From Escherichia phage dw-ec, in the sequence record OL739525.1: a DNA stretch of 64,000 bases; one strand, given 5' to 3'. Shown piece after piece: positions 1-64,000 of the stretch. A program made the translations under genes and the position numbers. How positions within the stretch are numbered: position 1 is the first letter of the stretch; the number at the start of each line of letters is the position of its first letter. Under the pieces are notes generated by a model. That model had not been told where the DNA came from, ran no database searches, and saw only the letters and a program-made list of their open reading frames with translations.

Positions 1-17
1 CTTTAGCCATTTACTTC

Positions 18-167
18 CTATTCGTCGTCTCCTACTCCGTGATCCAACTCGTTAAACAACAGATGTTCTGGAGAAGTTTCACGTTTTGGTTTCGTTTTCT
101 TTATGTTGGACTTCAGCTCATTTGCCAAAGCACGAGAAAAGATCTTACGTTTCTGTTTACTTTTCAT
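18..167 (-). CDS. small basic hypothetical protein (about 49 aa, below ORF-track cutoff)
   Basis: ATG at 167 on minus strand, open to a TAG near 18; Lys/Arg-rich; same orientation as flanking operon; coordinates approximate. Confidence 0.25.
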   Translation of the reverse strand: MKSKQKRKIFSRALANELKSNIKKTKPKRETSPEHLLFNELDHGVGDDE

Positions 168-172
168 AATTG

Positions 173-433
173 TTACTCCGCAATTTGAGCCATGAGATCA
201 CGCAGTTCGGTAAAACCGCCTACGTATGTTACCTCCCCGTTCACTTCAGACAGAATTTGTGGAAATGTGCGTGGAGGAACTCCGGTAAGATCAACAACTG
301 TTTTAGTCATTGATTCTAAATCATAGTCTTGATCAAGACTTAAATATTCAAACTGTTTATTGCGCATGGTTAATAGTTGTTTTGACATTTCGCAAAATTG
401 ACAGTTAGGTTTACCAAAAATTACAAATTCCAT
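173..433 (-). CDS. glutaredoxin (NrdC/Grx-like thiol-disulfide redox protein)
   Basis: CQFC active-site motif near N-terminus, TFPQI...GG glutaredoxin signature, 86 aa; sits in the ribonucleotide reductase neighbourhood. Confidence 0.75.
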   Translation of the reverse strand: MEFVIFGKPNCQFCEMSKQLLTMRNKQFEYLSLDQDYDLESMTKTVVDLTGVPPRTFPQILSEVNGEVTYVGGFTELRDLMAQIAE

Positions 434-1275
434 TACCTCTCCTTATTAAGTAATACTGCTAAAGACTGTTCAATACCTTTATTTAAATCTGATTTTGTAA
501 GATAGTGACTGGTTACTAGTTGTGACTTCACCGGACGTGCTGCTGGAGCATTATAGGTTGAAGCTGATACCGCCGATATCTTAACAGGTTCTGGCATCTG
601 TGTCAAGATCTTTTCCGCAAACTCCGCCCAAGAAATAAAATGGCTTCCTGCAAAATGGTAAGTCTTAACAGACCTTGACCAACCTGTTTTTAATACTTCA
701 AAAATAGCTTCTGCTAAATCTGGAGCATATGTTGGGCAAGAGAACTGATCAGCAACAACAATAAAATCACGTTGTCCATCATTATAGCGAGACAACATGG
801 TTTTTAGAAAGTTATTTCCAAATTCGCTATATACCGAGGCTGTTCGAATAATATATGCATTTGGGTTAACTCCTCGCACCATTTTTTCACCAAGTTCTTT
901 CGTATACCCATAATTGTTTATTGGGTTAGGTGTAGTATCTTCAAAAATAGGATGAGAATAATTAAAAATATAATCTGTAGAAATATGCACAAAATCAATT
1001 TTAAGTTTGCTGCACACTGCCGCAATATTTGCAGGTCCATATGCATTAACAGCCAAAGCAGTAGCAAAATCATGTTCTGCTTTATCTACAGCCGTATAAG
1101 CAGCGCAGTTAATAACACCGTCTACATAATCTTCAACAATAGCGTTTCGCACAGCTTCAAAATTTGTAATATCTACACGTTCTTTAGGATAAATTAAAGA
1201 TACATTTGAAGGAACCACTTTACGTAAAGCTTGTCCCAGTTGTCCATTACCACCCAATACCAGATATATTAGCAT
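433..1275 (-). CDS. rmlD: dTDP-4-dehydrorhamnose reductase-like (RmlD family)
   Basis: N-terminal GGNGQLG Rossmann motif; NCAAYTAVDKAE, ISTDYIF, YGYTKELGE, GNNFLKTML, DQFSCPT match RmlD landmark blocks; 280 aa. Confidence 0.7.
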   Translation of the reverse strand: MLIYLVLGGNGQLGQALRKVVPSNVSLIYPKERVDITNFEAVRNAIVEDYVDGVINCAAYTAVDKAEHDFATALAVNAYGPANIAAVCSKLKIDFVHISTDYIFNYSHPIFEDTTPNPINNYGYTKELGEKMVRGVNPNAYIIRTASVYSEFGNNFLKTMLSRYNDGQRDFIVVADQFSCPTYAPDLAEAIFEVLKTGWSRSVKTYHFAGSHFISWAEFAEKILTQMPEPVKISAVSASTYNAPAARPVKSQLVTSHYLTKSDLNKGIEQSLAVLLNKER

Positions 1276-1835
1276 ACACCCTCACTACGCAACTGTTGAA
1301 AAGATTTAGCCATTGCATCTTTTGTTGATAAGATAGGTTTAAAATCTTCATCAAAAATCATATCAAAGCCCCAATCGATCCCTATATCAGGATCATCCCA
1401 ACGTAAACTTTGTTCGCTAGAAGGGTCGTATGGAGTTGTGCATTTGTATTCAAAGATAGCATCCATACTCAAAACTATAAAACCATGTGCCAAACCAGGT
1501 GGAAGCCAAAATTGCGTATGGTGTCGTGCACGAAGAACAACACCGTCCCAAGCACCGTAAGTTGGACTATCTTTACGTAAATCTACAGCGAAATCCAATA
1601 CTTCTCCACTTACACAACGAACAAGCTTACCTTGCGGGTTGTTTGTTTGGAAGTGCATTCCTCGCAAAACACCGAAGTTTGATTTAGACATGTTATCTTG
1701 AACGAAAGTTTGTCTACCAATAATATCTTCGTATTTTTGTTCATTGTATGTTTCTAAAAAGAAACCACGATCATCTTTATAAACGTCTGGTTTGATAATT
1801 ACCGCACCTTCAATTTTTGTTTTTTCTACTTTCAT
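1269..1835 (-). CDS. rmlC: dTDP-4-dehydrorhamnose 3,5-epimerase-like (RmlC cupin)
   Basis: DDRGFFLETY...QDNMSKSNFGVLRGMHFQ matches RmlC signature; 188 aa; 7-nt overlap with rmlD-like gene. Confidence 0.7.
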   Translation of the reverse strand: MKVEKTKIEGAVIIKPDVYKDDRGFFLETYNEQKYEDIIGRQTFVQDNMSKSNFGVLRGMHFQTNNPQGKLVRCVSGEVLDFAVDLRKDSPTYGAWDGVVLRARHHTQFWLPPGLAHGFIVLSMDAIFEYKCTTPYDPSSEQSLRWDDPDIGIDWGFDMIFDEDFKPILSTKDAMAKSFQQLRSEGVC

Positions 1836-1844
1836 TTTCTCTCC

Positions 1845-2171
1845 TTACCAGACATGTTGAGAAATAATAGTTTCCGTTTTAATGTTATATTTTTCAAGTA
1901 GCTCTGCATAGGCTTCTTTTGCATTCTCATTTAATTGCTCAAGATCTACAGCTACGCTTCCTTCTCCGCCTTCTAAATAAATACCATATATGCAATAAGA
2001 CTCATCAGCATCGTAGAAAGGAGAGATGCGACTTAAGTCCAGACCTTCTTGTAAGAACCAGTTAAAATCTCCGTCAAATTCTTCTTCAATTCTAGGATCT
2101 TCTCCTACAGCCTCTTCCCACTTATTAAAAGGTGCACCCTGTAACATACGCCATTCGATATCAATACCCAT
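1845..2171 (-). CDS. hypothetical protein (acidic, 108 aa)
   Basis: ORF track; GAGGAGGA RBS upstream of ATG. Confidence 0.5.
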   Translation of the reverse strand: MGIDIEWRMLQGAPFNKWEEAVGEDPRIEEEFDGDFNWFLQEGLDLSRISPFYDADESYCIYGIYLEGGEGSVAVDLEQLNENAKEAYAELLEKYNIKTETIISQHVW

Positions 2172-2322
2172 TTTTCATCTCCTCCTCTTGAGCAGCTTTA
2201 ATAATTGCTTCATAAATATCGTAAGCAATGCCTCCACAACATCTAGCTTCGAAAGCTATTGCTTCTGCAATGTGGTCTGTTAGTTCTCGTGGAATTCGGA
2301 CATACTCTTTTTCACTCTCCAT
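2161..2322 (-). CDS. small hypothetical protein (about 53 aa, not in ORF track)
   Basis: ATG preceded by GGAGG; fills gap between flanking minus-strand genes; overlaps neighbours by 11 nt each side. Confidence 0.3.
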   Translation of the reverse strand: MESEKEYVRIPRELTDHIAEAIAFEARCCGGIAYDIYEAIIKAAQEEEMKNGY

Positions 2323-2463
2323 CTTCTACCTCCGACCCTGCTTTTTCAAATACTACTACTCGTCCTTCACCATGACAATTCAGGCAAGGAAATGTTACCA
2401 TAATTTCCACTTCCATCTGTCCAGTCCCACCACACACAGGACAAAAAATAAGTTTTTCAGCCA
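2312..2463 (-). CDS. small zinc-ribbon protein (about 49 aa, two CxxCxGxG motifs, DnaJ-type zinc finger-like)
   Basis: Reads MAEKLIFCPVCGGTGQMEVEIMVTFPCLNCHGEG...; strong TAAGGAGGA RBS; not in ORF track (under 60 aa). Confidence 0.35.
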
Positions 2464-2673
2464 TTATTCCTCCTTAATTATTTCAAACTTGGCAACACCA
2501 TTTACAATAATATGACCACAAGACATAACTCCTAGCCAAGGATCGCCGTTTTTCTTCAGGCGTTTACCGAATACATCACAAAAACCATTCTTCATTTCGG
2601 AGGCTTCATAAGAAGCCCCTTTGTCAAAAACGTCTTTGAATGTGTCGATTATACCAACACATCTCAAAATCAT
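2464..2673 (-). CDS. hypothetical protein (69 aa)
   Basis: ORF track; start overlaps nrdB stop (coupled). Confidence 0.45.
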   Translation of the reverse strand: MILRCVGIIDTFKDVFDKGASYEASEMKNGFCDVFGKRLKKNGDPWLGVMSCGHIIVNGVAKFEIIKEE

Positions 2674-3758
2674 TAGAAGTCAAGCTCCTCATCATCAGAG
2701 AGATCTTTGTTAGCTGAATTCAATTTGTAATTAGTTAACTGAATCTCTTGGGCTGCTGACTGAATCAAATCAGGATTCAACCATTTTTCCATCCAAGCTA
2801 AAGGACTATGTTTAGGTGCTTTAAACTTGGCTTTCATTTTCAATCGACGATAAATAGGAGCAGCATTGAAATAAACCCACTGTTTAGACAATTCGGCGTT
2901 AAGACCTACAATAAAACGACCTTCACTAAACAGGTAGTCACACCACTGTTCCTCTTGTTCAACAACAGTGTCGAGGATCAAAGTCAACTCTTCAATATTG
3001 TCTTCGTAAATTTTACGCCAAATTGGGTCATGCATCAATGCATCAATTACAGCATAATCCATCTTAACATGCAAGATTTCATCTAGCATAATTTTCTGGA
3101 TCAGCTTACAAGCCCCAACAAACAATTGTTGTTCTGCCATAGCAAAAGTAGCAGAGAAGGAAGATATAAACTGAATACCTTCTAATCCAATCAGGGCTAC
3201 CATCCCTTTAAGAATCAGCAATCGAAGTTCATCGTTAGCTTCAATCAATCCTAGAGCATACTTATGACCAGCTTCTTCCAACTGACCCATGATATCAGCA
3301 ATGATACCCATACGATTGAAAATTTTATCATTAATCATAATCTGATTGATGACTTCAATTGGATCTGGAGTACATTGACGAATTATTTCAGAATACGTTA
3401 ACGCATGGAGAACTTCCATTTCACTCTGCTTCATCATCATAGCACAGGCTTCATTGTTACTCAAGAATGGAGAGAACAAAGTGATGATTGATTTTGCAAG
3501 AGAATCATTTTCCCATTGGAACGATAAGTTTTTAATCATAACATCATAGTTGTTTTTAGAACAAGCTACGAAATCTTTACGTGTCTGATCCAAGTTAACT
3601 TCGTTTTCATCCCAATCTTGTGCTTTTTGAAGTTTGTAGAGTTTGTGCATTTCTGGATAAGTTACGTTAACAGAATCAAAGATCCCTAATTGCTCCCCCA
3701 AAAATACTGGATATTTTCCTGTTTTGTAAACTTCGTTGTGTAAATTAATTGCTGCCAT
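2673..3758 (-). CDS. nrdB: ribonucleotide reductase class Ia small subunit
   Basis: 361 aa; recognised as NrdB by overall sequence character and size, adjacent to nrdA. Confidence 0.9.
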   Translation of the reverse strand: MAAINLHNEVYKTGKYPVFLGEQLGIFDSVNVTYPEMHKLYKLQKAQDWDENEVNLDQTRKDFVACSKNNYDVMIKNLSFQWENDSLAKSIITLFSPFLSNNEACAMMMKQSEMEVLHALTYSEIIRQCTPDPIEVINQIMINDKIFNRMGIIADIMGQLEEAGHKYALGLIEANDELRLLILKGMVALIGLEGIQFISSFSATFAMAEQQLFVGACKLIQKIMLDEILHVKMDYAVIDALMHDPIWRKIYEDNIEELTLILDTVVEQEEQWCDYLFSEGRFIVGLNAELSKQWVYFNAAPIYRRLKMKAKFKAPKHSPLAWMEKWLNPDLIQSAAQEIQLTNYKLNSANKDLSDDEELDF

Positions 3759-4083
3759 TTAAATCCTCCACTATTTCACAAAAACCTCTTAAGCTTAAAA
3801 TATCTTCTTCCTCAAAATCATTGCTCCGGTAGAAAGCTTCCAGTGCTTCCCATACGCTTCTACCAAGTATAACAGTCACTGTTTCTTCACTTCTTGCCCT
3901 TGTTATTGCGTAAGCCGTGGCTTCTGGATAAAAAGATTCCCAAATCTGCATGTTAGCTATTTCAAGACCGCCAAGATAATGGTGACACCAAGTAGGGGTA
4001 AAATCTTCAGGGCGAATCAACAGAGGCTTAAACCCAGGTCGGTAGATTGGGGTTACTCCAGGTAAAACTATAAGTGTGCTCAT
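3745..4083 (-). CDS. hypothetical protein between nrdA and nrdB (about 112 aa)
   Basis: Track ORF 3745..4152 trimmed to the ATG at 4083 that follows GAGGAGG RBS and lies downstream of the nrdA terminator hairpin. Confidence 0.5.
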   Translation of the reverse strand: MSTLIVLPGVTPIYRPGFKPLLIRPEDFTPTWCHHYLGGLEIANMQIWESFYPEATAYAITRARSEETVTVILGRSVWEALEAFYRSNDFEEEDILSLRGFCEIVEDLNGSN

Positions 4084-4093
4084 AATCCTCCTC

Positions 4094-4116
4094 AATAAAA
4101 AGGGGCTGAAGCCCCT
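4094..4116 (-). terminator. intrinsic terminator after nrdA (possible attenuator before nrdB)
   Basis: AGGGGC-TGAA-GCCCCT hairpin with T-run on the minus strand directly after the nrdA stop. Confidence 0.5.
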
Positions 4117-4123
4117 AGTTTCA

Positions 4124-6364
4124 TCACATCTTGCAAGCTTCACAACCACCATCAGAATCTTCTTGTGCTAAAGAGTCTGCTGATTTTGTTCTACTATTAA
4201 GGTAATACAACGACTTACCACCCAGTCTAGCAAAATTCAGAATAAACTGCATCTCAGCTTTCACTGATAAACGTCCACCTACCAATTTAGAATAATCTAG
4301 CCAAGAATCACAAGAAATTCCTTGGTCCGTAAACTTGGTAAAGATACCATACATTTCTGCAAGGTCTTTAGCCGGAGTGTCCCAGGCGGACTGGTAGAAC
4401 ATTTTCAGTTTTTCGTAGTCTGGAACAATAAATAATACACTACCTTTCTGACTTTGTTTATACATAATAGTATCACGAACAGGATACAGAGAGTTAGTAG
4501 TATTGCTTACCAAACTGCTGGACTCATTAGGTGCGATAGCAGCCAAGACACTGTTACGGATACCACCTTGTTCAATGATTTCAGCACGTAAGCCTTCCCA
4601 GTCCATTTTAAGATCAAAATTACCGATACTATCTACTGTTTTAGCATAAGTGTCAATTGGTAGCCAACCTTGAGGCCATTTGGTCTTATCAATCCATTCC
4701 GCATTACCTTTTTCCTTAGCCAGACGCAGAGAGGCTTTTGCCAACCAGAAGTAATGACGTTCTGCAAGTTCATGCATTAATTTTTTAGCGTAAGCATCTG
4801 AATAATTTACAAAATTACTTGCCAAGTAATGCGCTAAGTTTGTAATGCCTACACCAATAGATCTACGTGCTTTAGCAGTTATTTCGTTATGTTTAAATGG
4901 ATAATCCATTGTTTCAATAACGTTGTCAATTGTCAATACAGTGTAGTATGCAACATCCTCATATTCTTCAGGTAAGACACGACCAGCAACAATAGAAGAT
5001 AAGAAGCATAAAGCCAACTCTTGATCTTCTGTATTCTCACCAGTAAAGAGATCCGGCATACTGTGGAAAGCTTTAGTTGGTAAGAAGATCTCTTGACACA
5101 GGTTTGATTGATACACCGTATCCAGGAAAGGTGTATGGTTGTTAACGTTGTCAGCAAAGAACATGTAAATACGTCCTGTTTCTGCACGTTGAACAATAAT
5201 CTCTGTCAGAAGATCACGAGCCTTAACAAATTTTTTCTTAATGCGACGACGGCTTACTTTGTCATAAACTGCATCAAACTCTTCTTCACTTTTATACAAA
5301 GCTTCATAAAGTTCAGGAGCATCATCACAACTAACTAACATCCAATCTTCGTTTTTTGCTGCTCGACGCAAGAATGAACGGTTAACAACAATAGAATAAT
5401 CCAGTTTGTCTACTCGTTTATCTATAGGTGTTGTTGGATTCTTCAGTCGAATCAGATCGTCGAAGTCTGGTTCAAGTATGGTAAAGGTAACTGTAGCACT
5501 ACCTCCACGGCTTGCTTGCTTCGAAGCTCCAACACTATCTTCCATCCATTTCAGATACGGAAGAAGACCACCATGAATAATACGATTATTCTTAACACCT
5601 TGACCTGTGGCACGAGTTTGAAGATTAACACCAATACCTGCGTTATTCAACGTATACTCATGAGCTAAGTAATTAGCAATGGCTAAAGACTCTGCTGTGT
5701 CATCTGCACGGAATAAACAACAAGACGCACTTCCTTTGATTGGAGTTCGTAGAGTTGTCAGATATGGTGATGGCAGATTAATCTTAAGATCGCTAACATA
5801 AGTATACAGTTTTTTAATATCTTCTATACGGCGTTCTTTTGGTTGGATCTCCATAACCTTCATTGCGATACCAATGAAAAGAAACTGTGGAGACTCATGC
5901 ACCACATCGTTTACTGCATCTCGGATAAGATATTTATCCACCATCTGACGTAAAACAGAATAGCCATAAGTTAGATTTTTATTATGCTTTACAATCTTAC
6001 CAATTTCTTTGATCTCTTCATCAGTATAATCCATTTTAGCCCAATGTCCACGTTCTACCATATCATGATAAAAGGTATTCAGTGAAGGGATACTGTGGTA
6101 TCCCCCATGAGCCTGTTTGTAAATCATACCCAGAAGAAGTCTTCCTGCCATATCACTGTAAGCTTGTGTTTTCTTGTCAATACACGCTGCAATCATTGCT
6201 TTATGCAGATCACGTGTAGACACACCGTCATAACACCGCTTCACAGCTTCTAATTCAATTTCAGACCAGTTTAGTTTACCTGCTGCAAATTCAGACCACT
6301 TGCGAAGTTTTTCTGGATTAAACTCCTCTGTCTTACCGTTAGATTTAGTTACAAAACGAATCAA
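4124..6364 (-). CDS. nrdA: ribonucleotide reductase class Ia large subunit
   Basis: 746 aa; recognised as NrdA by overall sequence character and size, with C-terminal Cys residues. Confidence 0.92.
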   Translation of the reverse strand: MIRFVTKSNGKTEEFNPEKLRKWSEFAAGKLNWSEIELEAVKRCYDGVSTRDLHKAMIAACIDKKTQAYSDMAGRLLLGMIYKQAHGGYHSIPSLNTFYHDMVERGHWAKMDYTDEEIKEIGKIVKHNKNLTYGYSVLRQMVDKYLIRDAVNDVVHESPQFLFIGIAMKVMEIQPKERRIEDIKKLYTYVSDLKINLPSPYLTTLRTPIKGSASCCLFRADDTAESLAIANYLAHEYTLNNAGIGVNLQTRATGQGVKNNRIIHGGLLPYLKWMEDSVGASKQASRGGSATVTFTILEPDFDDLIRLKNPTTPIDKRVDKLDYSIVVNRSFLRRAAKNEDWMLVSCDDAPELYEALYKSEEEFDAVYDKVSRRRIKKKFVKARDLLTEIIVQRAETGRIYMFFADNVNNHTPFLDTVYQSNLCQEIFLPTKAFHSMPDLFTGENTEDQELALCFLSSIVAGRVLPEEYEDVAYYTVLTIDNVIETMDYPFKHNEITAKARRSIGVGITNLAHYLASNFVNYSDAYAKKLMHELAERHYFWLAKASLRLAKEKGNAEWIDKTKWPQGWLPIDTYAKTVDSIGNFDLKMDWEGLRAEIIEQGGIRNSVLAAIAPNESSSLVSNTTNSLYPVRDTIMYKQSQKGSVLFIVPDYEKLKMFYQSAWDTPAKDLAEMYGIFTKFTDQGISCDSWLDYSKLVGGRLSVKAEMQFILNFARLGGKSLYYLNSRTKSADSLAQEDSDGGCEACKM

Positions 6365-6380
6365 CTTCTCCTCCCTATTA

Positions 6381-6635
6381 TTAATGCATATTCAAAACAT
6401 CTACATCATAACCGAACTTCATTTCATTAAAAAGTCCATTAGCATATAGAAAACCTTCAAAATGAGTTATGTCATCAAACCCTTTTGCTTTTGCTCGACG
6501 GTCTGCTTCTTGTCTTTTAGGAGATAAACGTTTTGAAGTGTCTAGAATTACAGTTACATTACAACCAACAGTTTCATCAAAATAGACTTCGATTTCACAG
6601 CCTTCATATTTATTATCAGTCATTGTCCCTCTCAT
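6381..6635 (-). CDS. hypothetical protein (84 aa)
   Basis: ORF track. Confidence 0.45.
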   Translation of the reverse strand: MRGTMTDNKYEGCEIEVYFDETVGCNVTVILDTSKRLSPKRQEADRRAKAKGFDDITHFEGFLYANGLFNEMKFGYDVDVLNMH

Positions 6636-7052
6636 TGATTAGTATCATCTGCTTTCGCAGGATCATAAGAGTTACCGAAATCATCCATCTTAATATGTGA
6701 CGCACCCCAACCTGTAAATTCTTCATCACCAAAATGAAAAATATCATTTTCTTGATAGATTCGTTTAAAACCACAATTAGGTGAAACAGGGAAAGTGAAA
6801 AGCGTTGTATTTGCAAACACTACTCGCTTATCGTTATTGCTTCGGATATTCACATTACGCTCAACAGAATAGTGTGAATCTTCAGCCATACCCAGCATTA
6901 CAAGCGACGCTCTAATAACAGCATTTTGTTTCTCGTGTGGGATATTGCCATTGTGTTTATTTGATTCTAGTTTCCAGATAGGGGTAGACATTACAGTAGA
7001 CATGCTTACGGTAGCCCAAGTTGTAGTATTTACTAATGACATATTTTCTCCT
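6632..7052 (-). CDS. hypothetical protein (about 140 aa)
   Basis: Track ORF 6632..7075 trimmed to ATG at 7052 preceded by AAGGAG RBS. Confidence 0.5.
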
Positions 7053-7096
7053 TCGTTTTGAATGGGAGGACTCACCTCCTCCCAGTATTGTGCTAT

Positions 7097-7124
7097 ATTA
7101 TACTAAAACTAATACTAAAGTCAA
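7097..7124 (-). promoter_or_regulatory. sigma70-like promoter (TTGACT-16-TATAAT)
   Basis: Near-consensus -35 and -10 on minus strand upstream of a GGGAGG...CCTCCC hairpin and the 7052 start. Confidence 0.5.
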
Positions 7125-7140
7125 TAACTATTTAAACAGA

Positions 7141-8139
7141 TCACCATTTAGTATGATTTGTTAAAAGTTGACGATGTTGAATCCAGCCTTTGAAATTGCC
7201 AGACCAAAACTTACCATTACGATCTACATGGGTAATACCTGGTTCCCAAGAGTTAAAATCCCAAGGAGCATTGATAAACAAATCTTCAAAACAGTTCTCT
7301 CCATATTGTTCGTATGTTTCTTGCATTGGAGTGGCTTGATGTTCAAACGGAGAAGCATGAACCTTGCGCCCAGTCAGCAAACGACCATAGATATCTAAAG
7401 CTTTATCTTTAGTTGCATTTAAACGACGATAGCTAACCTGTGCACAACACGAAGCTGAAATAGCTTTGGCTTCTTCCAAAGTAAGCACAACAACTTCTCC
7501 AGATTCATCTTGAACATAGTATCCACCAAAAACAAAATGATCGTCACCTTCTGTGCCAATATTATCATAGAAATGGTTTACATAAGGTGTGTGCCATTGC
7601 CCTGGTTTCAGCACTTCTGGTGTAGATTCTTCATACTCTTTGTGCATCTCTTTAGCCAAAGCTTCGATAGTAGGATCGGCTTCTTTGTCATCACGTAGCC
7701 ACCAGAAATTTTCATATTCTGTTGCTGTCAGAACTGTTTTAATTCGTTGGAAAGGTTCCAGAAGACGGTTTGCAACTTGTTTGTGGTACCCTGCCAAAGA
7801 GAATTCTTCTGCAAAACGTGCTGCACTAAGCGCGGCAAGATCCCACCACTCTTGAGCAGTATAACCTGCATCAATAAGAGCATCATGGTCAACACCTTTG
7901 TCCTGCATACCAGGTTGGTTAGCCCCGAAACGATAAGGACGAGCAGGCTGATTTCGAACCATTTCGATCAGTGTTTTAACAGGTATAGCACGGCTAGAAG
8001 CAGCATTACGACTGAACAGGCGGTGAGTCATCAGTTCTGAATGAATAATACGTGGATATTCAAGTTCGAAAGTTACAATCTCTTTTCCGTCTTCAGTGAT
8101 GGAATGTGCAATAATACTAGCCGAAATCTGTTTTGTCAT
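7141..8139 (-). CDS. ThyX-like (flavin-dependent thymidylate synthase family) protein, divergent
   Basis: TFELEYPRIIHSELMTHRLFSRNAASSRAIP resembles the ThyX RHR...S...S.RY block; HASPFEH motif present but near the C-terminus; 332 aa, longer than typical ThyX. Confidence 0.55.
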   Translation of the reverse strand: MTKQISASIIAHSITEDGKEIVTFELEYPRIIHSELMTHRLFSRNAASSRAIPVKTLIEMVRNQPARPYRFGANQPGMQDKGVDHDALIDAGYTAQEWWDLAALSAARFAEEFSLAGYHKQVANRLLEPFQRIKTVLTATEYENFWWLRDDKEADPTIEALAKEMHKEYEESTPEVLKPGQWHTPYVNHFYDNIGTEGDDHFVFGGYYVQDESGEVVVLTLEEAKAISASCCAQVSYRRLNATKDKALDIYGRLLTGRKVHASPFEHQATPMQETYEQYGENCFEDLFINAPWDFNSWEPGITHVDRNGKFWSGNFKGWIQHRQLLTNHTKW

Positions 8140-8148
8140 TTTTTCTCC

Positions 8149-8757
8149 TTAGTTTTTAAAATTGTTCAAAGTGTTAAAAACATCCAAACATGTTAGCCAC
8201 TGATCTTCTAAACCTGTGATCACAACATTTGGTTTTTTCTTTAGTTCTTCTAGATGGTTATCTTTATAAGGCGTATTAAAATATATTTTAACCACTTCAT
8301 CTGGAAAATATAGTAGGTTATCAGCCCTGTCATCTATTGCTATATCACAAGGCAATAAGTATTTTTCTTTCGTAGCAAAAAAGCCGTTGCCAGATCCTTT
8401 GCTAAAATCAATCGTATCTAATGTTCTTAAAACATGCTTATGTTTAGAACTTAAGTGACCACCTTTTGTCACACTTGCGATCAAAAGATTGCTACCTTTC
8501 CTTGAAACATACTTTAAGAAATCTGGCATACCTGGAACAAAACCCATTGTATCATAGAGATGAGGATTATCCAGAAATCCGTAAGGATCTATATTGAACT
8601 CCTCCCTGAAACCAGGAAAGTAGTTGGTAAGATCGTAATCTGCATTTTTTGTGAATGTGTCGATTTTAACACCAAGGCCACTAATCTTATTCAACCATTC
8701 TAACCAAGCAACATCTAACGGAGCCACAACTAAATCCCAATCACATACTATCTGCAT
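8149..8757 (-). CDS. HAD-superfamily hydrolase (possible 5-prime nucleotidase)
   Basis: N-terminal IVCDWDLVV (DxD motif I); 202 aa. Confidence 0.45.
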   Translation of the reverse strand: MQIVCDWDLVVAPLDVAWLEWLNKISGLGVKIDTFTKNADYDLTNYFPGFREEFNIDPYGFLDNPHLYDTMGFVPGMPDFLKYVSRKGSNLLIASVTKGGHLSSKHKHVLRTLDTIDFSKGSGNGFFATKEKYLLPCDIAIDDRADNLLYFPDEVVKIYFNTPYKDNHLEELKKKPNVVITGLEDQWLTCLDVFNTLNNFKN

Positions 8758-8775
8758 AAAACCTCCTCTCTCTTT

Positions 8776-8803
8776 TAGTATAGTTATCTTATACTAACTT
8801 TCA
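8776..8803 (-). promoter_or_regulatory. sigma70-like promoter (TTGAAA-16-TATACT)
   Basis: Minus-strand hexamers upstream of the 8757 start. Confidence 0.4.
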
Positions 8804-9369
8804 ATTTCCTGCAATAGGATTTTGACTATTTGTTTACGGCGTTTCGCTACTGTGCTTTCAGGTTCTATTTTACGCTTCTTCAGCCATGCTTTATCTTTCT
8901 TAGCTCTGCACAAAGCTATCGCTTCTTTTTCAGCTTTCGCTTCTTCAAAAGATATGCCTTGCTTGTCTGCATAAGCAAGAATAGAGTTGCACAATTTACA
9001 AACCATTCGCAAATCTTCTTCTTTCACATAGATCAAACGGAAAACAAAAAGGGGAATATCCTCAAAACATTGAAGTTGTTTTGCTGCGTGAATATGATCC
9101 ACTTGGAAGTCTTTCATTCCTCCTCTGTGTCCACATATTTCGCACTCACAATTCCAAACTTGTTTTGGTTTTCCAGTTTTCTTGTCTATCATTACATTGC
9201 CGTCTTTATCTACACGATCAACTTTAAAACGCCTTGCATTGATAACCTTAATTTTATTAGGGTGTCTCATCCATGCTTTTCTAAAACATCCCCTAAGATA
9301 AGTATAAAATTCAGCTTGTGTTTTCCAGGGTGTTCCTTCACCCCACATTATTTTTGGTTCACCTGCCAA
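8794..9369 (-). CDS. HNH endonuclease (free-standing, homing-endonuclease-like)
   Basis: CECEICGH...FQVDHIHAAKQ...CKLCN HNH motif; 191 aa. Confidence 0.7.
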   Translation of the reverse strand: MAGEPKIMWGEGTPWKTQAEFYTYLRGCFRKAWMRHPNKIKVINARRFKVDRVDKDGNVMIDKKTGKPKQVWNCECEICGHRGGMKDFQVDHIHAAKQLQCFEDIPLFVFRLIYVKEEDLRMVCKLCNSILAYADKQGISFEEAKAEKEAIALCRAKKDKAWLKKRKIEPESTVAKRRKQIVKILLQEIES

Positions 9370-9412
9370 TATTGCTCACCTTTTTAGCTGTATATTCCCC
9401 TGGTGGGATATT

Positions 9413-9447
9413 GTGTTTAAAAAACAAAAGGCGGTCTAACCCCGCCT
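9413..9447 (-). terminator. intrinsic terminator
   Basis: AAGGCGG-loop-CCGCCTT hairpin followed by T-run on the minus strand, between the 9537..9938 gene and the HNH gene. Confidence 0.5.
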
Positions 9448-9536
9448 TGCACATTGTTTCTGGAATAGTCAAAGTTAGTAAAAGTTTATCACCTTTTCGG
9501 TTGAATATTTTATAAACTTCTCCTGCTCCATATTGT

Positions 9537-9938
9537 TTAGTATTGCTCGCCACTAATACGTTCCTTAAGTTGTTTAATAGCTTCGATTGCATCTACATAA
9601 GAAGAGTTATACATGTGTTTCAGTGCTACTCGTACTAAAGGATCTTTTGTGAAGAAATCAATAAGAAGCATAGCTTGATCATGTTTAGCTGCATTTGTCA
9701 TAGATGGATAATTTTCACGAACCATATACGTGTTATTTTGCATAAGGGTTCTTTCTAGTTCAATACAATGAATAGCTTTATCTAGGTTAATCTGACGTTC
9801 ACCTTTAATACGTGTTGCGTATTTTGCCAATTTGCAAAAACAAGGTGTGCCACCAACCAAATAAGCTAGTTCAATAGGTTGCATTGCCATTTTTGTGTAG
9901 TGATCACCGTCAACCTGATTATCAAAAGCATTAGACAT
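9537..9938 (-). CDS. DUF3310-like phage protein
   Basis: GDHY...IELAYLVGGTPCFCKLAKYATRIKGE...DLDKAIHCIELE resembles the DUF3310 signature. Confidence 0.45.
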   Translation of the reverse strand: MSNAFDNQVDGDHYTKMAMQPIELAYLVGGTPCFCKLAKYATRIKGERQINLDKAIHCIELERTLMQNNTYMVRENYPSMTNAAKHDQAMLLIDFFTKDPLVRVALKHMYNSSYVDAIEAIKQLKERISGEQY

Positions 9939-10158
9939 AATTTTCCTCCTGAATTCCTACTGCGCCTTCTTCTGGGTAATCTGTATAATAAGCTACCCTA
10001 CCTTGATAGATAACATCACCATCATCATTGTAGATTGCTGTATCTTCTTGAATTGTTATTTCAACGTCAAGTAAATCTGGGTCTTTCTCGATGGTATAGT
10101 TTAAACCTAACATTTCAAACAGTTCGAAAATTTCGTTACCTGTTAATGTAATGCTCAT
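9931..10158 (-). CDS. hypothetical protein (about 75 aa)
   Basis: Track ORF 9931..10203 trimmed to ATG after AGGAGG RBS; the longer start would overlap the promoter. Confidence 0.45.
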   Translation of the reverse strand: MSITLTGNEIFELFEMLGLNYTIEKDPDLLDVEITIQEDTAIYNDDGDVIYQGRVAYYTDYPEEGAVGIQEENYV

Positions 10159-10174
10159 ATTTCCTCCTTTTATT

Positions 10175-10204
10175 GTGGTTAGCAGAGTATACACTAATAT
10201 CAAA
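10175..10204 (-). promoter_or_regulatory. sigma70-like promoter (TTGACA-17-TATACT)
   Basis: Consensus hexamers on minus strand immediately after the upstream terminator. Confidence 0.5.
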
Positions 10205-10205
10205 T

Positions 10206-10229
10206 TTTTGTCAATAAAAAAGGGAGCAA
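10206..10229 (-). terminator. intrinsic terminator
   Basis: GGGAGC-loop-GCTCCC hairpin plus T-run on the minus strand after the 10245 stop. Confidence 0.55.
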
Positions 10230-10244
10230 TAAGCTCCCTGATTA

Positions 10245-11204
10245 TTAGATTCCAATAATAGTTGCTGCTCGTTTATCTTTGGATCTGGTGTTTGCTCTAC
10301 TACGTGACAAACCTCCACAAGATTCACAACGAATGATATCGAAAGAACTTACCGCAGTGTGGTATTGCTTACCAGTAACAACGTGAACATGATCACTGCC
10401 GCAACGAGAACAACGGACTTTCTCATCTGGGTAATAAGCGGATAAGTTAGGATGCTGTGGAATCCACGGAAGGATTTTCATATACAAATCACGAAGTGAA
10501 ACAACATCACCATCATTGTAAATCTGCATACGTTCAAAAGCATCACGATCACCTTCACAACATGCTTTCCATAAAGGGAACCCCTCGTTATCCAGTTTTT
10601 CACTTTCTGTTTCAAAATACGCTCCCATCTCTTTAAGAGAATTGGAAGGAAGTGCAAACTGTTTCTTAGCTGCCTTCAAGGTATCAACAACTACATAGTT
10701 AGAAGGTGGAGCCATATCATGATATGCGAAGCGTTGGTTAATGTATGCACGGTCAAACTTGTACCCATTGTGAGCCACAACAACATCAGCTTCATTCAGA
10801 AGATTCCAAAGATCTTGGCAAAGTTCCCAATCATCTGTATGATCGATATCGAAAAGAGGATAAGAAGATAAGTTCTTACCTTCTACTTCACCTGTATACA
10901 AATCAGCAGAAGAGTAAGATAACAAATAACCCCTACGAATTACCTGGTCTGGAGAAATGAAGGCTTTGAATCGACGGAAAGTATATGCAATCTCTGGTGC
11001 AGTTTCAACATCAATAATTTTAATAACTGGTTGTTTCTTTTTAACTGGCTCTTGTTTACTTGCACCGAAACGTGCAAGAAAATCATTTACTGTGCTTTTT
11101 CTTGTTGGACTACCTAAAACAATTGCTGCAATATTGCGAGAAGACATACCCTCTGCACTCATACTAAGGATATCTGCTTTCTGCTCTTCTGTTAATCTGC
11201 TCAC
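10245..11204 (-). CDS. DEDD-family 3-prime to 5-prime exonuclease with N-terminal HTH and C-terminal zinc ribbon
   Basis: IDVETA (Exo I), HNGYKFD (Exo II), YNDGD (Exo III); N-terminal sigma-region-4-like HTH; C-terminal CSRCG...CESCGG. Confidence 0.6.
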   Translation of the reverse strand: MSRLTEEQKADILSMSAEGMSSRNIAAIVLGSPTRKSTVNDFLARFGASKQEPVKKKQPVIKIIDVETAPEIAYTFRRFKAFISPDQVIRRGYLLSYSSADLYTGEVEGKNLSSYPLFDIDHTDDWELCQDLWNLLNEADVVVAHNGYKFDRAYINQRFAYHDMAPPSNYVVVDTLKAAKKQFALPSNSLKEMGAYFETESEKLDNEGFPLWKACCEGDRDAFERMQIYNDGDVVSLRDLYMKILPWIPQHPNLSAYYPDEKVRCSRCGSDHVHVVTGKQYHTAVSSFDIIRCESCGGLSRSRANTRSKDKRAATIIGI

Positions 11205-12319
11205 TCTGCCTCCTGTTGTGAGATGTATGACTGAAGCATACTCTCAAATGTTGTATCGTCATTATCCCAGCGTTTCATGTATACCAACTGGAAAATTGTT
11301 TCTATCCATTCATCTGTTGTCATATGGACTTCTTCTCCATCCCAAGAAGTAAAATTAACGCCATCTGGGAACCACGAGTAGTAAGTATCTTTAACTGTTT
11401 GGAAAAGTTCTGCTTGAGTTTTACAAGCTGAAAGAAGATTAAAACAAGTAATATCTCCGAACTTAATATCAAAATCTTGATAAGGTCGGATACTATCTGT
11501 TTTATCTCCCATTAGCATCTGATAGGCTAACCAATAACTTCCCCAACCTTTAACTTCTTTCTTTTTACCTTTATCTACGATCCATATGTCGCCAATAGAC
11601 TCGTCAATAAGAATTATATCTGGATTTTTAAATACTCCATCCTCTTTGTAGAAATTAAAAAGGATACTAGGAGTATGTAAACTATCTTTATCTATAGACA
11701 CTACGATATAAGAAAATTTACCCGTCCTTTTATAATCTTTATAACCTTGGAAACCATACTTCTCTAACTCATCGTCAGCCTCTATTACAGTAACAACATC
11801 ACCATTGTGGAACTCCACAAGATAATCTTTGGTTTCTGAAAGCTGAAGTGGTTTGATATCTAATCGTTCAGATTTATATTCTACAGGCATTTTGAAGGCG
11901 TGTCTGAAAGTTTTTCCTACGCCAATAACCCCGCAATATTTTTCTAAACGTAGATGTTTTAGAATACCTAAGACTTTTGTTTTAGCTGCTTGGAAGGTGT
12001 GTCCGATATCTTCTGGCGGGTATTGCTTATCAATAATTTCGAACTCTTCCTTTGTGAAGGGACGTTTGTTTTTGGAGGCTCTTTCTGCATTTGTATCTCC
12101 TAGCCAACCTCCAATTTTAGTCTTACTTTTACCCCAAAACTCTGTCTTATTTTTAAATTCCTTTTGAGCACCTGAAGGGATGTGCTTCGCAATGATTGTT
12201 CTTTTCTCTAATGCAGACGCTGCTTGGAAAGCGATCTGATCATAATCAATTGCAGCTATTGTTTCTTCGTTGACATATAAATGAAGATCTTCAGGTTTAA
12301 TTAAAATATAACCGCTAAT
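11201..12319 (-). CDS. T4 RNase H-like 5-prime to 3-prime exonuclease / flap endonuclease (start codon unresolved)
   Basis: Track ORF 11201..11890 is preceded by about 145 in-frame stop-free codons; combined product has AIDYDQIAFQ, EADD, DESIGD and LMGDKTDSI landmark blocks; no ATG/GTG/TTG in the N-terminal part, candidate ATT start at 12319 after AGGGGGA. Confidence 0.55.
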   Translation of the reverse strand: MSGYILIKPEDLHLYVNEETIAAIDYDQIAFQAASALEKRTIIAKHIPSGAQKEFKNKTEFWGKSKTKIGGWLGDTNAERASKNKRPFTKEEFEIIDKQYPPEDIGHTFQAAKTKVLGILKHLRLEKYCGVIGVGKTFRHAFKMPVEYKSERLDIKPLQLSETKDYLVEFHNGDVVTVIEADDELEKYGFQGYKDYKRTGKFSYIVVSIDKDSLHTPSILFNFYKEDGVFKNPDIILIDESIGDIWIVDKGKKKEVKGWGSYWLAYQMLMGDKTDSIRPYQDFDIKFGDITCFNLLSACKTQAELFQTVKDTYYSWFPDGVNFTSWDGEEVHMTTDEWIETIFQLVYMKRWDNDDTTFESMLQSYISQQEAE

Positions 12320-12331
12320 ATTTCCCCCTAA

Positions 12332-12541
12332 TTATTCATCGTCATCCTCTGTTGAGAATGTTTTAGTATACGGACATTGACGACTTTTCGGGATTGCTAT
12401 AACTTCATCTTGGTTAGCGTTAGAATAGTAGCAATATTTTGTGTTGCCATTAACTTCAGAATCAGACAAGATTAAAGTAATTTGACCTGCTGCTACTGTG
12501 AAACTAAAAGCTAAAAGAACGACTGTCAGAATCTTTTTCAT
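12332..12541 (-). CDS. small secreted protein (signal-peptide-like N-terminus, 69 aa)
   Basis: MKKILTVVLLAFSFTVAAGQ hydrophobic leader; AGGAGG RBS; its TAA stop is in frame with the downstream nuclease reading frame. Confidence 0.5.
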   Translation of the reverse strand: MKKILTVVLLAFSFTVAAGQITLILSDSEVNGNTKYCYYSNANQDEVIAIPKSRQCPYTKTFSTEDDDE

Positions 12542-12580
12542 AACGCCTCCTAAAAAGCCTACCTCATTAAGTAGGTAGGC

Positions 12581-12609
12581 ATAATATCATAACTAATCCC
12601 GCAAGTCAA
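12581..12609 (-). promoter_or_regulatory. sigma70-like promoter (TTGACT-17-TATTAT) followed by a 5-prime UTR hairpin
   Basis: Hexamers on minus strand; GCCTACCT-loop-AGGTAGGC hairpin between -10 and RBS. Confidence 0.4.
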
Positions 12610-12613
12610 GAAC

Positions 12614-13492
12614 TTATTTAAGGATTGTTGCTTTGGTTAAATCTTCCATCAGACCTCGAATCTCATTGAAGCACAGAAGGACTGAAGCTTCAATACTACC
12701 TTCTTCGTCTGCAAAATATTTCGGAAAACGTAGTTTAGAAAGTTTAAACTCTTTATCCACTACAAAATCTACAACACCGTCATATTCAAGACCGATTGCA
12801 ACCACATCTTTACCATCTTCTTTTAGTTCGACAGCTTTAGACTCATATAAGGATTCTTTACTCCAAACAACAACGCCCTCGCTATCCTCCATTTTGATAT
12901 AATTTCCGAGAGTAATACGATCTGCTTCGTGATTCTCCAGCAATTCACCAAAACCTTTTACAATAGCTTCTTCGTGCACACTAAAACCTACTGAAGGGAA
13001 AGTCCCCAGAACGGAACGGAGGAAAGAAGTAATCTCTTCTGCAACCTTTTTACTTCCATTAAGAACATAAAGAAGATTCGTAGTTTTATCCAAGACAACA
13101 TAGTTAAAGAAATCTTCAGGTTCTGTTTCAGGCAATAGTGCAAATTCAATATCTTCCTTCATTGCTTTGACTACTTCTTTATCGACATAAAACTCTTTAC
13201 CCTCGCTCTCCATGTCCTGACGCATTTCTTCTAGACGTTCATTCAGAATACGTTTAACTTTCTTTTTATCTACCTTCTTCACAGATTGACCTACATTAAG
13301 TAGTTCAAGATCTGAAAACTCTTTTACAAATTTAGAGTCATCTTCGAAACGAACAAGACCGATGGTGTGGGACTGGGAGCCTTCTGCTGTTACAAATTCC
13401 AGAGGAATATCTGTAATGCTGTTAAGGGATGCTACAGAAGCATTGTCACCAACAACCATAGGCAGAGCGGATTTAAAAGATTTTACAAACAT
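12614..13492 (-). CDS. RdgC-like recombination-associated protein
   Basis: LLYVLNGSKKVAEEITSFLRSVLGTFPSVGFSVHEE resembles a central RdgC block; 292 aa matches family size. Confidence 0.5.
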   Translation of the reverse strand: MFVKSFKSALPMVVGDNASVASLNSITDIPLEFVTAEGSQSHTIGLVRFEDDSKFVKEFSDLELLNVGQSVKKVDKKKVKRILNERLEEMRQDMESEGKEFYVDKEVVKAMKEDIEFALLPETEPEDFFNYVVLDKTTNLLYVLNGSKKVAEEITSFLRSVLGTFPSVGFSVHEEAIVKGFGELLENHEADRITLGNYIKMEDSEGVVVWSKESLYESKAVELKEDGKDVVAIGLEYDGVVDFVVDKEFKLSKLRFPKYFADEEGSIEASVLLCFNEIRGLMEDLTKATILK

Positions 13493-13548
13493 GTTTCCTC
13501 CTATTTAATACATCTCACATTACCGCCCGTAAAGGGCGGCTTACAACA

Positions 13549-14274
13549 TTACTTGTTAATAATACCTGCAATATTAGGTTTGACAAAGGTCGATGGTTTC
13601 ATGATCTTACCTTTATCATCAAAGAACACATACACTTTCTGTTTTTCATTATAAACAGCATGAACACCAGTGTATGCCCCTTCTGGACGATTGGCATTTC
13701 GTTCTTCAATTGCAGCGCATTCTTGTGCAATGGCTGAATCGATATCCGAAGTTTTCCAAGTTTTCAGCAACTGTTGTTTAGTTGGATACTTGGAATCATT
13801 ACTTTTCAATACCTCTTTAATAACTTTCTTTTCTGGATATTTTGAACGGATTAGAGTGTCACGAGACATACGCATAATACCAGCAGCCATTAGTGCCATT
13901 TGAACTGGCTCTGTAAATGTTTGTTCCAAAGCATCAAAATCAGTATACACAGTTGGAGTAAAAACATCGCCTACAGCATAGTCCAAGAAATTCATCGTAT
14001 GTTCTTCACCAAAGAACATGTAAGTCAGATAACTGGATACTACAAAAATATCTGCTGCTGCATCCAAGAGTTCTACATGATCGTTTACTTTCGCGGCTGT
14101 TTCATACTCTTTAAGCTCTTCACGAACGAACCCGATTTGGGACATAAATAGCTCTTGAGTGAATTCAGGTTGTTCACCACCTCGTGCTTTGGCATTCCAA
14201 TCAATCACGTGCTTTGCTGCATTTTTGAAAAATTCAGTATCGAATTTAATATCTTTAAAAAAATTCTCGATCAT
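13549..14274 (-). CDS. MazG-like NTP pyrophosphohydrolase (all-alpha)
   Basis: REELKEYETAAKVNDHVELLDAAADIF EExxE...D motif pattern; 241 aa. Confidence 0.45.
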   Translation of the reverse strand: MIENFFKDIKFDTEFFKNAAKHVIDWNAKARGGEQPEFTQELFMSQIGFVREELKEYETAAKVNDHVELLDAAADIFVVSSYLTYMFFGEEHTMNFLDYAVGDVFTPTVYTDFDALEQTFTEPVQMALMAAGIMRMSRDTLIRSKYPEKKVIKEVLKSNDSKYPTKQQLLKTWKTSDIDSAIAQECAAIEERNANRPEGAYTGVHAVYNEKQKVYVFFDDKGKIMKPSTFVKPNIAGIINK

Positions 14275-14283
14275 TATAACTCC

Positions 14284-14466
14284 TTATTTAAAATAGCTTT
14301 CTAGAAAGTTGCTAATATTTACTACAGTCTCACCCATGTAAATTCCTGCGAAACCGAAAACAAGCATACGTGGAATATTGAAATACCATTTATCCGCCGG
14401 AAAAGATGCCAGAATTACAATAGCAATTGCTATCAACATCATAAGAATTGTTGCTAAAATTATCAT
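14284..14466 (-). CDS. small membrane protein (about 60 aa)
   Basis: Track ORF trimmed to the Met after a GGAGG RBS; hydrophobic segments. Confidence 0.4.
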   Translation of the reverse strand: MIILATILMMLIAIAIVILASFPADKWYFNIPRMLVFGFAGIYMGETVVNISNFLESYFK

Positions 14467-14657
14467 AAAAATGCCTCCAGGTATTTTGCACAATGGTAAG
14501 CTAAGAAACAAGAAACTACCGCATACCCAACTCCAGACATACATGAATCAATCGCAATACATACGGTTCTTTTCTTTGAATTCTTAGGAAAGCTTTCCGA
14601 AGCATTCATACAATAAAAAGAAAGCACACTGAAAACGATTAAAATGGCTAAGAACAT
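14463..14657 (-). CDS. small membrane protein (64 aa)
   Basis: ORF track; N-terminal hydrophobic helix MFLAILIVFSVLSFY. Confidence 0.4.
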   Translation of the reverse strand: MFLAILIVFSVLSFYCMNASESFPKNSKKRTVCIAIDSCMSGVGYAVVSCFLAYHCAKYLEAFL

Positions 14658-14666
14658 TTTTCCTCC

Positions 14667-15794
14667 TTATTCTGCTGGTTCCCAAGTGCCTGGGATCATT
14701 TCTCGAATACGAACACCAACAGGTTTTGTTGGAATACCTTCATCTGAAAATTCTTCATACTCTATTTCAACGAACTGATTAATCAAGGTAGAAGCATTCT
14801 CTGCTTTACGATAATTGATAGTCTCATGAGCATCTTTACGCATTAAGAATTCGACTACTTTACCATTTTCCATCTCACCTGTCAACACTCCATCACCATT
14901 TTTATCACTTTTTGAATTTGTTACTTTAACTTCAAGGGTGTGGCGAGGCTTACGTTTAATAACGTCATAAGAACGTTTATCAAATTCGTAAACTCCGTGA
15001 GCATTACGATATACTACACCTTCAGCTTTCTCAAGTAAAGCTTTTTCATAGAAAGCATCAAACTGTTCTTGGTTTTCAATATACTCTGTATGAACTACAC
15101 AAATAAGCTCGTCAAGACCATAATCTTCAACTACTGCCTTAAGAGCAGTAAGAACATCAACACGTTTTTCAAACGGTAGATCTGGAACTGGAATATCGTA
15201 TACGTAATAATTCAGCAAAGGTGTATTTGCATTATGCTTCTTCCAGGCACTGTTAATTTGTTGCAGACTAAGGACACCTAACCCAGCAAACACTTCACCA
15301 TCAAGAGGATGACCAACAACTTCACTAATAAAGTTTGGAATACCTTTCCAATGAGGTGGCAGGTTATACACTTCCCCAGCTTTTGATAAACACTCCCCTT
15401 TCATGTTAATCATAGAACGTAACCCGTTCAGTTTGTATTGTGCATAACCAGGGAACACAACCCTTTCAGGATAATCTTTATAATCCTGGCATTTCATTGG
15501 TGTAGAAGGAACATGGTTTTCAGCTTCTTCTTTTGTTTTATAATAGCCATTCTTTAACTGTTTTGTCCATTTGGCAAAAGCTTCAAGTTCAGCTTGTTCT
15601 TCTGGTGTTGTTTCATTGGAACGACCGATGTTTTTTGCTTCTGCTGTATAAGATTTTTCTGTGATTTTTCCACCTACCCTTCCATGAGCTACAGTAACAA
15701 CTGCACCATCTGTATACACTGTCCACTGTTTAAGTTTTCCTTTTGAATCTTTACCATACAGCGTTTGATTTGTTTGTTGCATTAGTCCTCCCAT
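14667..15794 (-). CDS. ATP-dependent DNA ligase
   Basis: KLNGLR adenylation motif (KxNG) with nucleotidyltransferase and OB-like C-terminal region; 375 aa. Confidence 0.8.
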   Translation of the reverse strand: MGGLMQQTNQTLYGKDSKGKLKQWTVYTDGAVVTVAHGRVGGKITEKSYTAEAKNIGRSNETTPEEQAELEAFAKWTKQLKNGYYKTKEEAENHVPSTPMKCQDYKDYPERVVFPGYAQYKLNGLRSMINMKGECLSKAGEVYNLPPHWKGIPNFISEVVGHPLDGEVFAGLGVLSLQQINSAWKKHNANTPLLNYYVYDIPVPDLPFEKRVDVLTALKAVVEDYGLDELICVVHTEYIENQEQFDAFYEKALLEKAEGVVYRNAHGVYEFDKRSYDVIKRKPRHTLEVKVTNSKSDKNGDGVLTGEMENGKVVEFLMRKDAHETINYRKAENASTLINQFVEIEYEEFSDEGIPTKPVGVRIREMIPGTWEPAE

Positions 15795-16003
15795 TTAAAA
15801 ACTGAAATTTTCAATCTGTTACACACTTCATCCAAATCTGCGTCGAGTAACGTTGTGGATGTTGCCAACATATAATCAATGCTTGTGAAACCTTGCCCTT
15901 TGGCATAGTCAAGCATATCTTCATACATATCTTCAAGATCACCGTCATCAAAAGTAGCTAGAAAATCCTCGTCCCCGCTACGAACATAAAATGCAGTACT
16001 CAT
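15782..16003 (-). CDS. hypothetical acidic protein (73 aa)
   Basis: ORF track. Confidence 0.45.
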   Translation of the reverse strand: MSTAFYVRSGDEDFLATFDDGDLEDMYEDMLDYAKGQGFTSIDYMLATSTTLLDADLDEVCNRLKISVFKWED

Positions 16004-16191
16004 TCATCTTCATCCCAAGATTCAAAAACGCAGCAATCATCGGTTTCTATAATACCAACACGTCCGCAGGTATTGCAAGTGATTTTATCACCGTAGAATA
16101 AATAATTTTTATCACCCTCTGTGTTTACAGTTATGTCATTACTACCACAAGGGCAAGTCAGCCAACCAACAACAACGATATCTTTTTTCAT
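16000..16191 (-). CDS. small zinc-ribbon protein (63 aa)
   Basis: CPCG...CNTCG Cys pairs. Confidence 0.45.
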   Translation of the reverse strand: MKKDIVVVGWLTCPCGSNDITVNTEGDKNYLFYGDKITCNTCGRVGIIETDDCCVFESWDEDE

Positions 16192-16200
16192 AATCCCTCC

Positions 16201-16527
16201 TTAAGCGTTCAGTTCGTTGTTGAGTTCGTAAATCTCTTCTTGAAGAGCATCAATCTCTTCCTCCAAACGGGAGATCTCTTCTTTTAGATATACCGTTTCT
16301 GATTCTTTCTCTTCTAATTCATTTTCAAATTTTACTTTATTCGCCTCATTTTCATAATGCAGTTCAGCGTAATCATCACGCATTTGTTCAATAAGATGAA
16401 TCAGAGATAAGATATAGTTATCCCCAGTTTCATCTCGCCACTCTTCCCCGTGGCGCAAGATTGTGATTCGTCCCGTGTTTTCATCTAAAATTGTCTCATA
16501 TTTACGATCATCTGTATAAATCTGCAT
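16201..16527 (-). CDS. hypothetical coiled-coil acidic protein (108 aa)
   Basis: ORF track; Glu/Leu-rich heptad-like C-terminus. Confidence 0.45.
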   Translation of the reverse strand: MQIYTDDRKYETILDENTGRITILRHGEEWRDETGDNYILSLIHLIEQMRDDYAELHYENEANKVKFENELEEKESETVYLKEEISRLEEEIDALQEEIYELNNELNA

Positions 16528-16536
16528 TATTACTCC

Positions 16537-16941
16537 TTATTGAAGTTTAAGTGAACCACGAAGACGTTTCTCTTGCTGATCACGAATATATTGTGGAACC
16601 TCGTGAATTGAATCATTACCGTGCCTATTTTCAACAACTAAAGAGATAACTTGATAACCAAACTCTTCAGCAAGAGTTAGATAAGGTTTAAGTTCTTTCT
16701 CTGTGGTTGAAGTGTTAGAAACAATAATCTTGTTAAGATTAGATGCCATAGCATCACGAACAATACTCTGACACCATGCGTGTGCTTTACCTACATTTTC
16801 TGGCTTCCAATCGTAAACACCACTTTCTGTATAATGATATTGATCTGCCTCACAGATAGGCCAATAACCTTCAGAAATAATTTCTGCTACCGTAGATTTA
16901 CCAGCACCTGAAACGCCACGTAAAATGATAAGTTGTTTCAT
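16537..16941 (-). CDS. P-loop polynucleotide 5-prime kinase (kinase domain only)
   Basis: GVSGAGKST Walker A near N-terminus; 134 aa; adjacent to RNA ligase. Confidence 0.6.
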   Translation of the reverse strand: MKQLIILRGVSGAGKSTVAEIISEGYWPICEADQYHYTESGVYDWKPENVGKAHAWCQSIVRDAMASNLNKIIVSNTSTTEKELKPYLTLAEEFGYQVISLVVENRHGNDSIHEVPQYIRDQQEKRLRGSLKLQ

Positions 16942-17874
16942 TTATCCTCCAAAGAAGTTTTCGATTTTTTCACGTCGCTCTTGCTGATTTAAAGCAGCCC
17001 ATTGAGTCTTCGTAAAATTATTTCGAATCCATTCTAACAAAGCGTAATATTCTTCGTCAACAATTTGTTTGGCATTTTTTGGATTATCCCAAATCAGATC
17101 CCACTTTTTATCTCCACCACGCATAAGAAACTTCTTAGTAAGATAGTGTGGTGATTTAATTTTTAAAAGTAAGTTGAACGGATAGTTTGTTTCACGAACT
17201 ACAAACCCTTCGTGTTTACAATGTTTAGACATTTCAACAACATCTGAAAACTTAACCATTGGATGAACTTCAGGACGCTTAAATTTGGTGACAGAAGCAA
17301 TTCCATCAAGAGCACCTTCAGGTAACATAAAACTTGTCCCATCAGGATTTTGAATTCTGGCACCAATTAAGTATGCACCTGGTTCTTCTTCGACAATATG
17401 TGGATCAGAAGGATCACAGATTTCAAACAGGAAAGTTGCTTTTGCACTCTCTGCCCATTTGATGAAATGTTCTATGTCATCGCACTCTGAAACAATATGA
17501 TTCTTTGCAATACTTGCAAAATCTGATTCAAGGCTTCCTGTTGTCGATACAATAAGTTGACCTTTATATACACCTACAGAGGCCATAAAACCATTTACTT
17601 TACGAACCACATCTACAAGTTCATCCGCTGGTAGATCTGTGCCATTCTCAAAACGATTAAAAATCTTAGTGAAAGGCCAAATAACAACATTGTCATCAGC
17701 ATCAACAACGATTCCGCGACATTCTAGAAGACGAGAATCAATGCTCCATAAATTATCCCAGAAAACTTTGTTCTTATACTTAAGAACAGATAGACCAGAA
17801 TACTCTCCTTCTTTATATGTTTTCTTATGAACTAAACCTTTTTCAACCAAATCGTCGCAATTAAATTTAGTCAC
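16942..17874 (-). CDS. RNA ligase (Rnl family nucleotidyltransferase)
   Basis: VVRKVNGFMASVGVY contains the KxNG lysine-adenylate motif; 310 aa. Confidence 0.65.
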   Translation of the reverse strand: MTKFNCDDLVEKGLVHKKTYKEGEYSGLSVLKYKNKVFWDNLWSIDSRLLECRGIVVDADDNVVIWPFTKIFNRFENGTDLPADELVDVVRKVNGFMASVGVYKGQLIVSTTGSLESDFASIAKNHIVSECDDIEHFIKWAESAKATFLFEICDPSDPHIVEEEPGAYLIGARIQNPDGTSFMLPEGALDGIASVTKFKRPEVHPMVKFSDVVEMSKHCKHEGFVVRETNYPFNLLLKIKSPHYLTKKFLMRGGDKKWDLIWDNPKNAKQIVDEEYYALLEWIRNNFTKTQWAALNQQERREKIENFFGG

Positions 17875-17875
17875 A

Positions 17876-18427
17876 TTACTCTCCTTTGATTATTTTGTGA
17901 TGGTCTACAGTCACGATATCTCGTTTACTCATCATAGAAATTATCTCATCAAAATGCAAGATTTTTCCGTGTGCATCCCAACCCACATCTAACATTTTAC
18001 CATAAGCTTCATCAGGGAAAGATCCGTGGGAATGCCCGTGTAGCATGATTGATCCACGACCTTGTTTATTCCAGGAGGCAATAGGGTAATGACTTAAGAC
18101 GAAGAACAGCTTCTGGTATTTCACTTCGTCATAATACACCACTTCGCCATACTCTGCAAGCACTTCTCGGTGCTTGCTGTAATCATGATTCCCAACAAGA
18201 TAAGTGATATCCCCTTGCAGACGGGAAGCAATCTTACGGGTATCTTCTTCAGTCCCGAAACAGAAGTCGCCCAAATGCCACATCTTAACACCAGGGGTAG
18301 TAGCACATTTGTTCCATGCTTCGATCAAGGCTTCTGTCATGTGGTCCATATCTTCCCACGGACGATATTCAGGAGCAAACTCTCGAATGCGTTTATGCAT
18401 AAAATGCAAATCGCTTGTAATAAACAT
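17876..18427 (-). CDS. calcineurin-like metallophosphoesterase
   Basis: SDLHFMH, LGDFCFG, GNHDY, HGHSHG metallophosphatase motifs; 183 aa. Confidence 0.7.
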   Translation of the reverse strand: MFITSDLHFMHKRIREFAPEYRPWEDMDHMTEALIEAWNKCATTPGVKMWHLGDFCFGTEEDTRKIASRLQGDITYLVGNHDYSKHREVLAEYGEVVYYDEVKYQKLFFVLSHYPIASWNKQGRGSIMLHGHSHGSFPDEAYGKMLDVGWDAHGKILHFDEIISMMSKRDIVTVDHHKIIKGE

Positions 18428-18783
18428 TAGTATAATCCCTCGCTAAATAATTCATGGTCGTGACCATTACGCTCATGGTCGATCTGGTCAGCATTTTCCG
18501 CGATGATGTAAGCATCCGCACGACTCCACCAATTGTAATACTGATCGATAAAGCCTTGATTATCTGGTGTGCACAAAGTTTTGTTGATTACACCTGCTTC
18601 TTTCAACACGTTTAACTGTGCATATAGTACAGGATTTGCATGTCGAACACAAGGAATAATTAACTCTTCGCCATTATTCAAAATATACTTATTTGCAGCA
18701 CAGACAATAACACGTTGCGCATAATGACCCTCACCCATCCAGGTAAGAGGTTGGTAACAAATGTTGTTTTCAATACCACTCAT
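18427..18783 (-). CDS. hypothetical protein (118 aa)
   Basis: ORF track; start coupled to downstream metallophosphatase gene. Confidence 0.5.
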   Translation of the reverse strand: MSGIENNICYQPLTWMGEGHYAQRVIVCAANKYILNNGEELIIPCVRHANPVLYAQLNVLKEAGVINKTLCTPDNQGFIDQYYNWWSRADAYIIAENADQIDHERNGHDHELFSEGLY

Positions 18784-18789
18784 TGTTTC

Positions 18790-18933
18790 CTAATCCTCCT
18801 CTCTTAAATTATCCTCGAAAAAACTAGTATCTGGAAGTAAAAGATCATTGCTTGTGTCGGGCGAATCCTCTTCTTCTCTGTAGATAAAGTAACCTTCGTC
18901 CTCTTCTTGTTCCGACCAAACCGAATGATGCAT
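18790..18933 (-). CDS. small acidic hypothetical protein (about 47 aa, not in ORF track)
   Basis: ATG after AGGAGA RBS; fills the 18784-18942 gap. Confidence 0.3.
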   Translation of the reverse strand: MHHSVWSEQEEDEGYFIYREEEDSPDTSNDLLLPDTSFFEDNLREED

Positions 18934-18942
18934 GTTCTCTCC

Positions 18943-19299
18943 TTAGTAGTGCACACGAATCATTTTAATACCATAACGCTGCATGGATTCTTTTGCAAGC
19001 ATGAATTTATCCCCAGCGGCGGGATTAGAAGTATGCACGAAAATGGTAGGTGAACCAAAGCAAGGTTTACCAAACGCCAGAAGTTCTTCCAGGTGCAGGA
19101 AAACATCATACCCATCTTGGTCTGACTCCATACCTAAATCGTTGTCAAAATGCCACTCGTCTACAAAACGATAACCCTTCTGCACCTCATTCATGTAACG
19201 AGAGGCAAGAAGTTCCTGTGAGGTTTTAAACCAGATTGCATCTGGACAACCATAATCTTTTGGATCACGTAAATCATCAAGCCAAATAATAGTACCCAT
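18943..19299 (-). CDS. hypothetical protein with receiver-domain-like signature
   Basis: IIWLDD ... FDNDLG ... VHTSN ... AGDK spacing resembles CheY-like DD/D/T/K landmarks; 118 aa. Confidence 0.4.
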   Translation of the reverse strand: MGTIIWLDDLRDPKDYGCPDAIWFKTSQELLASRYMNEVQKGYRFVDEWHFDNDLGMESDQDGYDVFLHLEELLAFGKPCFGSPTIFVHTSNPAAGDKFMLAKESMQRYGIKMIRVHY

Positions 19300-19309
19300 A
19301 TAACCTCCT

Positions 19310-19780
19310 CTAAGCTGGCATGATTAAAAAAGAACTCTCCACTTCAAAATGCCAATCATCCACAAGCCCTGATTCCCAATCCTTCTCTTCATGGAAAGAG
19401 CAAATCCAACGGTACATACCTGGCGGTGTATTCTCAACATCTTCTGGCAACCCATAATCCAAAGCTGTCTTACCGTTCTCTGTAAAACCAGGATGGAGAT
19501 TAGGAGCTTTCAGTACAGAAACCATACCTCCAACATCCACAGCTACGATCCACTCTGTCATGTATGGGCTGTCATATTGAGGCTCATCAGAACCTACCTC
19601 AACAGCCTCTGTGCGTAAGATGATAATAGCCTGCTCTGTGATTGGGGCTTTGACAATATACCCGTGATCCTCAAAAAGATCGATAACCTCGAACTCATCG
19701 CCGTTTTCGACACCATAACTCTTATTCAAAGAGATAAACTTCGGGTTATCATCATAAGCTTTAGTTACTTTAATTCTCAT
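19310..19780 (-). CDS. hypothetical protein (156 aa)
   Basis: ORF track. Confidence 0.5.
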   Translation of the reverse strand: MRIKVTKAYDDNPKFISLNKSYGVENGDEFEVIDLFEDHGYIVKAPITEQAIIILRTEAVEVGSDEPQYDSPYMTEWIVAVDVGGMVSVLKAPNLHPGFTENGKTALDYGLPEDVENTPPGMYRWICSFHEEKDWESGLVDDWHFEVESSFLIMPA

Positions 19781-20001
19781 TTTTCCTCCTTCACTTTAAC
19801 CTCAAATTCTACAGGCTTACCCTCAATGTAAAAACACTGATACTCTGCCTTATCATCCTCATCATGAGGCCAAGTTACCAAGGAGTTATAGCAATCTTCT
19901 GGTGCTTTGAAGATGGTTTTAGTCTCCACAGTAACATTCCCATTAAGTGTTGCCAATACCACCCACCCAGCTACATGGATCATAGTGCCTCCACTTTCCA
20001 C
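19777..20001 (-). CDS. hypothetical protein (74 aa)
   Basis: ORF track; 4-nt overlap with downstream gene. Confidence 0.45.
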   Translation of the reverse strand: MESGGTMIHVAGWVVLATLNGNVTVETKTIFKAPEDCYNSLVTWPHDEDDKAEYQCFYIEGKPVEFEVKVKEEK

Positions 20002-20162
20002 GTTTTACCCTTATCAACCAAGGTCTTTGCTACAGCATACTCCTTCCCATTAACAAGGAAATAATAAACGATAAAAGATTTCCCGATTGTTACTGTCTTA
20101 GTAACCTCTACACGTTTAACACCTTGCATGTATTTTGCCTTACCGGAATAGAGTAGAATCAT
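19980..20162 (-). CDS. hypothetical protein (60 aa)
   Basis: ORF track. Confidence 0.4.
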   Translation of the reverse strand: MILLYSGKAKYMQGVKRVEVTKTVTIGKSFIVYYFLVNGKEYAVAKTLVDKGKTWKVEAL

Positions 20163-20440
20163 TTTGCATTCCTCTTGTTGTTGATAACATCCATAGCAGT
20201 ATATGGTTTATTAGTGCCATGATACTCCAGAATCATTGGAGAGCCTTCTTGCACTACTTCAAAGATACCATAAACAGAACTTTCAGCAAATACCATTTGC
20301 TTCGTTCCTTCATCATTTACAACAAGAGAAAACTTCTTGCCTGTTCCGTTGAGGATCTCGTATTTCTTGCCAGCAGTGAATAATCCAGAGTACCACTCAT
20401 TATCTGTTGCTTTTACACACTTCAGAAAAGTCTTGATCAT
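20159..20440 (-). CDS. hypothetical protein (93 aa)
   Basis: ORF track. Confidence 0.45.
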   Translation of the reverse strand: MIKTFLKCVKATDNEWYSGLFTAGKKYEILNGTGKKFSLVVNDEGTKQMVFAESSVYGIFEVVQEGSPMILEYHGTNKPYTAMDVINNKRNAK

Positions 20441-20790
20441 TTCTTTTTGCTCCTCTTTTTAGATTTCTCATACAAACCTAACACAGCCGCTTCTTTTGCA
20501 CAAGTAGGAACTGAAGTCATTCCTCTTCTTTTTGCTTCTGGTAGTTGCAAAGTCCATATTCCCCACCAATAAATTTGGTCTGCCGTGAGTGGTTCAGCCA
20601 TTGGATCTGCCTCCTGCTCCTCAAGACGTTGCAACGCTTCTTCAATCTTCTCGATTGGTGTGTCAAAGACGAATGCCTCCGTATCAAATTTATCTTTCTT
20701 AGGAACTGATTTGGCTACTTTGAGAACCTCGTTTTTCGGTTTCTTAGTAACGTTCTTTGGCTTTGATAACTTCTTCGGTGTTTTCGCCAC
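20437..20790 (-). CDS. lysine-rich basic protein (possible nucleic-acid binding)
   Basis: Lys-rich N- and C-termini; 117 aa. Confidence 0.45.
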   Translation of the reverse strand: MAKTPKKLSKPKNVTKKPKNEVLKVAKSVPKKDKFDTEAFVFDTPIEKIEEALQRLEEQEADPMAEPLTADQIYWWGIWTLQLPEAKRRGMTSVPTCAKEAAVLGLYEKSKKRSKKK

Positions 20791-20983
20791 TTACTACCTC
20801 CATACGATCTAAAAAGTCATTCACAAATCTCCAGTAACGTTGACCTGTTCTAAGATCTTCATAGATAACCACAGGATCAAACACTTTAGATATTCCGGCA
20901 GGTTTTGGAAATTCCACTACCGTATATAAACCACCTTTTGCTACACAAGAATAGGTTACGCCTGTAATTGGATAGTTGCTCAT
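20744..20983 (-). CDS. hypothetical protein (79 aa)
   Basis: ORF track. Confidence 0.4.
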   Translation of the reverse strand: MSNYPITGVTYSCVAKGGLYTVVEFPKPAGISKVFDPVVIYEDLRTGQRYWRFVNDFLDRMEVVSGENTEEVIKAKERY

Positions 20984-21174
20984 TTCTTTACGTACTCCAT
21001 GATTGGGGTATGGTCGCCAGTAAGCGTAACACGGCTGTAGGACACATCTTGTGTCTTCAGTGTATCAATCCACTCTAAGAAGTGTTCTTTCGCTTCTGTG
21101 TAGTTCTGTGTGCCTTTAACAACGTGTATACCATCTAGAGTTACACGGAATACCATTTGAATAACGTCTTTCAT
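20980..21174 (-). CDS. hypothetical protein (64 aa)
   Basis: ORF track. Confidence 0.4.
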   Translation of the reverse strand: MKDVIQMVFRVTLDGIHVVKGTQNYTEAKEHFLEWIDTLKTQDVSYSRVTLTGDHTPIMEYVKK

Positions 21175-21287
21175 TTCTTACCTCCTTTGTTGTCAAAATA
21201 ACTTACCAGAACATCGTGAACCACACACATGGCAAAAATCAGAACAATTGTTGTCAGGACTGGATTCTCACTAATTAGTGCTATCAT
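21171..21287 (-). CDS. small membrane protein (about 38 aa)
   Basis: Track ORF 21171..21368 trimmed to internal Met; hydrophobic helix. Confidence 0.3.
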   Translation of the reverse strand: MIALISENPVLTTIVLIFAMCVVHDVLVSYFDNKGGKK

Positions 21288-21594
21288 CTTCAACCACCTC
21301 CAATTGCCTTTCGAGTTTGACTTTGTTTGAGAACTGATAATGACACAACTTACATTGCATGTCAACAATCTGATCGTGATTTAACCCTACAATTTTAACT
21401 TCCTTTGCACCATCCCATTCCAAATACTCAAAGCCATCCAAATGATTACTCTTGTCCAACAAGAATGCTATCTGCTGCCATTCAATCTGAATGTCATTTA
21501 AATGATATGCTGCACAGAAGATATCCTCGTAGTAAAAGACGATCATTGTCATTGCTTCGTCCAGCACAACTACCTCTTGTCTTGTAAATCTCAT
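21271..21594 (-). CDS. hypothetical protein, first gene of leftward operon (107 aa)
   Basis: ORF track; GGAGG RBS; adjacent to divergent control region. Confidence 0.45.
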   Translation of the reverse strand: MRFTRQEVVVLDEAMTMIVFYYEDIFCAAYHLNDIQIEWQQIAFLLDKSNHLDGFEYLEWDGAKEVKIVGLNHDQIVDMQCKLCHYQFSNKVKLERQLEVVEDDSTN

Positions 21595-21840
21595 TCTAGC
21601 CTCCTAAACGCGTCTCTGACGCACTTTTTATATATAAGATGATAAATCACCTTACCTAGTAAGTGAACTTGCTCTACGAGCCTCTTATGAAGCTTATGTT
21701 ATAGGCTATACTATTGCTACCTGTTTAAGCAAGGTTTTTGCACACAGAAAATAATTTTTAATTAAACTCTTGACTTTTGTGTTCGAAGTATGCTACCCTA
21801 GAAATCTATTAACGAGCGCAGCGAGTTAAGGTTTTAGGTT

Positions 21841-22040
21841 GTTGATGTAGTACTCTGTACTCCGTACTAGATTAATAATTATTAAATATTAATAATAAAT
21901 AATTATTAGATCTAACAAACAGGTACAGTGTATCAGAACTGGTACGTACAGATCAACTTCTATCAATTAAAAAAATAAAATAATAAATTATTATAAATAA
22001 TACTTGATCTATAGATCAGTATGAAGTACAGTACGTAACA
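21841..22040. repeat. AT-rich divergent control region with clustered GTAC-core repeats and short palindromes
   Basis: Eight GTAC cores in about 200 bp; palindromes TAGATCTA and TGATCTATAGATCA; long AT tracts; no ORFs. Confidence 0.5.
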
Positions 22041-22064
22041 TCTTAACAAGAATGGAGGTGTGCA

Positions 22065-22250
22065 ATGATTAGTGAGAATCCGTGCAAATGGCATCATGTG
22101 CCTATTAAAGATTGTATGTCTTGTAATCCACGTTCTATTTATAACATTGCATCTTATGATGATGACAATGTGTTAGACGATGATGAAGGCTGGGAGGATT
22201 TGGATTGGACTGGTTATGAAACCAAAAAGGATAAAATTATTCCTAGTTGA
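22065..22250 (+). CDS. hypothetical Cys/His-containing small protein (61 aa)
   Basis: GGAGG RBS; first rightward gene. Confidence 0.45.
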   Translation: MISENPCKWHHVPIKDCMSCNPRSIYNIASYDDDNVLDDDEGWEDLDWTGYETKKDKIIPS

Positions 22251-22287
22251 CTTAAGATATCCTTCGTGCTAAACTAGAAGTGAGGAG

Positions 22288-22539
22288 ATGCCGATCACTC
22301 CCCATTTGGGGTTCGAAGGATATATGCAAAATAGCTTTTATTTTAGGTGCCGTGCTTGTAATAGGCATTTGACAAACCACTCCAGACGTGATAAAAATGG
22401 AGTCATCAAGGAATCAGACCTCTGTTCTATTTGCACAGGTTTGGCTTTTGATGATAGTCCCGAAAGGGTTTATCAGCATCAATGTATAACAGACGTTCTC
22501 GTGTCAAACTTGGTAGAGGACGAACAACTAACAGATTAG
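22288..22539 (+). CDS. hypothetical zinc-finger-like protein (83 aa)
   Basis: GAGGAG RBS; CRACN...CSIC Cys pairs. Confidence 0.45.
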   Translation: MPITPHLGFEGYMQNSFYFRCRACNRHLTNHSRRDKNGVIKESDLCSICTGLAFDDSPERVYQHQCITDVLVSNLVEDEQLTD

Positions 22540-22547
22540 GAGGAACA

Positions 22548-22796
22548 ATGTCTCTATTAGAAAAACACGTGTTTGAAGATGGTAACGGCAATGCAGTTTT
22601 TCTTTTCCATCCAGAAAAATACACATCTGAAAACAATGGTACAACTTCTATTGTAATCACTAAAGATGTTAAAGTTATTGATTTCTTGGCTCTGATGCGA
22701 GAGATGGATCTTGAAATTAATACTTTTAACGCAGAAGCTTTGGTTGTTGCTCTTCTGGAAAAGAAAGATAGTGAAGAAGTAGCAGAATATGCTTAA
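22548..22796 (+). CDS. hypothetical protein (about 82 aa)
   Basis: Track ORF 22482..22796 trimmed to ATG after AGGAGG RBS. Confidence 0.45.
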   Translation: MSLLEKHVFEDGNGNAVFLFHPEKYTSENNGTTSIVITKDVKVIDFLALMREMDLEINTFNAEALVVALLEKKDSEEVAEYA

Positions 22797-22803
22797 ATAA
22801 CTA

Positions 22804-22833
22804 TTGACAAACGTATCCTTCATATGTTAGGAT
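22804..22833 (+). promoter_or_regulatory. sigma70-like promoter P1 of tRNA array (CTATTGACAA ... TGtTAGGAT) with 10-bp inverted repeat
   Basis: TTGACA, 18-bp spacer, extended -10; AACGTATCCT / AGGATACGTT inverted repeat spans spacer and -10. Confidence 0.5.
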
Positions 22834-23042
22834 ACGTTCATCAAGTGTGGTAACAGGGTCGTTGACTTTTGTTAAGAGGGGCTTGCACTGCGGTAGTGTT
22901 AGAGACTACTTCTTCAGAGGTTAGCTACCAAAGAGGAAAAGGAATAGTCTCGGCTCAAGAACTTTTACGCTGAAAGTTGGGCTTGGTCTTAGAGAATGTA
23001 GCGGTTCTCTACAATCGTCAGCGTCTCTGTTACCACATTTAT

Positions 23043-23117
23043 GGCCCTGTAGCTCAATGGGAGAGCTGTCGGCTCATAACCGATAGGTAGCTGGATCGAA
23101 ACCAGCCAGGGCCACCA
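23043..23117 (+). tRNA. tRNA with CAT anticodon (Met or lysidine-type Ile2)
   Basis: Cloverleaf folds by hand: GGCCCTG/CAGGGCC acceptor, anticodon loop CTCATAA, CCA encoded. Confidence 0.75.
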
Positions 23118-23119
23118 AC

Positions 23120-23194
23120 GTCTTTATGGTGTAATGGATAGCACAGGAGTCTTCTAAACTCTTAGTCAAGGTTCGATTCCTTGTAAAGACACCA
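23120..23194 (+). tRNA. tRNA-Arg (TCT)
   Basis: 7-bp acceptor, anticodon loop CTTCTAA, T-arm CAAGG-TTCGATT-CCTTG, CCA encoded. Confidence 0.8.
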
Positions 23195-23390
23195 GAACAT
23201 TTTAACATGAATTAGCTCAAGTGATTTGAACCCACTACTGATCATGGTGGCAGAGAATGAGGCAAGTATGTCAGACATTATAAACAAAGGCCACGGTTAT
23301 ATTAGAAGACATAAATGCTCGAAGAGCACCGTTCGTTGAGAACGGGGGTTGGTGGAGTCACCATTCATGGTAAAATGTTTTAAAAAACTA

Positions 23391-23420
23391 TTGACAACTA
23401 ACATTATTTTATGTTAGATT
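23391..23420 (+). promoter_or_regulatory. sigma70-like promoter P2 inside tRNA array (CTATTGACAA ... TGtTAGATT)
   Basis: TTGACA, 18-bp spacer, extended -10; CTAACAT/ATGTTAG inverted repeat. Confidence 0.5.
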
Positions 23421-23428
23421 ATAAGTAT

Positions 23429-23519
23429 GGAAGGGCAAATCGATGTGGCGACGAAAACGGTCTTGAAAACCGCCGAGCTTGAAAGAGCCTTGGGAGTTCG
23501 ACTCTCCCTCCTTCCGCCA
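23429..23519 (+). tRNA. tRNA-Ser (TGA), class II
   Basis: Anticodon loop CTTGAAA, long variable arm, T-arm GGGAG-TTCGACT-CTCCC, CCA encoded. Confidence 0.8.
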
Positions 23520-23524
23520 GATTA

Positions 23525-23610
23525 GGTAGATTGGTGAAATGGTAGCCACAACAGTTTGCTAAACTGTAGTCGGAAACGGCGTGTAGGTTCGAGTCCTACA
23601 TCTACCGCCA
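23525..23610 (+). tRNA. tRNA-Ser (GCT), class II
   Basis: GGTAGAT/ATCTACC acceptor, anticodon loop TTGCTAA, long variable arm, CCA encoded. Confidence 0.8.
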
Positions 23611-23740
23611 AGTTCTTTTTAATATAGCTTACTTTAATAGAGTAAACTTTCGGCAGATGGCCTCCACCATCTTACCGATAACTCATAGTTAGTGGTGTGA
23701 ACACTGGCTATTTTAAAAAGAATTTAAATATTAGTATTTA

Positions 23741-23828
23741 GGTGAGTTAATTCCGTAGGGGTAGCGGGGCAGACTGTAAATCTGTTATCATTGCGATTCG
23801 GGTGGTTCGACTCCATCACTCACCACCA
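23741..23828 (+). tRNA. tRNA-Tyr (GTA), class II
   Basis: GGTGAGT/ACTCACC acceptor, anticodon loop CTGTAAA, long variable arm, CCA encoded. Confidence 0.8.
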
Positions 23829-23834
23829 AATTAA

Positions 23835-23920
23835 GATGAGTTGGCTGAATGGTTTAAGCGGCGGACTGTTAATCCGTGTTCGAAAGAACGATATAGGTTC
23901 AAATCCTATACTCATCGCCA
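23835..23920 (+). tRNA. class II tRNA with apparent GTT (Asn-type) anticodon; isotype uncertain
   Basis: Good acceptor and T-arm, 15-nt variable arm, anticodon stem GCGGA/TCCGT with loop CTGTTAA; class II architecture with an Asn anticodon is non-canonical. Confidence 0.55.
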
Positions 23921-23927
23921 GAATTAT

Positions 23928-24004
23928 GGACTTGTAGAGTTAAGGTAAACCCCCAGTCGCCAAGAGGCTTCTGGAATTGCAGGTATCGAATCCTGCCGAG
24001 TCCC
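23928..24004 (+). pseudogene. degenerate tRNA-like element
   Basis: Acceptor pairing GGACTTG/CGAGTCC and T-arm-like GCAGG-TATCGAAT-CCTGC (8-nt loop), but no canonical anticodon arm could be folded. Confidence 0.35.
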
Positions 24005-24010
24005 AGTTTT

Positions 24011-24085
24011 GCTCCTATAGTATAATGGCTATTACAACGGTTTTGTAATCCGTGGATCTCTGTTCGATTCAGAGTGGGAGCACCA
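24011..24085 (+). tRNA. tRNA-Thr (TGT)
   Basis: GCTCCTA/TGGGAGC acceptor, anticodon loop TTTGTAA (one non-WC pair closing the stem), CCA encoded. Confidence 0.7.
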
Positions 24086-24358
24086 ACATAACATTAAGAG
24101 CACTGTGATTGATCGTCGTATCCTGTGCACAAGGTCTGCTCGAAAGACAGTGTTCTTAGTATTGTGTTGATCACACAAAGAGTTACCTGAAACTTGACCG
24201 GAGTAGGGTTGGATGGGGCAAAAGAAGAAGCGGCTCTCCCATCGACAGCAACGAAGAATAATATTTGACTTTGGTTTTGTATTATTTTAAGTTAGCTTAC
24301 CGAACGTAGGGCTAGTCACCCAATGGGATACTCGTCACTGTCCCACTCAATAAAACTA

Positions 24359-24388
24359 TTGACAACCAATAGTAAAATGTAGTATAGT
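24359..24388 (+). promoter_or_regulatory. sigma70-like promoter P3 inside tRNA array (CTATTGACAA-18-TATAGT)
   Basis: Consensus hexamers about 10 nt upstream of tRNA-Gly. Confidence 0.5.
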
Positions 24389-24399
24389 AAAGATGTAGG

Positions 24400-24473
24400 G
24401 CGTTCTTGGTGTAGCGGTAGCATTCCGTCCTTCCAAGTCGGCGGCACGAGTTCGATCCTCGTAGAACGCTCCA
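24400..24473 (+). tRNA. tRNA-Gly (TCC)
   Basis: Anticodon loop CTTCCAA, T-arm ACGAG-TTCGATC-CTCGT, CCA encoded. Confidence 0.75.
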
Positions 24474-24571
24474 AATTATTTAATAAAGGGTTGCCAGAAA
24501 ACTTTCTCTTTTACTCATGGTTTTCTCCTTCTCTCACACCTCTTCTGGTTGCCCTTCATTAAATGATTTAT

Positions 24572-24647
24572 TGGTTTGTAGTGTAGTCCGGTAGCACACG
24601 ACACTTTGACTGTCGTAGGTTTGGTTCAAATCCAGACAGACCAGCCA
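24572..24647 (+). tRNA. tRNA-Gln (TTG)
   Basis: TGGTTTG/CAGACCA acceptor, anticodon stem CGACA/TGTCG with loop CTTTGAC, CCA encoded. Confidence 0.75.
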
Positions 24648-24652
24648 TATAA

Positions 24653-24729
24653 CGGAATTTAGCTCAGTTTGGTAGAGCATACGCTTTGGGAGCGTAGGGT
24701 CGCAGGTTCGAATCCTGCAATTCCGACCA
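24653..24729 (+). tRNA. tRNA-Pro (TGG)
   Basis: CGGAATT/AATTCCG acceptor, anticodon loop TTTGGGA, T-arm GCAGG-TTCGAAT-CCTGC, CCA encoded. Confidence 0.85.
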
Positions 24730-24735
24730 ATCAAA

Positions 24736-24809
24736 TGTTTCGTAGTTCAATGGTAGAACCCACGACTGATAATCGTGAGACACAAGTTCGATTCTTGTCG
24801 AAACAACCA
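24736..24809 (+). tRNA. tRNA-Ile (GAT)
   Basis: TGTTTCG/CGAAACA acceptor, anticodon stem CACGA/TCGTG with loop CTGATAA, CCA encoded. Confidence 0.8.
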
Positions 24810-24811
24810 GT

Positions 24812-24881
24812 TTCCCGTTAGACTTACAGGATAAGAGTTCCACAACTTATTGTGATGCTGGTTCGAATCCAGCACGGGATA
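24812..24881 (+). pseudogene. tRNA-like element with aberrant anticodon arm
   Basis: Canonical T-arm GCTGG-TTCGAAT-CCAGC and acceptor (1-72 mismatch), but anticodon region folds only as a 4-bp stem with 6-nt loop ACTTAT; 70 nt, no CCA. Confidence 0.4.
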
Positions 24882-24887
24882 CATAAT

Positions 24888-24966
24888 AGCGGGATAGAGG
24901 AGTCTGGTCGTCCTCGCCAGTTTCATATGCTGGAGATCATCGGTTCAAATCCGATTCCCGCCTCCA
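24888..24966 (+). tRNA. tRNA-Met (CAT), second CAT-anticodon tRNA
   Basis: Anticodon stem CCAGT/GCTGG with loop TTCATAT, T-arm ATCGG-TTCAAAT-CCGAT, CCA encoded; A1-C72 mismatch at top of acceptor. Confidence 0.65.
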
Positions 24967-25081
24967 AATATCGCTTGCCAGCGGTATCTTTGAAGACCTT
25001 GCCTGGTTCCTTCTAAGATGGAGGGGTGCGACTCCTTAACGCACAATTATAATAAAGCATTTCAAATTAACAGTATTTATT

Positions 25082-25104
25082 AGCCTCCTTATTGGAGGCT
25101 TTTT
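25082..25104 (+). terminator. intrinsic terminator closing the tRNA array
   Basis: AGCCTCC-loop-GGAGGCT hairpin followed by TTTTT. Confidence 0.6.
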
Positions 25105-25123
25105 GCTATCTATTGAATAAAAC

Positions 25124-25152
25124 TTGACTTATTATTTTTTATATGTTAAGAT
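25124..25152 (+). promoter_or_regulatory. sigma70-like promoter (TTGACT-17-TGtTAAGAT)
   Basis: Hexamers upstream of the 25174 gene; shares TATGTTA motif with array promoters. Confidence 0.45.
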
Positions 25153-25173
25153 AAAGTTTAGGAGGATTTTATT

Positions 25174-25470
25174 ATGCCTAAACTAAAACGTGGTCGTGGA
25201 AGACCAACAGCCGAAATGCAACAGATCTACGCAATGGATGCGGCGCAAGCAAGTGTAAAAGAATTATTTGCAGAGCATTATTTAGAAGCTATGCGATATA
25301 TTGTTGAACTTGTTAATGATAAGGATGCAGCAAAACCTCTCCGCTTCCAAGCAGCTAAAGCTATTAAAGAGCAAGTAGAAGAATGGTTAGAAGAACATTA
25401 TGAAGCTATGGAAGAAGAAACCCCTGCCGTGCAGAATACAGATGACGTTCCTAAAAAGATCGTAATCTAA
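25174..25470 (+). CDS. hypothetical DNA-binding protein (KRGRGRP motif); small-terminase candidate
   Basis: N-terminal basic AT-hook-like KRGRGRPT; AGGAGG RBS; upstream of terminase region. Confidence 0.35.
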   Translation: MPKLKRGRGRPTAEMQQIYAMDAAQASVKELFAEHYLEAMRYIVELVNDKDAAKPLRFQAAKAIKEQVEEWLEEHYEAMEEETPAVQNTDDVPKKIVI

Positions 25471-25485
25471 TCCCTCTCCTCTCTT

Positions 25486-25550
25486 GGGGCTTTGCCCCTC
25501 CTCCTTGTTATTTTTAACACCCCTCTCCGAAAGGTTAGGGGCTTTTTTTA
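25486..25550 (+). terminator. tandem intrinsic terminator hairpins
   Basis: GGGGC-TTT-GCCCC then CCCCT...AGGGG hairpin followed by CTTTTTTTATTTTT. Confidence 0.5.
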
Positions 25551-25560
25551 TTTTTAATGC

Positions 25561-25590
25561 TTGCAATTGTATATCATTTTGTGATAAGAT
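25561..25590 (+). promoter_or_regulatory. sigma70-like promoter (TTGCAA-18-TGaTAAGAT)
   Basis: Hexamers upstream of GAGGAGGA RBS and ATG at 25612. Confidence 0.45.
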
Positions 25591-25611
25591 CAGATATGAG
25601 GAGGATAAAAT

Positions 25612-25782
25612 ATGCGCAATTTTGTAGTTAAAAATGATTTTAACCGTTCTTCTTATCATAAAGATAAAAAGAATGATTACACACGGGTTTGGAACTTGGA
25701 GGAAGAACTTTATGATGACAGAGAAGACTTGGGAAGAGATCCTAGCGGAGGCTCAACCAATGGAAGTGAAGAAGATAGTTAA
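25612..25782 (+). CDS. small hypothetical acidic protein (56 aa, not in ORF track)
   Basis: ATG 7 nt after GAGGAGGA RBS; overlaps track ORF 25634..25849 in another frame. Confidence 0.3.
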   Translation: MRNFVVKNDFNRSSYHKDKKNDYTRVWNLEEELYDDREDLGRDPSGGSTNGSEEDS

Positions 25783-25832
25783 CAACGCCCCTTCTCTTCC
25801 TAAAATAAAATTTTATGAGGAAGTAGAAGATA

Positions 25833-26225
25833 ATGAATCTAAAGACTAAAACTGTATTAAGTTTTGTTTTAATTGTTGTTCTTATTCTTGCCGGAATGTT
25901 TGCTTATAACAAGATACGTGAGTCTGGTTACAAAGATGGTGTTGCCTATCAAACGCAAGTATATCAAGCAGCCCAAGCAAAAGCAAAACAAGATTTCGAT
26001 GTTCTTCAAAAAAGAGCGGATGAAGAAAGAGCATTATTAAATACTCAAATAAACAACTTGTCTAAAAACAATGCACAATTAAAAGCAGATTTAGAGAAGA
26101 AGAAACAAACGATCAATGAGGATACAACGAATTATGCAAAAACTAATTCTGGCAGTATGTCTTGCTTTGCCCCTAATGATGACGGGTTGTTCATCATCAA
26201 CAAAAGTTTCCCCAGTTCTTATTGA
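25833..26225 (+). CDS. i-spanin-like protein (N-terminal TM helix plus coiled coil)
   Basis: TM helix VLSFVLIVVLILAGMFAY followed by Ala/Gln/Lys-rich helical region; 130 aa. Confidence 0.45.
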   Translation: MNLKTKTVLSFVLIVVLILAGMFAYNKIRESGYKDGVAYQTQVYQAAQAKAKQDFDVLQKRADEERALLNTQINNLSKNNAQLKADLEKKKQTINEDTTNYAKTNSGSMSCFAPNDDGLFIINKSFPSSY

Positions 26226-26460
26226 TGAGTGTAAGGCTGTAGCCATAGAAAAGGTTAAAGGTCCAGATTCGGACTTGATGGATAAAGTATCGACACCTGT
26301 GCCATACACTAAAAATCAAATTGCAAAAGGGGCTAGTAGATCTGAAGTTGTTAACAACCAAACTCAAAACAATGCTCTTTGGGAGCAAGATAGACGAAAG
26401 GTTCTAGGTTTACAAACATATATTAAAACACTGCAAGAAAAAGGTATTATTGCTGAATAA
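26116..26460 (+). CDS. o-spanin-like lipoprotein, overlapped architecture
   Basis: Signal peptide with lipobox-like LMMTGC; starts inside the i-spanin-like gene in another frame and extends past it. Confidence 0.45.
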   Translation: MRIQRIMQKLILAVCLALPLMMTGCSSSTKVSPVLIDECKAVAIEKVKGPDSDLMDKVSTPVPYTKNQIAKGASRSEVVNNQTQNNALWEQDRRKVLGLQTYIKTLQEKGIIAE

Positions 26461-26469
26461 GGAGGGAAT

Positions 26470-28545
26470 GTGGCAAAGAAAAAGGCAGCAGGTAGTTTAG
26501 CTGGAGTAGATATTGAAGTAAAGGCTCAACCAGGTAAACAGACTCTTGCAATGGATTTAATGCCAGAAGTTATGATTTATGGTGGTGCCGCTGGATGTGT
26601 TTCTGCTGAAACGGAATATCTTACAAAAGATGGTTGGAGGCAGATTAGTGAATATTCGGGAGAGGATATTTACCAATACAATCCTAAGAATAAGCGTTTA
26701 GAATTGGTAACACCTTATTTTGTAGAATACGATTTAAATGGAGATAACCTATACAGAATAACAAATGGTGTAGGATTGTTCCAAGAACTTAGTATGGAAC
26801 ACCGTTTTGTATTCTATAAGAAAAAGAAATCAAAGAAACATTTCGAGATTCTTGTAGGAGATCTTATTGCATTACAGCAAATAGGAAAACCCCTTCAAGG
26901 TTATGTAGAAAATCCATTCGGTAAACGTGTTCCTTTTAACATACCTGGTAAAAAGAGCACTTACTTAAAAATACACGAGGTTATTTCAACAGATGATAAG
27001 AAATATTGTTTTGAGACTCCAAGCAGTTATATTGTCTTTAGACGTGGCGATCACTGCTTCGTTACTGGGAATAGCGGCAAGTCTCGTCTGCTATTGCTGA
27101 AAGCTTTAAAATACGCCTACAAAGACCCTTTGTTTGGTGGAATACTTTTCCGTAAGAACACCACTGCTCACCGTAAACCAGGTGGTCTGTTTACAGAAGC
27201 AAAACGTTTGTATCTTCCTTTACAACCGCACGTAAAAGAAAGTACAATGGATATCATTTTTGAAGCCACTGGTGGTGGAACCCTCAAATTTGACCATTTG
27301 GAAAATGATAACGTAACAGCAGAAACAAACCATCAGGGTACACAGTATTCAATGGTAGGTTTTGACGAGTTAACCCACTTCACACAATATGAAATGCTCT
27401 ATCTTCTGGGACGTATGCGTTCAGAGTCAGAAACAAGTTTCATGTTGTGCACATGTAACCCTGACGCAGATAGTTGGGTTTTGAATTGGGTGTTACCTTA
27501 TCTTGATGAGGGTGGTTATCCTAGAGAAGATATGTGTGGTAAACAAAAATATTTCATCATTGTTAACGATGAACCTGTTTTTGCTGACACACCTGAAGAA
27601 CTGAAAGAAAAATATCCAGAAAACTGTTTCATGGAAAACCCTAATACAGGGGAGACAGTTGTTATTGAACCACAAACTTTCGTATTTATTGGTGGGACAA
27701 TATTTGATAACCCAGAACTCATTAGGCTTAACCCTAATTACTTAGCACAGCTTAAATCACAAACAGCGATTAAAAGAGCACAGCTTCTGGACGGTTGTTG
27801 GTTTGCACGTATTCAGAAAGAATCTTTCTTTCAACGTGAATGGTTACATAAAATATCTTATAAAGATGTTCCTAACAATCTTAAACTAATGCGAGCATGG
27901 GATAAAGCTGTTTCAGTTCCTACAGAAACTTACCGTTATCCAGACTATACAACATCTGTCAAAATGGGTAAAGACCAAGATGGTAATATCTACATCTTTG
28001 GCGACTATGATTATGATGCTGTGGATGAGAAAAGTAAAATTTTTGGAAGGTTTCGAAGACTACCTGGGGAAAGGGATAACCTGATTCTAAATCAATGTAA
28101 GATCGATGGACCAGAAGTTACAGTAGTTCTTCCTAAAGACCCATCTGGTGCTGGGACAATAGAATATACAGAGTCTGCAAAGAAACTCATTCTGGAAGGT
28201 TTTGTTGTTAAACCAGATGCTATGCCAGGTAACAAGAAAAAGCTTCAGCGTTTTATGCCTTTTAGTAGTGCGTGTCAAAACGGTTTTGTTTATATTGTTG
28301 AAGATTCTTTCCCTAATGTGGAAACTTTAACCCACTTTTATAAAGAATTGGAATCTTTCAATGGTGAAAGATCTACAGCCACTATTAAAGATGACATTCC
28401 CGATGCTGCTGCCTCTTGTTTTAATACTCTGTCAAAAGAGAATACTTTCAAGGCAGTAGCTATCCCTACAACAACAAATGCTCCTACAGGATACAGTAGA
28501 ATGAACAGCGGATTTCACCAACCGTATAGTGTCCGTAAAAGATAA
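26470..28545 (+). CDS. terminase large subunit, interrupted by an in-frame mini-intein
   Basis: GTG start; Walker A split as GGAAG / insert / SGKS; 691 aa; located before portal. Confidence 0.85.
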   Translation: MAKKKAAGSLAGVDIEVKAQPGKQTLAMDLMPEVMIYGGAAGCVSAETEYLTKDGWRQISEYSGEDIYQYNPKNKRLELVTPYFVEYDLNGDNLYRITNGVGLFQELSMEHRFVFYKKKKSKKHFEILVGDLIALQQIGKPLQGYVENPFGKRVPFNIPGKKSTYLKIHEVISTDDKKYCFETPSSYIVFRRGDHCFVTGNSGKSRLLLLKALKYAYKDPLFGGILFRKNTTAHRKPGGLFTEAKRLYLPLQPHVKESTMDIIFEATGGGTLKFDHLENDNVTAETNHQGTQYSMVGFDELTHFTQYEMLYLLGRMRSESETSFMLCTCNPDADSWVLNWVLPYLDEGGYPREDMCGKQKYFIIVNDEPVFADTPEELKEKYPENCFMENPNTGETVVIEPQTFVFIGGTIFDNPELIRLNPNYLAQLKSQTAIKRAQLLDGCWFARIQKESFFQREWLHKISYKDVPNNLKLMRAWDKAVSVPTETYRYPDYTTSVKMGKDQDGNIYIFGDYDYDAVDEKSKIFGRFRRLPGERDNLILNQCKIDGPEVTVVLPKDPSGAGTIEYTESAKKLILEGFVVKPDAMPGNKKKLQRFMPFSSACQNGFVYIVEDSFPNVETLTHFYKELESFNGERSTATIKDDIPDAAASCFNTLSKENTFKAVAIPTTTNAPTGYSRMNSGFHQPYSVRKR
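26596..27072 (+). mobile_element. mini-intein (Hint domain, about 159 aa) inserted in the terminase Walker A P-loop
   Basis: Insert starts with Cys (CVSAETEYLTKDG, block A-like), has SMEH block B-like motif, ends ...FVTGN followed by Ser; excision restores GGAAGSGKS (GxxxxGKS). Confidence 0.55.
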
Positions 28546-28548
28546 TTG

Positions 28549-28577
28549 TTGACAAAAGTCACTTTAAAGTGTATTAT
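28549..28577 (+). promoter_or_regulatory. sigma70-like promoter (TTGACA-17-TATTAT)
   Basis: Consensus hexamers between terminase and portal genes. Confidence 0.5.
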
Positions 28578-28646
28578 AACTAGATAGGTGAGGTTGTATA
28601 TAATACAGCCTTGCCTTAACGATTTTATACCTGACTGGAGGAACAA

Positions 28647-30212
28647 GTGTCAACAGGAAAAAGAACGTACACTAAAAAGTCAGAATACTGGGACAAAGGT
28701 GCTGCAAATAAAGCTGCTCTCTCTCCAACAAAAGAAGCAGAGAAAGAGAAAACGTTACTCCTGTCACCTGAAATAGGAACGATCGGATTAAACTCAATCA
28801 AAGCATTTACGAATTTCATGCAACCCTATGAGACTCGTTTCCCAGAATGTATTCGCACTTTTAAAGAGATGGGTGAAGACCCTGATGTAGCTACTGCTCT
28901 TGACGCTACATATATCTTTGTAGATAGAGCATTCTTTGATTTCAAGATAAAATACAATGTAAACTCGGCAAAGTCAAGAAAAGCTGCTAAGTTTATTGAT
29001 TACATGTTACGCAATATGCAAGCCCCTCTACGTCAATATGTTAGATCACTTTTGACATATAAGCAATATGGTTTTGCATTCGCAGAGAAAGTTTATGAGT
29101 TGGATGAAGATCCTAAAAGTCCTTACTTTGGGTATTGGCGATTGACCAAATTGGCTTTTAGACCACAAGACACTCTTCACATGGCTCAACCTTTTACATA
29201 TTCGGCAGACGGACGTTCTATTCTATCTGTTAACCAGAATATCACCAATACGATGTTAGCTCCAGGTAATACAACTTTAGAAACGGGTATTAAAGAAATT
29301 CCTTTCAGTAAAGTTTTATTTGTTGGTAGCAACATTACAGAGAATAACCCATTAGGAGTTAGTCCGCTTTTAGCTGTATATCGTAGCTGGCGTGAAAAAT
29401 CTCTTATTCAGGAATTTGAGGTTATTGGGGTATCTAAAGATTTAGGCGGTATGCCAGTTCTTAAGGTTCCAAGTGACATTCTAAACAGGGCATCTTTAGA
29501 TCCTGCGGGGGATGAAGCACAATCTCTTCGAGTTCTCCAAGCCAACATCGCTAACCTGCACTCTGGTGAGCAAGCCTACATGGTGTTGCCTTCAGACGTT
29601 TATGAAGGCACAGTGATGCGTCAATACGATCTTGTATTCCAAGGTGTTGATGGCACGGGTAAACAGTTTGACACTCAAGCACTAATCAAACAACGTAAAC
29701 TGGATATTTATAACCGCTTTGGTGCGGGTGTGTTGATTATGGGTGATGGTGACGCAGGAAGTTTTGCGCTTTCTGACAACAAACAAACACTATTGTCTCA
29801 TTTTATTGAGCGAGATGTAGATATTGTTGTAGAAGCTATAAACTCTCAACTGATTCCTCAAACACTACGACTAAACAATATCTTCCTTTCTGATGAAGAT
29901 ATGCCTAAGTTTGTCAGTGGTGAAATGGGTGATCCTGATATTGAAGTAAATGCTAAAGCTATTCAGCAGTTGGTAGCCTCTGGTGCAATACCTTTAACCC
30001 CAGAAGTTATTAACGAGTTTCTTGAAAAAATTGGTTTTGAATATCGCATCCCTGATGATATTGTTGCCAATAAAGAGAAATTCTTTGAATTCATGGATAA
30101 CTATATGCCTGACAAAACTTCACGATCAGGAGATGGTTTAGCTACAGCGGGAACTGGAACGTCTGATACTGTTTCTGCTCTAGATCCTTCAGCACAAAAC
30201 CTGTCGAATTAA
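28647..30212 (+). CDS. portal protein
   Basis: 521 aa; position immediately after terminase large subunit; GTG start after GGAGG RBS. Confidence 0.65.
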   Translation: MSTGKRTYTKKSEYWDKGAANKAALSPTKEAEKEKTLLLSPEIGTIGLNSIKAFTNFMQPYETRFPECIRTFKEMGEDPDVATALDATYIFVDRAFFDFKIKYNVNSAKSRKAAKFIDYMLRNMQAPLRQYVRSLLTYKQYGFAFAEKVYELDEDPKSPYFGYWRLTKLAFRPQDTLHMAQPFTYSADGRSILSVNQNITNTMLAPGNTTLETGIKEIPFSKVLFVGSNITENNPLGVSPLLAVYRSWREKSLIQEFEVIGVSKDLGGMPVLKVPSDILNRASLDPAGDEAQSLRVLQANIANLHSGEQAYMVLPSDVYEGTVMRQYDLVFQGVDGTGKQFDTQALIKQRKLDIYNRFGAGVLIMGDGDAGSFALSDNKQTLLSHFIERDVDIVVEAINSQLIPQTLRLNNIFLSDEDMPKFVSGEMGDPDIEVNAKAIQQLVASGAIPLTPEVINEFLEKIGFEYRIPDDIVANKEKFFEFMDNYMPDKTSRSGDGLATAGTGTSDTVSALDPSAQNLSN

Positions 30213-30242
30213 AAATATTTAATATTTTTTAATTTTTCTATT

Positions 30243-30271
30243 GACAAAACAACAAATATCCTGTAGACTAA
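30243..30271 (+). promoter_or_regulatory. sigma70-like promoter (CTATTGACAA-17-TAGACT)
   Basis: Same extended -35 motif as tRNA array promoters. Confidence 0.45.
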
Positions 30272-30305
30272 GATTTATGGGATATCTGTTTTTAAGAGGT
30301 TTCAA

Positions 30306-30785
30306 ATGGAACTCAATAAAGATACACTGTGGGAACTCTTCAAAACCTTCGCTGGTTTTAAAGAGAATTCTGAATCCCAACAAGATTCTATACCATCTCA
30401 AAAACCTGAAACTCTAGTCAAACAAAATAAATTTGATGAAGAAAAGATGCAGGTTATTGAGGTCTTGTATTGTCCACCTGAAGAAGACGATCTCCACGGA
30501 GAGCGCATGTCTGATTTGGAAATCAGGAAGATGGTTGACAACTTCAATGAGAATATTACCAATATTAGCGGTAATCTTGGTCACATGAAGAACACCGATA
30601 AGTTTGCTCCAATTAAAGCTTGGGTAAATGAAGTCGATTGTTACATTGGTGACGAACTCGTTGTGGAAGGAACTCCCCTCGTTAAAATCCAATTCAACGA
30701 CCCTGAATTATATCAAGCTCGTAAAGACGGCGTTCTTAAAGGTTTGAGTATAGGCGCAATGGGCGTTAAAGTCAAGAAGGACTAA
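30306..30785 (+). CDS. head morphogenesis protein (possible prohead protease or scaffold accessory)
   Basis: 159 aa, between portal and scaffold genes; function by position only. Confidence 0.35.
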   Translation: MELNKDTLWELFKTFAGFKENSESQQDSIPSQKPETLVKQNKFDEEKMQVIEVLYCPPEEDDLHGERMSDLEIRKMVDNFNENITNISGNLGHMKNTDKFAPIKAWVNEVDCYIGDELVVEGTPLVKIQFNDPELYQARKDGVLKGLSIGAMGVKVKKD

Positions 30786-30787
30786 TC

Positions 30788-31903
30788 GTGGCAAATACAT
30801 ATTTAACTAACGTAGACTTTTCAGGAAAAGCTACGGAAGAGTCACTAGGTGCTCATATTGCTTACACTTTTGATTTTCAAGGTGGAGCGGCATCTGGTTA
30901 TAATACCCCCCTTTTATTTAAGTCAGACGGATCTCCAGACATAACTTTTGAAAAGTTAGAAGCTCTCACTAAAATGGGAGAAGATGTTACAGAGTTACGT
31001 AAAAGCTATATTCAACAAGTGATGGATCGCATTTCTGAAAAAGTGCGTGAAAAATTTGAAGCTGGTTGGGATTGGGTTTACGTTATTGATGCTGACTTCG
31101 ATGCGAACGTTGCAATTTTCTGTTCAGATAACGGTATGTTCTCTGTTGGCTTTAAAGTTGACGGACTGAATGTTGAAGTTGAAGAGGTTGCTAAACCTGT
31201 TGTTCGTGTTACTGATTATCAAGTTGTTGATGGTGATGTAATGATCTCCATTGATTTCTTTGAGGACGTTTTAGACGATGCTTTGAGTAATCTCGTTAAG
31301 AGTTCCTTAAAACAAAGTCAAGTTAAAGATTATTTAGTGAAAGCTCACGCTAAAGCTAATACAAACTCTGTGGATGCAGAGGCTAACCCCGCAGGTGATA
31401 AATCTGCAAACACAACTGGAATCAATAAAGGAGAAACCCCTTTGGAAAATATCAACAAAGAAGAATTCCTGAAATCTGCTGAATTCCAAGAACTGATGAA
31501 AGCACAGATCGCTGAAGCTGTAGAAAAAGCAGCCGCAGATGCACGTGCAGCCGCAGAACTTGAAGCACAGGAAAAAATCGCTAAGGCAGAACAGGAAGCA
31601 GAAGAACTTCGTAAAGCTGAACAAGCTCGTATCGAAGAAGAATATACAACTGTTGTTAAATCCTATTCTTTCGTAGAAGAAGACAAAGTTGAAGCTCTCG
31701 TTAAATATCTGGTAGACAATAAAGATATCGCTGAAACTATCGTCAAAGCATTCGAAAAAGCACGTGCAGAAGTGGACGCAGTTAAGAAAGAATTTGGAAC
31801 AGAACGTGGTGTTGACGTGATCAATACTCAACCTGTAGCTAAATCTTCTTCTGAACTGATTAGTCAGAAAGCTGCTGAACTTAAAAAAGCCCAGAAACAA
31901 TAA
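30788..31903 (+). CDS. scaffolding protein
   Basis: Ala/Glu/Lys-rich coiled-coil C-terminal half (AAADARAAAELEAQEKIAKAEQEAEELRKAEQ); upstream of capsid gene; 371 aa. Confidence 0.5.
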   Translation: MANTYLTNVDFSGKATEESLGAHIAYTFDFQGGAASGYNTPLLFKSDGSPDITFEKLEALTKMGEDVTELRKSYIQQVMDRISEKVREKFEAGWDWVYVIDADFDANVAIFCSDNGMFSVGFKVDGLNVEVEEVAKPVVRVTDYQVVDGDVMISIDFFEDVLDDALSNLVKSSLKQSQVKDYLVKAHAKANTNSVDAEANPAGDKSANTTGINKGETPLENINKEEFLKSAEFQELMKAQIAEAVEKAAADARAAAELEAQEKIAKAEQEAEELRKAEQARIEEEYTTVVKSYSFVEEDKVEALVKYLVDNKDIAETIVKAFEKARAEVDAVKKEFGTERGVDVINTQPVAKSSSELISQKAAELKKAQKQ

Positions 31904-31922
31904 TCTTAGGAGATTAAATTAA

Positions 31923-32321
31923 ATGGCTAAAGGAATTACTTTATCTAACTCTCGCCAGGAATTCGGACACCTGGTTCTGGGTGGAGTGTTTAGCTCTGAC
32001 CTTGGACACTGTGTACGTGAAGTTAACCTGGTTAAAACAGCAACCATGAAAATTGGTTCTATCCTGAAAGCTGACAACACTGAAGCTGCTAAAGCTGAAG
32101 CTGCCGATGCTGCTAAAGTTCTGATTTGGACTGATGCTCTGTTCGGTATTGACGATGTAGCAGTAGGTGACACTTTCACCGCAGTCGTTGGCGTACGTGA
32201 TCTTACTCTGAACCGCTTTGCAGTATACTACAAAGATGGCTCCCTGGTAGATGAAGCTGGCGTAGCAGCACTGGAAACACATGATCTGAAACTGACCGAA
32301 AAAGTCGTTTTCACTTCTTAA
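31923..32321 (+). CDS. head decoration / capsid accessory protein
   Basis: 132 aa directly upstream of major capsid gene; host-optimised codon usage like the capsid gene. Confidence 0.4.
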   Translation: MAKGITLSNSRQEFGHLVLGGVFSSDLGHCVREVNLVKTATMKIGSILKADNTEAAKAEAADAAKVLIWTDALFGIDDVAVGDTFTAVVGVRDLTLNRFAVYYKDGSLVDEAGVAALETHDLKLTEKVVFTS

Positions 32322-32342
32322 TTTTAATAGGAGATTAATATA

Positions 32343-33344
32343 ATGCCAGCAGTAATTTTAGATCAGGTTGTAGATTTCAGCCCTATGATCGAACTTCAGG
32401 ATTCCCCTGATACACTGATTGCCAGCCTGAATCTGTTCAGTGTTGACTATCATTCAACTACCGCTATTGAAATCGGTAAAGAAAAAGCTGAAGATGCTCT
32501 GATCTCCGCTCGTGAGCGTGGTGGTGAGCGTAACTTCCTGAGCATGAAAAATCCAGAACTGAAAGCGTTCCGCATTCCGTTCTTCCCTCTGGATAAAAAC
32601 ATCAAAGCTCAAGATATTCAATCTTTCCGTAGCTTTGCAATGGCAGGAATCAATGACTCTCTGCGCACAGACGCTGAAGTTGTTAACCGCTATATGTCCC
32701 AGATTCTGCGTGACGTAGCAAAAACCAAAGAGAAAATCTTTGCAGAAGCAGTTATGGGTCGTGCCTATAACGGCGTAGGTGGTGCAGCTAACTCTGCATA
32801 CAACTGGTATACCGAATGGGGTGCTACCCAGAAATCTGTTGCTGTAGACTTTGCTTCTACCACTGTTTCTCCAGCAGCCACTATCGAGAAAGAAGCTCGT
32901 GCTTACATCATCGATACTAAACAAGATGGTTCTACCGCTACTCGTATCGTAGCTCTGTGTTCTCGTGAATTTTTCGCATCTCTGGTTAACTCTCCATTTG
33001 TTCGCCAGGCATATCAGTATTTCCAGGGAACTCCTAACCTTCTGCGTGATCGCCTTAGCGGTAACATGGATGTTCAGGTGTTCGAATGGAACGGTGTAAC
33101 TTACATTGAAGATATCCACGGTAACATCCCTGCTGGTGAAGCATATGTTCTGCCTATGGGTATCGAAGGTATGTTCCAGGCGCACTACGCTCCTGCGGAT
33201 ACTCCAGAACTGGCTAACACCCAGGCTCGTGAACTGTATACCTTCATGATCAGCCAGCACCGCACTATTCAGCTTCAGTCTGAATTCTCGCTGCTCGCAG
33301 TTAACACCCGTCCAGAACTGGTAGTTAAACTGACTACGGCTTAA
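32343..33344 (+). CDS. major capsid protein
   Basis: 333 aa; strongly host-adapted codon usage (CTG, CGT, GGT rich); followed by a terminator; position after scaffold. Confidence 0.7.
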   Translation: MPAVILDQVVDFSPMIELQDSPDTLIASLNLFSVDYHSTTAIEIGKEKAEDALISARERGGERNFLSMKNPELKAFRIPFFPLDKNIKAQDIQSFRSFAMAGINDSLRTDAEVVNRYMSQILRDVAKTKEKIFAEAVMGRAYNGVGGAANSAYNWYTEWGATQKSVAVDFASTTVSPAATIEKEARAYIIDTKQDGSTATRIVALCSREFFASLVNSPFVRQAYQYFQGTPNLLRDRLSGNMDVQVFEWNGVTYIEDIHGNIPAGEAYVLPMGIEGMFQAHYAPADTPELANTQARELYTFMISQHRTIQLQSEFSLLAVNTRPELVVKLTTA

Positions 33345-33364
33345 TAGAACTCTGTTAAGATTAG

Positions 33365-33399
33365 AGGCTCGTCCGTGATGGGCGAGCCTTTTCTGTTTA
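33365..33399 (+). terminator. intrinsic terminator after major capsid gene
   Basis: AGGCTCG-loop-CGAGCCT hairpin followed by TTTTCTGTTT. Confidence 0.5.
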
Positions 33400-33428
33400 C
33401 AATAAGAGTTTACAACGAGGAGATTGAT

Positions 33429-33773
33429 ATGTCAAACCCAGAATTGAAACGTTACTTTAGTTATCACGAAATGATTCGTGATTTCGAATCGCTTTCACCA
33501 CTGATCGATGCTGATAAAACATTAGTATCTGCGCCACCAATGTCTTTCTATCTGAAAGATGGTCGTATTGCATTAGGTGGAAACTTCATTCACTTCCTCA
33601 CGCGTTTGAGAGAAGAAACAGGTATTCTTGTGCATCCTTTTGCAAGTGAAGAACACATGGGTTACTATCTTGTAAGTTACGAAGACTATGCACCTGTAAA
33701 AATCAAAGAAGAAGTTTTAAAAGTAGAAGCGGTAGACACTCCAGCTAAAAAACGTTCCCTTCGTAAAAAATAA
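33429..33773 (+). CDS. head-tail connector / completion protein candidate (about 114 aa)
   Basis: Track ORF 33375..33773 trimmed to ATG after AGGAG RBS (longer start lies inside terminator hairpin). Confidence 0.4.
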   Translation: MSNPELKRYFSYHEMIRDFESLSPLIDADKTLVSAPPMSFYLKDGRIALGGNFIHFLTRLREETGILVHPFASEEHMGYYLVSYEDYAPVKIKEEVLKVEAVDTPAKKRSLRKK

Positions 33774-33782
33774 GGTGGGCTT

Positions 33783-34331
33783 ATGCTGAATGCGGTAGAG
33801 TTGGCACCACTGATCCGAATTCTTGTTTATAACCCTTCTCAAGAAGTATTGCCAGATGCAATGCTGATTCAGATCATCCAAACTTGGATTGATATTATAG
33901 GGAATGAAGATAAGGATAAGTGTGCAGTATTGTGGAACAGCTTGATTTCTGTTTTAGAGTATTTATGGAACAACGATGTTCTTAACAATAGTACTCAAAC
34001 AGGAGGAGCTATGTCCCGCAGAGAAAAGATGGGTGAAGTCGAAGTTGAAGTTAAATTTAACAACGGTCAAGTAACTTATAAGTCTCCGTGGGAAGATATC
34101 TATCATAACTATTTAAATGGTCTTATGGTCATTCCTGGGTGCACGGCAGGACGAGGGGCAACCAGTAAAGTTCTTATTGGCGGTGTTGATGCTCGTGAGA
34201 TTGATCGAGTAAACAGCGATCCTAACTCTGTGAATGGTCTTGGTAATGTTGCAAGTGTTGATCGTAATACCCGCAACGTTAATTATTTGCGAAATTACGG
34301 ACCTGTTTCTTTTTATCGTAGGGACAAATAA
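33783..34331 (+). CDS. hypothetical head-tail joining protein
   Basis: ORF track; 182 aa. Confidence 0.4.
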   Translation: MLNAVELAPLIRILVYNPSQEVLPDAMLIQIIQTWIDIIGNEDKDKCAVLWNSLISVLEYLWNNDVLNNSTQTGGAMSRREKMGEVEVEVKFNNGQVTYKSPWEDIYHNYLNGLMVIPGCTAGRGATSKVLIGGVDAREIDRVNSDPNSVNGLGNVASVDRNTRNVNYLRNYGPVSFYRRDK

Positions 34332-34819
34332 TGGAAAGTGAGATCTTACCAGGTGATGATACAGATTGGGAAACCATTATCAAAAAGATGATGGATCTCG
34401 AACAAGTTCAAATCGAAGCTGGTTTTTTAACAAACAAAAGGCATCCTGAATCAGATCTCACTATTCCTGCAATAGCAGCTATTCAACAATATGGTAATGA
34501 AACAAATAACATACCTGCTCGTCCTTTTATAACAGATGGTGCTGTTATCTCACAGAACAATATCGCTAAAAAGATGAAGCAGGTTTTTGCAAATTACCTA
34601 ATGAACAATGTCGGATTAGCTGTTTTTGAGCCTATAGCGAGAGCCTCTAGAGAAGGAATAGCTCAAGCGATTGCAATGCAACGTTATCGTCCTTTATCTC
34701 CTGTGACAATTAAGATACGACAAGATAAAGGCAACTATTCTAATCATATCTTAATAGATACGGCATATATGATAAATGCAATCGAAACAAAAATCACAAA
34801 AAGCAAGTCTAAAAAATAA
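34331..34819 (+). CDS. hypothetical head-tail joining protein
   Basis: ORF track; ATGA start/stop overlap with upstream gene; 162 aa. Confidence 0.4.
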   Translation: MESEILPGDDTDWETIIKKMMDLEQVQIEAGFLTNKRHPESDLTIPAIAAIQQYGNETNNIPARPFITDGAVISQNNIAKKMKQVFANYLMNNVGLAVFEPIARASREGIAQAIAMQRYRPLSPVTIKIRQDKGNYSNHILIDTAYMINAIETKITKSKSKK

Positions 34820-34820
34820 C

Positions 34821-34849
34821 TTGCATAAACTTTGTTTTTGATGTATACT
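34821..34849 (+). promoter_or_regulatory. sigma70-like promoter (TTGCAT-17-TGTATACT)
   Basis: Near-consensus hexamers with extended -10 TG. Confidence 0.45.
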
Positions 34850-34864
34850 AAAAAGGAGATACAA

Positions 34865-35281
34865 GTGTTACTAGATCAATTTACTCTCCTTGATCTAACT
34901 GAATACCAAGGTCGTAGACGAGTCTACAAAGAGGCAGTTGGTTCAGTTATTGCTAACTTAGAAAGTAGTGTAGAATATGAACCATTTACTATTGAAGCGG
35001 CAAGCTTACAACCGATATCTGGTAAAACACTGAATGCACTACCTGAAGGTTACAGATCTAAGGCTCAATATAGTTTCTGGACTAAAACAGAAATGAAGGG
35101 GTTACAACAAGGAACAGAACAGTTATCAGATCAGATATTGATAGATGGTAAATGGTATTCTGTTTATTCCCTTAAAGATTGGACCAGAACATCTTTCTTA
35201 GTCCATCATCACTGTGTTGCGATATTAGACGATCAAAACAACTCCTGGTCTTATGGAACAGAAGGAGGAAACTTTGGCTAA
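34865..35281 (+). CDS. hypothetical tail/connector protein (about 138 aa)
   Basis: Track ORF 34832..35281 trimmed to GTG after AAAAGGAG RBS, downstream of the promoter -10. Confidence 0.4.
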   Translation: MLLDQFTLLDLTEYQGRRRVYKEAVGSVIANLESSVEYEPFTIEAASLQPISGKTLNALPEGYRSKAQYSFWTKTEMKGLQQGTEQLSDQILIDGKWYSVYSLKDWTRTSFLVHHHCVAILDDQNNSWSYGTEGGNFG

Positions 35282-35912
35282 TATTTACCAACAAATAGAA
35301 GCATACGAAAATGCCATCTACTTAAATATAGGTGGCTTCCTTCAAGAATTAGTGGGGTTGCCAGTCTATGTTATGGATAAGCCATTCATTAAACCGGATA
35401 CTCCTTACCTAGCACTACGTATTATCACTTCCAGCGATTCTGGAGGTTGGTCTTACCGAAGCTCTATTCAAAATGATATGTATTCCTACGAGATGGATAA
35501 TACCTACGAGATTGAACTTGTAGCCTATCGTGGAAGACCTACCACTTTGATGAGCTATGTTCTGGCTGCTCTCCGTGGTGCAGAGGAATTAAAATACAAA
35601 CATCTCTATTCTAAAGGTCTTGGTTTTTTAGGAGCCTCTAATATAGCTCAAGCCAATACAATTGTAGACGGAGATAAGACTGAATTAAGAGCGCGTATGG
35701 TTATGACGTTCAACACTCGTATGAGTATTGAAGATATTGCTACTACACCAATAGAAGCAATCAACATGCACATCCGTTCATTCAGAGATAGTTACAATGA
35801 TCCTATCCCTTTAGATTTAATTCTAAACAGGGTTTATGCAATTACTTTGGTTCCAGGCGAATACTCGTCAGTTAATCAAAATGGATCATTATTTAACAAC
35901 CCTACCGAATAA
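35253..35912 (+). CDS. hypothetical tail protein (219 aa)
   Basis: ORF track; AAGGAGG RBS; overlaps upstream gene by 29 nt. Confidence 0.4.
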   Translation: MEQKEETLANIYQQIEAYENAIYLNIGGFLQELVGLPVYVMDKPFIKPDTPYLALRIITSSDSGGWSYRSSIQNDMYSYEMDNTYEIELVAYRGRPTTLMSYVLAALRGAEELKYKHLYSKGLGFLGASNIAQANTIVDGDKTELRARMVMTFNTRMSIEDIATTPIEAINMHIRSFRDSYNDPIPLDLILNRVYAITLVPGEYSSVNQNGSLFNNPTE

Positions 35913-35946
35913 ACTCATTGGAATTAAGTTTCTAACAGGAGCATAA

Positions 35947-37320
35947 ATGGCAACTTTTCGTGAAAAGGTAGCAACCGTAACTTTACTGTATGGTGCTACA
36001 TCAATTCGTGAAACCCAGTTCGATATTCCCCTGATCCTTACAGGTCAGAACGTAACTGGCGAAGCGATTCAATATTACTCTTCTTCCGATGCACTTTTGG
36101 AAGCAGGTTATGGATTAAATGATCCAGCGTATATTATGGCAGTCAAACTGTTTAACGGTTTGTTCCCACCAGATCAAGTCATGGTTGGTAAGCGTGAAGT
36201 TACAAACTTTACTCTAACTCCAATCGTAGAAGATAGTGCAACTTACACAATTACCATCAAAAATGGTACCAAGAAAAAAGAATTTAAATTCATTGCTGAT
36301 GACACTGCAACTGCACAAGAGATTGTAGTTGGTCTGACTGAAATGATCAATGCAGATCTTGTTTATGGCCCACTGTTTACAGTAGCTAACAACGGCGCTG
36401 CAATGACTTTCACTCCAGTAGAAGGTAAGTTTGGTTCTATTGACAGCACAGGTTTCACTCAAGAAACTGTCTATGCTAATGCTATTACGGAAGATATTGC
36501 TGCTCTGCATGATATTGATAGTAGCTGGTTCTGGACCCTTTCAGATTCCCATGAAACAGAAGATGTTCTAGCTTTGGCTGCATGGGTAGAAGAGAATGAT
36601 AAAGTTTACTTCTTCTCTAGCTCTGAACCTGGAATTAAAACGAAAGCAGAAGATAACGTTCTGGAACGACTGAATGACCTCGGTTATAATAACACTTGCT
36701 TTGCTTTGTGGATGACCGATGCAGATTCTGTATTCCCAGAAGCAGCAGTTGTTGGTGCAATCTGTTCTCGTCAACCTGGTTTAACTACTCTTCACGGTAA
36801 AACACTGGTAGGTGTAGAGATCGAGAAACTGGATCAGACTTCGGAAAACAATATTGTTCAACAGAACGGCAACATCTATCGTAAAGAGCATGGAACTCTG
36901 TTCTATCGTGATGGATTGATGGTTAGCGGTTTCTTTGTTGACTATGTTGTTCATGCTTTGTGGTTTAAAGCTCGCACAGAAGAATCACTGTTTACACTGT
37001 TTAAACAACAGTCTATGCTGGGTGGTGGCGTTCGTGCTACTTCAAACGGTCTGGCTTTGATTCGACAAGCTGTTCTGGCTAACCCGATCCAAGTAGGTAT
37101 CCTCAACGGTTCCATCGCTAATGAAGTTGTTACTTCTGAAGAGACTGGTTTGCGTGTCGATCTGAAACCTATTGTTTATATTCCTTCTCGTGCTGATATG
37201 ACTGATGCGCAAATCAATGCTCGTCTGGTCGATGGGATGAAGATTGAATATGTTTACGCTGGCTTCTTCCATTACGTTAAAGTTCAGGTCAACGTCCTGA
37301 CTAACCGTACTGCAAACTAA
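35947..37320 (+). CDS. tail sheath protein
   Basis: 457 aa; precedes a small tube-sized gene, chaperone pair and tape measure; host-adapted codon usage. Confidence 0.5.
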   Translation: MATFREKVATVTLLYGATSIRETQFDIPLILTGQNVTGEAIQYYSSSDALLEAGYGLNDPAYIMAVKLFNGLFPPDQVMVGKREVTNFTLTPIVEDSATYTITIKNGTKKKEFKFIADDTATAQEIVVGLTEMINADLVYGPLFTVANNGAAMTFTPVEGKFGSIDSTGFTQETVYANAITEDIAALHDIDSSWFWTLSDSHETEDVLALAAWVEENDKVYFFSSSEPGIKTKAEDNVLERLNDLGYNNTCFALWMTDADSVFPEAAVVGAICSRQPGLTTLHGKTLVGVEIEKLDQTSENNIVQQNGNIYRKEHGTLFYRDGLMVSGFFVDYVVHALWFKARTEESLFTLFKQQSMLGGGVRATSNGLALIRQAVLANPIQVGILNGSIANEVVTSEETGLRVDLKPIVYIPSRADMTDAQINARLVDGMKIEYVYAGFFHYVKVQVNVLTNRTAN

Positions 37321-37366
37321 TACGGCGGGGGTTAAGCCCCCGTTATCAAAATAAAGAGGATCTATA

Positions 37367-37846
37367 ATGGATAAAATGCTTACTGGCGTAATGGCCTACG
37401 ACCCATCTCAAGTTATCCTTTCATTAGGTGGTTGGGAACCGTGGGGTTTTGCGGCTGATACTAAAATCGTTATTGCTAAATCTAACGATATTATCAACCC
37501 TTATTCAGGGACTGATGGTGACGTTTCACTAGCTTTGAGTCGTAACCGTTTGGGAACACTCACAATGTCTTTGCAACGCACATCTCCAGCTAACGAAGTA
37601 CTTGCAACATATGCACAAACAATGTATTCTACTCGTCAAGTAGCATTCAGCGTTTACTTGGAAGACCCACGTGGCTATTACATTAGCACGATTGGATGGA
37701 TTCAAAGTCAGCCTGAAGATACTATTGGCGAAATGATTACAGAGAACCAATGGGTTATTGGTCTTAAAGATGCAAGCCTTCTGCGTAATGAAGTTGGTGT
37801 AGGTTTGAGCACCCTTAACTCAATCTCTGCTCTGACAATTCAATAA
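37367..37846 (+). CDS. tail tube protein
   Basis: 159 aa between sheath and chaperone genes. Confidence 0.45.
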   Translation: MDKMLTGVMAYDPSQVILSLGGWEPWGFAADTKIVIAKSNDIINPYSGTDGDVSLALSRNRLGTLTMSLQRTSPANEVLATYAQTMYSTRQVAFSVYLEDPRGYYISTIGWIQSQPEDTIGEMITENQWVIGLKDASLLRNEVGVGLSTLNSISALTIQ

Positions 37847-37852
37847 TAAATA

Positions 37853-37875
37853 AAGGGCAGAAATGCCCTTTTTAT
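37853..37875 (+). terminator. intrinsic terminator after tube gene
   Basis: AAGGGCA-GAAA-TGCCCTT hairpin followed by TTTTT. Confidence 0.55.
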
Positions 37876-37891
37876 CATTAGAGAGGAAAAT

Positions 37892-38374
37892 ATGTCACAA
37901 GAACAAGATAACACAATTCAAAAATATGCTCGACCAGAAGAAGTAGTTGAGATTCCGTTAGATGGAAACAGATCTGTTACTTTCCGTATTATGAAGTGGA
38001 GTCCATCTAAAGTGTTTGACAGGATTCCAGAATTAGGTAGTGTTCTGGTTGTTCCTATGACTATGTATAGCACAGCAACAATGTCCGCAGACGAAGACCT
38101 TGAGTCACGTATTGCTATGGCACTGATCCAACTTTTTGCAGGTTTGGAAGAAAAGAATTTAACTGTCTTTTTGCGTAAAATTTTAGATGAGGTTTATACT
38201 CAAGACGGTTATAACGTTGCAGAAAATTTTGATGAATTATTTATGGCTCACCCAGAACTAGTGTTAGATCTTACTGCTAAAGTTCTGGAGGTAAACTACG
38301 GCCCTTTTTTCAAACGAGGTTTCGGAAAACTGTTCACACAGCTTCAGGCGATGACGAGTTTAGCAGCAAATTAA
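37892..38374 (+). CDS. tail assembly chaperone (short form)
   Basis: 160 aa acidic protein immediately upstream of tape measure; overlapped by a -1 frame ORF at its end. Confidence 0.5.
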   Translation: MSQEQDNTIQKYARPEEVVEIPLDGNRSVTFRIMKWSPSKVFDRIPELGSVLVVPMTMYSTATMSADEDLESRIAMALIQLFAGLEEKNLTVFLRKILDEVYTQDGYNVAENFDELFMAHPELVLDLTAKVLEVNYGPFFKRGFGKLFTQLQAMTSLAAN

Positions 38375-38640
38375 CACCTGCGATTGAACATGCTATCGAC
38401 ACAGCAACGAAAACCCTTACTTTGAAGTGGTATGAGGTTATTCTTTGCAAAGTCGTTAAAGATACCTCGGAAACACTGAAAACATTGGATAACTACGGTG
38501 TAGATTATCTTTTAAAACTATATGAGTATTTAACATACGAAGAGTATGTTGAAGCCATGTATGTTAAAGACACTTCAATAAAGAGAAAACATCAAAACCA
38601 GACAAATAAAATGTCAGATTTGTTTAAGAAACTTGTTTAA
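38281..38640 (+). CDS. -1 frame extension ORF (long-form tail assembly chaperone C-terminus)
   Basis: -1 frame open from about 38281 through track ORF 38422..38640; overlaps chaperone 3-prime end by about 94 nt; no independent RBS or ATG. Confidence 0.4.
   Translation, partial: SSGGKLRPFFQTRFRKTVHTASGDDEFSSKLTPAIEHAIDTATKTLTLKWYEVILCKVVKDTSETLKTLDNYGVDYLLKLYEYLTYEEYVEAMYVKDTSIKRKHQNQTNKMSDLFKKLV
38305..38311 (+). other. candidate -1 programmed frameshift slippery heptamer T_TTT_TTC
   Basis: X_XXY_YYZ heptamer in the chaperone zero frame (codons P-F-F) inside the overlap where the -1 frame is open. Confidence 0.4.
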
Positions 38641-38660
38641 TCCAACACGAGGAACATACT

Positions 38661-40649
38661 TTGTTAGAAATTAACGCCTCCAAAATTAGTAACGTGGTTA
38701 CGTTTAAGGTGGACAAGAACAGTCTCAAGGAAGCAAAAGATGCCGTGTTGAGTGTTCAGAAGTTTGCAAATAAAATGCAACCCACTATGAACATGACCAA
38801 GTTTAGACAACAAATGAAAGAGATTGAGCGTGAACTTAAGAAAGCTCAAACTCAAAGTCAAAAACCTATGCGAGCACCTACTCCCGCTGGAGCGGGTGCT
38901 CCTGTAGGTGGATCTGGCAGACCAAGAACTCCTAAAACCCCGCAAGGAAGAGAAGAAGAAAAAGCTCGTAAAGCGGCTGAACGCGAAGCTAAAGCAGCAG
39001 CACGTAGGGAAGACTTAGGTAATCTTCGTTTGCAAAACTTTAACTACCGAGCAAAAGCATTTAGTAAAGCCAGCCCTGGCGCTATGCAAGAAGCTAGAGA
39101 CGTTATGGGTAAAGCTGTAGAGCAATACAAAAAGGGTGAAATAACTCTTCAACGTATGAACCAAGCTCTTGCTCACCAGTTAGATGCCTTACGCAGATCT
39201 CATCGTGAAAAGAATGCTGAAATAGAAGACGAGGTTCGCGGTCGTCGCCGTATTCGTAGAGAGCTAGAAGCAGAAGCTAAAATGCGTATACGTATGCGAA
39301 ATCGTGAACTTAGAGATATAGAACGCAACCGTAAGCGTGAATTAGCTCAACAAAAACGTGATCGTGATCGTCGATATGGACAATTAAAAGAAGGTGCAGC
39401 AGGTCTTAATCCACGTATGATTGCATCCTCTTTGATAGGTGCTGGGCTGTTTGCAGGTGGTTCTGTAGTTGGTAACACGTTGATGAATACTAACGAAAGA
39501 ATTAAACTTGTAAGTCGTGGCGCTGAAAACGTTCAGACAAACGCCAACGCTATTTTGGCAATGACAGCTTGGGGTGAACAGAACGGTGTAGACTCTGCAA
39601 ATATTATTAAATCAATAGATAATATTAAAGACGTTCGTGAACGTCTTGGTAATACAGTTTTAGCCTCAAAATGGAATGAGAAAGAAGGGAAGTGGAAAGG
39701 CGGTGATAATGGCATAAATGACATTATGAACTTGTTTGGATGGAATCCAGAACAGCTTAAACCTTTACAGAACGACCCTTTAGCTTTTATTCAGGCTACT
39801 GTTAATGAAGGTGAGCGTCGAGGTATGAACTCTGCTCAAATCGGGCGACTTCTTGAAAACCTTGGTGACGACCTTATGCACTACCAGCGCATGTTTAGTA
39901 AAAACGGCGAAGGGTATAATGAGGTATTGAAAATGCTTCAAAGAACAGGTGCAACATTAACTCAAGAACAAATAGATGCTTCTAAAGAGTTTACTCGTTT
40001 TGCTGCAACAGTTCAGCTTGTAGGTCAAGGTATGCAGAACCATTTCTTAGAGGGTTTTGTGAAAGCCTTACCTAAAGATGATTCTTGGTTGGATAACGTT
40101 AAAGTGCTAGATCAGTTTGCCAAAGATTTAGGTGAAGAACTTGGTAAAACAACAGTTCAACTTGGTGGTTTTGCTAAAGAATTGGGAGATGGTTTCGGAT
40201 CTTTTACCAATTGGCTTAAAGAAACATTCCCAGATACCTTCGGAGACAACACAGATCCTAATAAATCTATGGCACAAAAAGCATACGAGGCAACGCAAAG
40301 TGGAGACAGTAACCCTGTAGCAGATTGGTTGTACAATTTAACAGGTATTGATACACAAGATATTGGTCGTATGTGGAGAGGAGAACAAACAAGGACACGT
40401 GCTTTTGGATTTGGTAATCCTCTTGAAGATTTACGTGAATCAGCCTATACACCTAACGTAAGTTTGGCTCGTAATCAACCTGTTGTTGAGAATACGGTAG
40501 CAATACCAAGTGATCTTATCAAAGTTACGATCAGCCCTTCTTCCGAGTTTGGAAATATTCTTGATGCAAGAATTCAAAATAGCGGAAATAGCATTTTCCA
40601 ACGTTTGTCTCTTTCAACTCTAAGTGGACAATCTAACACTGGTGGTTAA
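38661..40649 (+). CDS. tail tape measure protein
   Basis: 662 aa; long Arg/Glu/Ala-rich coiled-coil segments and Gly-rich hydrophobic stretch; position after chaperone pair. Confidence 0.7.
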   Translation: MLEINASKISNVVTFKVDKNSLKEAKDAVLSVQKFANKMQPTMNMTKFRQQMKEIERELKKAQTQSQKPMRAPTPAGAGAPVGGSGRPRTPKTPQGREEEKARKAAEREAKAAARREDLGNLRLQNFNYRAKAFSKASPGAMQEARDVMGKAVEQYKKGEITLQRMNQALAHQLDALRRSHREKNAEIEDEVRGRRRIRRELEAEAKMRIRMRNRELRDIERNRKRELAQQKRDRDRRYGQLKEGAAGLNPRMIASSLIGAGLFAGGSVVGNTLMNTNERIKLVSRGAENVQTNANAILAMTAWGEQNGVDSANIIKSIDNIKDVRERLGNTVLASKWNEKEGKWKGGDNGINDIMNLFGWNPEQLKPLQNDPLAFIQATVNEGERRGMNSAQIGRLLENLGDDLMHYQRMFSKNGEGYNEVLKMLQRTGATLTQEQIDASKEFTRFAATVQLVGQGMQNHFLEGFVKALPKDDSWLDNVKVLDQFAKDLGEELGKTTVQLGGFAKELGDGFGSFTNWLKETFPDTFGDNTDPNKSMAQKAYEATQSGDSNPVADWLYNLTGIDTQDIGRMWRGEQTRTRAFGFGNPLEDLRESAYTPNVSLARNQPVVENTVAIPSDLIKVTISPSSEFGNILDARIQNSGNSIFQRLSLSTLSGQSNTGG

Positions 40650-40656
40650 TAAAATA

Positions 40657-40678
40657 CCTCGCTTCGGCGGGGTTTTTT
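40657..40678 (+). terminator. intrinsic terminator after tape measure gene
   Basis: CCTCGC-TTCG-GCGGGG hairpin followed by TTTTTT. Confidence 0.6.
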
Positions 40679-40686
40679 CGTTTCCC

Positions 40687-40716
40687 TTGACACGAAGTTT
40701 CTATATGTGTTACAAT
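40687..40716 (+). promoter_or_regulatory. sigma70-like promoter (TTGACA-18-TGtTACAAT)
   Basis: Consensus hexamers with extended -10 upstream of baseplate genes. Confidence 0.5.
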
Positions 40717-40775
40717 AATCAATATGGGAAGATCTTGCATCTTCCTTTTGGCATTATCATTACTACGAGGTTATC

Positions 40776-41477
40776 ATGGCAGCAATGACTCCACAACAGT
40801 CGGTGAGAGCCGTCTATAAGGCAGAACAGGAAATCAACTCTACCGAGAATAAAAATACCTCGGCATCTACTGTAAAGGGTGATAATGGTTTCTGCATTTT
40901 AGCAAGTGTTTATAATAGTTCAAGTGATCAATACATTCAAAACTTTAAAGCAATTACTTTCGATTCAGTCCCTGAAATAGGTGTAACTCGTGAGGCAGAT
41001 GTTACAAGTTTTCCAGTAGAATCAGGATCGGATGTAAGCGACCACGTTCAAATAAAAAACAACAGATTTAAACTTTCAGGTATAATTACCGAAACACCAA
41101 TTCGGCTTATGCGAGATCAATTATACAGTGCAGGTGTAAATGGGGCAAGGATTTCTCAAGCAATAGAATATCTAGATCAAATATTTGAGTCAAGACAACC
41201 AATAGTTCTTTTGACAGAACACAGAACTTTTGAAAATGTTATTCTCAAAGGTTATTCATATGATTATAAATCTGAATTTGCTATGCAATTTGATTTAGAG
41301 TTTGAACAAATCCGTCTCGTTTCTAAGGCCACTACTAACGCTATTGCTGTAAAAACAGCACCAAATAAGTCAACTGGTGGTGATGTGAAAGGTCAAGTTG
41401 CTTCTAATGGTCCTAAGTCAGATATTACAGTAAGAACTGCTGAAGCTACTAATACCCCAACAAACAATGGAGGTTAA
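40776..41477 (+). CDS. tail/baseplate protein (P2 gpU-position)
   Basis: 233 aa; gene order after tape measure. Confidence 0.35.
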   Translation: MAAMTPQQSVRAVYKAEQEINSTENKNTSASTVKGDNGFCILASVYNSSSDQYIQNFKAITFDSVPEIGVTREADVTSFPVESGSDVSDHVQIKNNRFKLSGIITETPIRLMRDQLYSAGVNGARISQAIEYLDQIFESRQPIVLLTEHRTFENVILKGYSYDYKSEFAMQFDLEFEQIRLVSKATTNAIAVKTAPNKSTGGDVKGQVASNGPKSDITVRTAEATNTPTNNGG

Positions 41478-41479
41478 TA

Positions 41480-41893
41480 GTGACAACTTATTCTAAAACA
41501 ACAAGGTCTACAAGTAATACTGGCTACAGTGCAGTTTATCTGGAGGACCATTCTACTTATTTTGCATGGTATCTGAAAACTGAAGAGTACCCCGATCAAA
41601 CATATACAGTTACATTGGATGGAGTTGATTATGACATTCGTTTAAGGTGGAACACTAGGGACGAATCTTGGCAATGTCAAATGGGATTATCTGGAGATGA
41701 TCCGAGTATAAGTTTCAAAGTTACAAATGGTTTAGATCTTCTTAAACCTTATAAATATCTTGAAAGTGTACCAGATGGTCAATTGTATATAGTAGATACA
41801 GTTAAGATTAATGGTCGTCCTGGGTATACAACTACAGGTCGAGATAAACGTTTTGTATTGGTTTATATTGATAACAAACCTAATCAGGCGTAA
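41480..41893 (+). CDS. hypothetical tail protein
   Basis: 137 aa; ORF track. Confidence 0.35.
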   Translation: MTTYSKTTRSTSNTGYSAVYLEDHSTYFAWYLKTEEYPDQTYTVTLDGVDYDIRLRWNTRDESWQCQMGLSGDDPSISFKVTNGLDLLKPYKYLESVPDGQLYIVDTVKINGRPGYTTTGRDKRFVLVYIDNKPNQA

Positions 41894-41902
41894 GGAGATA
41901 AT

Positions 41903-42913
41903 ATGGCAGAAAGAGAGTATACAAAAGCTCCTGCCCCTAATTTAAACAGGGCATACAAATTATTAATTGGTTCTGCCACAAACACAATACAGAAGAGAAC
42001 TAAGAACTCGGCATTTAAATCTACAGTAGATTTGGATACCAAGTTAGGGACAACAGAAAAATCCTCTTCTAATTTGTATTTGTTGCAAGACCATCAAATA
42101 ACCTTCAGTATTAAGAAAGATAATAACAAAGATCCTAACCAAGCAGAGATTGTAGTTTATAACCTTTCAGATGATACTGTTAACTATATAAACCGTGGTA
42201 TCCGAAATAACTTGGCTGTTGCTTTAGCGGTAGGATACGAAGGTGAAGAGTTGGTTATGATCTTCAAAGGAACTATCCAGTGGGTTAGTGATACTTTTGA
42301 CTCGGTAGACAGGAAAACCACTTTACACTGTTTGGATGGTGGTATTAACATTGCAGAAGCAAGAACAAGCCGCAGTTACCCAAAAGGAACTAAAATCAAA
42401 CGTGTTGTGACAGATTTGGTAAAGGATTTAGGGACTACAGAAGGTAATATACATGTAGACAATGACCAAACCCTATCTTCAGCAACAGCTATGTGTGGGA
42501 ACACTTCACATTACCTAGAACATATTTGTAAGAGTATTGATCACAATGTGTCAATACAAGACGGATCTGTTTATGTTACTCCACGTTCCCAAATGTCTAG
42601 TGCACGTAGCGCCTACATTAGTCCTGAAACTGGTTTAATAGGAAGCCCAGAACCATTCCACAACGATATTAAACCTACTAAAAAAGTTACCAAATCCTCT
42701 AAGAAGGCAAAGAAACCTACAGATGGTGTTAAATTTAAATGCCAAATGAATGGTGCAATCTTACCAGAAAAAACAATCTGGTTAAAAAGCCGAGATTATG
42801 ATGGTCCATTTAAAGTAGTCTCTGTTTCCCACAATGGGGATAAAGAAGGTAAAGAGTGGGTTACTGAAGTGGAATGTGTATCCGTGTCTGAAATAATGAC
42901 TAAGGAGAAATAA
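41903..42913 (+). CDS. baseplate hub / late control gpD-like tail protein
   Basis: 336 aa; position and size consistent with P2 gpD-like protein. Confidence 0.4.
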   Translation: MAEREYTKAPAPNLNRAYKLLIGSATNTIQKRTKNSAFKSTVDLDTKLGTTEKSSSNLYLLQDHQITFSIKKDNNKDPNQAEIVVYNLSDDTVNYINRGIRNNLAVALAVGYEGEELVMIFKGTIQWVSDTFDSVDRKTTLHCLDGGINIAEARTSRSYPKGTKIKRVVTDLVKDLGTTEGNIHVDNDQTLSSATAMCGNTSHYLEHICKSIDHNVSIQDGSVYVTPRSQMSSARSAYISPETGLIGSPEPFHNDIKPTKKVTKSSKKAKKPTDGVKFKCQMNGAILPEKTIWLKSRDYDGPFKVVSVSHNGDKEGKEWVTEVECVSVSEIMTKEK

Positions 42914-43647
42914 TGGACGCATTAAATTTTGTCACAGCAATGCGTGGCTTAATGACAGAACAATTGGCAGAAGTCCATACAGCCCTGCCAGTCCGTGTGA
43001 CTGGCGTTAATTATGGTGCTAAGACTGTCACCTTAGAATCTATTGTTAAAAACACCCGATCTAGCGAAGATGAAATAGATTACCCTACTTTTGAAGATGT
43101 TCCTTTTATGGTTAATGGCGGTGGGACAGGAAGAATCTCATTCCCTATTAAAGCTGGCGATTTAGGAACTGTTATATTTTCTGAAAGAGATCCTTCTAAT
43201 GCACTGCAAACTAGTGGGGAAACCTCTTCATCATCCACTTTTATGCAGCCTTGTGGATTATACCCTATTTGTTTTATTCCTAAAATAGCTACAGGAACAG
43301 ATTCAACAGAAGCTGTAGATTCTGAAAAGGTAGTTATTTCTAATAACAAAAACACGTACGCTTCTTTCGACCCTACAGGTAATATTTCAATATGGAATAG
43401 TCAAGGGATGAAAATAGATATTACTACCTCCGGTATTACTATTACAGACGGCACAGGGACTTTGGATCTAAAAGGTGGTAATTTAACTTTCAAAGGCGGC
43501 GTAGCAGATATCAATGGTCTTAAAATAGATCAGAACGGTTTGATGACAGATGGTAATGGCATCGGATTCCATACTCACACGCACACGGTTCGTAATATTC
43601 AGAGCGGTAGCTCAAGTGCCGAGTCCTTAAAACCAACAGGAGCCTAA
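42913..43647 (+). CDS. baseplate central spike (gpV / gp5-like) with His-rich apex motif
   Basis: C-terminal repetitive Gly/Thr-rich region and HTHTHT motif near C-terminus; 244 aa. Confidence 0.45.
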   Translation: MDALNFVTAMRGLMTEQLAEVHTALPVRVTGVNYGAKTVTLESIVKNTRSSEDEIDYPTFEDVPFMVNGGGTGRISFPIKAGDLGTVIFSERDPSNALQTSGETSSSSTFMQPCGLYPICFIPKIATGTDSTEAVDSEKVVISNNKNTYASFDPTGNISIWNSQGMKIDITTSGITITDGTGTLDLKGGNLTFKGGVADINGLKIDQNGLMTDGNGIGFHTHTHTVRNIQSGSSSAESLKPTGA

Positions 43648-43648
43648 C

Positions 43649-44275
43649 ATGGGAATCCCTTTTGACTTAAAACTTGGACCAAACAACGACCTCATCATGG
43701 ACGATGGGGATTTGGTCCTTACCACAACCAGAACAGAAATTGCAGCACAAACTCTTGGGATAACTCTGAACACGTATCGTGGAGAGTGGTTTTTAAATAC
43801 TAACTTCGGTGTGCCTTATTTACAAGAGATTATTGGTGTTGCCAGAAAGAAAGATATTGTAGATAGAATATTTTTAGCAGAGATTGCCAAAAACGTTTAC
43901 GTAGATACAATAAACAGTTATAAATCTGCTTATGATATGGACCAACGTTATTACTCAATGACAGTTATGGTCACAGTTGGAGCAGATACAGTAACATCTA
44001 TATTCAATACTCAACCTTCTGAAGAGTTTATTTACCCTGAAGCTGGTGAAGACAATGCAGCGATCATTTGTGAAGCTTACAGTATTGTTGAGAATTCGAA
44101 TAGACTTTATCGCTTTATCAACTTTGTTGGTTTGCCACGTGATACCTACTCTACTTGGTGGAATGAATGGTCTACAGAGTCAGCAGTGGAAAGAATCATG
44201 GTTAACGAAAAAGGTGATGCATTAGCTACAAACAATGACTTCGGTATAACAGCTATGACAGGAGTAGAAGAGTAA
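43649..44275 (+). CDS. baseplate wedge protein (gp25 / gpW-like)
   Basis: N-terminal MGIPFDLKLG...DLVLTTT...GEWFLNTNFGVPY resembles gp25/GPW family start; 208 aa. Confidence 0.45.
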   Translation: MGIPFDLKLGPNNDLIMDDGDLVLTTTRTEIAAQTLGITLNTYRGEWFLNTNFGVPYLQEIIGVARKKDIVDRIFLAEIAKNVYVDTINSYKSAYDMDQRYYSMTVMVTVGADTVTSIFNTQPSEEFIYPEAGEDNAAIICEAYSIVENSNRLYRFINFVGLPRDTYSTWWNEWSTESAVERIMVNEKGDALATNNDFGITAMTGVEE

Positions 44276-44748
44276 TGGCAGATTTAACTACGATCAAAAT
44301 TTCTGATCTTACACAAACAACCTCTGTGTCTGATACAGATTTCTTTGTAACAGATCAGGCTGGAATAACAAAGAAAACTTCTTTGAAAGTGCTGTTGAGT
44401 GGTGCAGGGGTAACTAGAAACCGTCTGAATGCACGGGGAACAGTAACTAGCACCTTGGCATTAGATATTAGTTCAGCAGAATATTTTTCTGCAACTTTAT
44501 CTTCTGCAACGTGCACAATTAGTTTTACTAATATTCCAGTAGCAACAAATGCAGTTTTAAACTTTACTTTAGCTTTGCGTCAAGGAAGTGGTGCAAATAA
44601 AGTCGTATGGCCTTCTTCTGTAAAATGGAGTTTTGGTCGCCCCCCAGTTTTGAGTTATCGTCAAGGTGCAACAGACACTTTTGAGTTTATCAGTTATGAT
44701 AATGGAGCAACTTGGACAGGTAGCTTAGTTTTAGCAGGAGTTATTTAA
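44275..44748 (+). CDS. hypothetical tail fiber-associated protein
   Basis: 157 aa; ORF track; coupled ATGA junctions. Confidence 0.35.
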   Translation: MADLTTIKISDLTQTTSVSDTDFFVTDQAGITKKTSLKVLLSGAGVTRNRLNARGTVTSTLALDISSAEYFSATLSSATCTISFTNIPVATNAVLNFTLALRQGSGANKVVWPSSVKWSFGRPPVLSYRQGATDTFEFISYDNGATWTGSLVLAGVI

Positions 44749-47624
44749 TGTCAAGAGTTAAGCACAATATTGACAACACGTTTCAGTTGATTGAAGGGTT
44801 GGTTCAGTTTTTGGAAAGAAATACTGGTCTTACCATAGATCCTACGGTTCAGCACTACATTATCAACCCACAAAACGTATTGGCGAACAACAGACACTTT
44901 ATTAACTGGACAGCGCAGGAAGGGCAACCAAACGGTGACGCTACTACCGAAGGTCAATCTGTGCTTATCACTGGTTTTGCTTATGCATATTTGGCTACAG
45001 GAGATAAAAAATATCTTGAATCTGCCGAGAAGTATTGGCAAGCCTATATAGATCACTTCTTCGGGGGCCAACCTATTCCTGATCCTCCAGCTAAGTATCG
45101 TCCCAACTGGATCATCAATGGTAAAGAACCACGTTTAGCACACTACCCTCTCACAGATGATGGGTATCCTACGCACGGTGGGTTCAAAGGTAGCATGATG
45201 ACTTGGATTAACGGAAGGACTGTTATTCCTAAAGGTGCGCCACATTGGGGAGAATACTTAGATAAAGCTTGGTTTGCTTTCAATGGTAATCTTGGTTGGA
45301 ACTCTGTTAACGCAACAGTGTATGCAACTAACCCAGATGGTTCAACCAACTGGAAAGAATATGGAGATCAGTGGGACGTTGAATGGATTATAGATCGTCT
45401 AGGACGTAAAGTTGATTGGGATGGTAACATTTTATCCACTGGGCATAGCTTTGCAGAATATGGAACAGTGCAACTTAAAAACGCTTCTGTGAACGGAGAC
45501 TATAAATTCAACTACGCTACATGCAATCCTGTAGAACACGGTGGATATCTGCTTAAGCGTAATGAGATGTGGCATAACCGTCCTGTAAACGTTCCGGTAG
45601 AGTTAGGTTATCAAGACAATGCTTCCGATGCTGAAACGTGGTGGTGTGATGCAAACTACTTAATGTATCAGATCACAGGAGAGAGAAAATACTGGCTTTG
45701 CTGGCAATCTTCTTTATTGTTGTGTCAAGACTACTCAAACATCGATATGTTTGATAAATTCTTCCGTAGATCTACGACAGCAATAATTCCTTTTACAGAT
45801 GGTATCTCGTATGATTACTCATACCCATCTACAGCAATACCTAAATATTCTCGTGACGAGTTAGGATACACAGTAATTCGCCAAGATGTTGCAGCACAAA
45901 CAACTCTAGAACAACAGGCAGTTTGGTTCAGAGTGGATCAGAATTCAAAACTGCGTATTGAGTTTCAAGGCGTAGATGATGCAGGGGAAGGTGTTCTTTT
46001 CCGTCCAGAGTTAGAATTAAGCAAGACTAAGAGTGAAACAGACACAGTGACATATCGTTGTGGCTTACCTCTTGGTGCAGCTAATATGACTAAGATGGAT
46101 ATACCTTTATCCAGTTTTATGCGCACTGAACCTCCTGGAGGTGGTGTATATATTATTGCCGAACCTAGAATCATTGTTGACTGGGGAAGCAATACTGTGA
46201 TACAATATAAATATGCAACTGGTATTGCTGGGACAAATAGTGATCAGATAGTTTCTGCTAATATGGATTCAGATGGTGGTTTTACTATTGGGTTTTGGTT
46301 AACACCAACTAAAACAACCAATTTAAAATCTATTACGTATCGTTCATACGCAGATGATTTTAACATCACTATTACGGATTCCGCAGGTTGGAGATGGTGG
46401 GCCATGTTAGAAAAAACAAATTCTGCATGGGTTACTAAAGCTTTAAGTCCTGCTGATTTCAAATTAAGTACTTGGCAACCTAATCACAATGACACAGAGA
46501 CAAAACCTTCGTCAATAAACCTGACTGCTGTTGATCAGATGAACATTGCATTGGATTCTGAACCTGCAAATGGCTTGACAGGGGCAATCGACTTTTATTG
46601 CGTTAACGATATCCCATCTTTGTATTCTTCAGCCGCTGGTGATGATTACACAATGTATTTCAGGGTTACAGTTTCATCTGAAAATCCTTATACAGCAAAA
46701 CTTGGAGATTGTACAATACTGGACTACAAACTTGACAGTTTGAATTATACTCCAGGAATCATCCCATTTTCCAATATTAGTGATCCTAATACAGCATTAT
46801 ATGACGGTTGGCGTGGTATTCCTTACCCAGGTTATCAATACCCATCCTTATATTGTTTTAAAGGGAGAGATATTGACTGGGTTCGTATGAACAACAGTAT
46901 AGACTTTTTATATGATTCACAAATGTGGTTTTATAATAAGTTTGCCCCTGTAATGCCTGGGCCAATGGCACAAGCTTATGTTTGGGATCGTTGGGATGCT
47001 CATAAATATGGAAACAAAAATGAGTTCACAATGTATCATTGGAACGATAAAGCTTGGGATGGTTATGAAGCAAGAGCATTCTTCTGTGCGTGTCATACGG
47101 TATACGAACTAAAGCGACGAGGAGCCGAAGTTCCTGAAAAACTTTTAACAGTTTGTAAAAACTGGATCAACTACCTGAAGTGGTTCCAAGATAACAACGA
47201 AGGAAGAACACCAACAATATTTTATCCCAACGGAGAAGTGGCTGCGCCTGTAGATGACTTTACAAGTCACATGTCTGCGCTCTTTATGGCGGGATGTGCT
47301 ATAATGGGGATGGCTGGATATGATTCAGAAATTCCTAACATTAAAATAGTAGCAGATCGCTGTTTTGAACTTATTCAGGAAAATTATATTGTTCTTGGTC
47401 CTAATCACGTTATGAATGGTTGTTGGAGTGCTGCTCCTAGACCAGACAGTGATAACGGAGTCTTCTTTGGCTTCCACGCTGGAGAGTTGTTACGTGGTTT
47501 TGGGTTGTATGCTTTATACAAAAAACTTAATCCCCAAAATGCATTACCTGTTTTGGATTCGAGCAATATTCCTGCACTTACTGTTTTGACAATGGCAAAC
47601 ATTAGTGTGGACGTTACCGAGTAA
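44748..47624 (+). CDS. large tailspike / tail fiber protein
   Basis: 958 aa, Trp/Tyr/Asn-rich; within tail module. Confidence 0.45.
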   Translation: MSRVKHNIDNTFQLIEGLVQFLERNTGLTIDPTVQHYIINPQNVLANNRHFINWTAQEGQPNGDATTEGQSVLITGFAYAYLATGDKKYLESAEKYWQAYIDHFFGGQPIPDPPAKYRPNWIINGKEPRLAHYPLTDDGYPTHGGFKGSMMTWINGRTVIPKGAPHWGEYLDKAWFAFNGNLGWNSVNATVYATNPDGSTNWKEYGDQWDVEWIIDRLGRKVDWDGNILSTGHSFAEYGTVQLKNASVNGDYKFNYATCNPVEHGGYLLKRNEMWHNRPVNVPVELGYQDNASDAETWWCDANYLMYQITGERKYWLCWQSSLLLCQDYSNIDMFDKFFRRSTTAIIPFTDGISYDYSYPSTAIPKYSRDELGYTVIRQDVAAQTTLEQQAVWFRVDQNSKLRIEFQGVDDAGEGVLFRPELELSKTKSETDTVTYRCGLPLGAANMTKMDIPLSSFMRTEPPGGGVYIIAEPRIIVDWGSNTVIQYKYATGIAGTNSDQIVSANMDSDGGFTIGFWLTPTKTTNLKSITYRSYADDFNITITDSAGWRWWAMLEKTNSAWVTKALSPADFKLSTWQPNHNDTETKPSSINLTAVDQMNIALDSEPANGLTGAIDFYCVNDIPSLYSSAAGDDYTMYFRVTVSSENPYTAKLGDCTILDYKLDSLNYTPGIIPFSNISDPNTALYDGWRGIPYPGYQYPSLYCFKGRDIDWVRMNNSIDFLYDSQMWFYNKFAPVMPGPMAQAYVWDRWDAHKYGNKNEFTMYHWNDKAWDGYEARAFFCACHTVYELKRRGAEVPEKLLTVCKNWINYLKWFQDNNEGRTPTIFYPNGEVAAPVDDFTSHMSALFMAGCAIMGMAGYDSEIPNIKIVADRCFELIQENYIVLGPNHVMNGCWSAAPRPDSDNGVFFGFHAGELLRGFGLYALYKKLNPQNALPVLDSSNIPALTVLTMANISVDVTE

Positions 47625-47632
47625 GGGGTAAA

Positions 47633-49786
47633 ATGAAACAAGCTATATTTACTGTCACGCGAGACAAGAGAGTAAATGCGAGTTCATTTAACTACACGAC
47701 TGTTGACGGAACAGCAGTCGCTGGTAGAGATTATATTGCAAAATCGGGAACACTTGTGTTCCCTGATGATGCTGATTCTGCTACTATTGTGGTTGAAGTA
47801 TTTGAACGACCAAAGAACTCAATAGATCTTAACTTCTCCCTCCAAGTTTCAGGGATTAGTCAAAATAACATGATGGTTGAAACAACCATCAATTGTATTA
47901 TAACTACTATCCAAGAAAATACTACTCCAATAACTTGGACTACAAAAGACGTTAAAATGTTCTCTCCTATGTATTGGACAATAGACTCTCAAGCAACGGA
48001 AAGTTGTTCTATTGTATCTCATGGAGACTCTTTTACTGCAAGATTTGTAAACAGAACAACAGCAGGTTTGGCAGGGGTTATCTGGAGCACAGTTGACAAA
48101 TATGATCACAAAGGTGTTGGGTATTTACCACACACAGATTTAAGTTCAGATAAACTTTGGTTTAAAATGGAAATTAGTCAAAACATGCCAGGTTTTAAAG
48201 AAGAACCTTTGGTGCCGACTTTGACTGTAACTCTCCTGGATAAAAGTGTTCATTATGTCAGTTTAGGATTCTACGCTTCGGATATTTCAGAAGATGGTAA
48301 AACAGCTACAATCAAGTTAGATTTTGGTAATATCTTTTCTGGCCCTAATAATGATATTCCTTTGGATATGAGTGCTGTAGATAATATTTTCTTCTCTTTG
48401 ATTACAGCAAGGTATGAAGAAATAGAAGAGGTTGTACCTATTGACAGTCAAGAGGCTTGGTTTACTTTCACTCTTCTTGAACCTACCTCTGGTTATAGTA
48501 TGATGAAAGTCAGCAACCTTGTCCAGCCTGAACATGATATTCGCATGTGCACATCTTATGATGATATGTATAACCTGACTCCAGAAAGAGTTATTTATAA
48601 TACATATGCGCTAGGTTATCGTGGAATGATTAACCATTACAACGGAATGTCTCACTATTATGAGTTCTCATGGAACGGAACATCTTGGGCTTTAAATAGA
48701 TCTGTTTTCCTGAATCCGGCTACAGAAGCTTGGCTAAATAGTTTCCATTCTATAGCAAACGAGAAGGGCTACACGATAATGAACTCTTTAAGTTTTGAAT
48801 TGATGAGCACAGTTTGTCCTGTAGAATGGGTCCAGCATGATTGGAACGATGCTCTTGCAGCAACAGGGTATGAACCTCCTAGTTATGTGTTGTCTCCAAC
48901 TATTGACGAAGGTATGGAATATTTGCAAAATGTTATTAATAAAATAGCATCTATTTCGCAAGCTAATAATATTCCAGTTGTCATTCAAATTGGTGAGCCT
49001 TGGTGGTGGTATAATACAGCAAGTAAAATGCCTTGCATATATGATTACACTACCAAACTGGCATTCAACACAGAAACAGGTTTATTTGCACAAGATGCAG
49101 GAACAATAGATAATTATAAAACAGGAACGCCGTTTGACGAATACTATGCATTTTTGTCTCGTAAACTAGGATTAAGAGTTACAAAGTTTGCAACAGATAC
49201 TAGAGCAACTTACCCAGGAGCCAAGGTAACATTGCTTCCGTTCTTGCCATCAATTATCGGCAACGGTTTGATGGAGAAAGTTAACTTCCCGTCTGATTAC
49301 TACATTCCTGAAGCTTTTGATTTTTACTGTTCAGAGTGTTATGACTGGCTTCTGGAAGGTAAGATGATGAAAGCATTTGATGCAATTACCATACCACATG
49401 AAAAATTAGGTTTTGAATATTCTGATATTCACTACCTTTCAGGTTTTGTTCCAGATGCTACTCTTGCACCTTTGTATGGCTTTGATCCTAAATCAAACTA
49501 CCGCACATATCTTTGGAAGATGATTATAGGTAACATAGTGTTGAACGCCAATAAGTTTGACGGACTTACACAATATATATGGGCCTATCCTCAAATAATG
49601 CATGATTCTATCACGGTAGTTAATTCTCAATCCCAAGTTTTCTATATGGGTAACGTGCCTTTGAACGTTTATTTACAGGATATCACTCTTAAACAGGTAA
49701 ATGTTGAGATTGCCACCATAAGTGGAATTACATTAGCCACTAAATCTGGAGAAGATTTAGTAACAACACAAAAATTTTATATATAG
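47633..49786 (+). CDS. tail fiber / tailspike protein
   Basis: 717 aa; ORF track. Confidence 0.4.
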   Translation: MKQAIFTVTRDKRVNASSFNYTTVDGTAVAGRDYIAKSGTLVFPDDADSATIVVEVFERPKNSIDLNFSLQVSGISQNNMMVETTINCIITTIQENTTPITWTTKDVKMFSPMYWTIDSQATESCSIVSHGDSFTARFVNRTTAGLAGVIWSTVDKYDHKGVGYLPHTDLSSDKLWFKMEISQNMPGFKEEPLVPTLTVTLLDKSVHYVSLGFYASDISEDGKTATIKLDFGNIFSGPNNDIPLDMSAVDNIFFSLITARYEEIEEVVPIDSQEAWFTFTLLEPTSGYSMMKVSNLVQPEHDIRMCTSYDDMYNLTPERVIYNTYALGYRGMINHYNGMSHYYEFSWNGTSWALNRSVFLNPATEAWLNSFHSIANEKGYTIMNSLSFELMSTVCPVEWVQHDWNDALAATGYEPPSYVLSPTIDEGMEYLQNVINKIASISQANNIPVVIQIGEPWWWYNTASKMPCIYDYTTKLAFNTETGLFAQDAGTIDNYKTGTPFDEYYAFLSRKLGLRVTKFATDTRATYPGAKVTLLPFLPSIIGNGLMEKVNFPSDYYIPEAFDFYCSECYDWLLEGKMMKAFDAITIPHEKLGFEYSDIHYLSGFVPDATLAPLYGFDPKSNYRTYLWKMIIGNIVLNANKFDGLTQYIWAYPQIMHDSITVVNSQSQVFYMGNVPLNVYLQDITLKQVNVEIATISGITLATKSGEDLVTTQKFYI

Positions 49787-49794
49787 GAGTAAAA

Positions 49795-51693
49795 ATGTCA
49801 ACTACAATTACTAATTTACCCGAAACATCAAAAGTTAATGGTTCAGATTACCTGGTTTTAGATCAACCTGATAAAACTGTTAAAAGCACAGTTTCCAACT
49901 TTCTTACTGACACTGGGGTGGTTTTAGCCACCCAGTTGAAAGATACAAATGGAGCAGATTTAATACAATCCTCAAATGGTAATACTGTTCAGGAAGAGTT
50001 GAATAACAATCTTCTTAATGATCGTGAACAGTGGCGTCGTAGTCTTGCCGAGGCTGGGTTAACTCTTGTTGATGGTAGTTTTGAAGAAGGGGCTACAGTG
50101 GGCAGTGTAACTGATGCTGTTTGGCACATTTCTGTTGGACAGTGTTATACATGGCATGGCGCTTTCCCTAAAACTGTTCCTGCTGACTCAACCCCTGAAG
50201 CATCTGGTGGTGTTGGTATTGGTGCATGGGTTAGTGTTGGAGATGCATCTTTGAGAAGCAATCTTGCATCTGATGATGGCGCGGGTCTGGTCGGATTTAA
50301 GTCGCCTCTGGCCAACTCTATTAAGCGAGCACTACATGATAAAAATAATGACCTGGTGTCAGTCAAGGACTTTGGAGTTGTTGGCGACGGTGTGACCGAC
50401 GATACCGCCGCATTTCAGGCAGCAATAGATTCGAAAAAGAGTTTATACATACCGGATGGTATTTATCTTATAAGCTCTACTTTAATCATAACTGCCACTG
50501 ATAGTTTATGTATTGTTGGTAATAGTTTTGGACATGTTAATGACCAAACAACAGGTTCAGTAATTAAGTTTACTGGGTTAGCGTCACCCGCCATTCGGGT
50601 TCAAGGTGGTGCGATAGGAGCTAAGATTTCTGGACTTTTTCTGGATATCCAGGATTCATCATCTGATGGCTTTGATTTCGGTGGGGCTTGGTATTTAAAA
50701 CTTCAAGATTGCGTTGTCAGAAACGCTCGATATGGGGTCTATTTACATTACGATAGCCCAGACTATTTTTCCGGAGTAGCTGAGCTAACTTCGTGCTATT
50801 TCGCTAAATGCGCAAATGGCGTAAAAACGTCAAAAGTAGATATCAACGTAGTTAAAGTTGATAATTGCACCTTCTTTGACGGAGTTAACGGTGTTCTTAT
50901 TGGTGACTCAGGTGCTGCAAGTAGTGTGCGAAATTTCATAGTCAGAGACTCTCTATTCGAAGCGAACACAGGTTATGACGTAGGCGTCGTCGCTGGGGGT
51001 GCGCAGCAGTTACTGGTAGATGGTAACTATTTCGAAGAGAATACCGCTTCCTCTTTAGCGAGGGTATATGTTGCAGATGATGTTCGCTCTCCGCGTTCTT
51101 CCTCGGTTTCAATAACTAACAACACGTTTAGTAAAGATACGACAGGCGACCTTGTTTTCTTGTCCGGTGTTTCCGGCGTTCTTGTTAAACAAAACTGGTC
51201 TGCGTTCGGAGGTATAGGTTTTGTACGGGCGATTAATATTGACAATTATGAGATAGATAGATGCTCCACAGTATCAGGTGCGGCTCCATGTAATGTTGTC
51301 ATAGACAACATCTTACAAGTACCGGACACTTCTGTTAATAAGATTTCTATTAACAAGGCCCAAGAATACTCGTTTATTGGGACTACTGTCGTAAAAAGGT
51401 CTAGTGCATGTACACGGGCTATGATTCAATTTAATGGAATTTCTGGGTCGTTAGTGTATGCAGACGGAGCAACTGTATCTAAAACCGGGACCGGTAAATA
51501 TACCATCAACCTATCTAATGCTTTACCCTCTTCCGCATACGCTGTTTCGTGTAGTGTCGGCAATACTACAGGCGGAGAGAAATTAGCAATTAATGTTGTA
51601 AGTACATCCGCTGGTTCTTTTAACCTTGAAGTTTTCGACCTTTCAGGGGCGTATCAGGATTCTGGATACATATCTGCCGCAGTTATTATGTAA
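49795..51693 (+). CDS. tailspike with pectate-lyase-like beta-helix (polysaccharide depolymerase candidate)
   Basis: DFGVVGDGVTDDTAAFQAAID motif typical of pectate lyase superfamily N-terminus; 632 aa. Confidence 0.55.
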   Translation: MSTTITNLPETSKVNGSDYLVLDQPDKTVKSTVSNFLTDTGVVLATQLKDTNGADLIQSSNGNTVQEELNNNLLNDREQWRRSLAEAGLTLVDGSFEEGATVGSVTDAVWHISVGQCYTWHGAFPKTVPADSTPEASGGVGIGAWVSVGDASLRSNLASDDGAGLVGFKSPLANSIKRALHDKNNDLVSVKDFGVVGDGVTDDTAAFQAAIDSKKSLYIPDGIYLISSTLIITATDSLCIVGNSFGHVNDQTTGSVIKFTGLASPAIRVQGGAIGAKISGLFLDIQDSSSDGFDFGGAWYLKLQDCVVRNARYGVYLHYDSPDYFSGVAELTSCYFAKCANGVKTSKVDINVVKVDNCTFFDGVNGVLIGDSGAASSVRNFIVRDSLFEANTGYDVGVVAGGAQQLLVDGNYFEENTASSLARVYVADDVRSPRSSSVSITNNTFSKDTTGDLVFLSGVSGVLVKQNWSAFGGIGFVRAINIDNYEIDRCSTVSGAAPCNVVIDNILQVPDTSVNKISINKAQEYSFIGTTVVKRSSACTRAMIQFNGISGSLVYADGATVSKTGTGKYTINLSNALPSSAYAVSCSVGNTTGGEKLAINVVSTSAGSFNLEVFDLSGAYQDSGYISAAVIM

Positions 51694-51726
51694 ATAATGC
51701 TCACTCCAGATATCCATCATGTAAAA

Positions 51727-51750
51727 AACCCCTCTTCGGAGGGGTTTCCT
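51727..51750 (+). terminator. intrinsic terminator
   Basis: CCCCTC-TTCG-GAGGGG hairpin followed by TTT. Confidence 0.5.
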
Positions 51751-51770
51751 AGAAAAACAATGAGGTTTAT

Positions 51771-52079
51771 ATGAACGAAATGTTCTCACAAGGTGGTAAG
51801 GGTTCAACTGGAATCTTAACCAACAAACAAGCAGTAGCCCGTCACTTTGGGGTTAAGCAATCTGAGGTTGTTTACTTCTCAGTTGGTGTGGATTTGGGTG
51901 GGTATAAGGTTATCTATGATAAGGAGACGCAAAGGGCGTATTCCCTACCTGCTGATATTGCCCCAGGTACTACTGCCATTAGTCTTAGTGCTGCTGTACT
52001 TGTGCATTCAGCGGGTTCTGTAGACCTTGGGGAATTAGCTGTATCTCGTGATTTAAAAAGTAATGAGAATGCACTATGA
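51771..52079 (+). CDS. hypothetical protein (102 aa)
   Basis: ORF track. Confidence 0.4.
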   Translation: MNEMFSQGGKGSTGILTNKQAVARHFGVKQSEVVYFSVGVDLGGYKVIYDKETQRAYSLPADIAPGTTAISLSAAVLVHSAGSVDLGELAVSRDLKSNENAL

Positions 52080-52318
52080 GAAAATTTTTAATAGGTATGT
52101 TCTGTACATATCCTGATAATAAAGTCAGTTCTACGAAAGTCTGGAACGCTGTAGGCATGTCGGTTATGACAGGCATGTTTATCTTTTTAGGAATAGAAAA
52201 AGAAATTCCTGAATGGATGGGTTGGGCTTTTGTTTTCATGATAACTCCTTCTCGCCTCATGAAAAATCTTATTGATTTACGCTGGGGCAGATCACAATCT
52301 ACCAAAGAGGATGACTAA
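52076..52318 (+). CDS. small two-TM membrane protein (holin-like topology)
   Basis: Two hydrophobic helices and charged C-terminus RWGRSQSTKEDD; 80 aa. Confidence 0.35.
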   Translation: MRKFLIGMFCTYPDNKVSSTKVWNAVGMSVMTGMFIFLGIEKEIPEWMGWAFVFMITPSRLMKNLIDLRWGRSQSTKEDD

Positions 52319-53805
52319 TGGACGAATATGGTTTGACAGATGCGGGATTTGTAATCCCGACTTTTGACGATGTTTTAAACAACTACATGACAGCAGTAAA
52401 AAACACATTTGGTGCAGATGCAGCCACTTCGGAAGATACTGTGATCGGACAACTGTTTAGAATAATTGCATACACAGATTACACATTGTGGGAAGGTATG
52501 CAAGGTGTTTATAATACTCAAACACTGGATGGTGCAGAAGGTATTTATCTTGATGAAATCTTTTCTAAACGCGGTTTCTATCGAGCAGGTGCAGCAGCAA
52601 GTACAGGTTATGCATATGTTAAGAGTAATAACAAAGCAGCTTGGACTTATGAGCTAGGCACGGATATTTACTTCAACTCTGACAGCGATATGAACTACTA
52701 TGTTAGCACACCAACTATGTTGAATGCTAAGATTGCAGCTTATCAAATCTCTCGTGCTAATGCAACTGCTACAGGTGTTCCAAATATTACTTTTTATGCA
52801 CAAAGTGCGGTCGATGGAGGACTAAACAGTAAAACACTTGCACCTGGTTCTTCTACATTTATAACCGATCTTGAAACTTTTATCAAGGCAAATTTAACAG
52901 AAGCTGATCGTAGTCTTGTATTTTCTGATTCAGGTAACTTATCAATTGGTTTTACTTCTTTAACCAGTGATACTCCAGTGGGGCTGGTAACTCCTATTAA
53001 ATTTTATGCTAGTGTTCCGGTTGGAACTAAATGGAGTGAGATTCCGGTAGTTGCAGCAGAGAAAGGATACAATCCTGTTGGTGTGGAGTCTATTACAGGG
53101 ATATCTTCTACCTTTACAGGTTATCTTGACAGTGGTAACTTCTATTCATTTTCTCCTGGTCGAGATGTTGAGACAGACGCAGAATTCCGCTCTCGTTTCA
53201 ATGACAACGTTGATGAAGCTAACGCAGGGACACGAGCAGCTATTGTGAAAGCTCTGTTGCTTACAGATGGTGTTACTAAGGTGAAGATTTATGATAACCC
53301 TACGTTACATGATCAAGAACACGCTCCAGCTATGACTTTCCAGACTATAGTTTATGGTGGCAGTGCAGAAGAAATTGCAAATGTTATCTATAAAACCAAA
53401 CCAATCAACACTTTGACACACGGAACAACTAACATAACAGTTACAACAGAAGATGGAGGACAAGAAATTATTCGCTTCTCCCCTGGTGCTTCTGCTATGT
53501 ATTCTGTAAAACTTGTTTATCAAACTGTCAACGGAACAACTTTAAGTGGAACAGAAAAACAAAACATCGTAGAAGCTTTACAAAACCTGCAAGCTTACTT
53601 TGAGTTAGGTTCTTCAGTAACGAACGATCAAATCAAAGGTGTTATTTATGCAGCACTTGCTTTTGGACGCTTGACTTCTCTTCGTGTTTATGTTAAACTT
53701 AATACTGAGGATGACAGTAAATATACAGAGAATAATATAGTTCCTGCTTATAATGTTGTCCCTTCTTTTGACCTTGATAACATTTCTTACGAGTATGGAG
53801 TGTAA
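52318..53805 (+). CDS. baseplate J-like protein
   Basis: 495 aa; position before I/H/G-like genes in P2-like order. Confidence 0.4.
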   Translation: MDEYGLTDAGFVIPTFDDVLNNYMTAVKNTFGADAATSEDTVIGQLFRIIAYTDYTLWEGMQGVYNTQTLDGAEGIYLDEIFSKRGFYRAGAAASTGYAYVKSNNKAAWTYELGTDIYFNSDSDMNYYVSTPTMLNAKIAAYQISRANATATGVPNITFYAQSAVDGGLNSKTLAPGSSTFITDLETFIKANLTEADRSLVFSDSGNLSIGFTSLTSDTPVGLVTPIKFYASVPVGTKWSEIPVVAAEKGYNPVGVESITGISSTFTGYLDSGNFYSFSPGRDVETDAEFRSRFNDNVDEANAGTRAAIVKALLLTDGVTKVKIYDNPTLHDQEHAPAMTFQTIVYGGSAEEIANVIYKTKPINTLTHGTTNITVTTEDGGQEIIRFSPGASAMYSVKLVYQTVNGTTLSGTEKQNIVEALQNLQAYFELGSSVTNDQIKGVIYAALAFGRLTSLRVYVKLNTEDDSKYTENNIVPAYNVVPSFDLDNISYEYGV

Positions 53806-53807
53806 AA

Positions 53808-54437
53808 ATGGCAGTGAGTGTTGACCATGTAACAACTTGGGCCAGTATCAATGAAGACGTTAAAAACCTTCTGATTGAAGATTTTAAATCTTCTCCTAAC
53901 ATTGTCAAGCTCCTCTACATCGTATCCAGTGAAAAGCAAAAGATAGATCAGGCAATGATCTATCTTGCTAAACACCGCTTGATCTCTACAGCTACAGGCA
54001 AATACCTAGATATTCTAGGGGAAGAAATGGGGATCGAACGTAATGGCTCTGATGATGAAGAGTATAGAACAATATTAAAAATCAGGGCTTACCGCGTAGC
54101 CTCATCGGGGACTCGTGGTGACATAATTGATATCTTCGCCCGTTTCACAGGAACAGAGCGTGAAACGCTTAATACTTACGTAGGTTTGAATAAAACCTTT
54201 GATGTGTTTTTCTACAACCTGTGTCTTCAATCTGATCAAGCTTTAGAGCAGTTGCTAAGTGTTTTCCCTATTATTAGTAGCTACCGTCTTGGAGCAAAAG
54301 CAGGATCAGCTTTTGGTTTTAGTTCTTATTATGCTACCAAACCGCCTCATGGTATTGGTGGTTTAGGTTCCCTGTACATGGAATCTACTGGGGATGAAAC
54401 AGGACGCATGTGTACGCTTCTCAAGCAAATAGATTAA
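53808..54437 (+). CDS. baseplate protein (gpI-position)
   Basis: 209 aa; gene order. Confidence 0.35.
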   Translation: MAVSVDHVTTWASINEDVKNLLIEDFKSSPNIVKLLYIVSSEKQKIDQAMIYLAKHRLISTATGKYLDILGEEMGIERNGSDDEEYRTILKIRAYRVASSGTRGDIIDIFARFTGTERETLNTYVGLNKTFDVFFYNLCLQSDQALEQLLSVFPIISSYRLGAKAGSAFGFSSYYATKPPHGIGGLGSLYMESTGDETGRMCTLLKQID

Positions 54438-54446
54438 GGAGTTTAA

Positions 54447-55508
54447 ATGGCGAAGCCAATATATTATCCTGACTGGGCTACACAAACTGTAACGCTCCCA
54501 GGAACTTTAAACACAAACAAAATTAGACCTAAAGAAACCATCCGCACAGTTGGTATGGATTATGGTCAAATCATGACTTGCGAAGAAATGAACTGGATTC
54601 TTAATAATATCGGTTTATGGATTCGCTATTTGGTGGATGACTTTCTTCCAACTTTACCTAATACCTACTTGCCTTTAGTGGGAACTAAGATTACAATGGC
54701 AGGTGATGCTACTGGTGAGGCTACTTGGAACGGTAACAAAGAAGTTACTTTATCTATCCAGGTTCAAGATAACAGTCATAATCACTTGTCGGCAAACATT
54801 ACAGATGCCACTAGTTCAACAGTAACACCAAACGTGCTGGTAAAACGTGATGCGGGTGGTGCTATTTATGGTGGCGATGTTTATGTTAACGGTACTTCCA
54901 CAACAGATCCTGCAACACTGTTCTTCAAAAACTTTGCAGGACAAACAAATGGTGAGATTTCTGCCGAGTATCAAAGCGGAGGTCAGCTTTATATTTATCG
55001 TAGAAATCCTAGCACAGGTAGTGTATCGGCAGGTGTTCGTTTATATGATGCAGGTTATGTTCTAATAGATAGTCCAAGATCAAACAGTGGACAAGATACT
55101 TCTAACGGAAATGCTTTAGTTCGTTTAGATTATCTGAACTCTCGTTTGACTTCCCTTCAGAACACATTGCAGACGAATATTAACACTGTTCAAAACAACT
55201 TGAATAATGTTAACAACAACCTCTCTTCTCGTATAAACAATGTAGAAAGTAATCATCAAAGTCAGATTACAAATAACTACAACTATGCTAACGGAACCTT
55301 TGTAAGAGATATTCGTTATACTAGCCAAGGTGTGTATTATCCACCAGGGAACGAGGTTTCTTGGACTTATATCTGTTCTTCTGGTTATGTTCTTTCTGGT
55401 ATTATCGTACAGGAAACAGGACGTAGCTCTGCGGATAACATCGGTGGGGTTTACTTCAAACGCCTCCAGCGCAACGTTAACGGAAACTGGTACGATATTG
55501 GAGGCTAA
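54447..55508 (+). CDS. tail fiber protein (gpH-position)
   Basis: 353 aa; Asn/Ser/Thr-rich repetitive C-terminus. Confidence 0.45.
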   Translation: MAKPIYYPDWATQTVTLPGTLNTNKIRPKETIRTVGMDYGQIMTCEEMNWILNNIGLWIRYLVDDFLPTLPNTYLPLVGTKITMAGDATGEATWNGNKEVTLSIQVQDNSHNHLSANITDATSSTVTPNVLVKRDAGGAIYGGDVYVNGTSTTDPATLFFKNFAGQTNGEISAEYQSGGQLYIYRRNPSTGSVSAGVRLYDAGYVLIDSPRSNSGQDTSNGNALVRLDYLNSRLTSLQNTLQTNINTVQNNLNNVNNNLSSRINNVESNHQSQITNNYNYANGTFVRDIRYTSQGVYYPPGNEVSWTYICSSGYVLSGIIVQETGRSSADNIGGVYFKRLQRNVNGNWYDIGG

Positions 55509-56054
55509 ATGATATTTACAAACTTTAAAAAATATATTCCTGAAGACCCTGAACTAAAAGAATTGGTAGAAGCAGAGAACATTCTTTTTCTTCGTTGCGA
55601 TCAAGGTTACGATTGGTATGATTTACGTAGCACAGAATTCAATAACGATAAAATGAAAGTCGTTTTTGATGATCAAAATCGTATTGTGTTTTGGAATACT
55701 GATCCTACACTACTTTGCCCTGAAGATCTTTCTATAGCACAAGTAGACTTTAATATAGATACTTTTGAGGATATTAGGAACAAGGTTCTGGATTTAGAAA
55801 CCTTAACTCTTAAGGATAAAGAGTATTCCCGTGAAGAGTTGATGACACAAGCTAGTGCAAAAATTCGCTCTTTACAAGAAACAGCGGTAGCACTTATAAC
55901 ACCTTTACAGTATGCTAAAGATTTAGAAATGGCTACTGAAGACGAATTAGCTTATCTTAAAAATCTTCAAGTTTATGTAGTTAAACTAAATCGTGTTCCG
56001 CTTCAAAAAGACTATCCTTACGCTATAGATTGGCCTACATTACCGACAGAATAA
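55509..56054 (+). CDS. tail fiber assembly protein candidate (gpG-position)
   Basis: 181 aa directly after fiber gene. Confidence 0.35.
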   Translation: MIFTNFKKYIPEDPELKELVEAENILFLRCDQGYDWYDLRSTEFNNDKMKVVFDDQNRIVFWNTDPTLLCPEDLSIAQVDFNIDTFEDIRNKVLDLETLTLKDKEYSREELMTQASAKIRSLQETAVALITPLQYAKDLEMATEDELAYLKNLQVYVVKLNRVPLQKDYPYAIDWPTLPTE

Positions 56055-56063
56055 GGGATCACT

Positions 56064-56399
56064 ATGGAATTTCAAGAAGCATGGGGACTTGCAAAGGATG
56101 CAATAATCCCTTTAATCGGAGTCATCTGGTTCTTTTTCAAACAAAAAATGGATAAATTCGGCTCTGATCTTGAGGAAATGGAGGAGAAAAGTCGAGAGCT
56201 AGAGAAGAAGTTGGTCTTTGTTGAATCAACTTACGCAACTAAAGCCGAACTTACCCAGATGCTAAATCAAATTAACTCTACATTAATGGCAAATAACAAC
56301 ACCCTTGAGCAAAAAATTGAAAAGATTATGGACCTCAAGAATGCGACTATCCAAATGATGCTAGATGACATAGTTAAACGTACACAGAATAAGGGGTAA
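56064..56399 (+). CDS. membrane-anchored coiled-coil protein
   Basis: N-terminal hydrophobic helix then Glu/Lys-rich helical region; 111 aa. Confidence 0.35.
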   Translation: MEFQEAWGLAKDAIIPLIGVIWFFFKQKMDKFGSDLEEMEEKSRELEKKLVFVESTYATKAELTQMLNQINSTLMANNNTLEQKIEKIMDLKNATIQMMLDDIVKRTQNKG

Positions 56400-56402
56400 T
56401 TA

Positions 56403-59400
56403 ATGGCAACATTCCCAACATATCCAGCAACGTCTCTCGAACAGGGCGTAGACCTGGTTATTTTCTCATCTAACCAACTCCATGATGTTATTAATGGAAG
56501 TGCTACAGAGAGTATTGAAACAGAATCAGGGTTGATACCAACCCTGAGAAAAGCCCTTGTTGACAACTTTTTCTTTAAAAGCCCATTGGATTGGGCGCAA
56601 GGCACAAACGAAACAGTTTTTAACCAACTTCGTTATTTCCAGAATGGAGTATTGAGCGGTTATTACTATGCTCCTAACGCTACATTGGTTAACCCAATCC
56701 CTATGCAAGGGACTCCAGTAGGAGATAACAACTGGGTATTGTGGGGACTGAAAACAGAACAATTAGCAACAGAAGTCACCCCGTGGGTATACTCTGGTGC
56801 AACTGGTTATGAAACAGTAATTAGTCCTCCTTACATCTTTGATAGTGCTATTGTTACGATCAATGGTGTTATTCAGGTTCTGGGGGAAGCTTTCCGTATA
56901 GAAGACAGTAAGATCATCTTATCTGAACCTTTGGGACACGATCCTGCAACAGGACTGCCAAACAAGCTTTTTGCTTATATTGGTAAAATCGTAGCTTCAG
57001 CAGATACAGATCCTAATCTAGAGAACCGTCTTGTTAGTTTAGAAACAAAAACGGAAGAACTAACAGAAAGCATGGATAAAGTCCCTCTGCAAACTATTGC
57101 TCGTAAGTATGGTTTGTTAGATGATGAGGTGGCTTACGCAACAGCAGGTCAATCGTTAACAGGGATTAAAGCTCTGTACGATCCGGTAGCACAGTCTTCC
57201 TACACATTACCTCCTAACATCACAGGAACTTTAACATCCTTATCTGTTTCTGGAGTAATGACTTATTCTGGAGGATCTGTAGACCTTTCTGCACTGGCTG
57301 TTGAGCGTGGACAGTTTGTTCATTTGCCTACAAGCTTTGGTAATAACGTAACTCTGACAGCTAAAAATCAGACGATTGGACGTGGTGCTGGTCGTTATCG
57401 TTGGGCTGGAAGTTTACCAAAAAGTATTTTGGCCTCTGATACATTGGAGACAAGCGGAGGATTAGGTCCAAATGCATGGGTTCTGACTAATACAGAAGGA
57501 CTGTTAACCCCTCGTGGTGGAACATACAACGATCTATTCGATGTTGTCTACTTGTCAGAATTTGCTAACAATACAACTACCTATACCACACCAGAAGCAG
57601 CTTTCCAGGCGGCACTGTTAGCAGCAAAAGCTTCGAAAAGCAAGATTCTCGATGCTTACGGTTGCGACATGACTTTCACGACAAGCTCTTTTGATATTCA
57701 AGATATCACTTTGCGTGGTGGTGTGTTCCGTGGTCAACGCGACTATCGTGTGCAGAATGCTACAGTAGAAGGCACAACTTTCCGTAACTCTCGTGTTATG
57801 TATTGGGGTGGTGCTGTGCGCATGTTCGATTGTTTGTGGGACGGTGCTCCTCGCGCAGGTCAAGTTGGTAGCTTGGTATTCCAAGGCAACCCAATATCAG
57901 GTACTTTTGAAATTGATAATTGTACTTTTAAAAACGGGTTATATGGTATTCTTCAACAAGGAACAGGGGAACCAGTAACACGCGGTGTCTTCCGTAACCT
58001 TACCTTCATGGACATGCAAGGTGATGCAATAGAACTGAACGTCATCAATAAACATTATGACGATGGTTGTGTGATTGAGAATATTTACCTGTCTAATATC
58101 GATGGGACTAACGCTCCTATTCCTCTGTCCAACTGGGGTATCGGTATCGGTGTAGCTGGTAAAGGACCATATGGTTACGGAATCCCTGATGATCAATATT
58201 GTAAGAACATTACAATTCGTAACGTTTTTGCAAAACGTTGTCGTCAGATTGTCCACGTAGAAGTTGGTCGTAATATCTCTATCGAAAACATTCATGGCGA
58301 TCCAGATCAAACCGTATCTGTTGGGACAGGTTTGGCAACTGGCGCAGTTGTAATGTATGGAAGTAAAGACTTTACGATTGATGGTGTTTATGGAGAGCCT
58401 AAAACAGACGGTAGCACACTTGCAAGTAATATCCGTATGATTTACTTGGAGTGGGGAACTAACGCAGTTCTGGATGAAGAGGGTAATCCGGTAGTTCCGG
58501 CACAGGGCAGACCTTCAAACCCATGCTTTAACTATTCTGTTCGTAACGTTCACACCAAAACTGGGCGTGTTTTTGCGGGAGTTTCCGCTGGGCCAGGTTA
58601 TGAAAACAGAGTTAGCTTTGAAAATATTCGTTGCGCTGCCTTGCAGTTGTTCGGTATAGCTTCTTGGCTTTCAATGTCTAACATCACCTGTAATATCTTC
58701 GATTGTGTTGGTCAACCTGAATCTGGTCCAGGGACATTTTATGATGGATTCTTCCGTAGAGAAAAATCTGTTCTTGAAATGGTTAACGTAAACTGTTACC
58801 CAGATGGCAAGACGATGGTTACTGGTCGTCCACAGTGGAGCCGTTGCCGTTACTCGGATATTCATCGTGTCAACTGTAATGTTGAAGCTAATATGTATAC
58901 CAATATCGCAGGTGGTATTGGAGCTATTGTAGGGACAACGGGCAAAGTTTATTACTTAGAGCCTAATCCTAGTCGAAACATTGATGGAATGCATTTCCCA
59001 ACAGGGAAAGAGTTTGACAAAGGGGATATGATAGTCAAGGCGGATAATACGTTCTTCCTTGTAACAACAAGTGGGGCATATATTCCAGATATCCCAGCTT
59101 TCGGTATTCGAGCTACACAGGCAGGAGATACCTTCCTGACACAGAACTTGACTCCTAACGGGACAGCAACAAATGCTTCTTGGTTGTATCATTACCCTCT
59201 GTCAGCAGGGACACGTATCCGTATTCCTGGCGCTGGTGTAGGTGGAGCAGATTTGGACACAGTTATTACTCGTGCACCTTATCAAGATAATGATACGTGG
59301 ACTAACCCAGTTAAAATAGACATTGCAGATCCAATTGTAACGCCTACAAGTGCTGGAGTTAGAATTAAAACCATACCTAATGATTCCAGTAATGTTTCTG

Positions 59401-59456
59401 TAGGTAATACTGCGGTTATTCGCCCAACGCCAGTAGTAGATGTGCCAACAACCTAA
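56403..59456 (+). CDS. large tailspike protein
   Basis: 1017 aa; Gly/Asn/Thr-rich repetitive central region. Confidence 0.45.
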   Translation: MATFPTYPATSLEQGVDLVIFSSNQLHDVINGSATESIETESGLIPTLRKALVDNFFFKSPLDWAQGTNETVFNQLRYFQNGVLSGYYYAPNATLVNPIPMQGTPVGDNNWVLWGLKTEQLATEVTPWVYSGATGYETVISPPYIFDSAIVTINGVIQVLGEAFRIEDSKIILSEPLGHDPATGLPNKLFAYIGKIVASADTDPNLENRLVSLETKTEELTESMDKVPLQTIARKYGLLDDEVAYATAGQSLTGIKALYDPVAQSSYTLPPNITGTLTSLSVSGVMTYSGGSVDLSALAVERGQFVHLPTSFGNNVTLTAKNQTIGRGAGRYRWAGSLPKSILASDTLETSGGLGPNAWVLTNTEGLLTPRGGTYNDLFDVVYLSEFANNTTTYTTPEAAFQAALLAAKASKSKILDAYGCDMTFTTSSFDIQDITLRGGVFRGQRDYRVQNATVEGTTFRNSRVMYWGGAVRMFDCLWDGAPRAGQVGSLVFQGNPISGTFEIDNCTFKNGLYGILQQGTGEPVTRGVFRNLTFMDMQGDAIELNVINKHYDDGCVIENIYLSNIDGTNAPIPLSNWGIGIGVAGKGPYGYGIPDDQYCKNITIRNVFAKRCRQIVHVEVGRNISIENIHGDPDQTVSVGTGLATGAVVMYGSKDFTIDGVYGEPKTDGSTLASNIRMIYLEWGTNAVLDEEGNPVVPAQGRPSNPCFNYSVRNVHTKTGRVFAGVSAGPGYENRVSFENIRCAALQLFGIASWLSMSNITCNIFDCVGQPESGPGTFYDGFFRREKSVLEMVNVNCYPDGKTMVTGRPQWSRCRYSDIHRVNCNVEANMYTNIAGGIGAIVGTTGKVYYLEPNPSRNIDGMHFPTGKEFDKGDMIVKADNTFFLVTTSGAYIPDIPAFGIRATQAGDTFLTQNLTPNGTATNASWLYHYPLSAGTRIRIPGAGVGGADLDTVITRAPYQDNDTWTNPVKIDIADPIVTPTSAGVRIKTIPNDSSNVSVGNTAVIRPTPVVDVPTT

Positions 59457-59462
59457 TGGAAT

Positions 59463-59486
59463 AGAGGGGGATTCCCCCTCTTCTTC
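59463..59486 (+). terminator. terminator-like hairpin (weak U-tract)
   Basis: GAGGGGG-ATT-CCCCCTC hairpin followed by TTCTTCC. Confidence 0.4.
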
Positions 59487-59517
59487 CAATAGAATGGTCT
59501 AATGATAGGAGAGATAA

Positions 59518-61542
59518 ATGAATTTAACAAGACCTAATAGTGCGATAGCCGATCTGGTAGAAGCTACTTATCGAAAACGTCGCAGCTTTGAGGCAGGTTT
59601 TACATTACGTAATTCCCGTGAAGTTTTGCTGTTAGCAGCAGAAGGGAATTATTACCAATGGAAAGGAACTTTTCCTAAAGTTGTTCCAGCAAACTCTACG
59701 CCAGCCACCACAGGTGGTATTTCTTCCCTTGCATGGCAAAGTGTTGGGACCGCTGATGATATAGCAATTATCAATGCCAAGTTTACGGCAATGCAGCAAC
59801 AGATTGATGATCTGTCGGAAACAATACCTGAAGCTGGTAAATCGGCTTATCAGATCGCACTTGATAATGGTTTTGTTGGAACAGAAGCACAATGGCTTGC
59901 TTCTTTGAAAGGGGATACTGGTGCTCAACTTAATATTAAAGGATCATTAGCAAACACTAGTGAACTACCATCCACAGGTAACGTTGCAGGGGATGGTTAT
60001 ATCGTAGGTGATGTAATCTACGCTTGGGACGGTTCTGTTTGGAAACTTATTTCTTCTCTTGGGCCAGAAGGTAAATCAGCTTACGAGGTATGGTTGGCAG
60101 ATGGTAATACAGGATCTGTTTATGATTTTCTTACCTCTATAAAAGGTGATAAAGGTGATGTTGGTCCTACAGGGCCACAGGGAGCACCTGGTGTTAACGC
60201 CAACGGTTTTGATTATCGTGGGGATTTGCCTTCTACAAGTAACTTACCACAACCAAACTCTGAAAACGTAAGTCAAGCTTATTCTATCAATGGTAATCTT
60301 TATGTCTCTAATGGGACAGCTTGGGTCAACATGGGTAATATTGTTGGTCCTCAAGGTCCACAAGGTGAGGCAGGTAAAGACGGTCTTGATGGAACAGATG
60401 GAGATGAAGGGAAATCTGCATATCAAAGTTGGCTGGATGCTGGTAATGAAGGGACAGAAGTAGATTTTATTGCCTCACTTAAAGGTCCAAAAGGAGACAA
60501 AGGTGATCAAGGAGAGCGAGGTCCACAAGGTGAACTAGGTCCACAAGGACCAGTGGGTGCAACAGGATCAGGCTTAGATATTATCGGGGTTCTGAACAGT
60601 GAAGCTGAACTTCCTCCTACCGGAGAAGTAGGTGATGCATATAAAATTAATAATGATTTATATGTTTGGGTTCAAGATGCTACGGAATGGATGAATGTTG
60701 GCAGTCTTGGAGGAACATCAATTACAGCTAAAGGTCATGTTCCGAACAGTGAAGCTCTCCCTGTTTATAATAACTATGGCGATGCCTACTTAACTGAAGA
60801 CACTAGTAATCTTTACATCTATACCTACGATCAAGACACCAATTCCGCATCTTTTGTTGACATGGGAAGTATTAAAGGCGACAAAGGTGAAAAAGGGGAT
60901 AAAGGAGATAAGGGTGATCCTGGAACAAACGGAACCAACGGTACTGATGGGACCAACGGTAAGGACGGCGCACAGTGGTTTGTAGCAACAACTAATCCAG
61001 TTGCAGGAGACGGTGTTATCAATGATTACGCCTTCAATACTACCACTGGAGCAGTGTTTAAGAAAACAGATTCTTCTACGTGGACGCTTATAGGCACTCT
61101 TCCTAGTATACCAGAAGCCCCTCAAGACGGCTTGACGTATGGTCGGTCTGATGGAAACTGGATCGAAATATCAGGATCAGATCCTACGGAAGCTATAACA
61201 CCAACTAGAGTTACAGCAGGTTTCATGGAACTTGAAACAACTGCTGCCAACTCTGGAGCATCTTGGACTCCTTCTGGAACTTCCAATATGTATGTTGTTA
61301 CAGTAACTGATGCTCTGACAGTTGGAGCATGGCCTGGTGTCACTGGCTCTACAAAACCTAAAGCGTTTTCAGCAATGATTTATTTGATTCAAGATACAAC
61401 GGGACACACGGTTACACTAGATGCGTCTTATGGAGCACTAAATGATACAGAAATAGCAACTGCTGCTAACGCAGTAACAATTTTGCAATTAACGTATCCT
61501 GGTGTGGGTGATATCGTGGACATGGTTGTTGTAACACGATAA
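59518..61542 (+). CDS. tail fiber with collagen-like Gly-X-Y repeats
   Basis: Multiple G-X-Y runs (GDKGDVGPTGPQGAPG; GPQGPQGEAGKDGLDGTDGDEGKS; GDKGEKGDKGDKGDPGTNGTNGTDGTNGKDG); 674 aa. Confidence 0.55.
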   Translation: MNLTRPNSAIADLVEATYRKRRSFEAGFTLRNSREVLLLAAEGNYYQWKGTFPKVVPANSTPATTGGISSLAWQSVGTADDIAIINAKFTAMQQQIDDLSETIPEAGKSAYQIALDNGFVGTEAQWLASLKGDTGAQLNIKGSLANTSELPSTGNVAGDGYIVGDVIYAWDGSVWKLISSLGPEGKSAYEVWLADGNTGSVYDFLTSIKGDKGDVGPTGPQGAPGVNANGFDYRGDLPSTSNLPQPNSENVSQAYSINGNLYVSNGTAWVNMGNIVGPQGPQGEAGKDGLDGTDGDEGKSAYQSWLDAGNEGTEVDFIASLKGPKGDKGDQGERGPQGELGPQGPVGATGSGLDIIGVLNSEAELPPTGEVGDAYKINNDLYVWVQDATEWMNVGSLGGTSITAKGHVPNSEALPVYNNYGDAYLTEDTSNLYIYTYDQDTNSASFVDMGSIKGDKGEKGDKGDKGDPGTNGTNGTDGTNGKDGAQWFVATTNPVAGDGVINDYAFNTTTGAVFKKTDSSTWTLIGTLPSIPEAPQDGLTYGRSDGNWIEISGSDPTEAITPTRVTAGFMELETTAANSGASWTPSGTSNMYVVTVTDALTVGAWPGVTGSTKPKAFSAMIYLIQDTTGHTVTLDASYGALNDTEIATAANAVTILQLTYPGVGDIVDMVVVTR

Positions 61543-61546
61543 CAGA

Positions 61547-61572
61547 AGCCCCGAAAGGGGCTTTCTTTTTAT
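61547..61572 (+). terminator. intrinsic terminator
   Basis: AGCCCC-GAAA-GGGGCT hairpin followed by TTCTTTTT. Confidence 0.55.
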
Positions 61573-61583
61573 GGAGGGTTTAA

Positions 61584-64000
61584 ATGTTTCCAATTCCAAT
61601 ATTTACTATTATGACCAGCACTGGTGTCGTTCCTCTGCCAGCGGGTATTGTTAAAAAAGTAATCACTTTAGATTACCCAGATAATGCTGGTAATTCTAAC
61701 AGCAGTTTAGCAATTTTGCTTAATGATGGTAGATTGTTTACTCAAGGCGCAAACCTTTTTGGTGAGATTGCAGATGGAACTCGTAGTGCACGATTCAATA
61801 ATTTCCACTTAGCTTCTACTGTAGTAGCGGATGTGTTTACCGCAGATCGTTGTTTTGTTATTAAAACTAACAGCGGGGGATGGCAATATTCAGGATTGAC
61901 AGCAGGGTTGGTAGGATCTATAGCAGCAGGTGGTACGGATGCATGTGTAACTACTTGGACCAGCTTTCCATCTGTAATAACAGGGACTATCTCTTTAGCC
62001 AATCTTAAAGAGGTTAAAGGAGGGTATAACAATACTCTTTGGTTAATGAATAGCGGTGTTCTTTATGGATCGGGTCAAAACACAGTAGGCAGTTTAGGTG
62101 CAAGCACTACTAACGAAGTTTCTACTCCCCGTCAGATAACAAGTTCAGCAGTTGCTTTTGATGCAGGTTATAACCAATGCTCTTATGTCAACAATGCGGG
62201 AACCTTGCGTGTTTGTGGAGCTAGTAAAGGTTTAGCAGGTAATAATAACACAACAACCGCTTTTGTCAATGCCACGATATCCACTACTGAAACAGTGTAT
62301 GTCAAAGATTACATCAATACAGTTTCCCAGACAATAGTTGTAGGAGATACCTCCGGTGGCGCGGGTACAGTAAACTACTTATATGTTAGATCTAATACAG
62401 AAACAACCTACACTAAACTGGACACCTTTGCAGCAGGTTTCTCAACATGGAAATTTCCACCAAGCCGCCACTCTTTTTTCGTTGGGATCAATAATTCCTT
62501 GTGGGCTATTGGTAAGAACTACACTGCAAACTTAGGTTTGGGATATGATTCTGCGAGCGGAGATCCACTCCAAGTGGGAAAACCAGTTAAACCTGAAGGA
62601 GTGGGTTCCTGGGATATAAACAAGCTCACAAGCGTTCATACGTTGAATATGGATATTACTAACCAATTAGGTTATCAAGGAACCTTTTTCGTTTATAACG
62701 GGGATATGTATTATTCCGGTATTTGGAAAGATGGGAAAGCCTCGTATCTGTTCAATAGTGGTCTAAACTATAATAAATTCACACCAATAGCAAGCTCCGT
62801 GATTACGGGGGATGTTCTGGCAACTGGCTTAACTACAGATTCTTTAGGAATTTGTATTGTAGGTGGAACTAAACAGTTGACACATTCTGTTAGCCCAGAA
62901 GGAGGTAAACTTTTCAATATTAAATACACTTCTTCTGCCCCTGCAAACATGACAATATCATCTACTGGTTTAATGACTTTCCATGCAGAAGGTGGTTTTG
63001 ATGCAGGTATGACAGCCTTAAACGCTGAAGGAACAACTTTATCAGATACCTCTGGAGGATATGCTTCAACATTGAGTGTTTACACCCCTAGCTTATCTGC
63101 GATGGATGTAGGAACAACACAAACAATGGTAGCAGAAATAACGCCAACAGGAGCAGCAAGCTTACCTGGTATGGTTGTTGAGTATACAACTACAGATCCT
63201 AATGTTGCTACAGTAGATCCTACAACTGGTGTAATAACTGGTGTTGGTGATGGTGGTTGTAGAATTGGTTGCACAGCTACATATCAAGGTGTTGTTACCG
63301 CTTCTGATAGTTCTTATTTAACGGTGAACGCTGTTGCGGGAAAGGAGTTAGCTCCATCTCCGAGTAGTAGTTTAACGGTTCTAAACGGATATTTCAACCA
63401 CTCGGCAGATGGGGCAATTACGTTCCCAATTTTATCGGGTACTGTCACACCAGCTAACTTTGTAGTTAAGGTGGATGACGTTGTAATACCTTCAAATAAA
63501 GTAATATTTAGAAATAAAGCTTTCTCTACAGTGGATAGTTATCCAGCAGGAGAATATAGACTGGCTATTGAATTTGCAAGTGCTTCAGTAGTGAATAGTG
63601 TTGATGTGTCTATGGAAGCAAATCCAGATCTTTTAGAATTATGGGGCGGCAACAGAATTGGTTATTCTACAAGCCCAGCCTCACAATTCTTAAAAGGTTG
63701 TGCTAACTTAAGACGAATAACTTCTGATTGTTTTAGTAACACATCTTACACCGGAACATCTATAAGTGGTATCTTCTCTGGCTGTACAAGTTTGACAGCT
63801 ATCCCTGAAGGATTATTCAGTGATGCTTTATTTCCTTCAATGACAACAATGTCAAGCACGTTTGAAGGTTGTACATCTTTAACATCTATTCCTTCAGATT
63901 TATTTAAAAATCTATCAAAAGTTACAAGATATTCTTACACCTTTAAAGATTGCACCTCTCTTGCAGAAGTTCCAGCAGGAATGTTTGATAATATTCCAAC
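61584..64000 (+). CDS. large tail fiber / adhesin, 3-prime partial (Ig-like and BspA-type leucine-rich repeat segments)
   Basis: Frame open from ATG at 61584 to window end; Big_2-like segment (TTDPNVATVDPTTGVITGVGDGG); repeated F..GCTSLTSIP LRR-like units near the end. Confidence 0.45.
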   Translation, partial: MFPIPIFTIMTSTGVVPLPAGIVKKVITLDYPDNAGNSNSSLAILLNDGRLFTQGANLFGEIADGTRSARFNNFHLASTVVADVFTADRCFVIKTNSGGWQYSGLTAGLVGSIAAGGTDACVTTWTSFPSVITGTISLANLKEVKGGYNNTLWLMNSGVLYGSGQNTVGSLGASTTNEVSTPRQITSSAVAFDAGYNQCSYVNNAGTLRVCGASKGLAGNNNTTTAFVNATISTTETVYVKDYINTVSQTIVVGDTSGGAGTVNYLYVRSNTETTYTKLDTFAAGFSTWKFPPSRHSFFVGINNSLWAIGKNYTANLGLGYDSASGDPLQVGKPVKPEGVGSWDINKLTSVHTLNMDITNQLGYQGTFFVYNGDMYYSGIWKDGKASYLFNSGLNYNKFTPIASSVITGDVLATGLTTDSLGICIVGGTKQLTHSVSPEGGKLFNIKYTSSAPANMTISSTGLMTFHAEGGFDAGMTALNAEGTTLSDTSGGYASTLSVYTPSLSAMDVGTTQTMVAEITPTGAASLPGMVVEYTTTDPNVATVDPTTGVITGVGDGGCRIGCTATYQGVVTASDSSYLTVNAVAGKELAPSPSSSLTVLNGYFNHSADGAITFPILSGTVTPANFVVKVDDVVIPSNKVIFRNKAFSTVDSYPAGEYRLAIEFASASVVNSVDVSMEANPDLLELWGGNRIGYSTSPASQFLKGCANLRRITSDCFSNTSYTGTSISGIFSGCTSLTAIPEGLFSDALFPSMTTMSSTFEGCTSLTSIPSDLFKNLSKVTRYSYTFKDCTSLAEVPAGMFDNIP

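Follow-up and report, generated by a model that had tools for sequence, protein, structure and literature searches.

The larger gaps between the tRNA genes of Escherichia phage dw-ec hold conserved, covarying RNAs that are noncoding and fold on the tRNA strand, and because the gaps termed G0 and G2 covary as well, the interleaving of tRNAs with structured RNAs is the rule in this array. The window analyzed is a stretch of 64,000 nt (sequence record OL739525.1; all positions are those of the window). The source phage is a Phapecoctavirus, a phAPEC8-like coliphage, and the window shares 99.7% identity with Escherichia phage anhysbys, a member of the same genus. Two elements carry most of the evidence: G1, a 187-nt RNA in the first of two long gaps, and H4a, a hairpin that forms the first 82 nt of the second. 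We consider it probable that such gaps are RNA genes lodged within phage tRNA operons, their products being structured but not tRNAs, and we infer that these products are processed, stable, and active in trans. By analogy with species 1 and 2 of phage T4, G1 and H4a are most likely stable RNAs freed by tRNA processing.

Organization of the tRNA Array

Most tRNAs of the array lie 2–9 nt apart, with no structured spacer between them. Promoter-like sites on the plus strand include P1 at the start of the array (22804–22833; TTGACA, 18 nt, and TAGGAT with TG), P2 (23391–23420), located 10 nt 3′ of G1, and P3 (24359–24388), which matches the consensus at 11 of 12 positions and is invariant among relatives. 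A context of the form AACTATTGACAA...ATGTTAGnAT, read off the sequence, is common to the sites at 22804, 23391, 24359, and 25124. The initial annotation had placed the gaps between promoters and processed tRNAs; the TTGACA-type sites at 22804, 23391, and 24359 are indeed present, but a promoter scan was overall not above shuffled expectation (7 found versus 7.8 expected). A GUCACC motif, considered as a regulator site, precedes P2 and P3 only. G1 and gap 2 each occupy the 3′ end of a transcription unit and precede the next promoter. The only intrinsic terminator of the array (25082–25100, plus strand) was found by scanning and is also annotated in the record of phage ASO2A; no GC-rich hairpin with a U tract was detected on the plus strand within G1 or gap 2.

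The array opens with G0 (22843–23040, plus strand), a structured leader RNA of approximately 198 nt with a long closing terminal stem, which ends 2 nt before tRNA-Met(CAU). Its fold has a z-score of −4.95, and across Phapecoctavirus clades its 71 consensus pairs include ten that are compensatory and one that is broken. Covariation was also seen in gap G2, whose CCUCCA loop is not conserved and was on that ground rejected as an anti-Shine-Dalgarno element. Gaps G3 and G6 are degenerate-tRNA-like, and some database records mark pseudo-tRNAs in the array.

A third unassigned stretch had been proposed at 24967–25081. It exists: ARAGORN and Rfam, even at E ≤ 10, find no tRNA there, nor in G1 or gap 2, and its first 88 nt are conserved. 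This trailer, G7 (24967–25054, plus strand), begins directly after the last tRNA (Met, ending at 24966) and is kept in Citrobacter phage Tr1, where it follows tRNA-Ile. The succession of last tRNA, trailer, and intrinsic terminator is that of a 3′ external transcribed spacer (3′ETS), and G7 together with the terminator would form that spacer for the operon. Resemblances of G7 to Hfq-binding small RNAs were weak and below threshold (RyhB, 29.4 bits; MicA, 24 bits).

The G1 RNA

G1 (23195–23381, plus strand) is a conserved structured RNA in which a 16-bp terminal helix surrounds five inner helices. Its 5′ end is the base after the CCA of tRNA-Arg(UCU), with 0 nt intervening, and its 3′ end lies 1–2 nt before tRNA-Leu in phages GAP31, 4MG, and SPLA5a. 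The minimum free energy is −53.9 kcal/mol (z = −3.46), a value matched by none of 200 shuffled sequences. G1 matches 97 phage records, and every locus fetched lies within a tRNA array; identity is approximately 82% in the phiWec179/PsgM04F clade and about 69%–70% in the tRNA arrays of Seunavirus (Vequintavirinae). All copies were recovered by an nhmmer profile, and pattern scans of IMG/VR and metagenomes for wider homologs gave only Seunavirus-like and Phapecoctavirus-like copies.

The fold is conserved together with the sequence. In the alignment, 96.8% of cells at the 60 consensus pairs are paired, compared with 38%–45% when partners are slid; 18 pairs have changed on both sides (4–5 in slid controls), and the covariation score of 0.327 exceeds that of the controls (≤0.076) and was reached in none of 500 shuffles. 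Compensatory changes are spread over five helices, within an alignment whose diversity amounts to three clades and in which helices 2, 3, and 9 are invariant, so that covariation says nothing about these three. The strand is equally clear: there are 67 G·U cells versus 0 A·C cells, and the alignment folds at −90.8 in the forward direction versus −80.5 for the reverse complement. For both G1 and H4a, the G·U pairs identify the tRNA strand as the one that folds. While the stems covary, the G1 loops and internal loops CUGAUCA, GAGAAUGAG, and GGUGGAGUCACC are invariant across phage subfamilies.

One hairpin of G1 had been singled out earlier from the DNA as CCGTTC-GTTGAGA-ACGG, and it is borne out by the comparison: CCGUUC-GUUGA-GAACGG, with flanking pairs (23329–23345, plus strand; helix 8), is conserved and carries a compensatory C-G to U-A change in GAP31. 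The invariant helix 9, GGUG-GAGU-CACC (23351–23362, plus strand), immediately precedes the 3′ half of the terminal helix, where a tRNA would have its T arm.

tRNA-Like Features of G1

Searches with Rfam at gathering thresholds and at E ≤ 10, over the array and over G1 alone, returned only tRNAs and noise. The earlier statement that the gaps contain no tRNA fold therefore stands for ARAGORN and Rfam, but it overlooked the 5′ part of G1, which resembles a D arm plus an anticodon arm. The segment at 23212–23249 (plus strand) comprises a U8-A9-like UA, a D-arm-like segment, and an anticodon-arm-like hairpin, and is identical at 29 of 37 positions to positions 8–43 of the tRNA-Ile(GAU) of the window. 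The local alignment score is 19, as against 9.4 ± 1.4 for shuffled sequences, none of which (0 of 2,000) scored as high. In the G1 copy of phage PVP-SE1, tRNA-Ile is again the best match but not a significant one, significance being confined to the Phapecoctavirus copy.

Helix 4 (23232–23250, plus strand) is a covarying 6-bp stem with an invariant 7-nt loop, CUGAUCA (23238–23244); it is paired in 100% of cells, and four of its six pairs have changed on both sides. With its GAU, this loop resembles an anticodon loop, and it includes the palindrome UGAUCA. In the window as a whole TGATCA occurs 24 times, versus 21 expected, and only three hairpin loops, two of them in the array, carry it; with no enrichment, TGATCA/GATC was dropped as a Dam-related signal.

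Set against the features of the tRNA family (RF00005), only G1 shows the D and anticodon arms, the latter with a 7-nt loop whose second base is U. The rest of the cloverleaf (T arm of 5 bp with a 7-nt T-loop, 7-bp acceptor stem, and CCA or a site for it) is absent from G1, which has no T-loop and no CCA and whose acceptor-like helix runs on for 16–17 bp; it may use an alternative, tRNA-like D-stem pairing. The best explanation of these likenesses is that the 5′ half of G1 derives from tRNA-Ile(GAU). G1 would then have retained the D-arm-like segment, the anticodon-like arm with its CUGAUCA loop, and, in extended form, an acceptor-like helix; approximately 105 nt of conserved extra helices would stand in for the T arm and the variable region, and because of this replacement and the lack of a CCA, G1 would be unable to act as a tRNA.

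Such a descent raises the possibility that the gaps are decaying tRNA pseudogenes, neutral relics of a tRNA array that was once larger. The tRNA-Ile-like half of G1 is what this predicts, as are the degenerate-tRNA-like G3 and G6 and the annotated pseudo-tRNAs. However, conservation of G1 spans two phage subfamilies, five of its helices show compensatory changes, long invariant blocks of it lie outside the tRNA-like part, and H4a, which has no tRNA features, is nonetheless conserved in many unrelated phages; we regard neutral decay as very unlikely.

The H4a Hairpin

H4a (24086–24167, plus strand) is an 82-nt irregular hairpin RNA motif, a member of a family found in unrelated enterobacterial phages and prophages. 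Its 5′ end is the base directly after the CCA of tRNA-Thr. The fold is significant on the plus strand (z = −3.82) and not comparable on the minus strand (z = −0.94), and a covariance model scores the plus strands at 72–105 bits and the minus strands at 15–28 bits. Pairing is found in 97.6% of cells at the 24 consensus pairs (37%–49% in slid controls), nine pairs have changed on both sides (0–3 in controls), the covariation score is 0.361 (≤0.088 in controls), and G·U cells number 49 versus 3 A·C cells. Bulges and internal loops are conserved rather than homogenized, and the loops or internal loops GAUUGAUCGUCGU and GUCUGCUCGAAG do not vary between phage subfamilies even though the stems covary.

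At the apex lies the hexamer GUGCAC (24125–24130, plus strand), in the place of which relatives have GGGCCC or GCGCGC. A perfect 6-nt apical palindrome, of one of these three kinds, is present in 20 of 22 distinct H4a sequences; the apical sequence is perfectly palindromic in, e.g., CUUGCGCGCAAG, and switches of the hexamer are seen within near-identical frames. The covarying pair 41–45 would otherwise close a 2-nt loop. A self-complementary apical hexamer that varies between lineages and yet stays palindromic is also found in the dimerization initiation site (DIS) kissing loop of HIV-1, and GCGCGC and GUGCAC are the classic DIS hexamers. The two differ in that the loop of H4a has 7 nt, with one flanking A, and that of DIS has 9 nt. 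H4a may dimerize in this way; its palindromes could also arise by template-switch mutation.

Distribution and Context of H4a

Siphoviruses, SSU5-like phage-plasmids, and lambdoid prophages also carry the hairpin, in many cases directly adjoining tRNA-Thr or tRNA-Arg. It abuts tRNA-Thr in the window and in SSU5-like contigs, and four prophage contigs have it immediately 5′ of tRNA-Arg(UCU), with no gap between the two; in one lambdoid prophage it lies between the Q antiterminator and holin genes. P1-like plasmids carry related stem-framed modules, not the H4a hairpin itself. Modules that share a 17–19-bp frame but have different inner sequence recur; they are common to unrelated phages, and their number varies between close relatives, such as PsgM04F and phiWec179. 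A blastn search with a 151-nt lambdoid-prophage stretch that includes H4a matched 611 of 5,426 complete E. coli genomes (approximately 11%), mostly on phage-plasmids of 90–105 kb; most matches are partial and of low identity (388 records at 60%–80% identity, and only 64 spanning at least 80% of the query), so this count comprises H4a together with related frame modules. A scan of genome_contigs gave almost exclusively chance matches to H4a, one Citrobacter prophage being real.

These contexts bear on two explanations in which the gap sequences serve their neighbors. The first holds that they are passive spacers, whose self-folding aids the folding or processing of adjacent tRNAs or offers an entry site for RNase III or RNase E, and whose excised pieces have no function. 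In its favor, a long terminal helix closes each of the larger gaps, these gaps adjoin tRNA ends, and long helices are typical RNase III substrates. On the other hand, an insulator requires a stem, not specific loops, and the loops of G1 and H4a are invariant across subfamilies; most tRNAs of the array do without any such spacer; and in approximately half of its contexts H4a has no tRNA closer than 400 nt, from which it also follows that tRNA processing is not the sole route to the ends of H4a. We consider a purely passive role possible but unlikely.

According to the second, the gaps contain cis-acting attenuators or noncanonical terminators that separate the three tRNA transcription units. 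Their location at the 3′ ends of units, before the next promoter, and the UUUU directly 3′ of the terminal helix of G1 would fit, but there is no terminator-like site at G1 or gap 2 and the helices are AU-rich at the base. Moreover, in Seunavirus tRNA-Leu follows G1 directly, with no promoter between, and termination at the prophage copies of H4a immediately 5′ of tRNA-Arg would abolish that tRNA. This explanation is highly improbable.

The framed modules could instead act as DNA, as recombination or mobility sites of cassettes linked to tRNAs or as sites where a dimeric regulator binds ahead of the next promoter, with the changes in the arms and the palindromes produced by template-switch (quasipalindrome) mutation and not by selection on RNA. 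Template switching creates and maintains perfect hairpins. The gain and loss of modules between close relatives and their sharing among unrelated phages, the perfect apical palindrome of H4a, and the location of promoters just beyond the ends of G1 and gap 2 are all compatible with such a role. It is at odds with the excess of G·U over A·C cells in both elements, with the preference of covariance model and folding energy for the tRNA strand, which neither a cruciform nor a symmetric protein site would show, with bulges and internal loops that are conserved instead of homogenized, and with the multibranched form of G1, which is no simple inverted repeat. We judge a DNA-level role quite improbable and retain the reading of G1 and H4a as RNAs.

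Remainder of Gap 2 and Coding Potential

Gap 2 is composite, a widespread hairpin module followed by a sequence-conserved but weakly folded stretch. As a whole (24086–24358) its folding does not exceed chance (z = −1.38; 18 of 200 shuffled sequences did equally well), and there is no significant fold in 24168–24262 (z = +0.81) or 24295–24352 (z = −0.22). Alignment distinguishes, all on the plus strand, a near-invariant block 3′ of H4a (24168–24218) that has no significant fold; a hypervariable segment (24219–24303) with small hairpins that differ from clade to clade and indels whose lengths are not multiples of three; and a conserved block, ACCGAACGUAGGG...GUCACUGUCCCAC (24304–24346), also present in Citrobacter phage Tr1, where it sits 22 nt upstream of an open reading frame (ORF). 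Conservation of structure in relatives is thus clear for G1 and the first third of gap 2, while the rest of gap 2 shows no significant fold. The second hairpin of the initial annotation, TGTG-TTGATCA-CACA (24164–24178), is not supported: a C-to-A change breaks its pairing without compensation in three of five relatives. It also competes with H4a, whose covarying basal stem uses the 5′ arm of this hairpin as its own 3′ strand.

The two gaps (23195–23390 and 24086–24358) had also been described as free of ORFs. Short ORFs of up to 48 amino acids are in fact present, but none is conserved. Small protein-coding genes over these stretches would account for ORFs of 25–48 amino acids and for the coding sequences annotated there in the records of WPEC4, PsgM04F, KE22, and NINP13076. 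The annotated ORFs, however, vary in frame, strand, and position from record to record. G1 shows no codon periodicity, with 32, 29, and 27 variable columns at the three codon positions, and it has 1-nt indels and stop codons that differ between relatives; the ATG-initiated ORF at 24213–24290 ends after two codons in EF1-1. Protein-coding function is extremely unlikely, and several of the GenBank "hypothetical protein" calls over the gap stretches are probably wrong.

Comparison with Known RNAs

G1, H4a, and G7 have no match in Rfam, and H4a is without annotation. Like the species 1 and species 2 RNAs of phage T4, rnaC and rnaD, G1 is a small non-tRNA RNA within a phage tRNA cluster, encoded on the tRNA strand and abutting tRNA genes. 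In T4, tRNA-Arg(UCU) is followed 1 nt on by rnaD and then by rnaC, with spacers of 1–6 nt; rnaC folds well (z = −4.57) and has a tRNA-like T arm and an acceptor-like stem. The retained tRNA parts are complementary: rnaC keeps the T arm, whereas G1 keeps D-like and anticodon-like arms and has no T-loop. Lengths (187 nt for G1 versus 139 and 119 nt in T4) and folds differ, and neither the nhmmer profile of G1 nor the covariance model R1 finds anything in the T4 locus. The suggestion that the gaps encode RNAs analogous to those of T4 is accordingly upheld for layout, strand, and tRNA-flush ends, but not for sequence homology to rnaC or rnaD. We know of no function established so far for the T4 species 1 and 2 RNAs.

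Among spacers of bacterial tRNA operons, the small RNA sponge 3′ETS-leuZ and rtT from the tyrT operon are freed from the precursor when its tRNAs are processed, and they then act in trans. G7 and the terminator have the 3′ETS-leuZ type of layout (last tRNA, spacer, intrinsic terminator), whereas G1 and H4a are internal, highly structured, and without a terminator; rtT is represented in Rfam, and no match to it was found in the array. The bacterial Y RNA YrlA and the tRNA-like domain of tmRNA share with G1 a long helix between the 5′ and 3′ ends and a module copied from tRNA, and none of the three is usable as an ordinary tRNA. They mimic the acceptor/T-arm half, however, and G1 the D/anticodon half. 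The Rfam models for YrlA and tmRNA do not match G1, and the only match to YrlA (RF02553) in the window, at 22.8 bits, covers true tRNAs at 24674–24793, outside the gaps.

In lambdoid prophages and P1-like plasmids, H4a and its relatives share a neighborhood with STnc100 (RF02076), PasA-D, AgvB, AsxR, and Esr41. The only STnc100-like segment (37.8 bits, cut-off 47) is in a P1-like plasmid, directly 3′ of a related framed module and not on it; in the window at E ≤ 10 there was no match to STnc100, AgvB, AsxR, or Esr41. The Pas and related small RNAs are found near antiterminator Q, lysis genes, and tRNAs, and the Pas RNAs end in intrinsic terminators with U tracts (Storz-lab preprint, doi 10.64898/2026.05.13.724894). 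H4a has no terminator and, judged by this description, is therefore unlikely to be a Pas RNA. Among larger RNAs, ROOL and GOLLD are structured RNAs of phages and prophages, often located beside tRNA genes, for which self-assembly through loop contacts has been reported. They are far larger, at about 580–800 nt, and have no Rfam match in the window.

A Model for the Gap RNAs

We propose that the TTGACA-type promoters at 22804, 23391, and 24359 drive transcription of the gap RNAs along the tRNA strand, and that the host enzymes that mature the flanking tRNAs would excise them from the polycistronic precursor. The 5′ ends of G1 and H4a would be left by 3′ maturation of tRNA-Arg or tRNA-Thr, and the 3′ ends, in relatives, by RNase P cleavage at the next tRNA. 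Terminal helices of 16–21 bp would shield the RNAs from exonucleases, so they should accumulate as discrete, stable species. H4a would be one module of a family of stem-framed hairpin cassettes that appear to have been gained, lost, and swapped among unrelated enterobacterial phages, usually beside tRNA genes, with selection presumably preserving the 6-nt self-complementary apical loop. Our best guess is that the invariant and palindromic loops are the working surfaces, either as a decoy that titrates a binder of anticodon arms or through loop-to-loop pairing with a second copy.

A bolder reading, which we think rather unlikely, sees here a new class of modular, horizontally exchanged RNA cassettes, each with a long terminal frame helix around interchangeable inner sequence that is in part tRNA-derived, and with self-complementary or anticodon-like loops as working surfaces. 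H4a, and possibly G1 via UGAUCA, would form kissing-loop dimers or higher assemblies; G1 would mimic the anticodon arm of tRNA-Ile and titrate a host factor that recognizes such arms, such as a tRNA-targeting defense nuclease, and the arrays would double as counter-defense RNA islands and codon supplements.

The usual annotation of a phage tRNA array lists the tRNAs, with empty spacers or doubtful small ORFs between them. G1 represents a putatively tRNA-derived fold common to two subfamilies of large coliphages. If the gap RNAs act in trans, the 50-year-old puzzle of T4 species 1 and 2 would extend to a broad set of phages, and the invariant loops, the palindromic loops, and the natural presence/absence variants would provide handles on it. 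They may then also have a bearing on the reason for tRNA clusters in phages, one idea being that such clusters counter tRNA-targeting defenses.

Organization of the tRNA Array

Over the 2.3 kb of the array region, identity is 99.7% to Escherichia phage anhysbys and 97–99% to dozens of other genomes of Phapecoctavirus (phAPEC8-like myoviruses of approximately 150 kb; Stephanstirmvirinae). All array features lie on the plus strand. ARAGORN and Rfam combined give 12 tRNAs, every one with an encoded CCA: tRNA-Met/Ile2(CAU) (starting at 23043), tRNA-Arg(UCU) (23120), tRNA-Ser(GCU) (23525), tRNA-Asn (23835), tRNA-Thr (24011), tRNA-Gly (24400), tRNA-Gln (24572), tRNA-Pro (24653), tRNA-Ile(GAU) (24736), and tRNA-Met (24888), together with tRNA-Ser(UGA) (23429–23519; a sub-threshold tRNA-Sec match in Rfam, annotated in ASO2A) and tRNA-Tyr(GUA) (23741–23828; Rfam only, 39 bits). 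The last two are real tRNAs overlooked by ARAGORN. One record labels tRNA-Tyr(GUA) a "pseudo-tRNA," others tRNA-Tyr.

Promoter-like sites were located by scan at 22804, 23391, and 24359 (P1–P3), although the promoter scan overall did not exceed shuffled expectation, and a terminator scan placed the intrinsic terminator of the array at 25082–25100. Read directly from the sequence, four promoter-like sites (22795–22835, 23383–23422, 24350–24390, and 25113–25155) share a long common sequence, AACTATTGACAA ... ATGTTAGnAT, made up of AAAACTATTGACAA, about 15 nt, and then a TATGTTAGAT-like element with TG; these extended matches probably define the phage's early promoter class. Because the sites share this long sequence and P3 is invariant among relatives, the array is best read as three transcription units and eight non-tRNA gaps. 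The fourth site (25124) would drive an ORF at 25174. Even between close relatives the array varies by presence or absence of elements; many Phapecoctavirus genomes carry an insert of about 90 nt between tRNA-Gln and tRNA-Pro (in ASO2A, L002 3370–3462), whose fold is not significant (z = −0.12).

G1, a tRNA-Derived RNA

The initial annotation had pointed to structured stretches in two gaps of the array, at 23195–23390 (gap 1) and 24086–24358 (gap 2). Gap 1 has a minimum free energy of −53.9 kcal/mol (z = −3.46), matched by none of 200 shuffles. The 187-nt RNA within it, G1 (23195–23381), has blastn matches in 97 phage records, spanning Phapecoctavirus, the phiWec179/PsgM04F clade (approximately 82%), and, in a different subfamily from Phapecoctavirus, Seunavirus (approximately 70%; PVP-SE1, GAP31, 4MG, SSE121, and others), and lies inside a tRNA array at every locus fetched. 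Its 5′ end in Phapecoctavirus is the first base past the CCA of tRNA-Arg(UCU), and its 3′ end in GAP31, 4MG, and SPLA5a falls 1–2 nt upstream of tRNA-Leu.

In a ten-sequence alignment of G1, long invariant blocks (UUAGCUCA, AUUUGA, CUGAUCAU, GAGAAUGAG, GUCGnAGAG, and GGUGGAGUCACCAU) alternate with variable stems carrying 1-nt indels. The consensus fold consists of a 16-bp terminal helix enclosing a 6-bp hairpin with loop CUGAUCA, a variable three-part arm, the CCGUUC/GAACGG hairpin cited in the initial annotation, here in extended form, and the hairpin GGUG-GAGU-CACC. Standard pairs fill 96.8% of cells, against 38–45% when pairing partners are slid by 1–3 columns; 18 of the 60 pairs are changed on both sides (4–5 with slid partners), and the covariation score is 0.327 (at most 0.076). 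None of 500 shuffles matched these values. Helices 2, 3, and 9 never vary, so that the covariation support comes from the other helices only.

G1 is non-coding, since its variable columns show no position bias (32/29/27 modulo three), its indels are all of 1 nt, and stop codons differ among relatives; the CDSs annotated over it in some records are inconsistent in frame and position. The folded strand is that of the tRNAs, given 67 G·U cells against no A·C cells in the alignment and a better alignment fold forward than in reverse complement (−90.8 versus −80.5).

Both gaps had been described as free of ORFs and tRNA folds. They, and the third stretch described below, contain no tRNA called by ARAGORN or by Rfam at E ≤ 10 and no ORF longer than 48 aa, but part of G1 is tRNA-Ile-like: bases 23212–23249 align with positions 8–43 of the tRNA-Ile(GAU) encoded in the same array, a span that starts at U8-A9, takes in the D arm, and closes with the anticodon arm; 29 of 37 aligned positions are identical. 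The score of 19 compares with 9.4 ± 1.4 for shuffles set against all twelve array tRNAs, of which 0 in 2,000 scored as high; for the G1 of PVP-SE1, tRNA-Ile(GAU) is again the best-matching tRNA, not significantly. The seven bases before the "UA" pair perfectly, in acceptor-stem fashion, with the seven after GGUG-GAGU-CACC, in a helix that continues past seven pairs. G1 thus combines a helix resembling an acceptor stem with a D-like segment and an arm resembling that of an anticodon, and has neither T-loop nor CCA; in place of the variable loop and T arm stand additional conserved helices totalling about 105 nt. The 7-nt loop CUGAUCA, which contains the palindrome UGAUCA, reads as the tRNA-Ile anticodon loop with C replacing A37. 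It is invariant, although in the stem that carries it four of six pairs are changed on both sides, so the loop sequence itself is under selection. G1 is of tRNA-Ile ancestry and, computationally well supported as an RNA, represents a new tRNA-derived family.

H4a, a Hairpin at the Start of Gap 2

Gap 2 as a whole is not outstanding (z = −1.38), so the proposal that both gaps are structured holds for gap 1 and, here, for H4a, the first 82 nt (24086–24167), with z = −3.82 on the plus strand versus −0.94 on the minus strand; the remainder gives +0.81 and −0.22. H4a is an irregular hairpin beginning at the first base past the CCA of tRNA-Thr. In a 14-sequence alignment, 97.6% of cells pair (37–49% in slid controls), nine of 24 pairs are changed on both sides (0–3), and covariation is 0.361 (at most 0.088), so that structural conservation among relatives, put forward as a check in the initial annotation, is borne out for G1 and H4a alike. 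The TGTG-TTGATCA-CACA hairpin proposed there fares otherwise: it takes up the 3′ strand of the covarying H4a basal stem and is broken in three of five relatives. A covariance model built on the alignment scores true copies at 72–105 bits on the plus strand and 15–28 on the minus strand, and the alignment has 49 G·U cells against 3 A·C cells.

The apical loop is G-N-G-C-N′-C-A, closed by a U-A pair. Of 22 distinct sequences, 20 carry a perfectly palindromic hexamer in this loop (GGGCCC, GCGCGC, or GUGCAC), with switches seen within frames otherwise near-identical. Since an N-N′ pair within one molecule would close a 2-nt loop, the complementarity may reflect either loop–loop pairing of two copies, which would resemble the HIV-1 DIS, or template-switch mutation that perfects palindromes. 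H4a is a widespread hairpin family without annotation, computationally well supported as an RNA.

Distribution and Turnover of H4a-Type Modules

H4a-type cassettes are widely distributed and turn over as modules. Unexpectedly, blastn found H4a in the unrelated siphoviruses SCNJ1-C, Bas81, Bas79, and PJ16, and pattern scans found it in 30–50-kb prophage-like IMG/VR contigs and SSU5-like phage-plasmids. A 151-nt lambdoid-prophage stretch including its H4a copy (L088), used as a blastn query, matched 611 of 5,426 complete E. coli genomes, with 535 of 634 match places on plasmids of about 90–105 kb (P1-like and SSU5-like phage-plasmids). These matches are mostly partial and of low identity (388 records at 60–80%; 64 span 80% of the query or more), and the 611 genomes therefore count related frame modules together with H4a proper.

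Of 56 distinct contexts surveyed, about 29 include a tRNA on the same strand no more than 400 nt away. Both the window and five SSU5-like contigs have H4a directly abutting the 3′ side of tRNA-Thr, and four prophage contigs have it against the 5′ side of tRNA-Arg(UCU); in lambdoid prophages it lies 160 nt past tRNA-Arg, with the Q antiterminator on one side and holin on the other. No tRNA is near H4a in the remaining contexts. The main rival reading, that the gaps are purely structural spacers, leaves these tRNA-free occurrences unexplained, as it does the invariant loops.

The stem frame 5′ CACAACAGGUAAGRGCAUU ... AGUGCUCUUWCCGUUGUG 3′ recurs around differing inner sequences. Past tRNA-Thr it stands in tandem in an SSU5-like plasmid (L107 2353–2573) and, four to five times, in the P1-like plasmid NZ_CP029117 (L106 1827–2620), where one copy holds a T-arm-like GGGUUCGAAUCCC; the modules are interspersed with GUGAAUGCGCAGGCUGAUGCGC...CCGGAGAUCAGCACCGG segments, one of them a sub-threshold STnc100 match, and the RefSeq record has no annotation over the stretch. 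By blastn, the corresponding region of the phage P1 reference, taken as a whole, has plp and upl under it, and module number varies among P1-like genomes. PsgM04F has an additional framed module (L012 4051–4140) between tRNA-Thr and H4a; the interior of this module has its match in a module of siphovirus Bas81. Because frames recur with different insides and this extra module has its match in Bas81, the modules behave as exchangeable cassettes. Such turnover, like the palindromes, agrees with DNA-level elements (cassette recombination sites or template switching), a reading at odds with the strong G·U asymmetry.

Upstream of tRNA/hairpin islands in a siphovirus (L013 2316–2471) and two phage-plasmids (L106 1171–1339 and L107 1388–1490), tmRNA models match weakly and below threshold (beta_tmRNA, 26.7 bits, E = 4e-5; permuted tmRNA, 31.9 bits); these matches may mark another tRNA-like structured RNA.

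Other Gaps of the Array

The finding of structured RNA in the array is real and richer than first stated. Past H4a, gap 2 comprises 24168–24218, near-invariant across Phapecoctavirus clades that differ by about 18% in other gaps; a hypervariable segment (24219–24303); and a conserved segment (24304–24346) that Citrobacter phage Tr1 also carries, placed 22 nt before an ORF. None of the three folds significantly, and their covariation is modest (six compensatory and eight broken of 47 pairs); we treat them simply as conserved sequence. Several records (WPEC4, PsgM04F, KE22, NINP13076, Bas79, Bas81, and PJ16; L010–L012, L014, L015, and L057) annotate "hypothetical protein" CDSs over G1, gap 2, or H4a, differing in strand and frame; these are most likely spurious calls on structured RNA.

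The third stretch before the terminator (24967–25081), also singled out initially, holds up as a conserved element: every clade, and Tr1 as well, conserves G7 (24967–25054), which adjoins on its 5′ side tRNA-Met in the window and tRNA-Ile in Tr1 and is followed by a variable AU-rich segment and then the terminator. Its fold is marginal (z = −1.95 for 24967–25054, −1.65 for 24967–25081). Its position makes it the 3′ external transcribed spacer of the final unit; it is a conserved 3′ trailer, computationally well supported as an RNA.

A second large non-tRNA RNA, G0 (22843–23040, about 198 nt), lies between the first promoter and tRNA-Met; the helix that closes it spans about 23 bp, its fold has z = −4.95, with ten compensatory and one broken of 71 pairs among Phapecoctavirus clades, and it has no Rfam match. 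G2 (23612–23723, about 112 nt; z = −4.07) is cloverleaf-shaped, with an 11-bp closing stem, three hairpins, and five compensatory and no broken of 38 pairs. An anti-Shine-Dalgarno role for its CCUCCA loop was considered and dropped, as the loop is not conserved. G5 (24474–24571; z = −5.68) is a long hairpin with a 45-nt pyrimidine-rich (CU-rich) loop, UCUCCUUCUCUCACACCUCUUCU, that has likeness to the 3′ end of 16S rRNA. Covariation has no variation to use here, as G5 is 100% identical in clades about 80% identical in other gaps, which itself implies strong constraint. The tRNA-like G3 (23921–24010) and G6 (24810–24887), 95–99% conserved across clades, have acceptor stems, good T arms, and aberrant or enlarged anticodon arms (4-nt or approximately 10-nt loop); they encode no CCA and are not called as tRNAs by ARAGORN or Rfam. 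With these features, structured non-tRNA RNAs between tRNAs are the rule in the array.

Possible Roles and Comparison with Known RNAs

Conserved, covarying, and non-coding, the array RNAs fold on the tRNA strand and have boundaries flush with tRNAs. Nucleases that mature tRNAs would free them from tRNA precursors, and long terminal helices would let the released RNAs persist and act in trans. Since the CUGAUCA of G1 is invariant and the H4a palindrome is maintained, the loops may be the working surfaces; candidate actions are decoy or titration of a factor that binds anticodon arms or, alternatively, self-association through loop–loop contact.

None of G1, H4a, and G7 has a family in Rfam 15, and gap 1, gap 2, and the third stretch match no family at E ≤ 10. 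The suggested analogy to small RNAs of T4-like phages stands for placement after tRNA-Arg and for tRNA-like parts, which make T4 species 1 and 2 RNA the closest precedent, but not for similarity to T4 RNAs, of which G1 and H4a show none by sequence or model. The T4 order is tRNA-Arg(UCU), 1 nt, rnaD, 6 nt, rnaC, and G1 likewise directly follows tRNA-Arg(UCU); rnaC is tRNA-like with a T arm, whereas G1 lacks a T-loop. We know of no function for T4 species 1 and 2 RNA. For G7, the closest mechanistic models would be 3′ETS-leuZ and rtT, spacers of bacterial tRNA operons that act in trans.

An STnc100-like segment (37.8 bits, under the cut-off) lies downstream of one related framed module in P1-like plasmids. 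A 2026 preprint (doi 10.64898/2026.05.13.724894) puts STnc100, PasA–D, AgvB, AsxR, and Esr41 in the Q–lysis–tRNA neighbourhood of lambdoid prophages, where H4a also occurs; these sRNAs end in a terminator, whereas H4a has none. Some of the array motifs may already appear, unnamed, in a 2023 catalogue (PMC10690425) that comprises 10,006 candidate structured RNAs from viruses. In kind, we group G1, H4a, and G7, all computationally well supported as RNAs, with the stable non-tRNA RNAs that phage tRNA clusters contain.

Follow-up and report, generated by a model that had tools for sequence, protein, structure and literature searches.

The window analysed here is a stretch of 64,000 nucleotides from Escherichia phage dw-ec (OL739525.1), and it contains an 86-nt gene at 23835-23920 (+) which, judged by its sequence, is a tRNA-Asn and not a shifted Ser or Tyr tRNA, and which carries the long variable arm of a class II tRNA. 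I put the probability that it yields a functional phage tRNA-Asn, charged by the host asparaginyl-tRNA synthetase (AsnRS) and decoding AAC and AAU in infection, at roughly two in three. The existence of the gene is already known, as it is annotated as tRNA-Asn in many GenBank records; what appears to be new is the class II architecture of a phage tRNA-Asn, of which I found no description in the searchable literature (the older literature on T5-like and T4-like phages lies outside that scope). The textbook rule is that long variable arms in bacteria are limited to the tRNAs for Leu, Ser, Tyr and Sec.

Architecture and asparagine identity

ARAGORN reports the gene (GATGAGTTGGCTGAATGGTTTAAGCGGCGGACTGTTAATCCGTGTTCGAAAGAACGATATAGGTTCAAATCCTATACTCATCGCCA) as tRNA-Asn with the anticodon gtt at position 34, and the gene scores 62.0 bits against the Rfam tRNA model RF00005 (gathering score 29, E = 3e-12). 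The fold given in the preliminary description, with an acceptor stem, a T arm, an anticodon arm of 5 bp and 7 nt and a 15-nt variable arm, proved correct. All its elements lie on the plus strand: the acceptor stem pairs 23835-23841 with 23910-23916, G26 is found at 23860, and the anticodon arm GCGGA-CTGTTAA-TCCGT (23861-23877, compared with asnT/asnV of NC_000913.3) presents the anticodon GTT (23868-23870) within the 7-nt loop CTGTTAA. The variable region GTTCGAAAGAACGAT (23878-23892, 15 nt) consists of the 4-bp stem GTTC/GAAC closed by a GAAA tetraloop, with three unpaired bases (GAT) on its 3' side, and is followed by the T arm (23893-23909), the discriminator G73 (23917) and an encoded CCA (23918-23920). 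In the Rfam alignment the 12-13 surplus bases of the gene appear as an insertion in the variable region. The acceptor/T branch is the standard 7/5 (7 bp and 5 bp), and the D arm has 3 bp and a G13/A22 mismatch.

The cloverleaf, including the GUUC-GAAA-GAAC hairpin, is the minimum-energy structure in RNAfold. With a z-score of only -1.7, however, folding energy is not discriminating on its own, and thermodynamics by itself is weak evidence for the gene. With a cloverleaf above the RF00005 gathering threshold the gene belongs to the tRNAs, and with a variable region of at least 10 nt that holds a conserved stem-loop (here 4 bp and a GAAA loop) it belongs to class II. It does not have the class I architecture of cellular tRNA-Asn, with its variable loop of 4-5 nt; the class I tRNA-Asn genes from the same data set have variable regions of 4-6 nt.

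Positions 26-43 are identical to those of E. coli asnT (NC_000913.3; TCCTCTGTAGTTCAGTCGGTAGAACGGCGGACTGTTAATCCGTATGTCACTGGTTCGAGTCCAGTCAGAGGAGCCA), and the window tRNA further shares G73, the 7/5 branch and the GGTTCRA T loop with E. coli tRNA-Asn(GUU) (asnT/U/V/W), whose D arm is also found in some phage relatives. It differs from the host tRNA in having the 15-nt hairpin arm where the latter has the 5-nt variable loop ATGTC, in its acceptor stem (GAUGAGU vs. UCCUCUG) and in its D arm, which in the host tRNA has 4 bp. The identity set of E. coli AsnRS comprises the three anticodon bases G34, U35 and U36 together with G73 (PMC9976931), and the window tRNA has G34-U35-U36 as well as G73. The latter is a determinant for Asn and an antideterminant for TyrRS and LeuRS. 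Given the identity of positions 26-43 with asnT, charging with asparagine is likely.

For the comparison of classes, 2,111 unique tRNAs were taken from the fetched loci. In the long-arm tRNA(GUU) (n = 108 unique) the 1-72 pair is U-A in 62% and G-C in 31%, 2-71 is C-G in 43%, 3-70 is C-G in 38% and N73 is G in 93% (100/108). This acceptor profile is near-identical to that of class I tRNA-Asn (n = 105; 1-72 U-A 70%, 2-71 C-G 50%, 3-70 C-G 50%, G73 86%), and unlike those of tRNA-Ser from the same loci (n = 131; 1-72 G-C 88%, 2-71 G-C 93%, 3-70 A-U 84%, G73 62%), of tRNA-Tyr (n = 73; 1-72 G-C 85%, 2-71 G-C 68%, 3-70 G-C 64%, A73 in 68/73) and of tRNA-Leu with a long arm (n = 102; 1-72 G-C 52%, 2-71 C-G 73%, 3-70 C-G 52%, A73 in 101/102). 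In the window tRNA these three pairs are G1-C72, A2-U71 and U3-A70. The geometry of the arm, expressed as the unpaired bases (5', 3') that flank the variable stem, separates the classes further. Long-arm tRNA-Asn (n = 104) has (0,3), (1,4) or (1,3) with 3-4 bp and a GAAA loop in 50/104, the commonest type being (0,3) with 3-4 bp, to which the window arm belongs (0,3; 4 bp). In the phage loci tRNA-Ser has mostly (1,1) with 5-7 bp, tRNA-Tyr has (1,3) with 3-4 bp and tRNA-Leu has (1,2) with mostly 3-4 bp; in E. coli, the serU and serV arms are 6-7 bp long. As in the bacterial class II tRNAs (Tyr, Leu, Ser) the variable arm of the window tRNA is a stem-loop, closest in size and unpaired flanks to that of tRNA-Tyr. 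Unlike them the window tRNA has the anticodon GUU, and unlike Tyr and Leu tRNAs it has G73. An assignment to tRNA-Tyr or tRNA-Leu fails on the discriminator (G73 and not A73) and on the anticodon (GUU and not, as in tRNA-Tyr, GUA with U35).

These comparisons bear out the preliminary description where it considered an unusual tRNA-Asn, since positions 26-43 match E. coli asnT, G73 is present and the acceptor stems of the class are of the Asn type. Its remark that the anticodon is one substitution away from Tyr (GTA) or Ser (GCT) proved misleading, as positions 26-43 are those of E. coli tRNA-Asn, position 73 is G, and the 2-71 and 3-70 pairs are not of the Ser type; among the matches listed in a scan of the same scaffold with free anticodon, no GTA or GCT twin of the Asn family was found. 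A recoding or mischarging tRNA, as had also been suggested, is not supported; both the Ser acceptor signature and the Ser arm geometry are absent. With an anticodon (GTT) that reads AAC/AAU, the gene is not a suppressor or stop-codon recoding tRNA.

Two readings that link the arm to the other class II tRNAs still deserve to be weighed. If SerRS recognised the long arm together with G73, the tRNA could be a mistranslating one, through which AAC/AAU would partly be read as Ser. Bacterial Ser identity indeed resides mainly in the long variable arm and in G73, whatever the anticodon. G1-C72 is present in the window tRNA, the arm of the phage's own tRNA-Ser(GCU) has only 4 bp, and the T5-like and T4-like members of the class carry G1-C72 as well as G2-C71. 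G73, however, is shared with tRNA-Asn and does not discriminate. Bacterial tRNA-Ser has conserved G1-C72 and G2-C71 and commonly A3-U70, a signature that the window tRNA lacks with its A2-U71 and U3-A70; in the class as a whole U1-A72 prevails (62%), and C2-G71, found in 43%, is in tRNA-Leu an antideterminant against SerRS. Its arm, with 4 bp and 0 and 3 unpaired bases, is not that of a tRNA-Ser (5-7 bp, (1,1)), nor are the other geometries of the class; the AsnRS identity set is complete, and a tRNA of this kind would harm the proteins of the phage itself, whose genes contain about 58 Asn codons per 1000. I therefore consider mistranslation improbable. Somewhat less improbable, though still unlikely, is a reading that concerns the origin of the gene and not its present function, in which a class II Tyr, Ser or Leu tRNA was switched by an anticodon change (GUA to GUU) and an exchange of A73 for G. 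The Tyr-like geometry of the arm, a tRNA-Tyr gene only 6 nt upstream and the class II-like look of the window D arm would fit such a switch, and when D arm and T arm of the 108 long-arm tRNA-Asn were compared with about 2,000 phage tRNAs, tRNA-Ser bodies were the most frequent single nearest neighbour (17/108). Overall, however, these neighbours are heterogeneous (class I Asn 13, and many others), the anticodon stem is that of the host tRNA-Asn and not of tRNA-Tyr (GCAGA/TCTGC), and the acceptor stems are Asn-type. Moreover, members from Erwinia and Klebsiella phages keep the D arm of E. coli tRNA-Asn (GTTC..GGTAGAAC; GTTC-loop-GAAC) alongside the extra arm, which suggests that, at least in this lineage, a genuine tRNA-Asn acquired the arm by insertion.

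Nematode nev-tRNAs are charged according to their class II body. Like the window tRNA, they combine a long variable arm with an anticodon outside Leu, Ser and Tyr (Hamashima et al., cited in PMC5389517). The same combination occurs in the bacterial allo-tRNAs of Mukai et al. 2017, which have an 8/4 or 9/3 branch and Ser or Ala identity (PMC5389517); the window tRNA, with its standard 7 bp and 5 bp branch and its complete Asn identity set, is not an allo-tRNA.

Conservation and distribution

A search with the 86-nt sequence matched 293 phage records, 37 of them at least 99% identical, and among the 60 matches listed every annotated one is called tRNA-Asn. Many phAPEC8-like genomes carry the long-arm gene with 100% identity; a close variant in ESCO13 has two differences, both at unpaired positions. 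The preliminary description had held a decaying copy possible and had allowed for a sequencing error in the anticodon loop. Both are rejected on the complete identity across many independent phage genomes, on diverged homologues that keep every stem through compensatory change, and on the ESCO13 variant. Its unusual architecture is the only feature that would speak for an assembly error, a pseudogene or a duplicate in decay; with all stems intact, identical or near-identical genes in dozens of independently sequenced phages, and homologue differences that are compensatory or unpaired, the comparison between phages refutes this reading.

Homologues with the long arm and GTT are known from four or more groups of phages, namely Stephanstirmvirinae (phi92, a Justusliebigvirus), Vequintavirinae (Klebsiella phage KpS8), Straboviridae (Serratia phage CHI14) and Demerecviridae (Providencia PR1, Salmonella S113 and Escherichia IrmaTschudi). 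In these homologues the arm is kept by compensatory change: the stem is GTTC/GAAC, GAAC/GTTC, GTC/GAC, ATCC/GGAT or GAGC/GCTC, with the pairing retained. In an alignment of 24 sequences with E. coli asnT as outgroup, in which pairs were counted on the cloverleaf, standard pairs fill 99.1% of the pair cells, a share that drops to 70% when the columns are shuffled and to 35-48% when the partners are slid, so that the feature is far beyond chance. Two-sided changes are observed at 17/24 pairs, and in the variable stem at 4/4 pairs, with 97.7% of its cells paired. Positions 29-41 of the rows from IMG/VR are invariant by construction, being part of the search pattern, and the CCA was padded onto four rows, in columns outside all pairs. 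The window gene is a real and conserved tRNA gene with an intact structure, under purifying selection, and the covariation indicates that selection maintains the variable-arm hairpin in phages.

I ran the pattern GGACTGTTAATCC-N16-26-GGTTCRA on IMG/VR contigs, and more than 120 contigs were matched, which is a lower bound. ARAGORN called a tRNA-Asn(gtt) in 122/125 candidates. These amount to 88 unique sequences, in which the variable region measures 11-20 nt and most frequently 15. With a pattern that admits both classes (N6-26), the 120 loci listed comprise 106 of class I (gap 9-11) and 14 of class II, with none between, so that the long-arm form makes up about 12% (14/120 listed loci) of the viral tRNA-Asn genes with this anticodon arm. 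At least three tRNAs are found at 110/120 class II loci, vs. about half of the class I loci. Leaving the anticodon free on the same scaffold gives canonical tRNAs for Leu, Tyr and Ser, besides a small number of unusual ones for Lys, Gln, Met and Cys; GTT accounts for 11/120 listed loci, and each other isotype beyond Leu, Ser and Tyr for at most two matches.

Among 185,579 bacterial and archaeal species, represented by one genome each, the same long-arm pattern yields 37 loci, and ARAGORN calls a long tRNA-Asn at only 17 of these. Eleven of the 17 sit in arrays of 7-36 tRNAs, for instance in Micromonospora. At the remaining 20/37 matches ARAGORN calls no long tRNA; the one locus inspected of these, in Saprospiraceae L136, consists of tandem 5' fragments of tRNA-Asn. 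The pattern is absent from 5,426 complete E. coli genomes, and the gene is therefore not a prophage or host gene. The class of long-arm tRNA-Asn is almost entirely restricted to viruses and mobile tRNA arrays, with few cellular exceptions. Neither the size of a class nor such a near-exclusively viral distribution is within reach of a single-sequence reading like the earlier one.

Genomic setting

Over 701 nt surrounding the gene, the sequence shares 99.1-99.6% identity with phages of the phAPEC8-like type (Phapecoctavirus, Stephanstirmvirinae), e.g. Mt1B1_P17 and anhysbys. The gene is part of a tRNA block (23043-24966) of at least 12 tRNA or tRNA-like genes. Its upstream neighbour is a class II tRNA-Tyr(GUA) with A73 (23741-23828, +), which scores 39 bits with Rfam, was missed by ARAGORN and is annotated in relatives as tRNA-Tyr or 'tRNA-OTHER'. 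Directly downstream lies a tRNA-like element (23926-24005, +) homologous to 'rna3' of phage T5, as judged from local alignments to T5 rna3 and to a spacer of phi92. Next comes a tRNA-Thr(UGU) (24011-24085, +; ARAGORN, Rfam 59.5 bits), the host counterpart of which is itself a target of the PARIS nuclease AriB (PMC12409363).

A promoter-like site (TTGACA, 18-nt spacer, TG-extended -10) was located by consensus scan at 23391-23420 (+), upstream of the Asn-containing tRNA block. Promoter-like TTGACA sites that share the ACTATTGACAA motif occur at about 22804, 23391 and 24359; the number of promoter-like sites is not above shuffle expectation, and the assignment of 23391-23420 as promoter of the block is only suggestive. 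A terminator-like hairpin is found at 25082, and genes for terminase, portal and protease lie downstream of the block. About 5 kb upstream, on the other strand, there is an RNA-repair-like module with a P-loop kinase, an Rnl1-family RNA ligase and a cyclic-phosphate-processing receiver domain, besides a weak metallophosphoesterase match below the Pfam cut-off. This module provides context for the anti-nuclease idea discussed below and is not decisive.

The 57 open reading frames of the window contain 57.8 Asn codons per 1000, while in E. coli there are about 39 per 1000, and with codons this frequent the phage's demand for AAC/AAU decoding is presumably high.

A possible role for the extra arm

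I propose that the Asn gene would be transcribed together with the rest of the tRNA block, that processing would give an 86-nt tRNA ending in the encoded CCA, that the host AsnRS would most likely charge it via G34-U35-U36 and G73, and that the charged tRNA would read AAC/AAU codons during infection. The one respect in which it departs from every cellular tRNA-Asn is that, in place of the 5-nt variable loop, it carries the hairpin of 3-4 bp with a GNRA loop that selection maintains. This extra arm could act as a structural shield against host tRNA-targeting nucleases, with the anticodon arm remaining identical to that of the host. That the arm helps tRNA-Asn to escape such nucleases is a tentative idea, drawn by analogy with known defence systems, and I give it only a hesitant preference over an arm without adaptive role; to regard the conversion from class I to class II as a counter-defence strategy of phages is accordingly speculative.

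The analogy is provided by two systems. AriB of PARIS cuts the host tRNAs Lys(UUU), Thr(UGU) and Asn(GUU) at 40|41, and tRNA variants of T5 rescue infection (PMC12409363); AriB has been modelled as a dimer that touches the anticodon stem as well as bases U16-U17 of the D-loop. Retron-Eco7 (PtuAB) cuts the host tRNA-Tyr in the variable loop, and the tRNA-Tyr of phage SP15 needs its longer variable region for counter-defence (PMC12673091). There the lengthened arm belongs to an already class II tRNA, whereas here a class I isotype is turned into class II. In the window tRNA the AriB cut site U36-A-A-U-C|C41 is intact and the same as in the host tRNA-Asn, so any resistance would have to come from elsewhere in the molecule. 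The extra helix, at positions 44-48, is flanked by the two sites that AriB contacts in the model, and this addition, together with the unchanged site, is what favours the idea of a shield.

The tRNA-Asn of T5 is likewise a phage copy of a nuclease-targeted tRNA and occupies the same place in its cluster, as rna3 follows it in the T5 annotation too. As far as known, however, it escapes by substitutions in the anticodon stem, whereas in the window tRNA the stem is still that of the host and an arm has been added; with no base exchanged at the cleavage site or near it, and a whole anticodon arm that is the host's, it is not an anti-defence tRNA of the T5 type. The T5 tRNA-Asn, which is the one tested against PARIS, is of class I (78 nt) and has a mutated anticodon stem (GCATC/GTTGA), and that of Bas34 (SelmaRatti) is also of class I (77 nt), so that the published rescue experiments say nothing on the extra arm. 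IrmaTschudi, a carrier of the long form, is Bas28, which is not among the phages named in the text of the PARIS paper (PMC12409363). Where a phage has two Asn genes, the anticodon stem of the class I copy is divergent in most cases; this and the adjacent tRNA-Thr(UGU) are supporting context for the shield, though not decisive. Around the class II genes I observed no clear excess of the AriB target set, as far as the co-occurrence of Lys and Thr goes: tRNA-Lys(UUU) is present at 50% of class II vs. 32% of class I loci and tRNA-Thr(UGU) at 37% vs. 43%, for loci that differ in length.

Alternatively, the arm may have no adaptive role, the gene being a tRNA-Asn for codon supply whose insertion is ignored by AsnRS, EF-Tu and the ribosome, and this is a real possibility. 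Once an arm is present its pairing is needed to avoid misfolding, which alone would account for the covariation, and as AsnRS identity is confined to anticodon and G73 (PMC9976931), an insertion in the variable region should be tolerated. The frequent Asn codons of the window and the lack of a clear PARIS enrichment agree with this. In the phage tRNA sets 85/187 unique tRNA-Leu are without a long arm, and long Cys, Ile, Thr and Trp tRNAs occur occasionally; with such breaks of the class rule in other phage tRNAs, relaxed constraint fits as well as adaptation. On the other hand, an arm without a role would have been kept, in a narrow range of geometries and with a preference for the GAAA loop, by phages that are very divergent; its length distribution is bimodal without intermediates, cellular genomes have the form at least hundreds of times less often than viral contigs, and in the free-anticodon scan GTT stands out among the isotypes outside Leu, Ser and Tyr. 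A further variant, in which the main action of the tRNA is not in translation and it serves as a decoy, uncut by the host tRNases that it binds and competitively inhibits, was raised as a possibility for overexpressed viral tRNAs by the authors of the PARIS study (PMC12409363). A host-identical anticodon arm would make good bait, but as the elements for charging and decoding (CCA, G73, T loop and anticodon loop) are all conserved, I regard a decoy as very improbable.

Databases label such genes simply 'tRNA-Asn'. They add a fifth isotype to those with a long arm, in a large, selection-maintained and almost entirely viral class. For annotation, long-arm tRNA(GUU) genes may be used to recognise tRNA arrays of viruses or mobile elements. 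Were the arm neutral, the variable region would matter little to AsnRS, EF-Tu and the ribosome; should SerRS charge the tRNA, nature would have provided a device for mistranslation. If the arm protects from defence nucleases, as I tentatively prefer, phages would have a hitherto unrecognised means of evading immunity directed at tRNAs, and the arm would offer a simple handle to engineer nuclease-resistant tRNAs or phages. Such a shield would constitute a second escape route beside mutation of the cleavage site, one in which the host-identical anticodon arm keeps AsnRS, the enzymes of queuosine and t6A modification and the ribosome working, and it would account for a form that phages commonly carry but cells almost never do.

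Two tRNA-Asn isodecoders in phage contigs

Among the loci pooled after the pattern searches for long-arm tRNA-Asn, nine IMG/VR phage contigs (L011, L044, L046, L048, L058, L068, L073, L078 and L118) carry a long-arm tRNA-Asn together with a class I tRNA-Asn, that is, one with a short variable loop. The long-arm gene has a canonical anticodon stem in all nine, and its class I partner has a clearly distinct one (GATGA/TCATC and GAAAG/CTTTA are two examples). As the two stems differ within these contigs, I conclude that the phages concerned hold two structurally distinct Asn isodecoders. The rule that assigns tRNAs to class I or class II is broken in both directions in phage tRNA sets, as judged from the pooled IMG/VR and phage loci (L001-L270): 85 of the 187 unique tRNA-Leu genes have no long variable arm, and a minority of the Cys, Ile(UAU), Thr(UGU), Trp and Met genes measure 82-96 nt, a length that may come from introns or from arms.

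The searches also returned bacterial loci. Four chromosomal arrays from Micromonospora/Verrucosispora (L128, L129, L133 and L157), with 23-36 tRNA genes within 8 kb, each contain a long-arm tRNA-Asn of 89-90 nt, and these are candidates for tRNA arrays derived from mobile elements or phages. A locus from a Saprospiraceae MAG (L136, 5470-5930) was rejected as a long-arm tRNA-Asn, its matches being false positives of the search pattern from tandem 5' parts of tRNA-Asn. Here, an intact class I tRNA-Asn has three tandem 128-nt repeats upstream of it; each opens with the 5' two-thirds of a tRNA-Asn gene, and the set resembles scars of repeated integration or a tandem duplication.

Unusual tRNA genes in the dw-ec block

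Immediately 3' of the long-arm tRNA-Asn gene (23835-23920, + strand) lies a tRNA-like element (23926-24005, +), which has no encoded CCA and is not called by any tRNA finder. Its homologue in T5 is 'rna3' (putative tRNA-like RNA in the annotation), located directly 3' of the T5 tRNA-Asn, in the same order as here; a counterpart is also retained in phi92.

Two further genes of the block are not called by ARAGORN. The tRNA-Tyr(GUA) gene (23741-23828, +) has an odd D arm and scores just 39 bits with Rfam, and its annotation in relatives varies between tRNA-Tyr and 'tRNA-Pseudo/OTHER'. The tRNA-Ser(UGA)-like gene (23429-23518, +) has an unusual D region; Rfam matches it best to tRNA-Sec, with 35.7 bits, which falls short of the gathering score, and its phi92 counterpart is annotated as a tRNA-Ser pseudogene. 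A tRNA-like stretch at 24810-24887 (+), called by neither ARAGORN nor Rfam, combines a good T arm (GCTGGTTCGAATCCAGC) with a 6-bp acceptor-like pairing, and shows no similarity to the phi92 tRNA-Leu(TAG) at the corresponding place.

AriB targets and an RNA-repair-like module

The PARIS nuclease AriB targets the host tRNAs Lys(UUU), Thr(UGU) and Asn(GUU). While tRNA-Lys(UUU) adjoins the long-arm tRNA-Asn in phages phi92, KpS8 and CHI14, it is absent from 23611-23740 (+) in the window, where a 10-nt remnant-like match is the sole trace of the phi92 Lys gene. The phage tRNA-Thr(UGU) (24011-24085, +) reads U36-A-A-U-C-C41 and thus has C at position 41; the host tRNA-Thr(UGU) has A41, and the substitution A41C strongly lowers AriB cleavage of tRNA-Lys (PMC12409363).

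Elsewhere in the window, an RNA-repair-like module occupies the - strand (16537-19299). It contains an AAA_33 P-loop kinase (16537-16941; domain match 4e-10), an Rnl1-family RNA ligase (16942-17874; PF09511, 4e-15), a weak match to a calcineurin-type phosphoesterase, under the Pfam cut-off (17876-18427), and a cyclic-phosphate-processing receiver domain (18943-19299; PF20274, 1e-13). The module is similar to the Pnk/Rnl1 system of T4, which repairs tRNAs cleaved by anticodon nucleases.

Follow-up and report, generated by a model that had tools for sequence, protein, structure and literature searches.

Phage tRNA arrays are now viewed as tools of counter-defence as well as of codon supply, and the array of Escherichia phage dw-ec raises the question of what is encoded at positions 23928-24004, where a sequence with the ends of a tRNA lies between two tRNA genes. 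The window, meaning the whole stretch of 64,000 nucleotides that was analysed (record OL739525.1), carries a Phapecoctavirus (phAPEC8-like) tRNA array, and the 1-kb region round the element is 97-99.4% identical to Phapecoctavirus genomes. These phAPEC8-like phages, which belong to the Stephanstirmvirinae, are myoviruses of E. coli with genomes of ~150 kb. A first-pass annotation had described the element as a degenerate tRNA. Our analysis indicates that it is very probably an unannotated Phapecoctavirus copy of RNA3, the RNA annotated in T5 and BF23, and that it does not decode; RNA3 as a kind was known before, but as annotation only.

On the plus strand, 23928-24003 contains a 7-bp acceptor stem and a 5-bp T stem with an 8-nt loop, without a 5-bp/7-nt anticodon arm. 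Its parts are as follows.

23928-23934, plus strand: 5' strand of the acceptor stem, GGACUUG, pairing 7/7 with 23997-24003, one pair being a U-G wobble.
23935-23952, plus strand: D-region, UAGAGUUAAGGUAAACCC, with a tRNA-like start (U8 A9 G10) and a GG, without a canonical D stem.
23953-23974, plus strand: hairpin replacing the anticodon arm, CCAG-UC-GCC-AAGA-GGC-UU-CUGG (22 nt: 4 bp, a 2x2 internal loop, 3 bp and a 4-nt loop), in the MFE and centroid folds.
23975-23978, plus strand: variable-loop equivalent, AAUU; AUU stands before the T stem in all three clades of the family.
23979-23996, plus strand: T arm, GCAGG / UAUCGAAU / CCUGC, with 5 bp (23979-23983 with 23992-23996) and an 8-nt loop (23984-23991).
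23997-24004, plus strand: 3' strand of the acceptor stem, CGAGUCC (23997-24003), and the C at the discriminator position, by direct reading.

Both helical ends are as the first-pass annotation had drawn them: the complementarity GGACTTG / CGAGTCC yields seven pairs, and the T-arm-like GCAGG/CCTGC encloses one extra loop nucleotide. Its claim that no 5-bp/7-nt anticodon arm can form in the 44 nt separating the acceptor 5' strand from the T stem (23935-23978) was likewise borne out, as no 5-bp stem was found among all 5+7+5 registers in these 44 nt, and the best register reaches four of five pairs (CAGUC/GGCUU, loop GCCAAGA) without U33. An alternative anticodon arm of 4 bp with the 7-nt loop GCCAAGA was rejected, being neither conserved nor thermodynamically competitive, and so was a canonical D stem of 4 bp, which has two central mismatches in every family member. 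At the 3' end no CCA is encoded; AGUUUU comes next after CGAGUCC-C. The MFE fold is a three-way junction of the acceptor stem, the 22-nt hairpin and the T arm, with residues 8-25 essentially unpaired, and at -27.6 kcal/mol it has a z-score of -3.6 against dinucleotide shuffles (0/200 were as stable). ARAGORN reported 10 tRNAs in the window, all within 23043-24966 on the plus strand, and the element is not among them. A cloverleaf was also sought by covariance search: Rfam 15 cmscan of 22000-26000 at E<=10 returned twelve tRNA-clan matches, none on the element, and no family, RF00005 included, matched 23928-24004.

The position of the element in the array is defined by three neighbouring features.

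23391-23420, plus strand: sigma-70-like promoter, TTGACA-18-TAGATT, TG extended, which would drive Ser-Ser-Tyr-Asn-element-Thr.
23835-23920, plus strand: upstream tRNA-Asn(GUU) with a long variable arm, from ARAGORN and Rfam, with synteny in muut, Lindwurm, T5 and BF23.
24011-24085, plus strand: downstream tRNA-Thr(UGU), from ARAGORN and Rfam.

The element starts 7 nt past the CCA of tRNA-Asn and ends 7 nt ahead of tRNA-Thr, and the spacers on both sides agree with the array-member slot between a class II tRNA and tRNA-Thr that had been proposed for it. A simple scan of the 64 kb for an acceptor stem with an adjacent T arm gave 11 hits, namely the 10 tRNAs and the element, all in the array and on the plus strand, while shuffled sequences gave a mean of 0.46 hits per 64 kb. 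One lone hit of this kind in the window is unremarkable; the in-phase array position gives it significance. The next sigma-70-like promoter after 23391-23420 is at 24359-24388, and the sole terminator-like site on the plus strand outside tRNA genes is at 25082-25100; because of these signals, the element is predicted to lie inside a polycistronic tRNA transcript. Rfam also gives weak matches to RyhB and MicA, below threshold, at 25053-25107 (plus strand); they overlie the strong intrinsic terminator that ends the array and are most likely just its hairpin.

The array is flanked downstream by terminase, portal and capsid genes, and upstream, on the other strand, by genes for an Rnl1-type RNA ligase (PF09511; 16942-17874), a metallophosphoesterase (17876-18427) and an ATP-dependent DNA ligase (14667-15794), which lie ~6 kb from the tRNAs. 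The Rnl1-type ligase suggests a capacity for tRNA repair and fits tRNA-directed host attack as a selective pressure on the phage.

The identity of the element was established through its homologs. In GenBank these are annotated as misc_RNA rna3, described in the BF23 record AJ604530 as 'RNA3, tRNA-like RNA with unknown functions' and in the T5 record AY543070 as 'RNA3, putative tRNA-like RNA'. A covariance model (R2) was built from ten distinct T5-like RNA3 sequences only, so that it is independent of the window. It matches 23928-24003 with 40.9 bits (E~1e-8; 67 kb searched, the window and L003, both strands) and the copy in Justusliebigvirus muut with 44.4 bits, against 18.2 bits for the best genuine tRNA and no more than 19.7 bits for non-family hits. 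BLAST with the element alone returned 87 Phapecoctavirus-type records, all at an identity of at least 95%, which bears out its presence in close relatives. A wider query, Tyr-Asn-element-Thr, aligned end to end with muut at 71%, and its Asn and element portion aligned as one piece with the Asn and RNA3 of the T5-like phage Lindwurm. After tRNA-Asn, the muut copy reads GUGCUUG-UAGAGUUAAUAGAAACC-UCUAGAAUUUUCUAGA-AUU-GUAGG-UAUCAAAU-CCUAC-CAAGCAA, and the Lindwurm copy UUCUGUG-UAGAGUUAAGUAAACC-GGUAGCCAACCAGCUAUC-AUU-GCUGA-UAUCGAAU-UCAGC-CACAGAU.

The element and the RNA3 of T5 and BF23, at ~65% identity, share the order UGUAGAGUUAA...AAACC, hairpin, AUU, 5-bp T stem and 8-nt loop YAUCGAAU, and both stand directly after tRNA-Asn on the same strand. 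They differ in that the middle hairpin of the element is longer and has an internal loop, in that its G1-C72 pair is a U-U mismatch in T5 and BF23, and in that it is followed by tRNA-Thr, whereas RNA3 of T5 and BF23 is followed by an ORF. The element also has no encoded ACCA, while T5-like copies end in ...CACAGAU-ACCA-UUUU; this is a real difference, but not one that defines homology.

With 87 records of the Phapecoctavirus type, 41 of the Justusliebigvirus (muut) type and 357 T5-like ones (~485 in total), the family is confined to these three phage clades in stem-filtered pattern scans of IMG/VR and metagenomes. Filtering mattered for this result: a first IMG/VR scan with the pattern GTAGAGTTAA..TATCRAAT yielded 120 stretches, nearly all chance or coding matches, and stem-filtered hits alone were kept. 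Tighter patterns, run on IMG/VR, metagenomes and bacterial genomes, brought up no fourth clade. Of 118 pattern matches in 185,579 bacterial species genomes, none had the family stems, and the sole bacterial hit that passed a loose filter (L296) was rejected, being without family resemblance. A BLAST search for homologs in 5,426 complete E. coli genomes, which does not extend to short complementarity, gave no match. Searched with model R1, the arrays of T2, the Vequintavirinae A73 and KpS8, Mooglevirus Sf16 and Novosibvirus PM135 yielded no member, although KpS8 and PM135 do possess a long-armed tRNA-Asn. Neither the element nor BF23 RNA3 matches an Rfam entry, nothing is annotated at the element in the Stephanstirmvirinae records inspected, and no functional study of the RNA3 family was found in the searchable literature on T5/BF23 RNA3, phage tRNA-like decoys and the T4 species 1/2 RNAs.

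What the copies share, and what they do not, points to the part of the molecule that may matter. The middle hairpin is unrelated between clades (UCUAGA-AUUU-UCUAGA in muut, GGUAGC-CAACCA-GCUAUC in T5), and its loops, 4-7 nt overall in homologs (AAGA, AUUU, CAACCA, CAAACCA), have no U33 or anticodon in common, which argues that the RNA is non-decoding. Whereas the stems and the hairpin vary freely, every Phapecoctavirus and Justusliebigvirus copy and nearly every T5-like one has the identical UAGAGUUAA and AAACC, with GGAU for GAGU in S147-type phages as the sole D-region variant, and all clades retain an 8-nt T loop, YAUYRAAU, which in most copies reads UAUCGAAU. Because of this contrast, the functional surface is most likely the elbow. 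At the end of the acceptor, the discriminator varies by clade (C in the element, A in muut, A in T5); with CCA absent here, no common end chemistry is evident at the DNA level.

The best explanation as a whole, which we hold with moderate confidence, is that this copy of RNA3 is a tRNA-shaped RNA of ~70-77 nt that would be co-transcribed with its neighbours, excised from the transcript and act in trans as a non-decoding tRNA body. The element would be transcribed together with the tRNAs from the promoter at ~23391-23420, and its RNA is predicted to fold into an L-shape that cannot present an anticodon. RNase P, acting at its own 5' end and at the 5' end of tRNA-Thr, together with 3' trimming would then excise it as it does the neighbours, and the cut at tRNA-Thr would, by the rules of E. 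coli tRNA processing, define a 3' trailer of 7 nt. An acceptor/T-arm minihelix is a substrate of RNase P, and E. coli trims CCA-less phage tRNA precursors and adds CCA to them, as established for T4. The excised RNA would act through its tRNA-shaped body, and the invariant D-region with the 8-nt T loop, forming the elbow, would be what a partner recognises, namely a tRNA-binding factor of host or phage origin which the RNA titrates or recruits.

More specific versions of this trans-acting reading are held less firmly. That the RNA is a mimic or decoy which titrates or recruits a factor that reads tRNA bodies is possible and is put forward tentatively. It is doubtful, though conceivable, that RNA3 copies are dedicated 'anticodon-less tRNA decoys' whose elbow binds and neutralises a host factor recognising tRNA bodies, carried as a cassette with tRNA-Asn between unrelated virulent phages; candidates for such a factor are a defence or toxin directed at tRNA that acts on the elbow or on the acceptor end, and an enzyme that processes or modifies tRNA. 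The varying hairpin loop argues against mimicry of one anticodon loop, and hence against a classical anticodon-nuclease decoy. On the other side, T5's own annotation says 'putative' for RNA3, a tblastn search of ten BF23 tRNA-region ORFs against the window for a shared protein partner gave nothing, and the only match to an antisense target of the conserved D-region within the window has 3 mismatches, which is at chance level. The D-region may be fixed only because an unusual fold that lacks a D stem requires it, and not because it binds a ligand. The tRNA-rich del-1 region of T5 tolerates large deletions in the laboratory (PMC12483538), which implies that any RNA3 function is conditional.

The constancy of the neighbouring gene bears on the main rival explanation. 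The element always lies 2-7 nt after tRNA-Asn (7 nt in the window, 4 nt in muut, 2 nt in T5, BF23 and Lindwurm), and the partner is one of two unrelated Asn genes, a type with a long variable arm in the window, muut, Lindwurm and many Epseptimavirus, and an ordinary class I type in T5, BF23, smaug and L115. According to the rival, the element is processing punctuation that works in cis: a minihelix recognisable by RNase P and RNase Z would place a cleavage site a few nt past the tRNA-Asn CCA, splitting this tRNA from the following mRNA in T5 and from tRNA-Thr here, and the excised RNA would have no task of its own. We regard this as rather unlikely, but it accounts for much: the element follows whichever of the two Asn types is present, in T5-like phages it separates tRNA-Asn from an ORF that has its own RBS, an acceptor and T arm are, as is established, what RNase P needs, and the stems and hairpin are free to vary. 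Yet a processing site needs neither 9+5 invariant unpaired bases in the D-region nor a conserved, non-standard 8-nt T loop, the other tRNA-ORF and tRNA-tRNA junctions of these arrays manage without such an element, and replacement of alleles at a single locus can account for its place next to Asn.

Exchange of this kind is visible in the relatives. Two element alleles, the muut type and the phAPEC8 type, circulate in Justusliebigvirus, and in arall, EC_OE_11 and W22 (L317, L318, L320; ~601-690) the base next to the CCA of a muut-type tRNA-Asn is already the first of a phAPEC8-type element, a sign that cassettes are exchanged within the array. That both partners are swapped as alleles while their adjacency is kept would be expected if the two are functionally coupled, but also if alleles are simply replaced at a single locus. 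Between the three clades, the Asn and RNA3 module has probably moved by horizontal transfer.

The partner tRNA-Asn(GUU) at 23835-23920 (plus strand) is itself unusual for a tRNA-Asn, in that its variable arm is long and class-II-like (GUUC-GAAA-GAAC), its D stem has 3 bp and its discriminator is G. Long-armed tRNA-Asn genes also occur at L003 1567-1650, L004 986-1068, L174 1501-1582 and L175 ~1511-1594, and are common to the Stephanstirmvirinae, many T5-like phages, a Mydovirus and a Novosibvirus; T5 and BF23 have an ordinary class I tRNA-Asn at the corresponding locus.

If the element were instead a decaying tRNA pseudogene, once an array member and now drifting after the loss of its anticodon arm, it should show a loss of structural constraint and be absent or variable in relatives. 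Pairing was scored for the 12 acceptor and T-stem pairs on a three-clade alignment of 12 sequences (A2); the middle hairpin, which MAFFT places out of register between clades, was judged per clade and within the T5-like phages, not on this alignment. Standard pairs fill 93.1% of the cells of these 12 pairs, compared with 27-42% when the 3' partner is slid by 1-3 columns, and eight of the 12 change on both sides across clades (4/7 in the acceptor, 4/5 in the T stem). Within the T5-like phages alone (A3), all 17 pairs, middle hairpin included, are 98.8% paired and three are compensatory: two hairpin pairs (G-C to A-U and U-A to C-G; L115) and one T-stem pair (G-C to A-U). When sequences of the three clades were folded independently, four of five family members gave a common three-way junction by MFE, with z-scores of -2.8 to -3.6, the MFE of the T5-like variant L115 pairing differently from the other family folds. 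Among 21 distinct variants, substitutions fall in loops and junctions or preserve pairing, except for four single mismatches at terminal or isolated pairs. Since there are only three clades, and the module probably moved horizontally, the independent compensatory events are few.

These data suggest that the three-helix structure is under selection and that the anticodon-less state is what the family has conserved and no sign of recent decay. The first-pass label 'degenerate' does not hold up, given compensatory changes in the helices of a recognisable RNA3 family and a divergence similar to that of the neighbouring real tRNAs (between-clade identity of 64-67% for the element, against 65-80% for tRNA-Tyr, tRNA-Asn and tRNA-Thr of the same genomes). 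The pseudogene reading, which has become very unlikely, could draw on the silence of ARAGORN and the Rfam tRNA model, on the lack of a D stem, the 8-nt T loop and, in the Phapecoctavirus clade, the missing CCA, as well as on one genome with a 45-nt internal tandem duplication of the element; against it stand an anticodon-less architecture kept in three clades and ~485 genome records, compensatory changes in all three helices with 93-99% of stem cells paired, and within-clade substitutions that spare the pairing, and the covariation already largely refutes it. The duplication, in MirsaeidiM_Esher1 (L321 560-680), repeats UAGAGUU...GGAAUUG, lies between the acceptor 5' strand and the T arm and is accompanied by a differing downstream sequence and tRNA-Thr allele; it could be a real variant or an assembly artefact.

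A working adaptor, charged by an anticodon-blind synthetase and used in translation or non-ribosomal transfer, is highly improbable: T5-like copies do encode a discriminator A and CCA (ACCA), and E. coli could add CCA to a CCA-less precursor, but the copies share no identity set (no G3-U70, no long variable arm, discriminator C here against A in T5 and muut), position 1-72 is mismatched in two clades, the loops hold no conserved anticodon and no CCA is encoded here. The remaining probability belongs to a function not yet imagined.

Comparison with other tRNA-like RNAs sets the family apart. Like canonical tRNA (RF00005), the element has a 7-bp acceptor, the U8 A9 G10 start, a 5-bp T stem with the UCGAA core, and array position and spacing, but it lacks a D stem and a 7-nt anticodon loop and has an 8-nt T loop and a 3-4-nt variable region. 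In architecture only, it resembles the tRNA-like domain of tmRNA, in which likewise the D loop next to the acceptor and T arm forms no stem and a helix takes the place of the anticodon arm; unlike tmRNA, it has no mRNA-like domain or pseudoknots, no encoded CCA, and A3-U70 (element positions 3 and 74) instead of G3-U70. ARAGORN found no tmRNA in the window, and no Rfam tmRNA match falls on the element. The tRNA-like module of YrlA and bacterial Y RNA, and mascRNA, are non-decoding tRNA mimics that are processed or modified by tRNA enzymes; the element differs from them in having no Ro-binding helix, and no Rfam match to them covers it, their weak hits falling on real tRNAs.

Small RNAs without an assigned function also lie among phage tRNA genes, such as T5 RNA2 ('tRNA-like stable RNA'), RNAIV and RNA 2H, some of which have acceptor or T-arm parts, and the T4 species 1/2 RNAs (rnaC, rnaD) are further non-tRNA RNAs of phage tRNA clusters. 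RNA2, RNAIV and RNA 2H bear no sequence relationship to the element: R1 gives no match, and blastn-short of the three against the window returned only T-arm-sized matches, of 12 nt (the element's own T arm) and 17 nt.

The comparison turns the 'putative' RNA3 of T5 into a structurally constrained family common to phAPEC8- and phi92-like phages, a conserved, non-decoding array member that is absent from Rfam and unannotated in the Stephanstirmvirinae records inspected, where family hits number 87 + 41 genomes. The comparative data can guide the design of mutants (D-region and T loop versus hairpin), and the covariance model is usable for annotation. Should the element prove to be merely a processing spacer, the result would be routine; a demonstrated role in trans would be of greater interest.

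Several further features of the array were observed. A second anticodon-less tRNA-like element lies at 24812-24880 (plus strand), between tRNA-Ile and tRNA-Met; its acceptor stem and D arm are accompanied by a T arm with the normal 7-nt loop (GCUGG-UUCGAAU-CCAGC) and by a stem at the anticodon position, CACAA/UUGUG, closed by the 4-nt CUUA. Both RNA3 models rank it second (23.6 and 19.7 bits), but its homology is not clear; by BLAST it occurs in Phapecoctavirus genomes and is 79% identical to a gene annotated as tRNA-Val in phage phiEB49. ARAGORN also misses two class II tRNA-like genes on the plus strand, 23429-23518 and 23741-23828. The latter (23741-23825) scores 39 bits on RF00005 and is annotated as tRNA-Tyr(GUA) in some relatives; for the former (23429-23515) the tRNA-Sec model alone gives a match, which stays below threshold (35.7 against 47 bits), and by eye the gene looks like tRNA-Ser(UGA) with an aberrant D arm, its fold being no better than that of shuffles (z = -0.24). 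Finally, the plus-strand array spacers 23195-23390, 23611-23740 and 24474-24571 are each predicted to fold into a domain that ends in a long terminal stem rich in A/U, such as GAACAUUUUA...UAAAAUGUUU, and may represent additional small RNAs or sites of RNase III-type processing.
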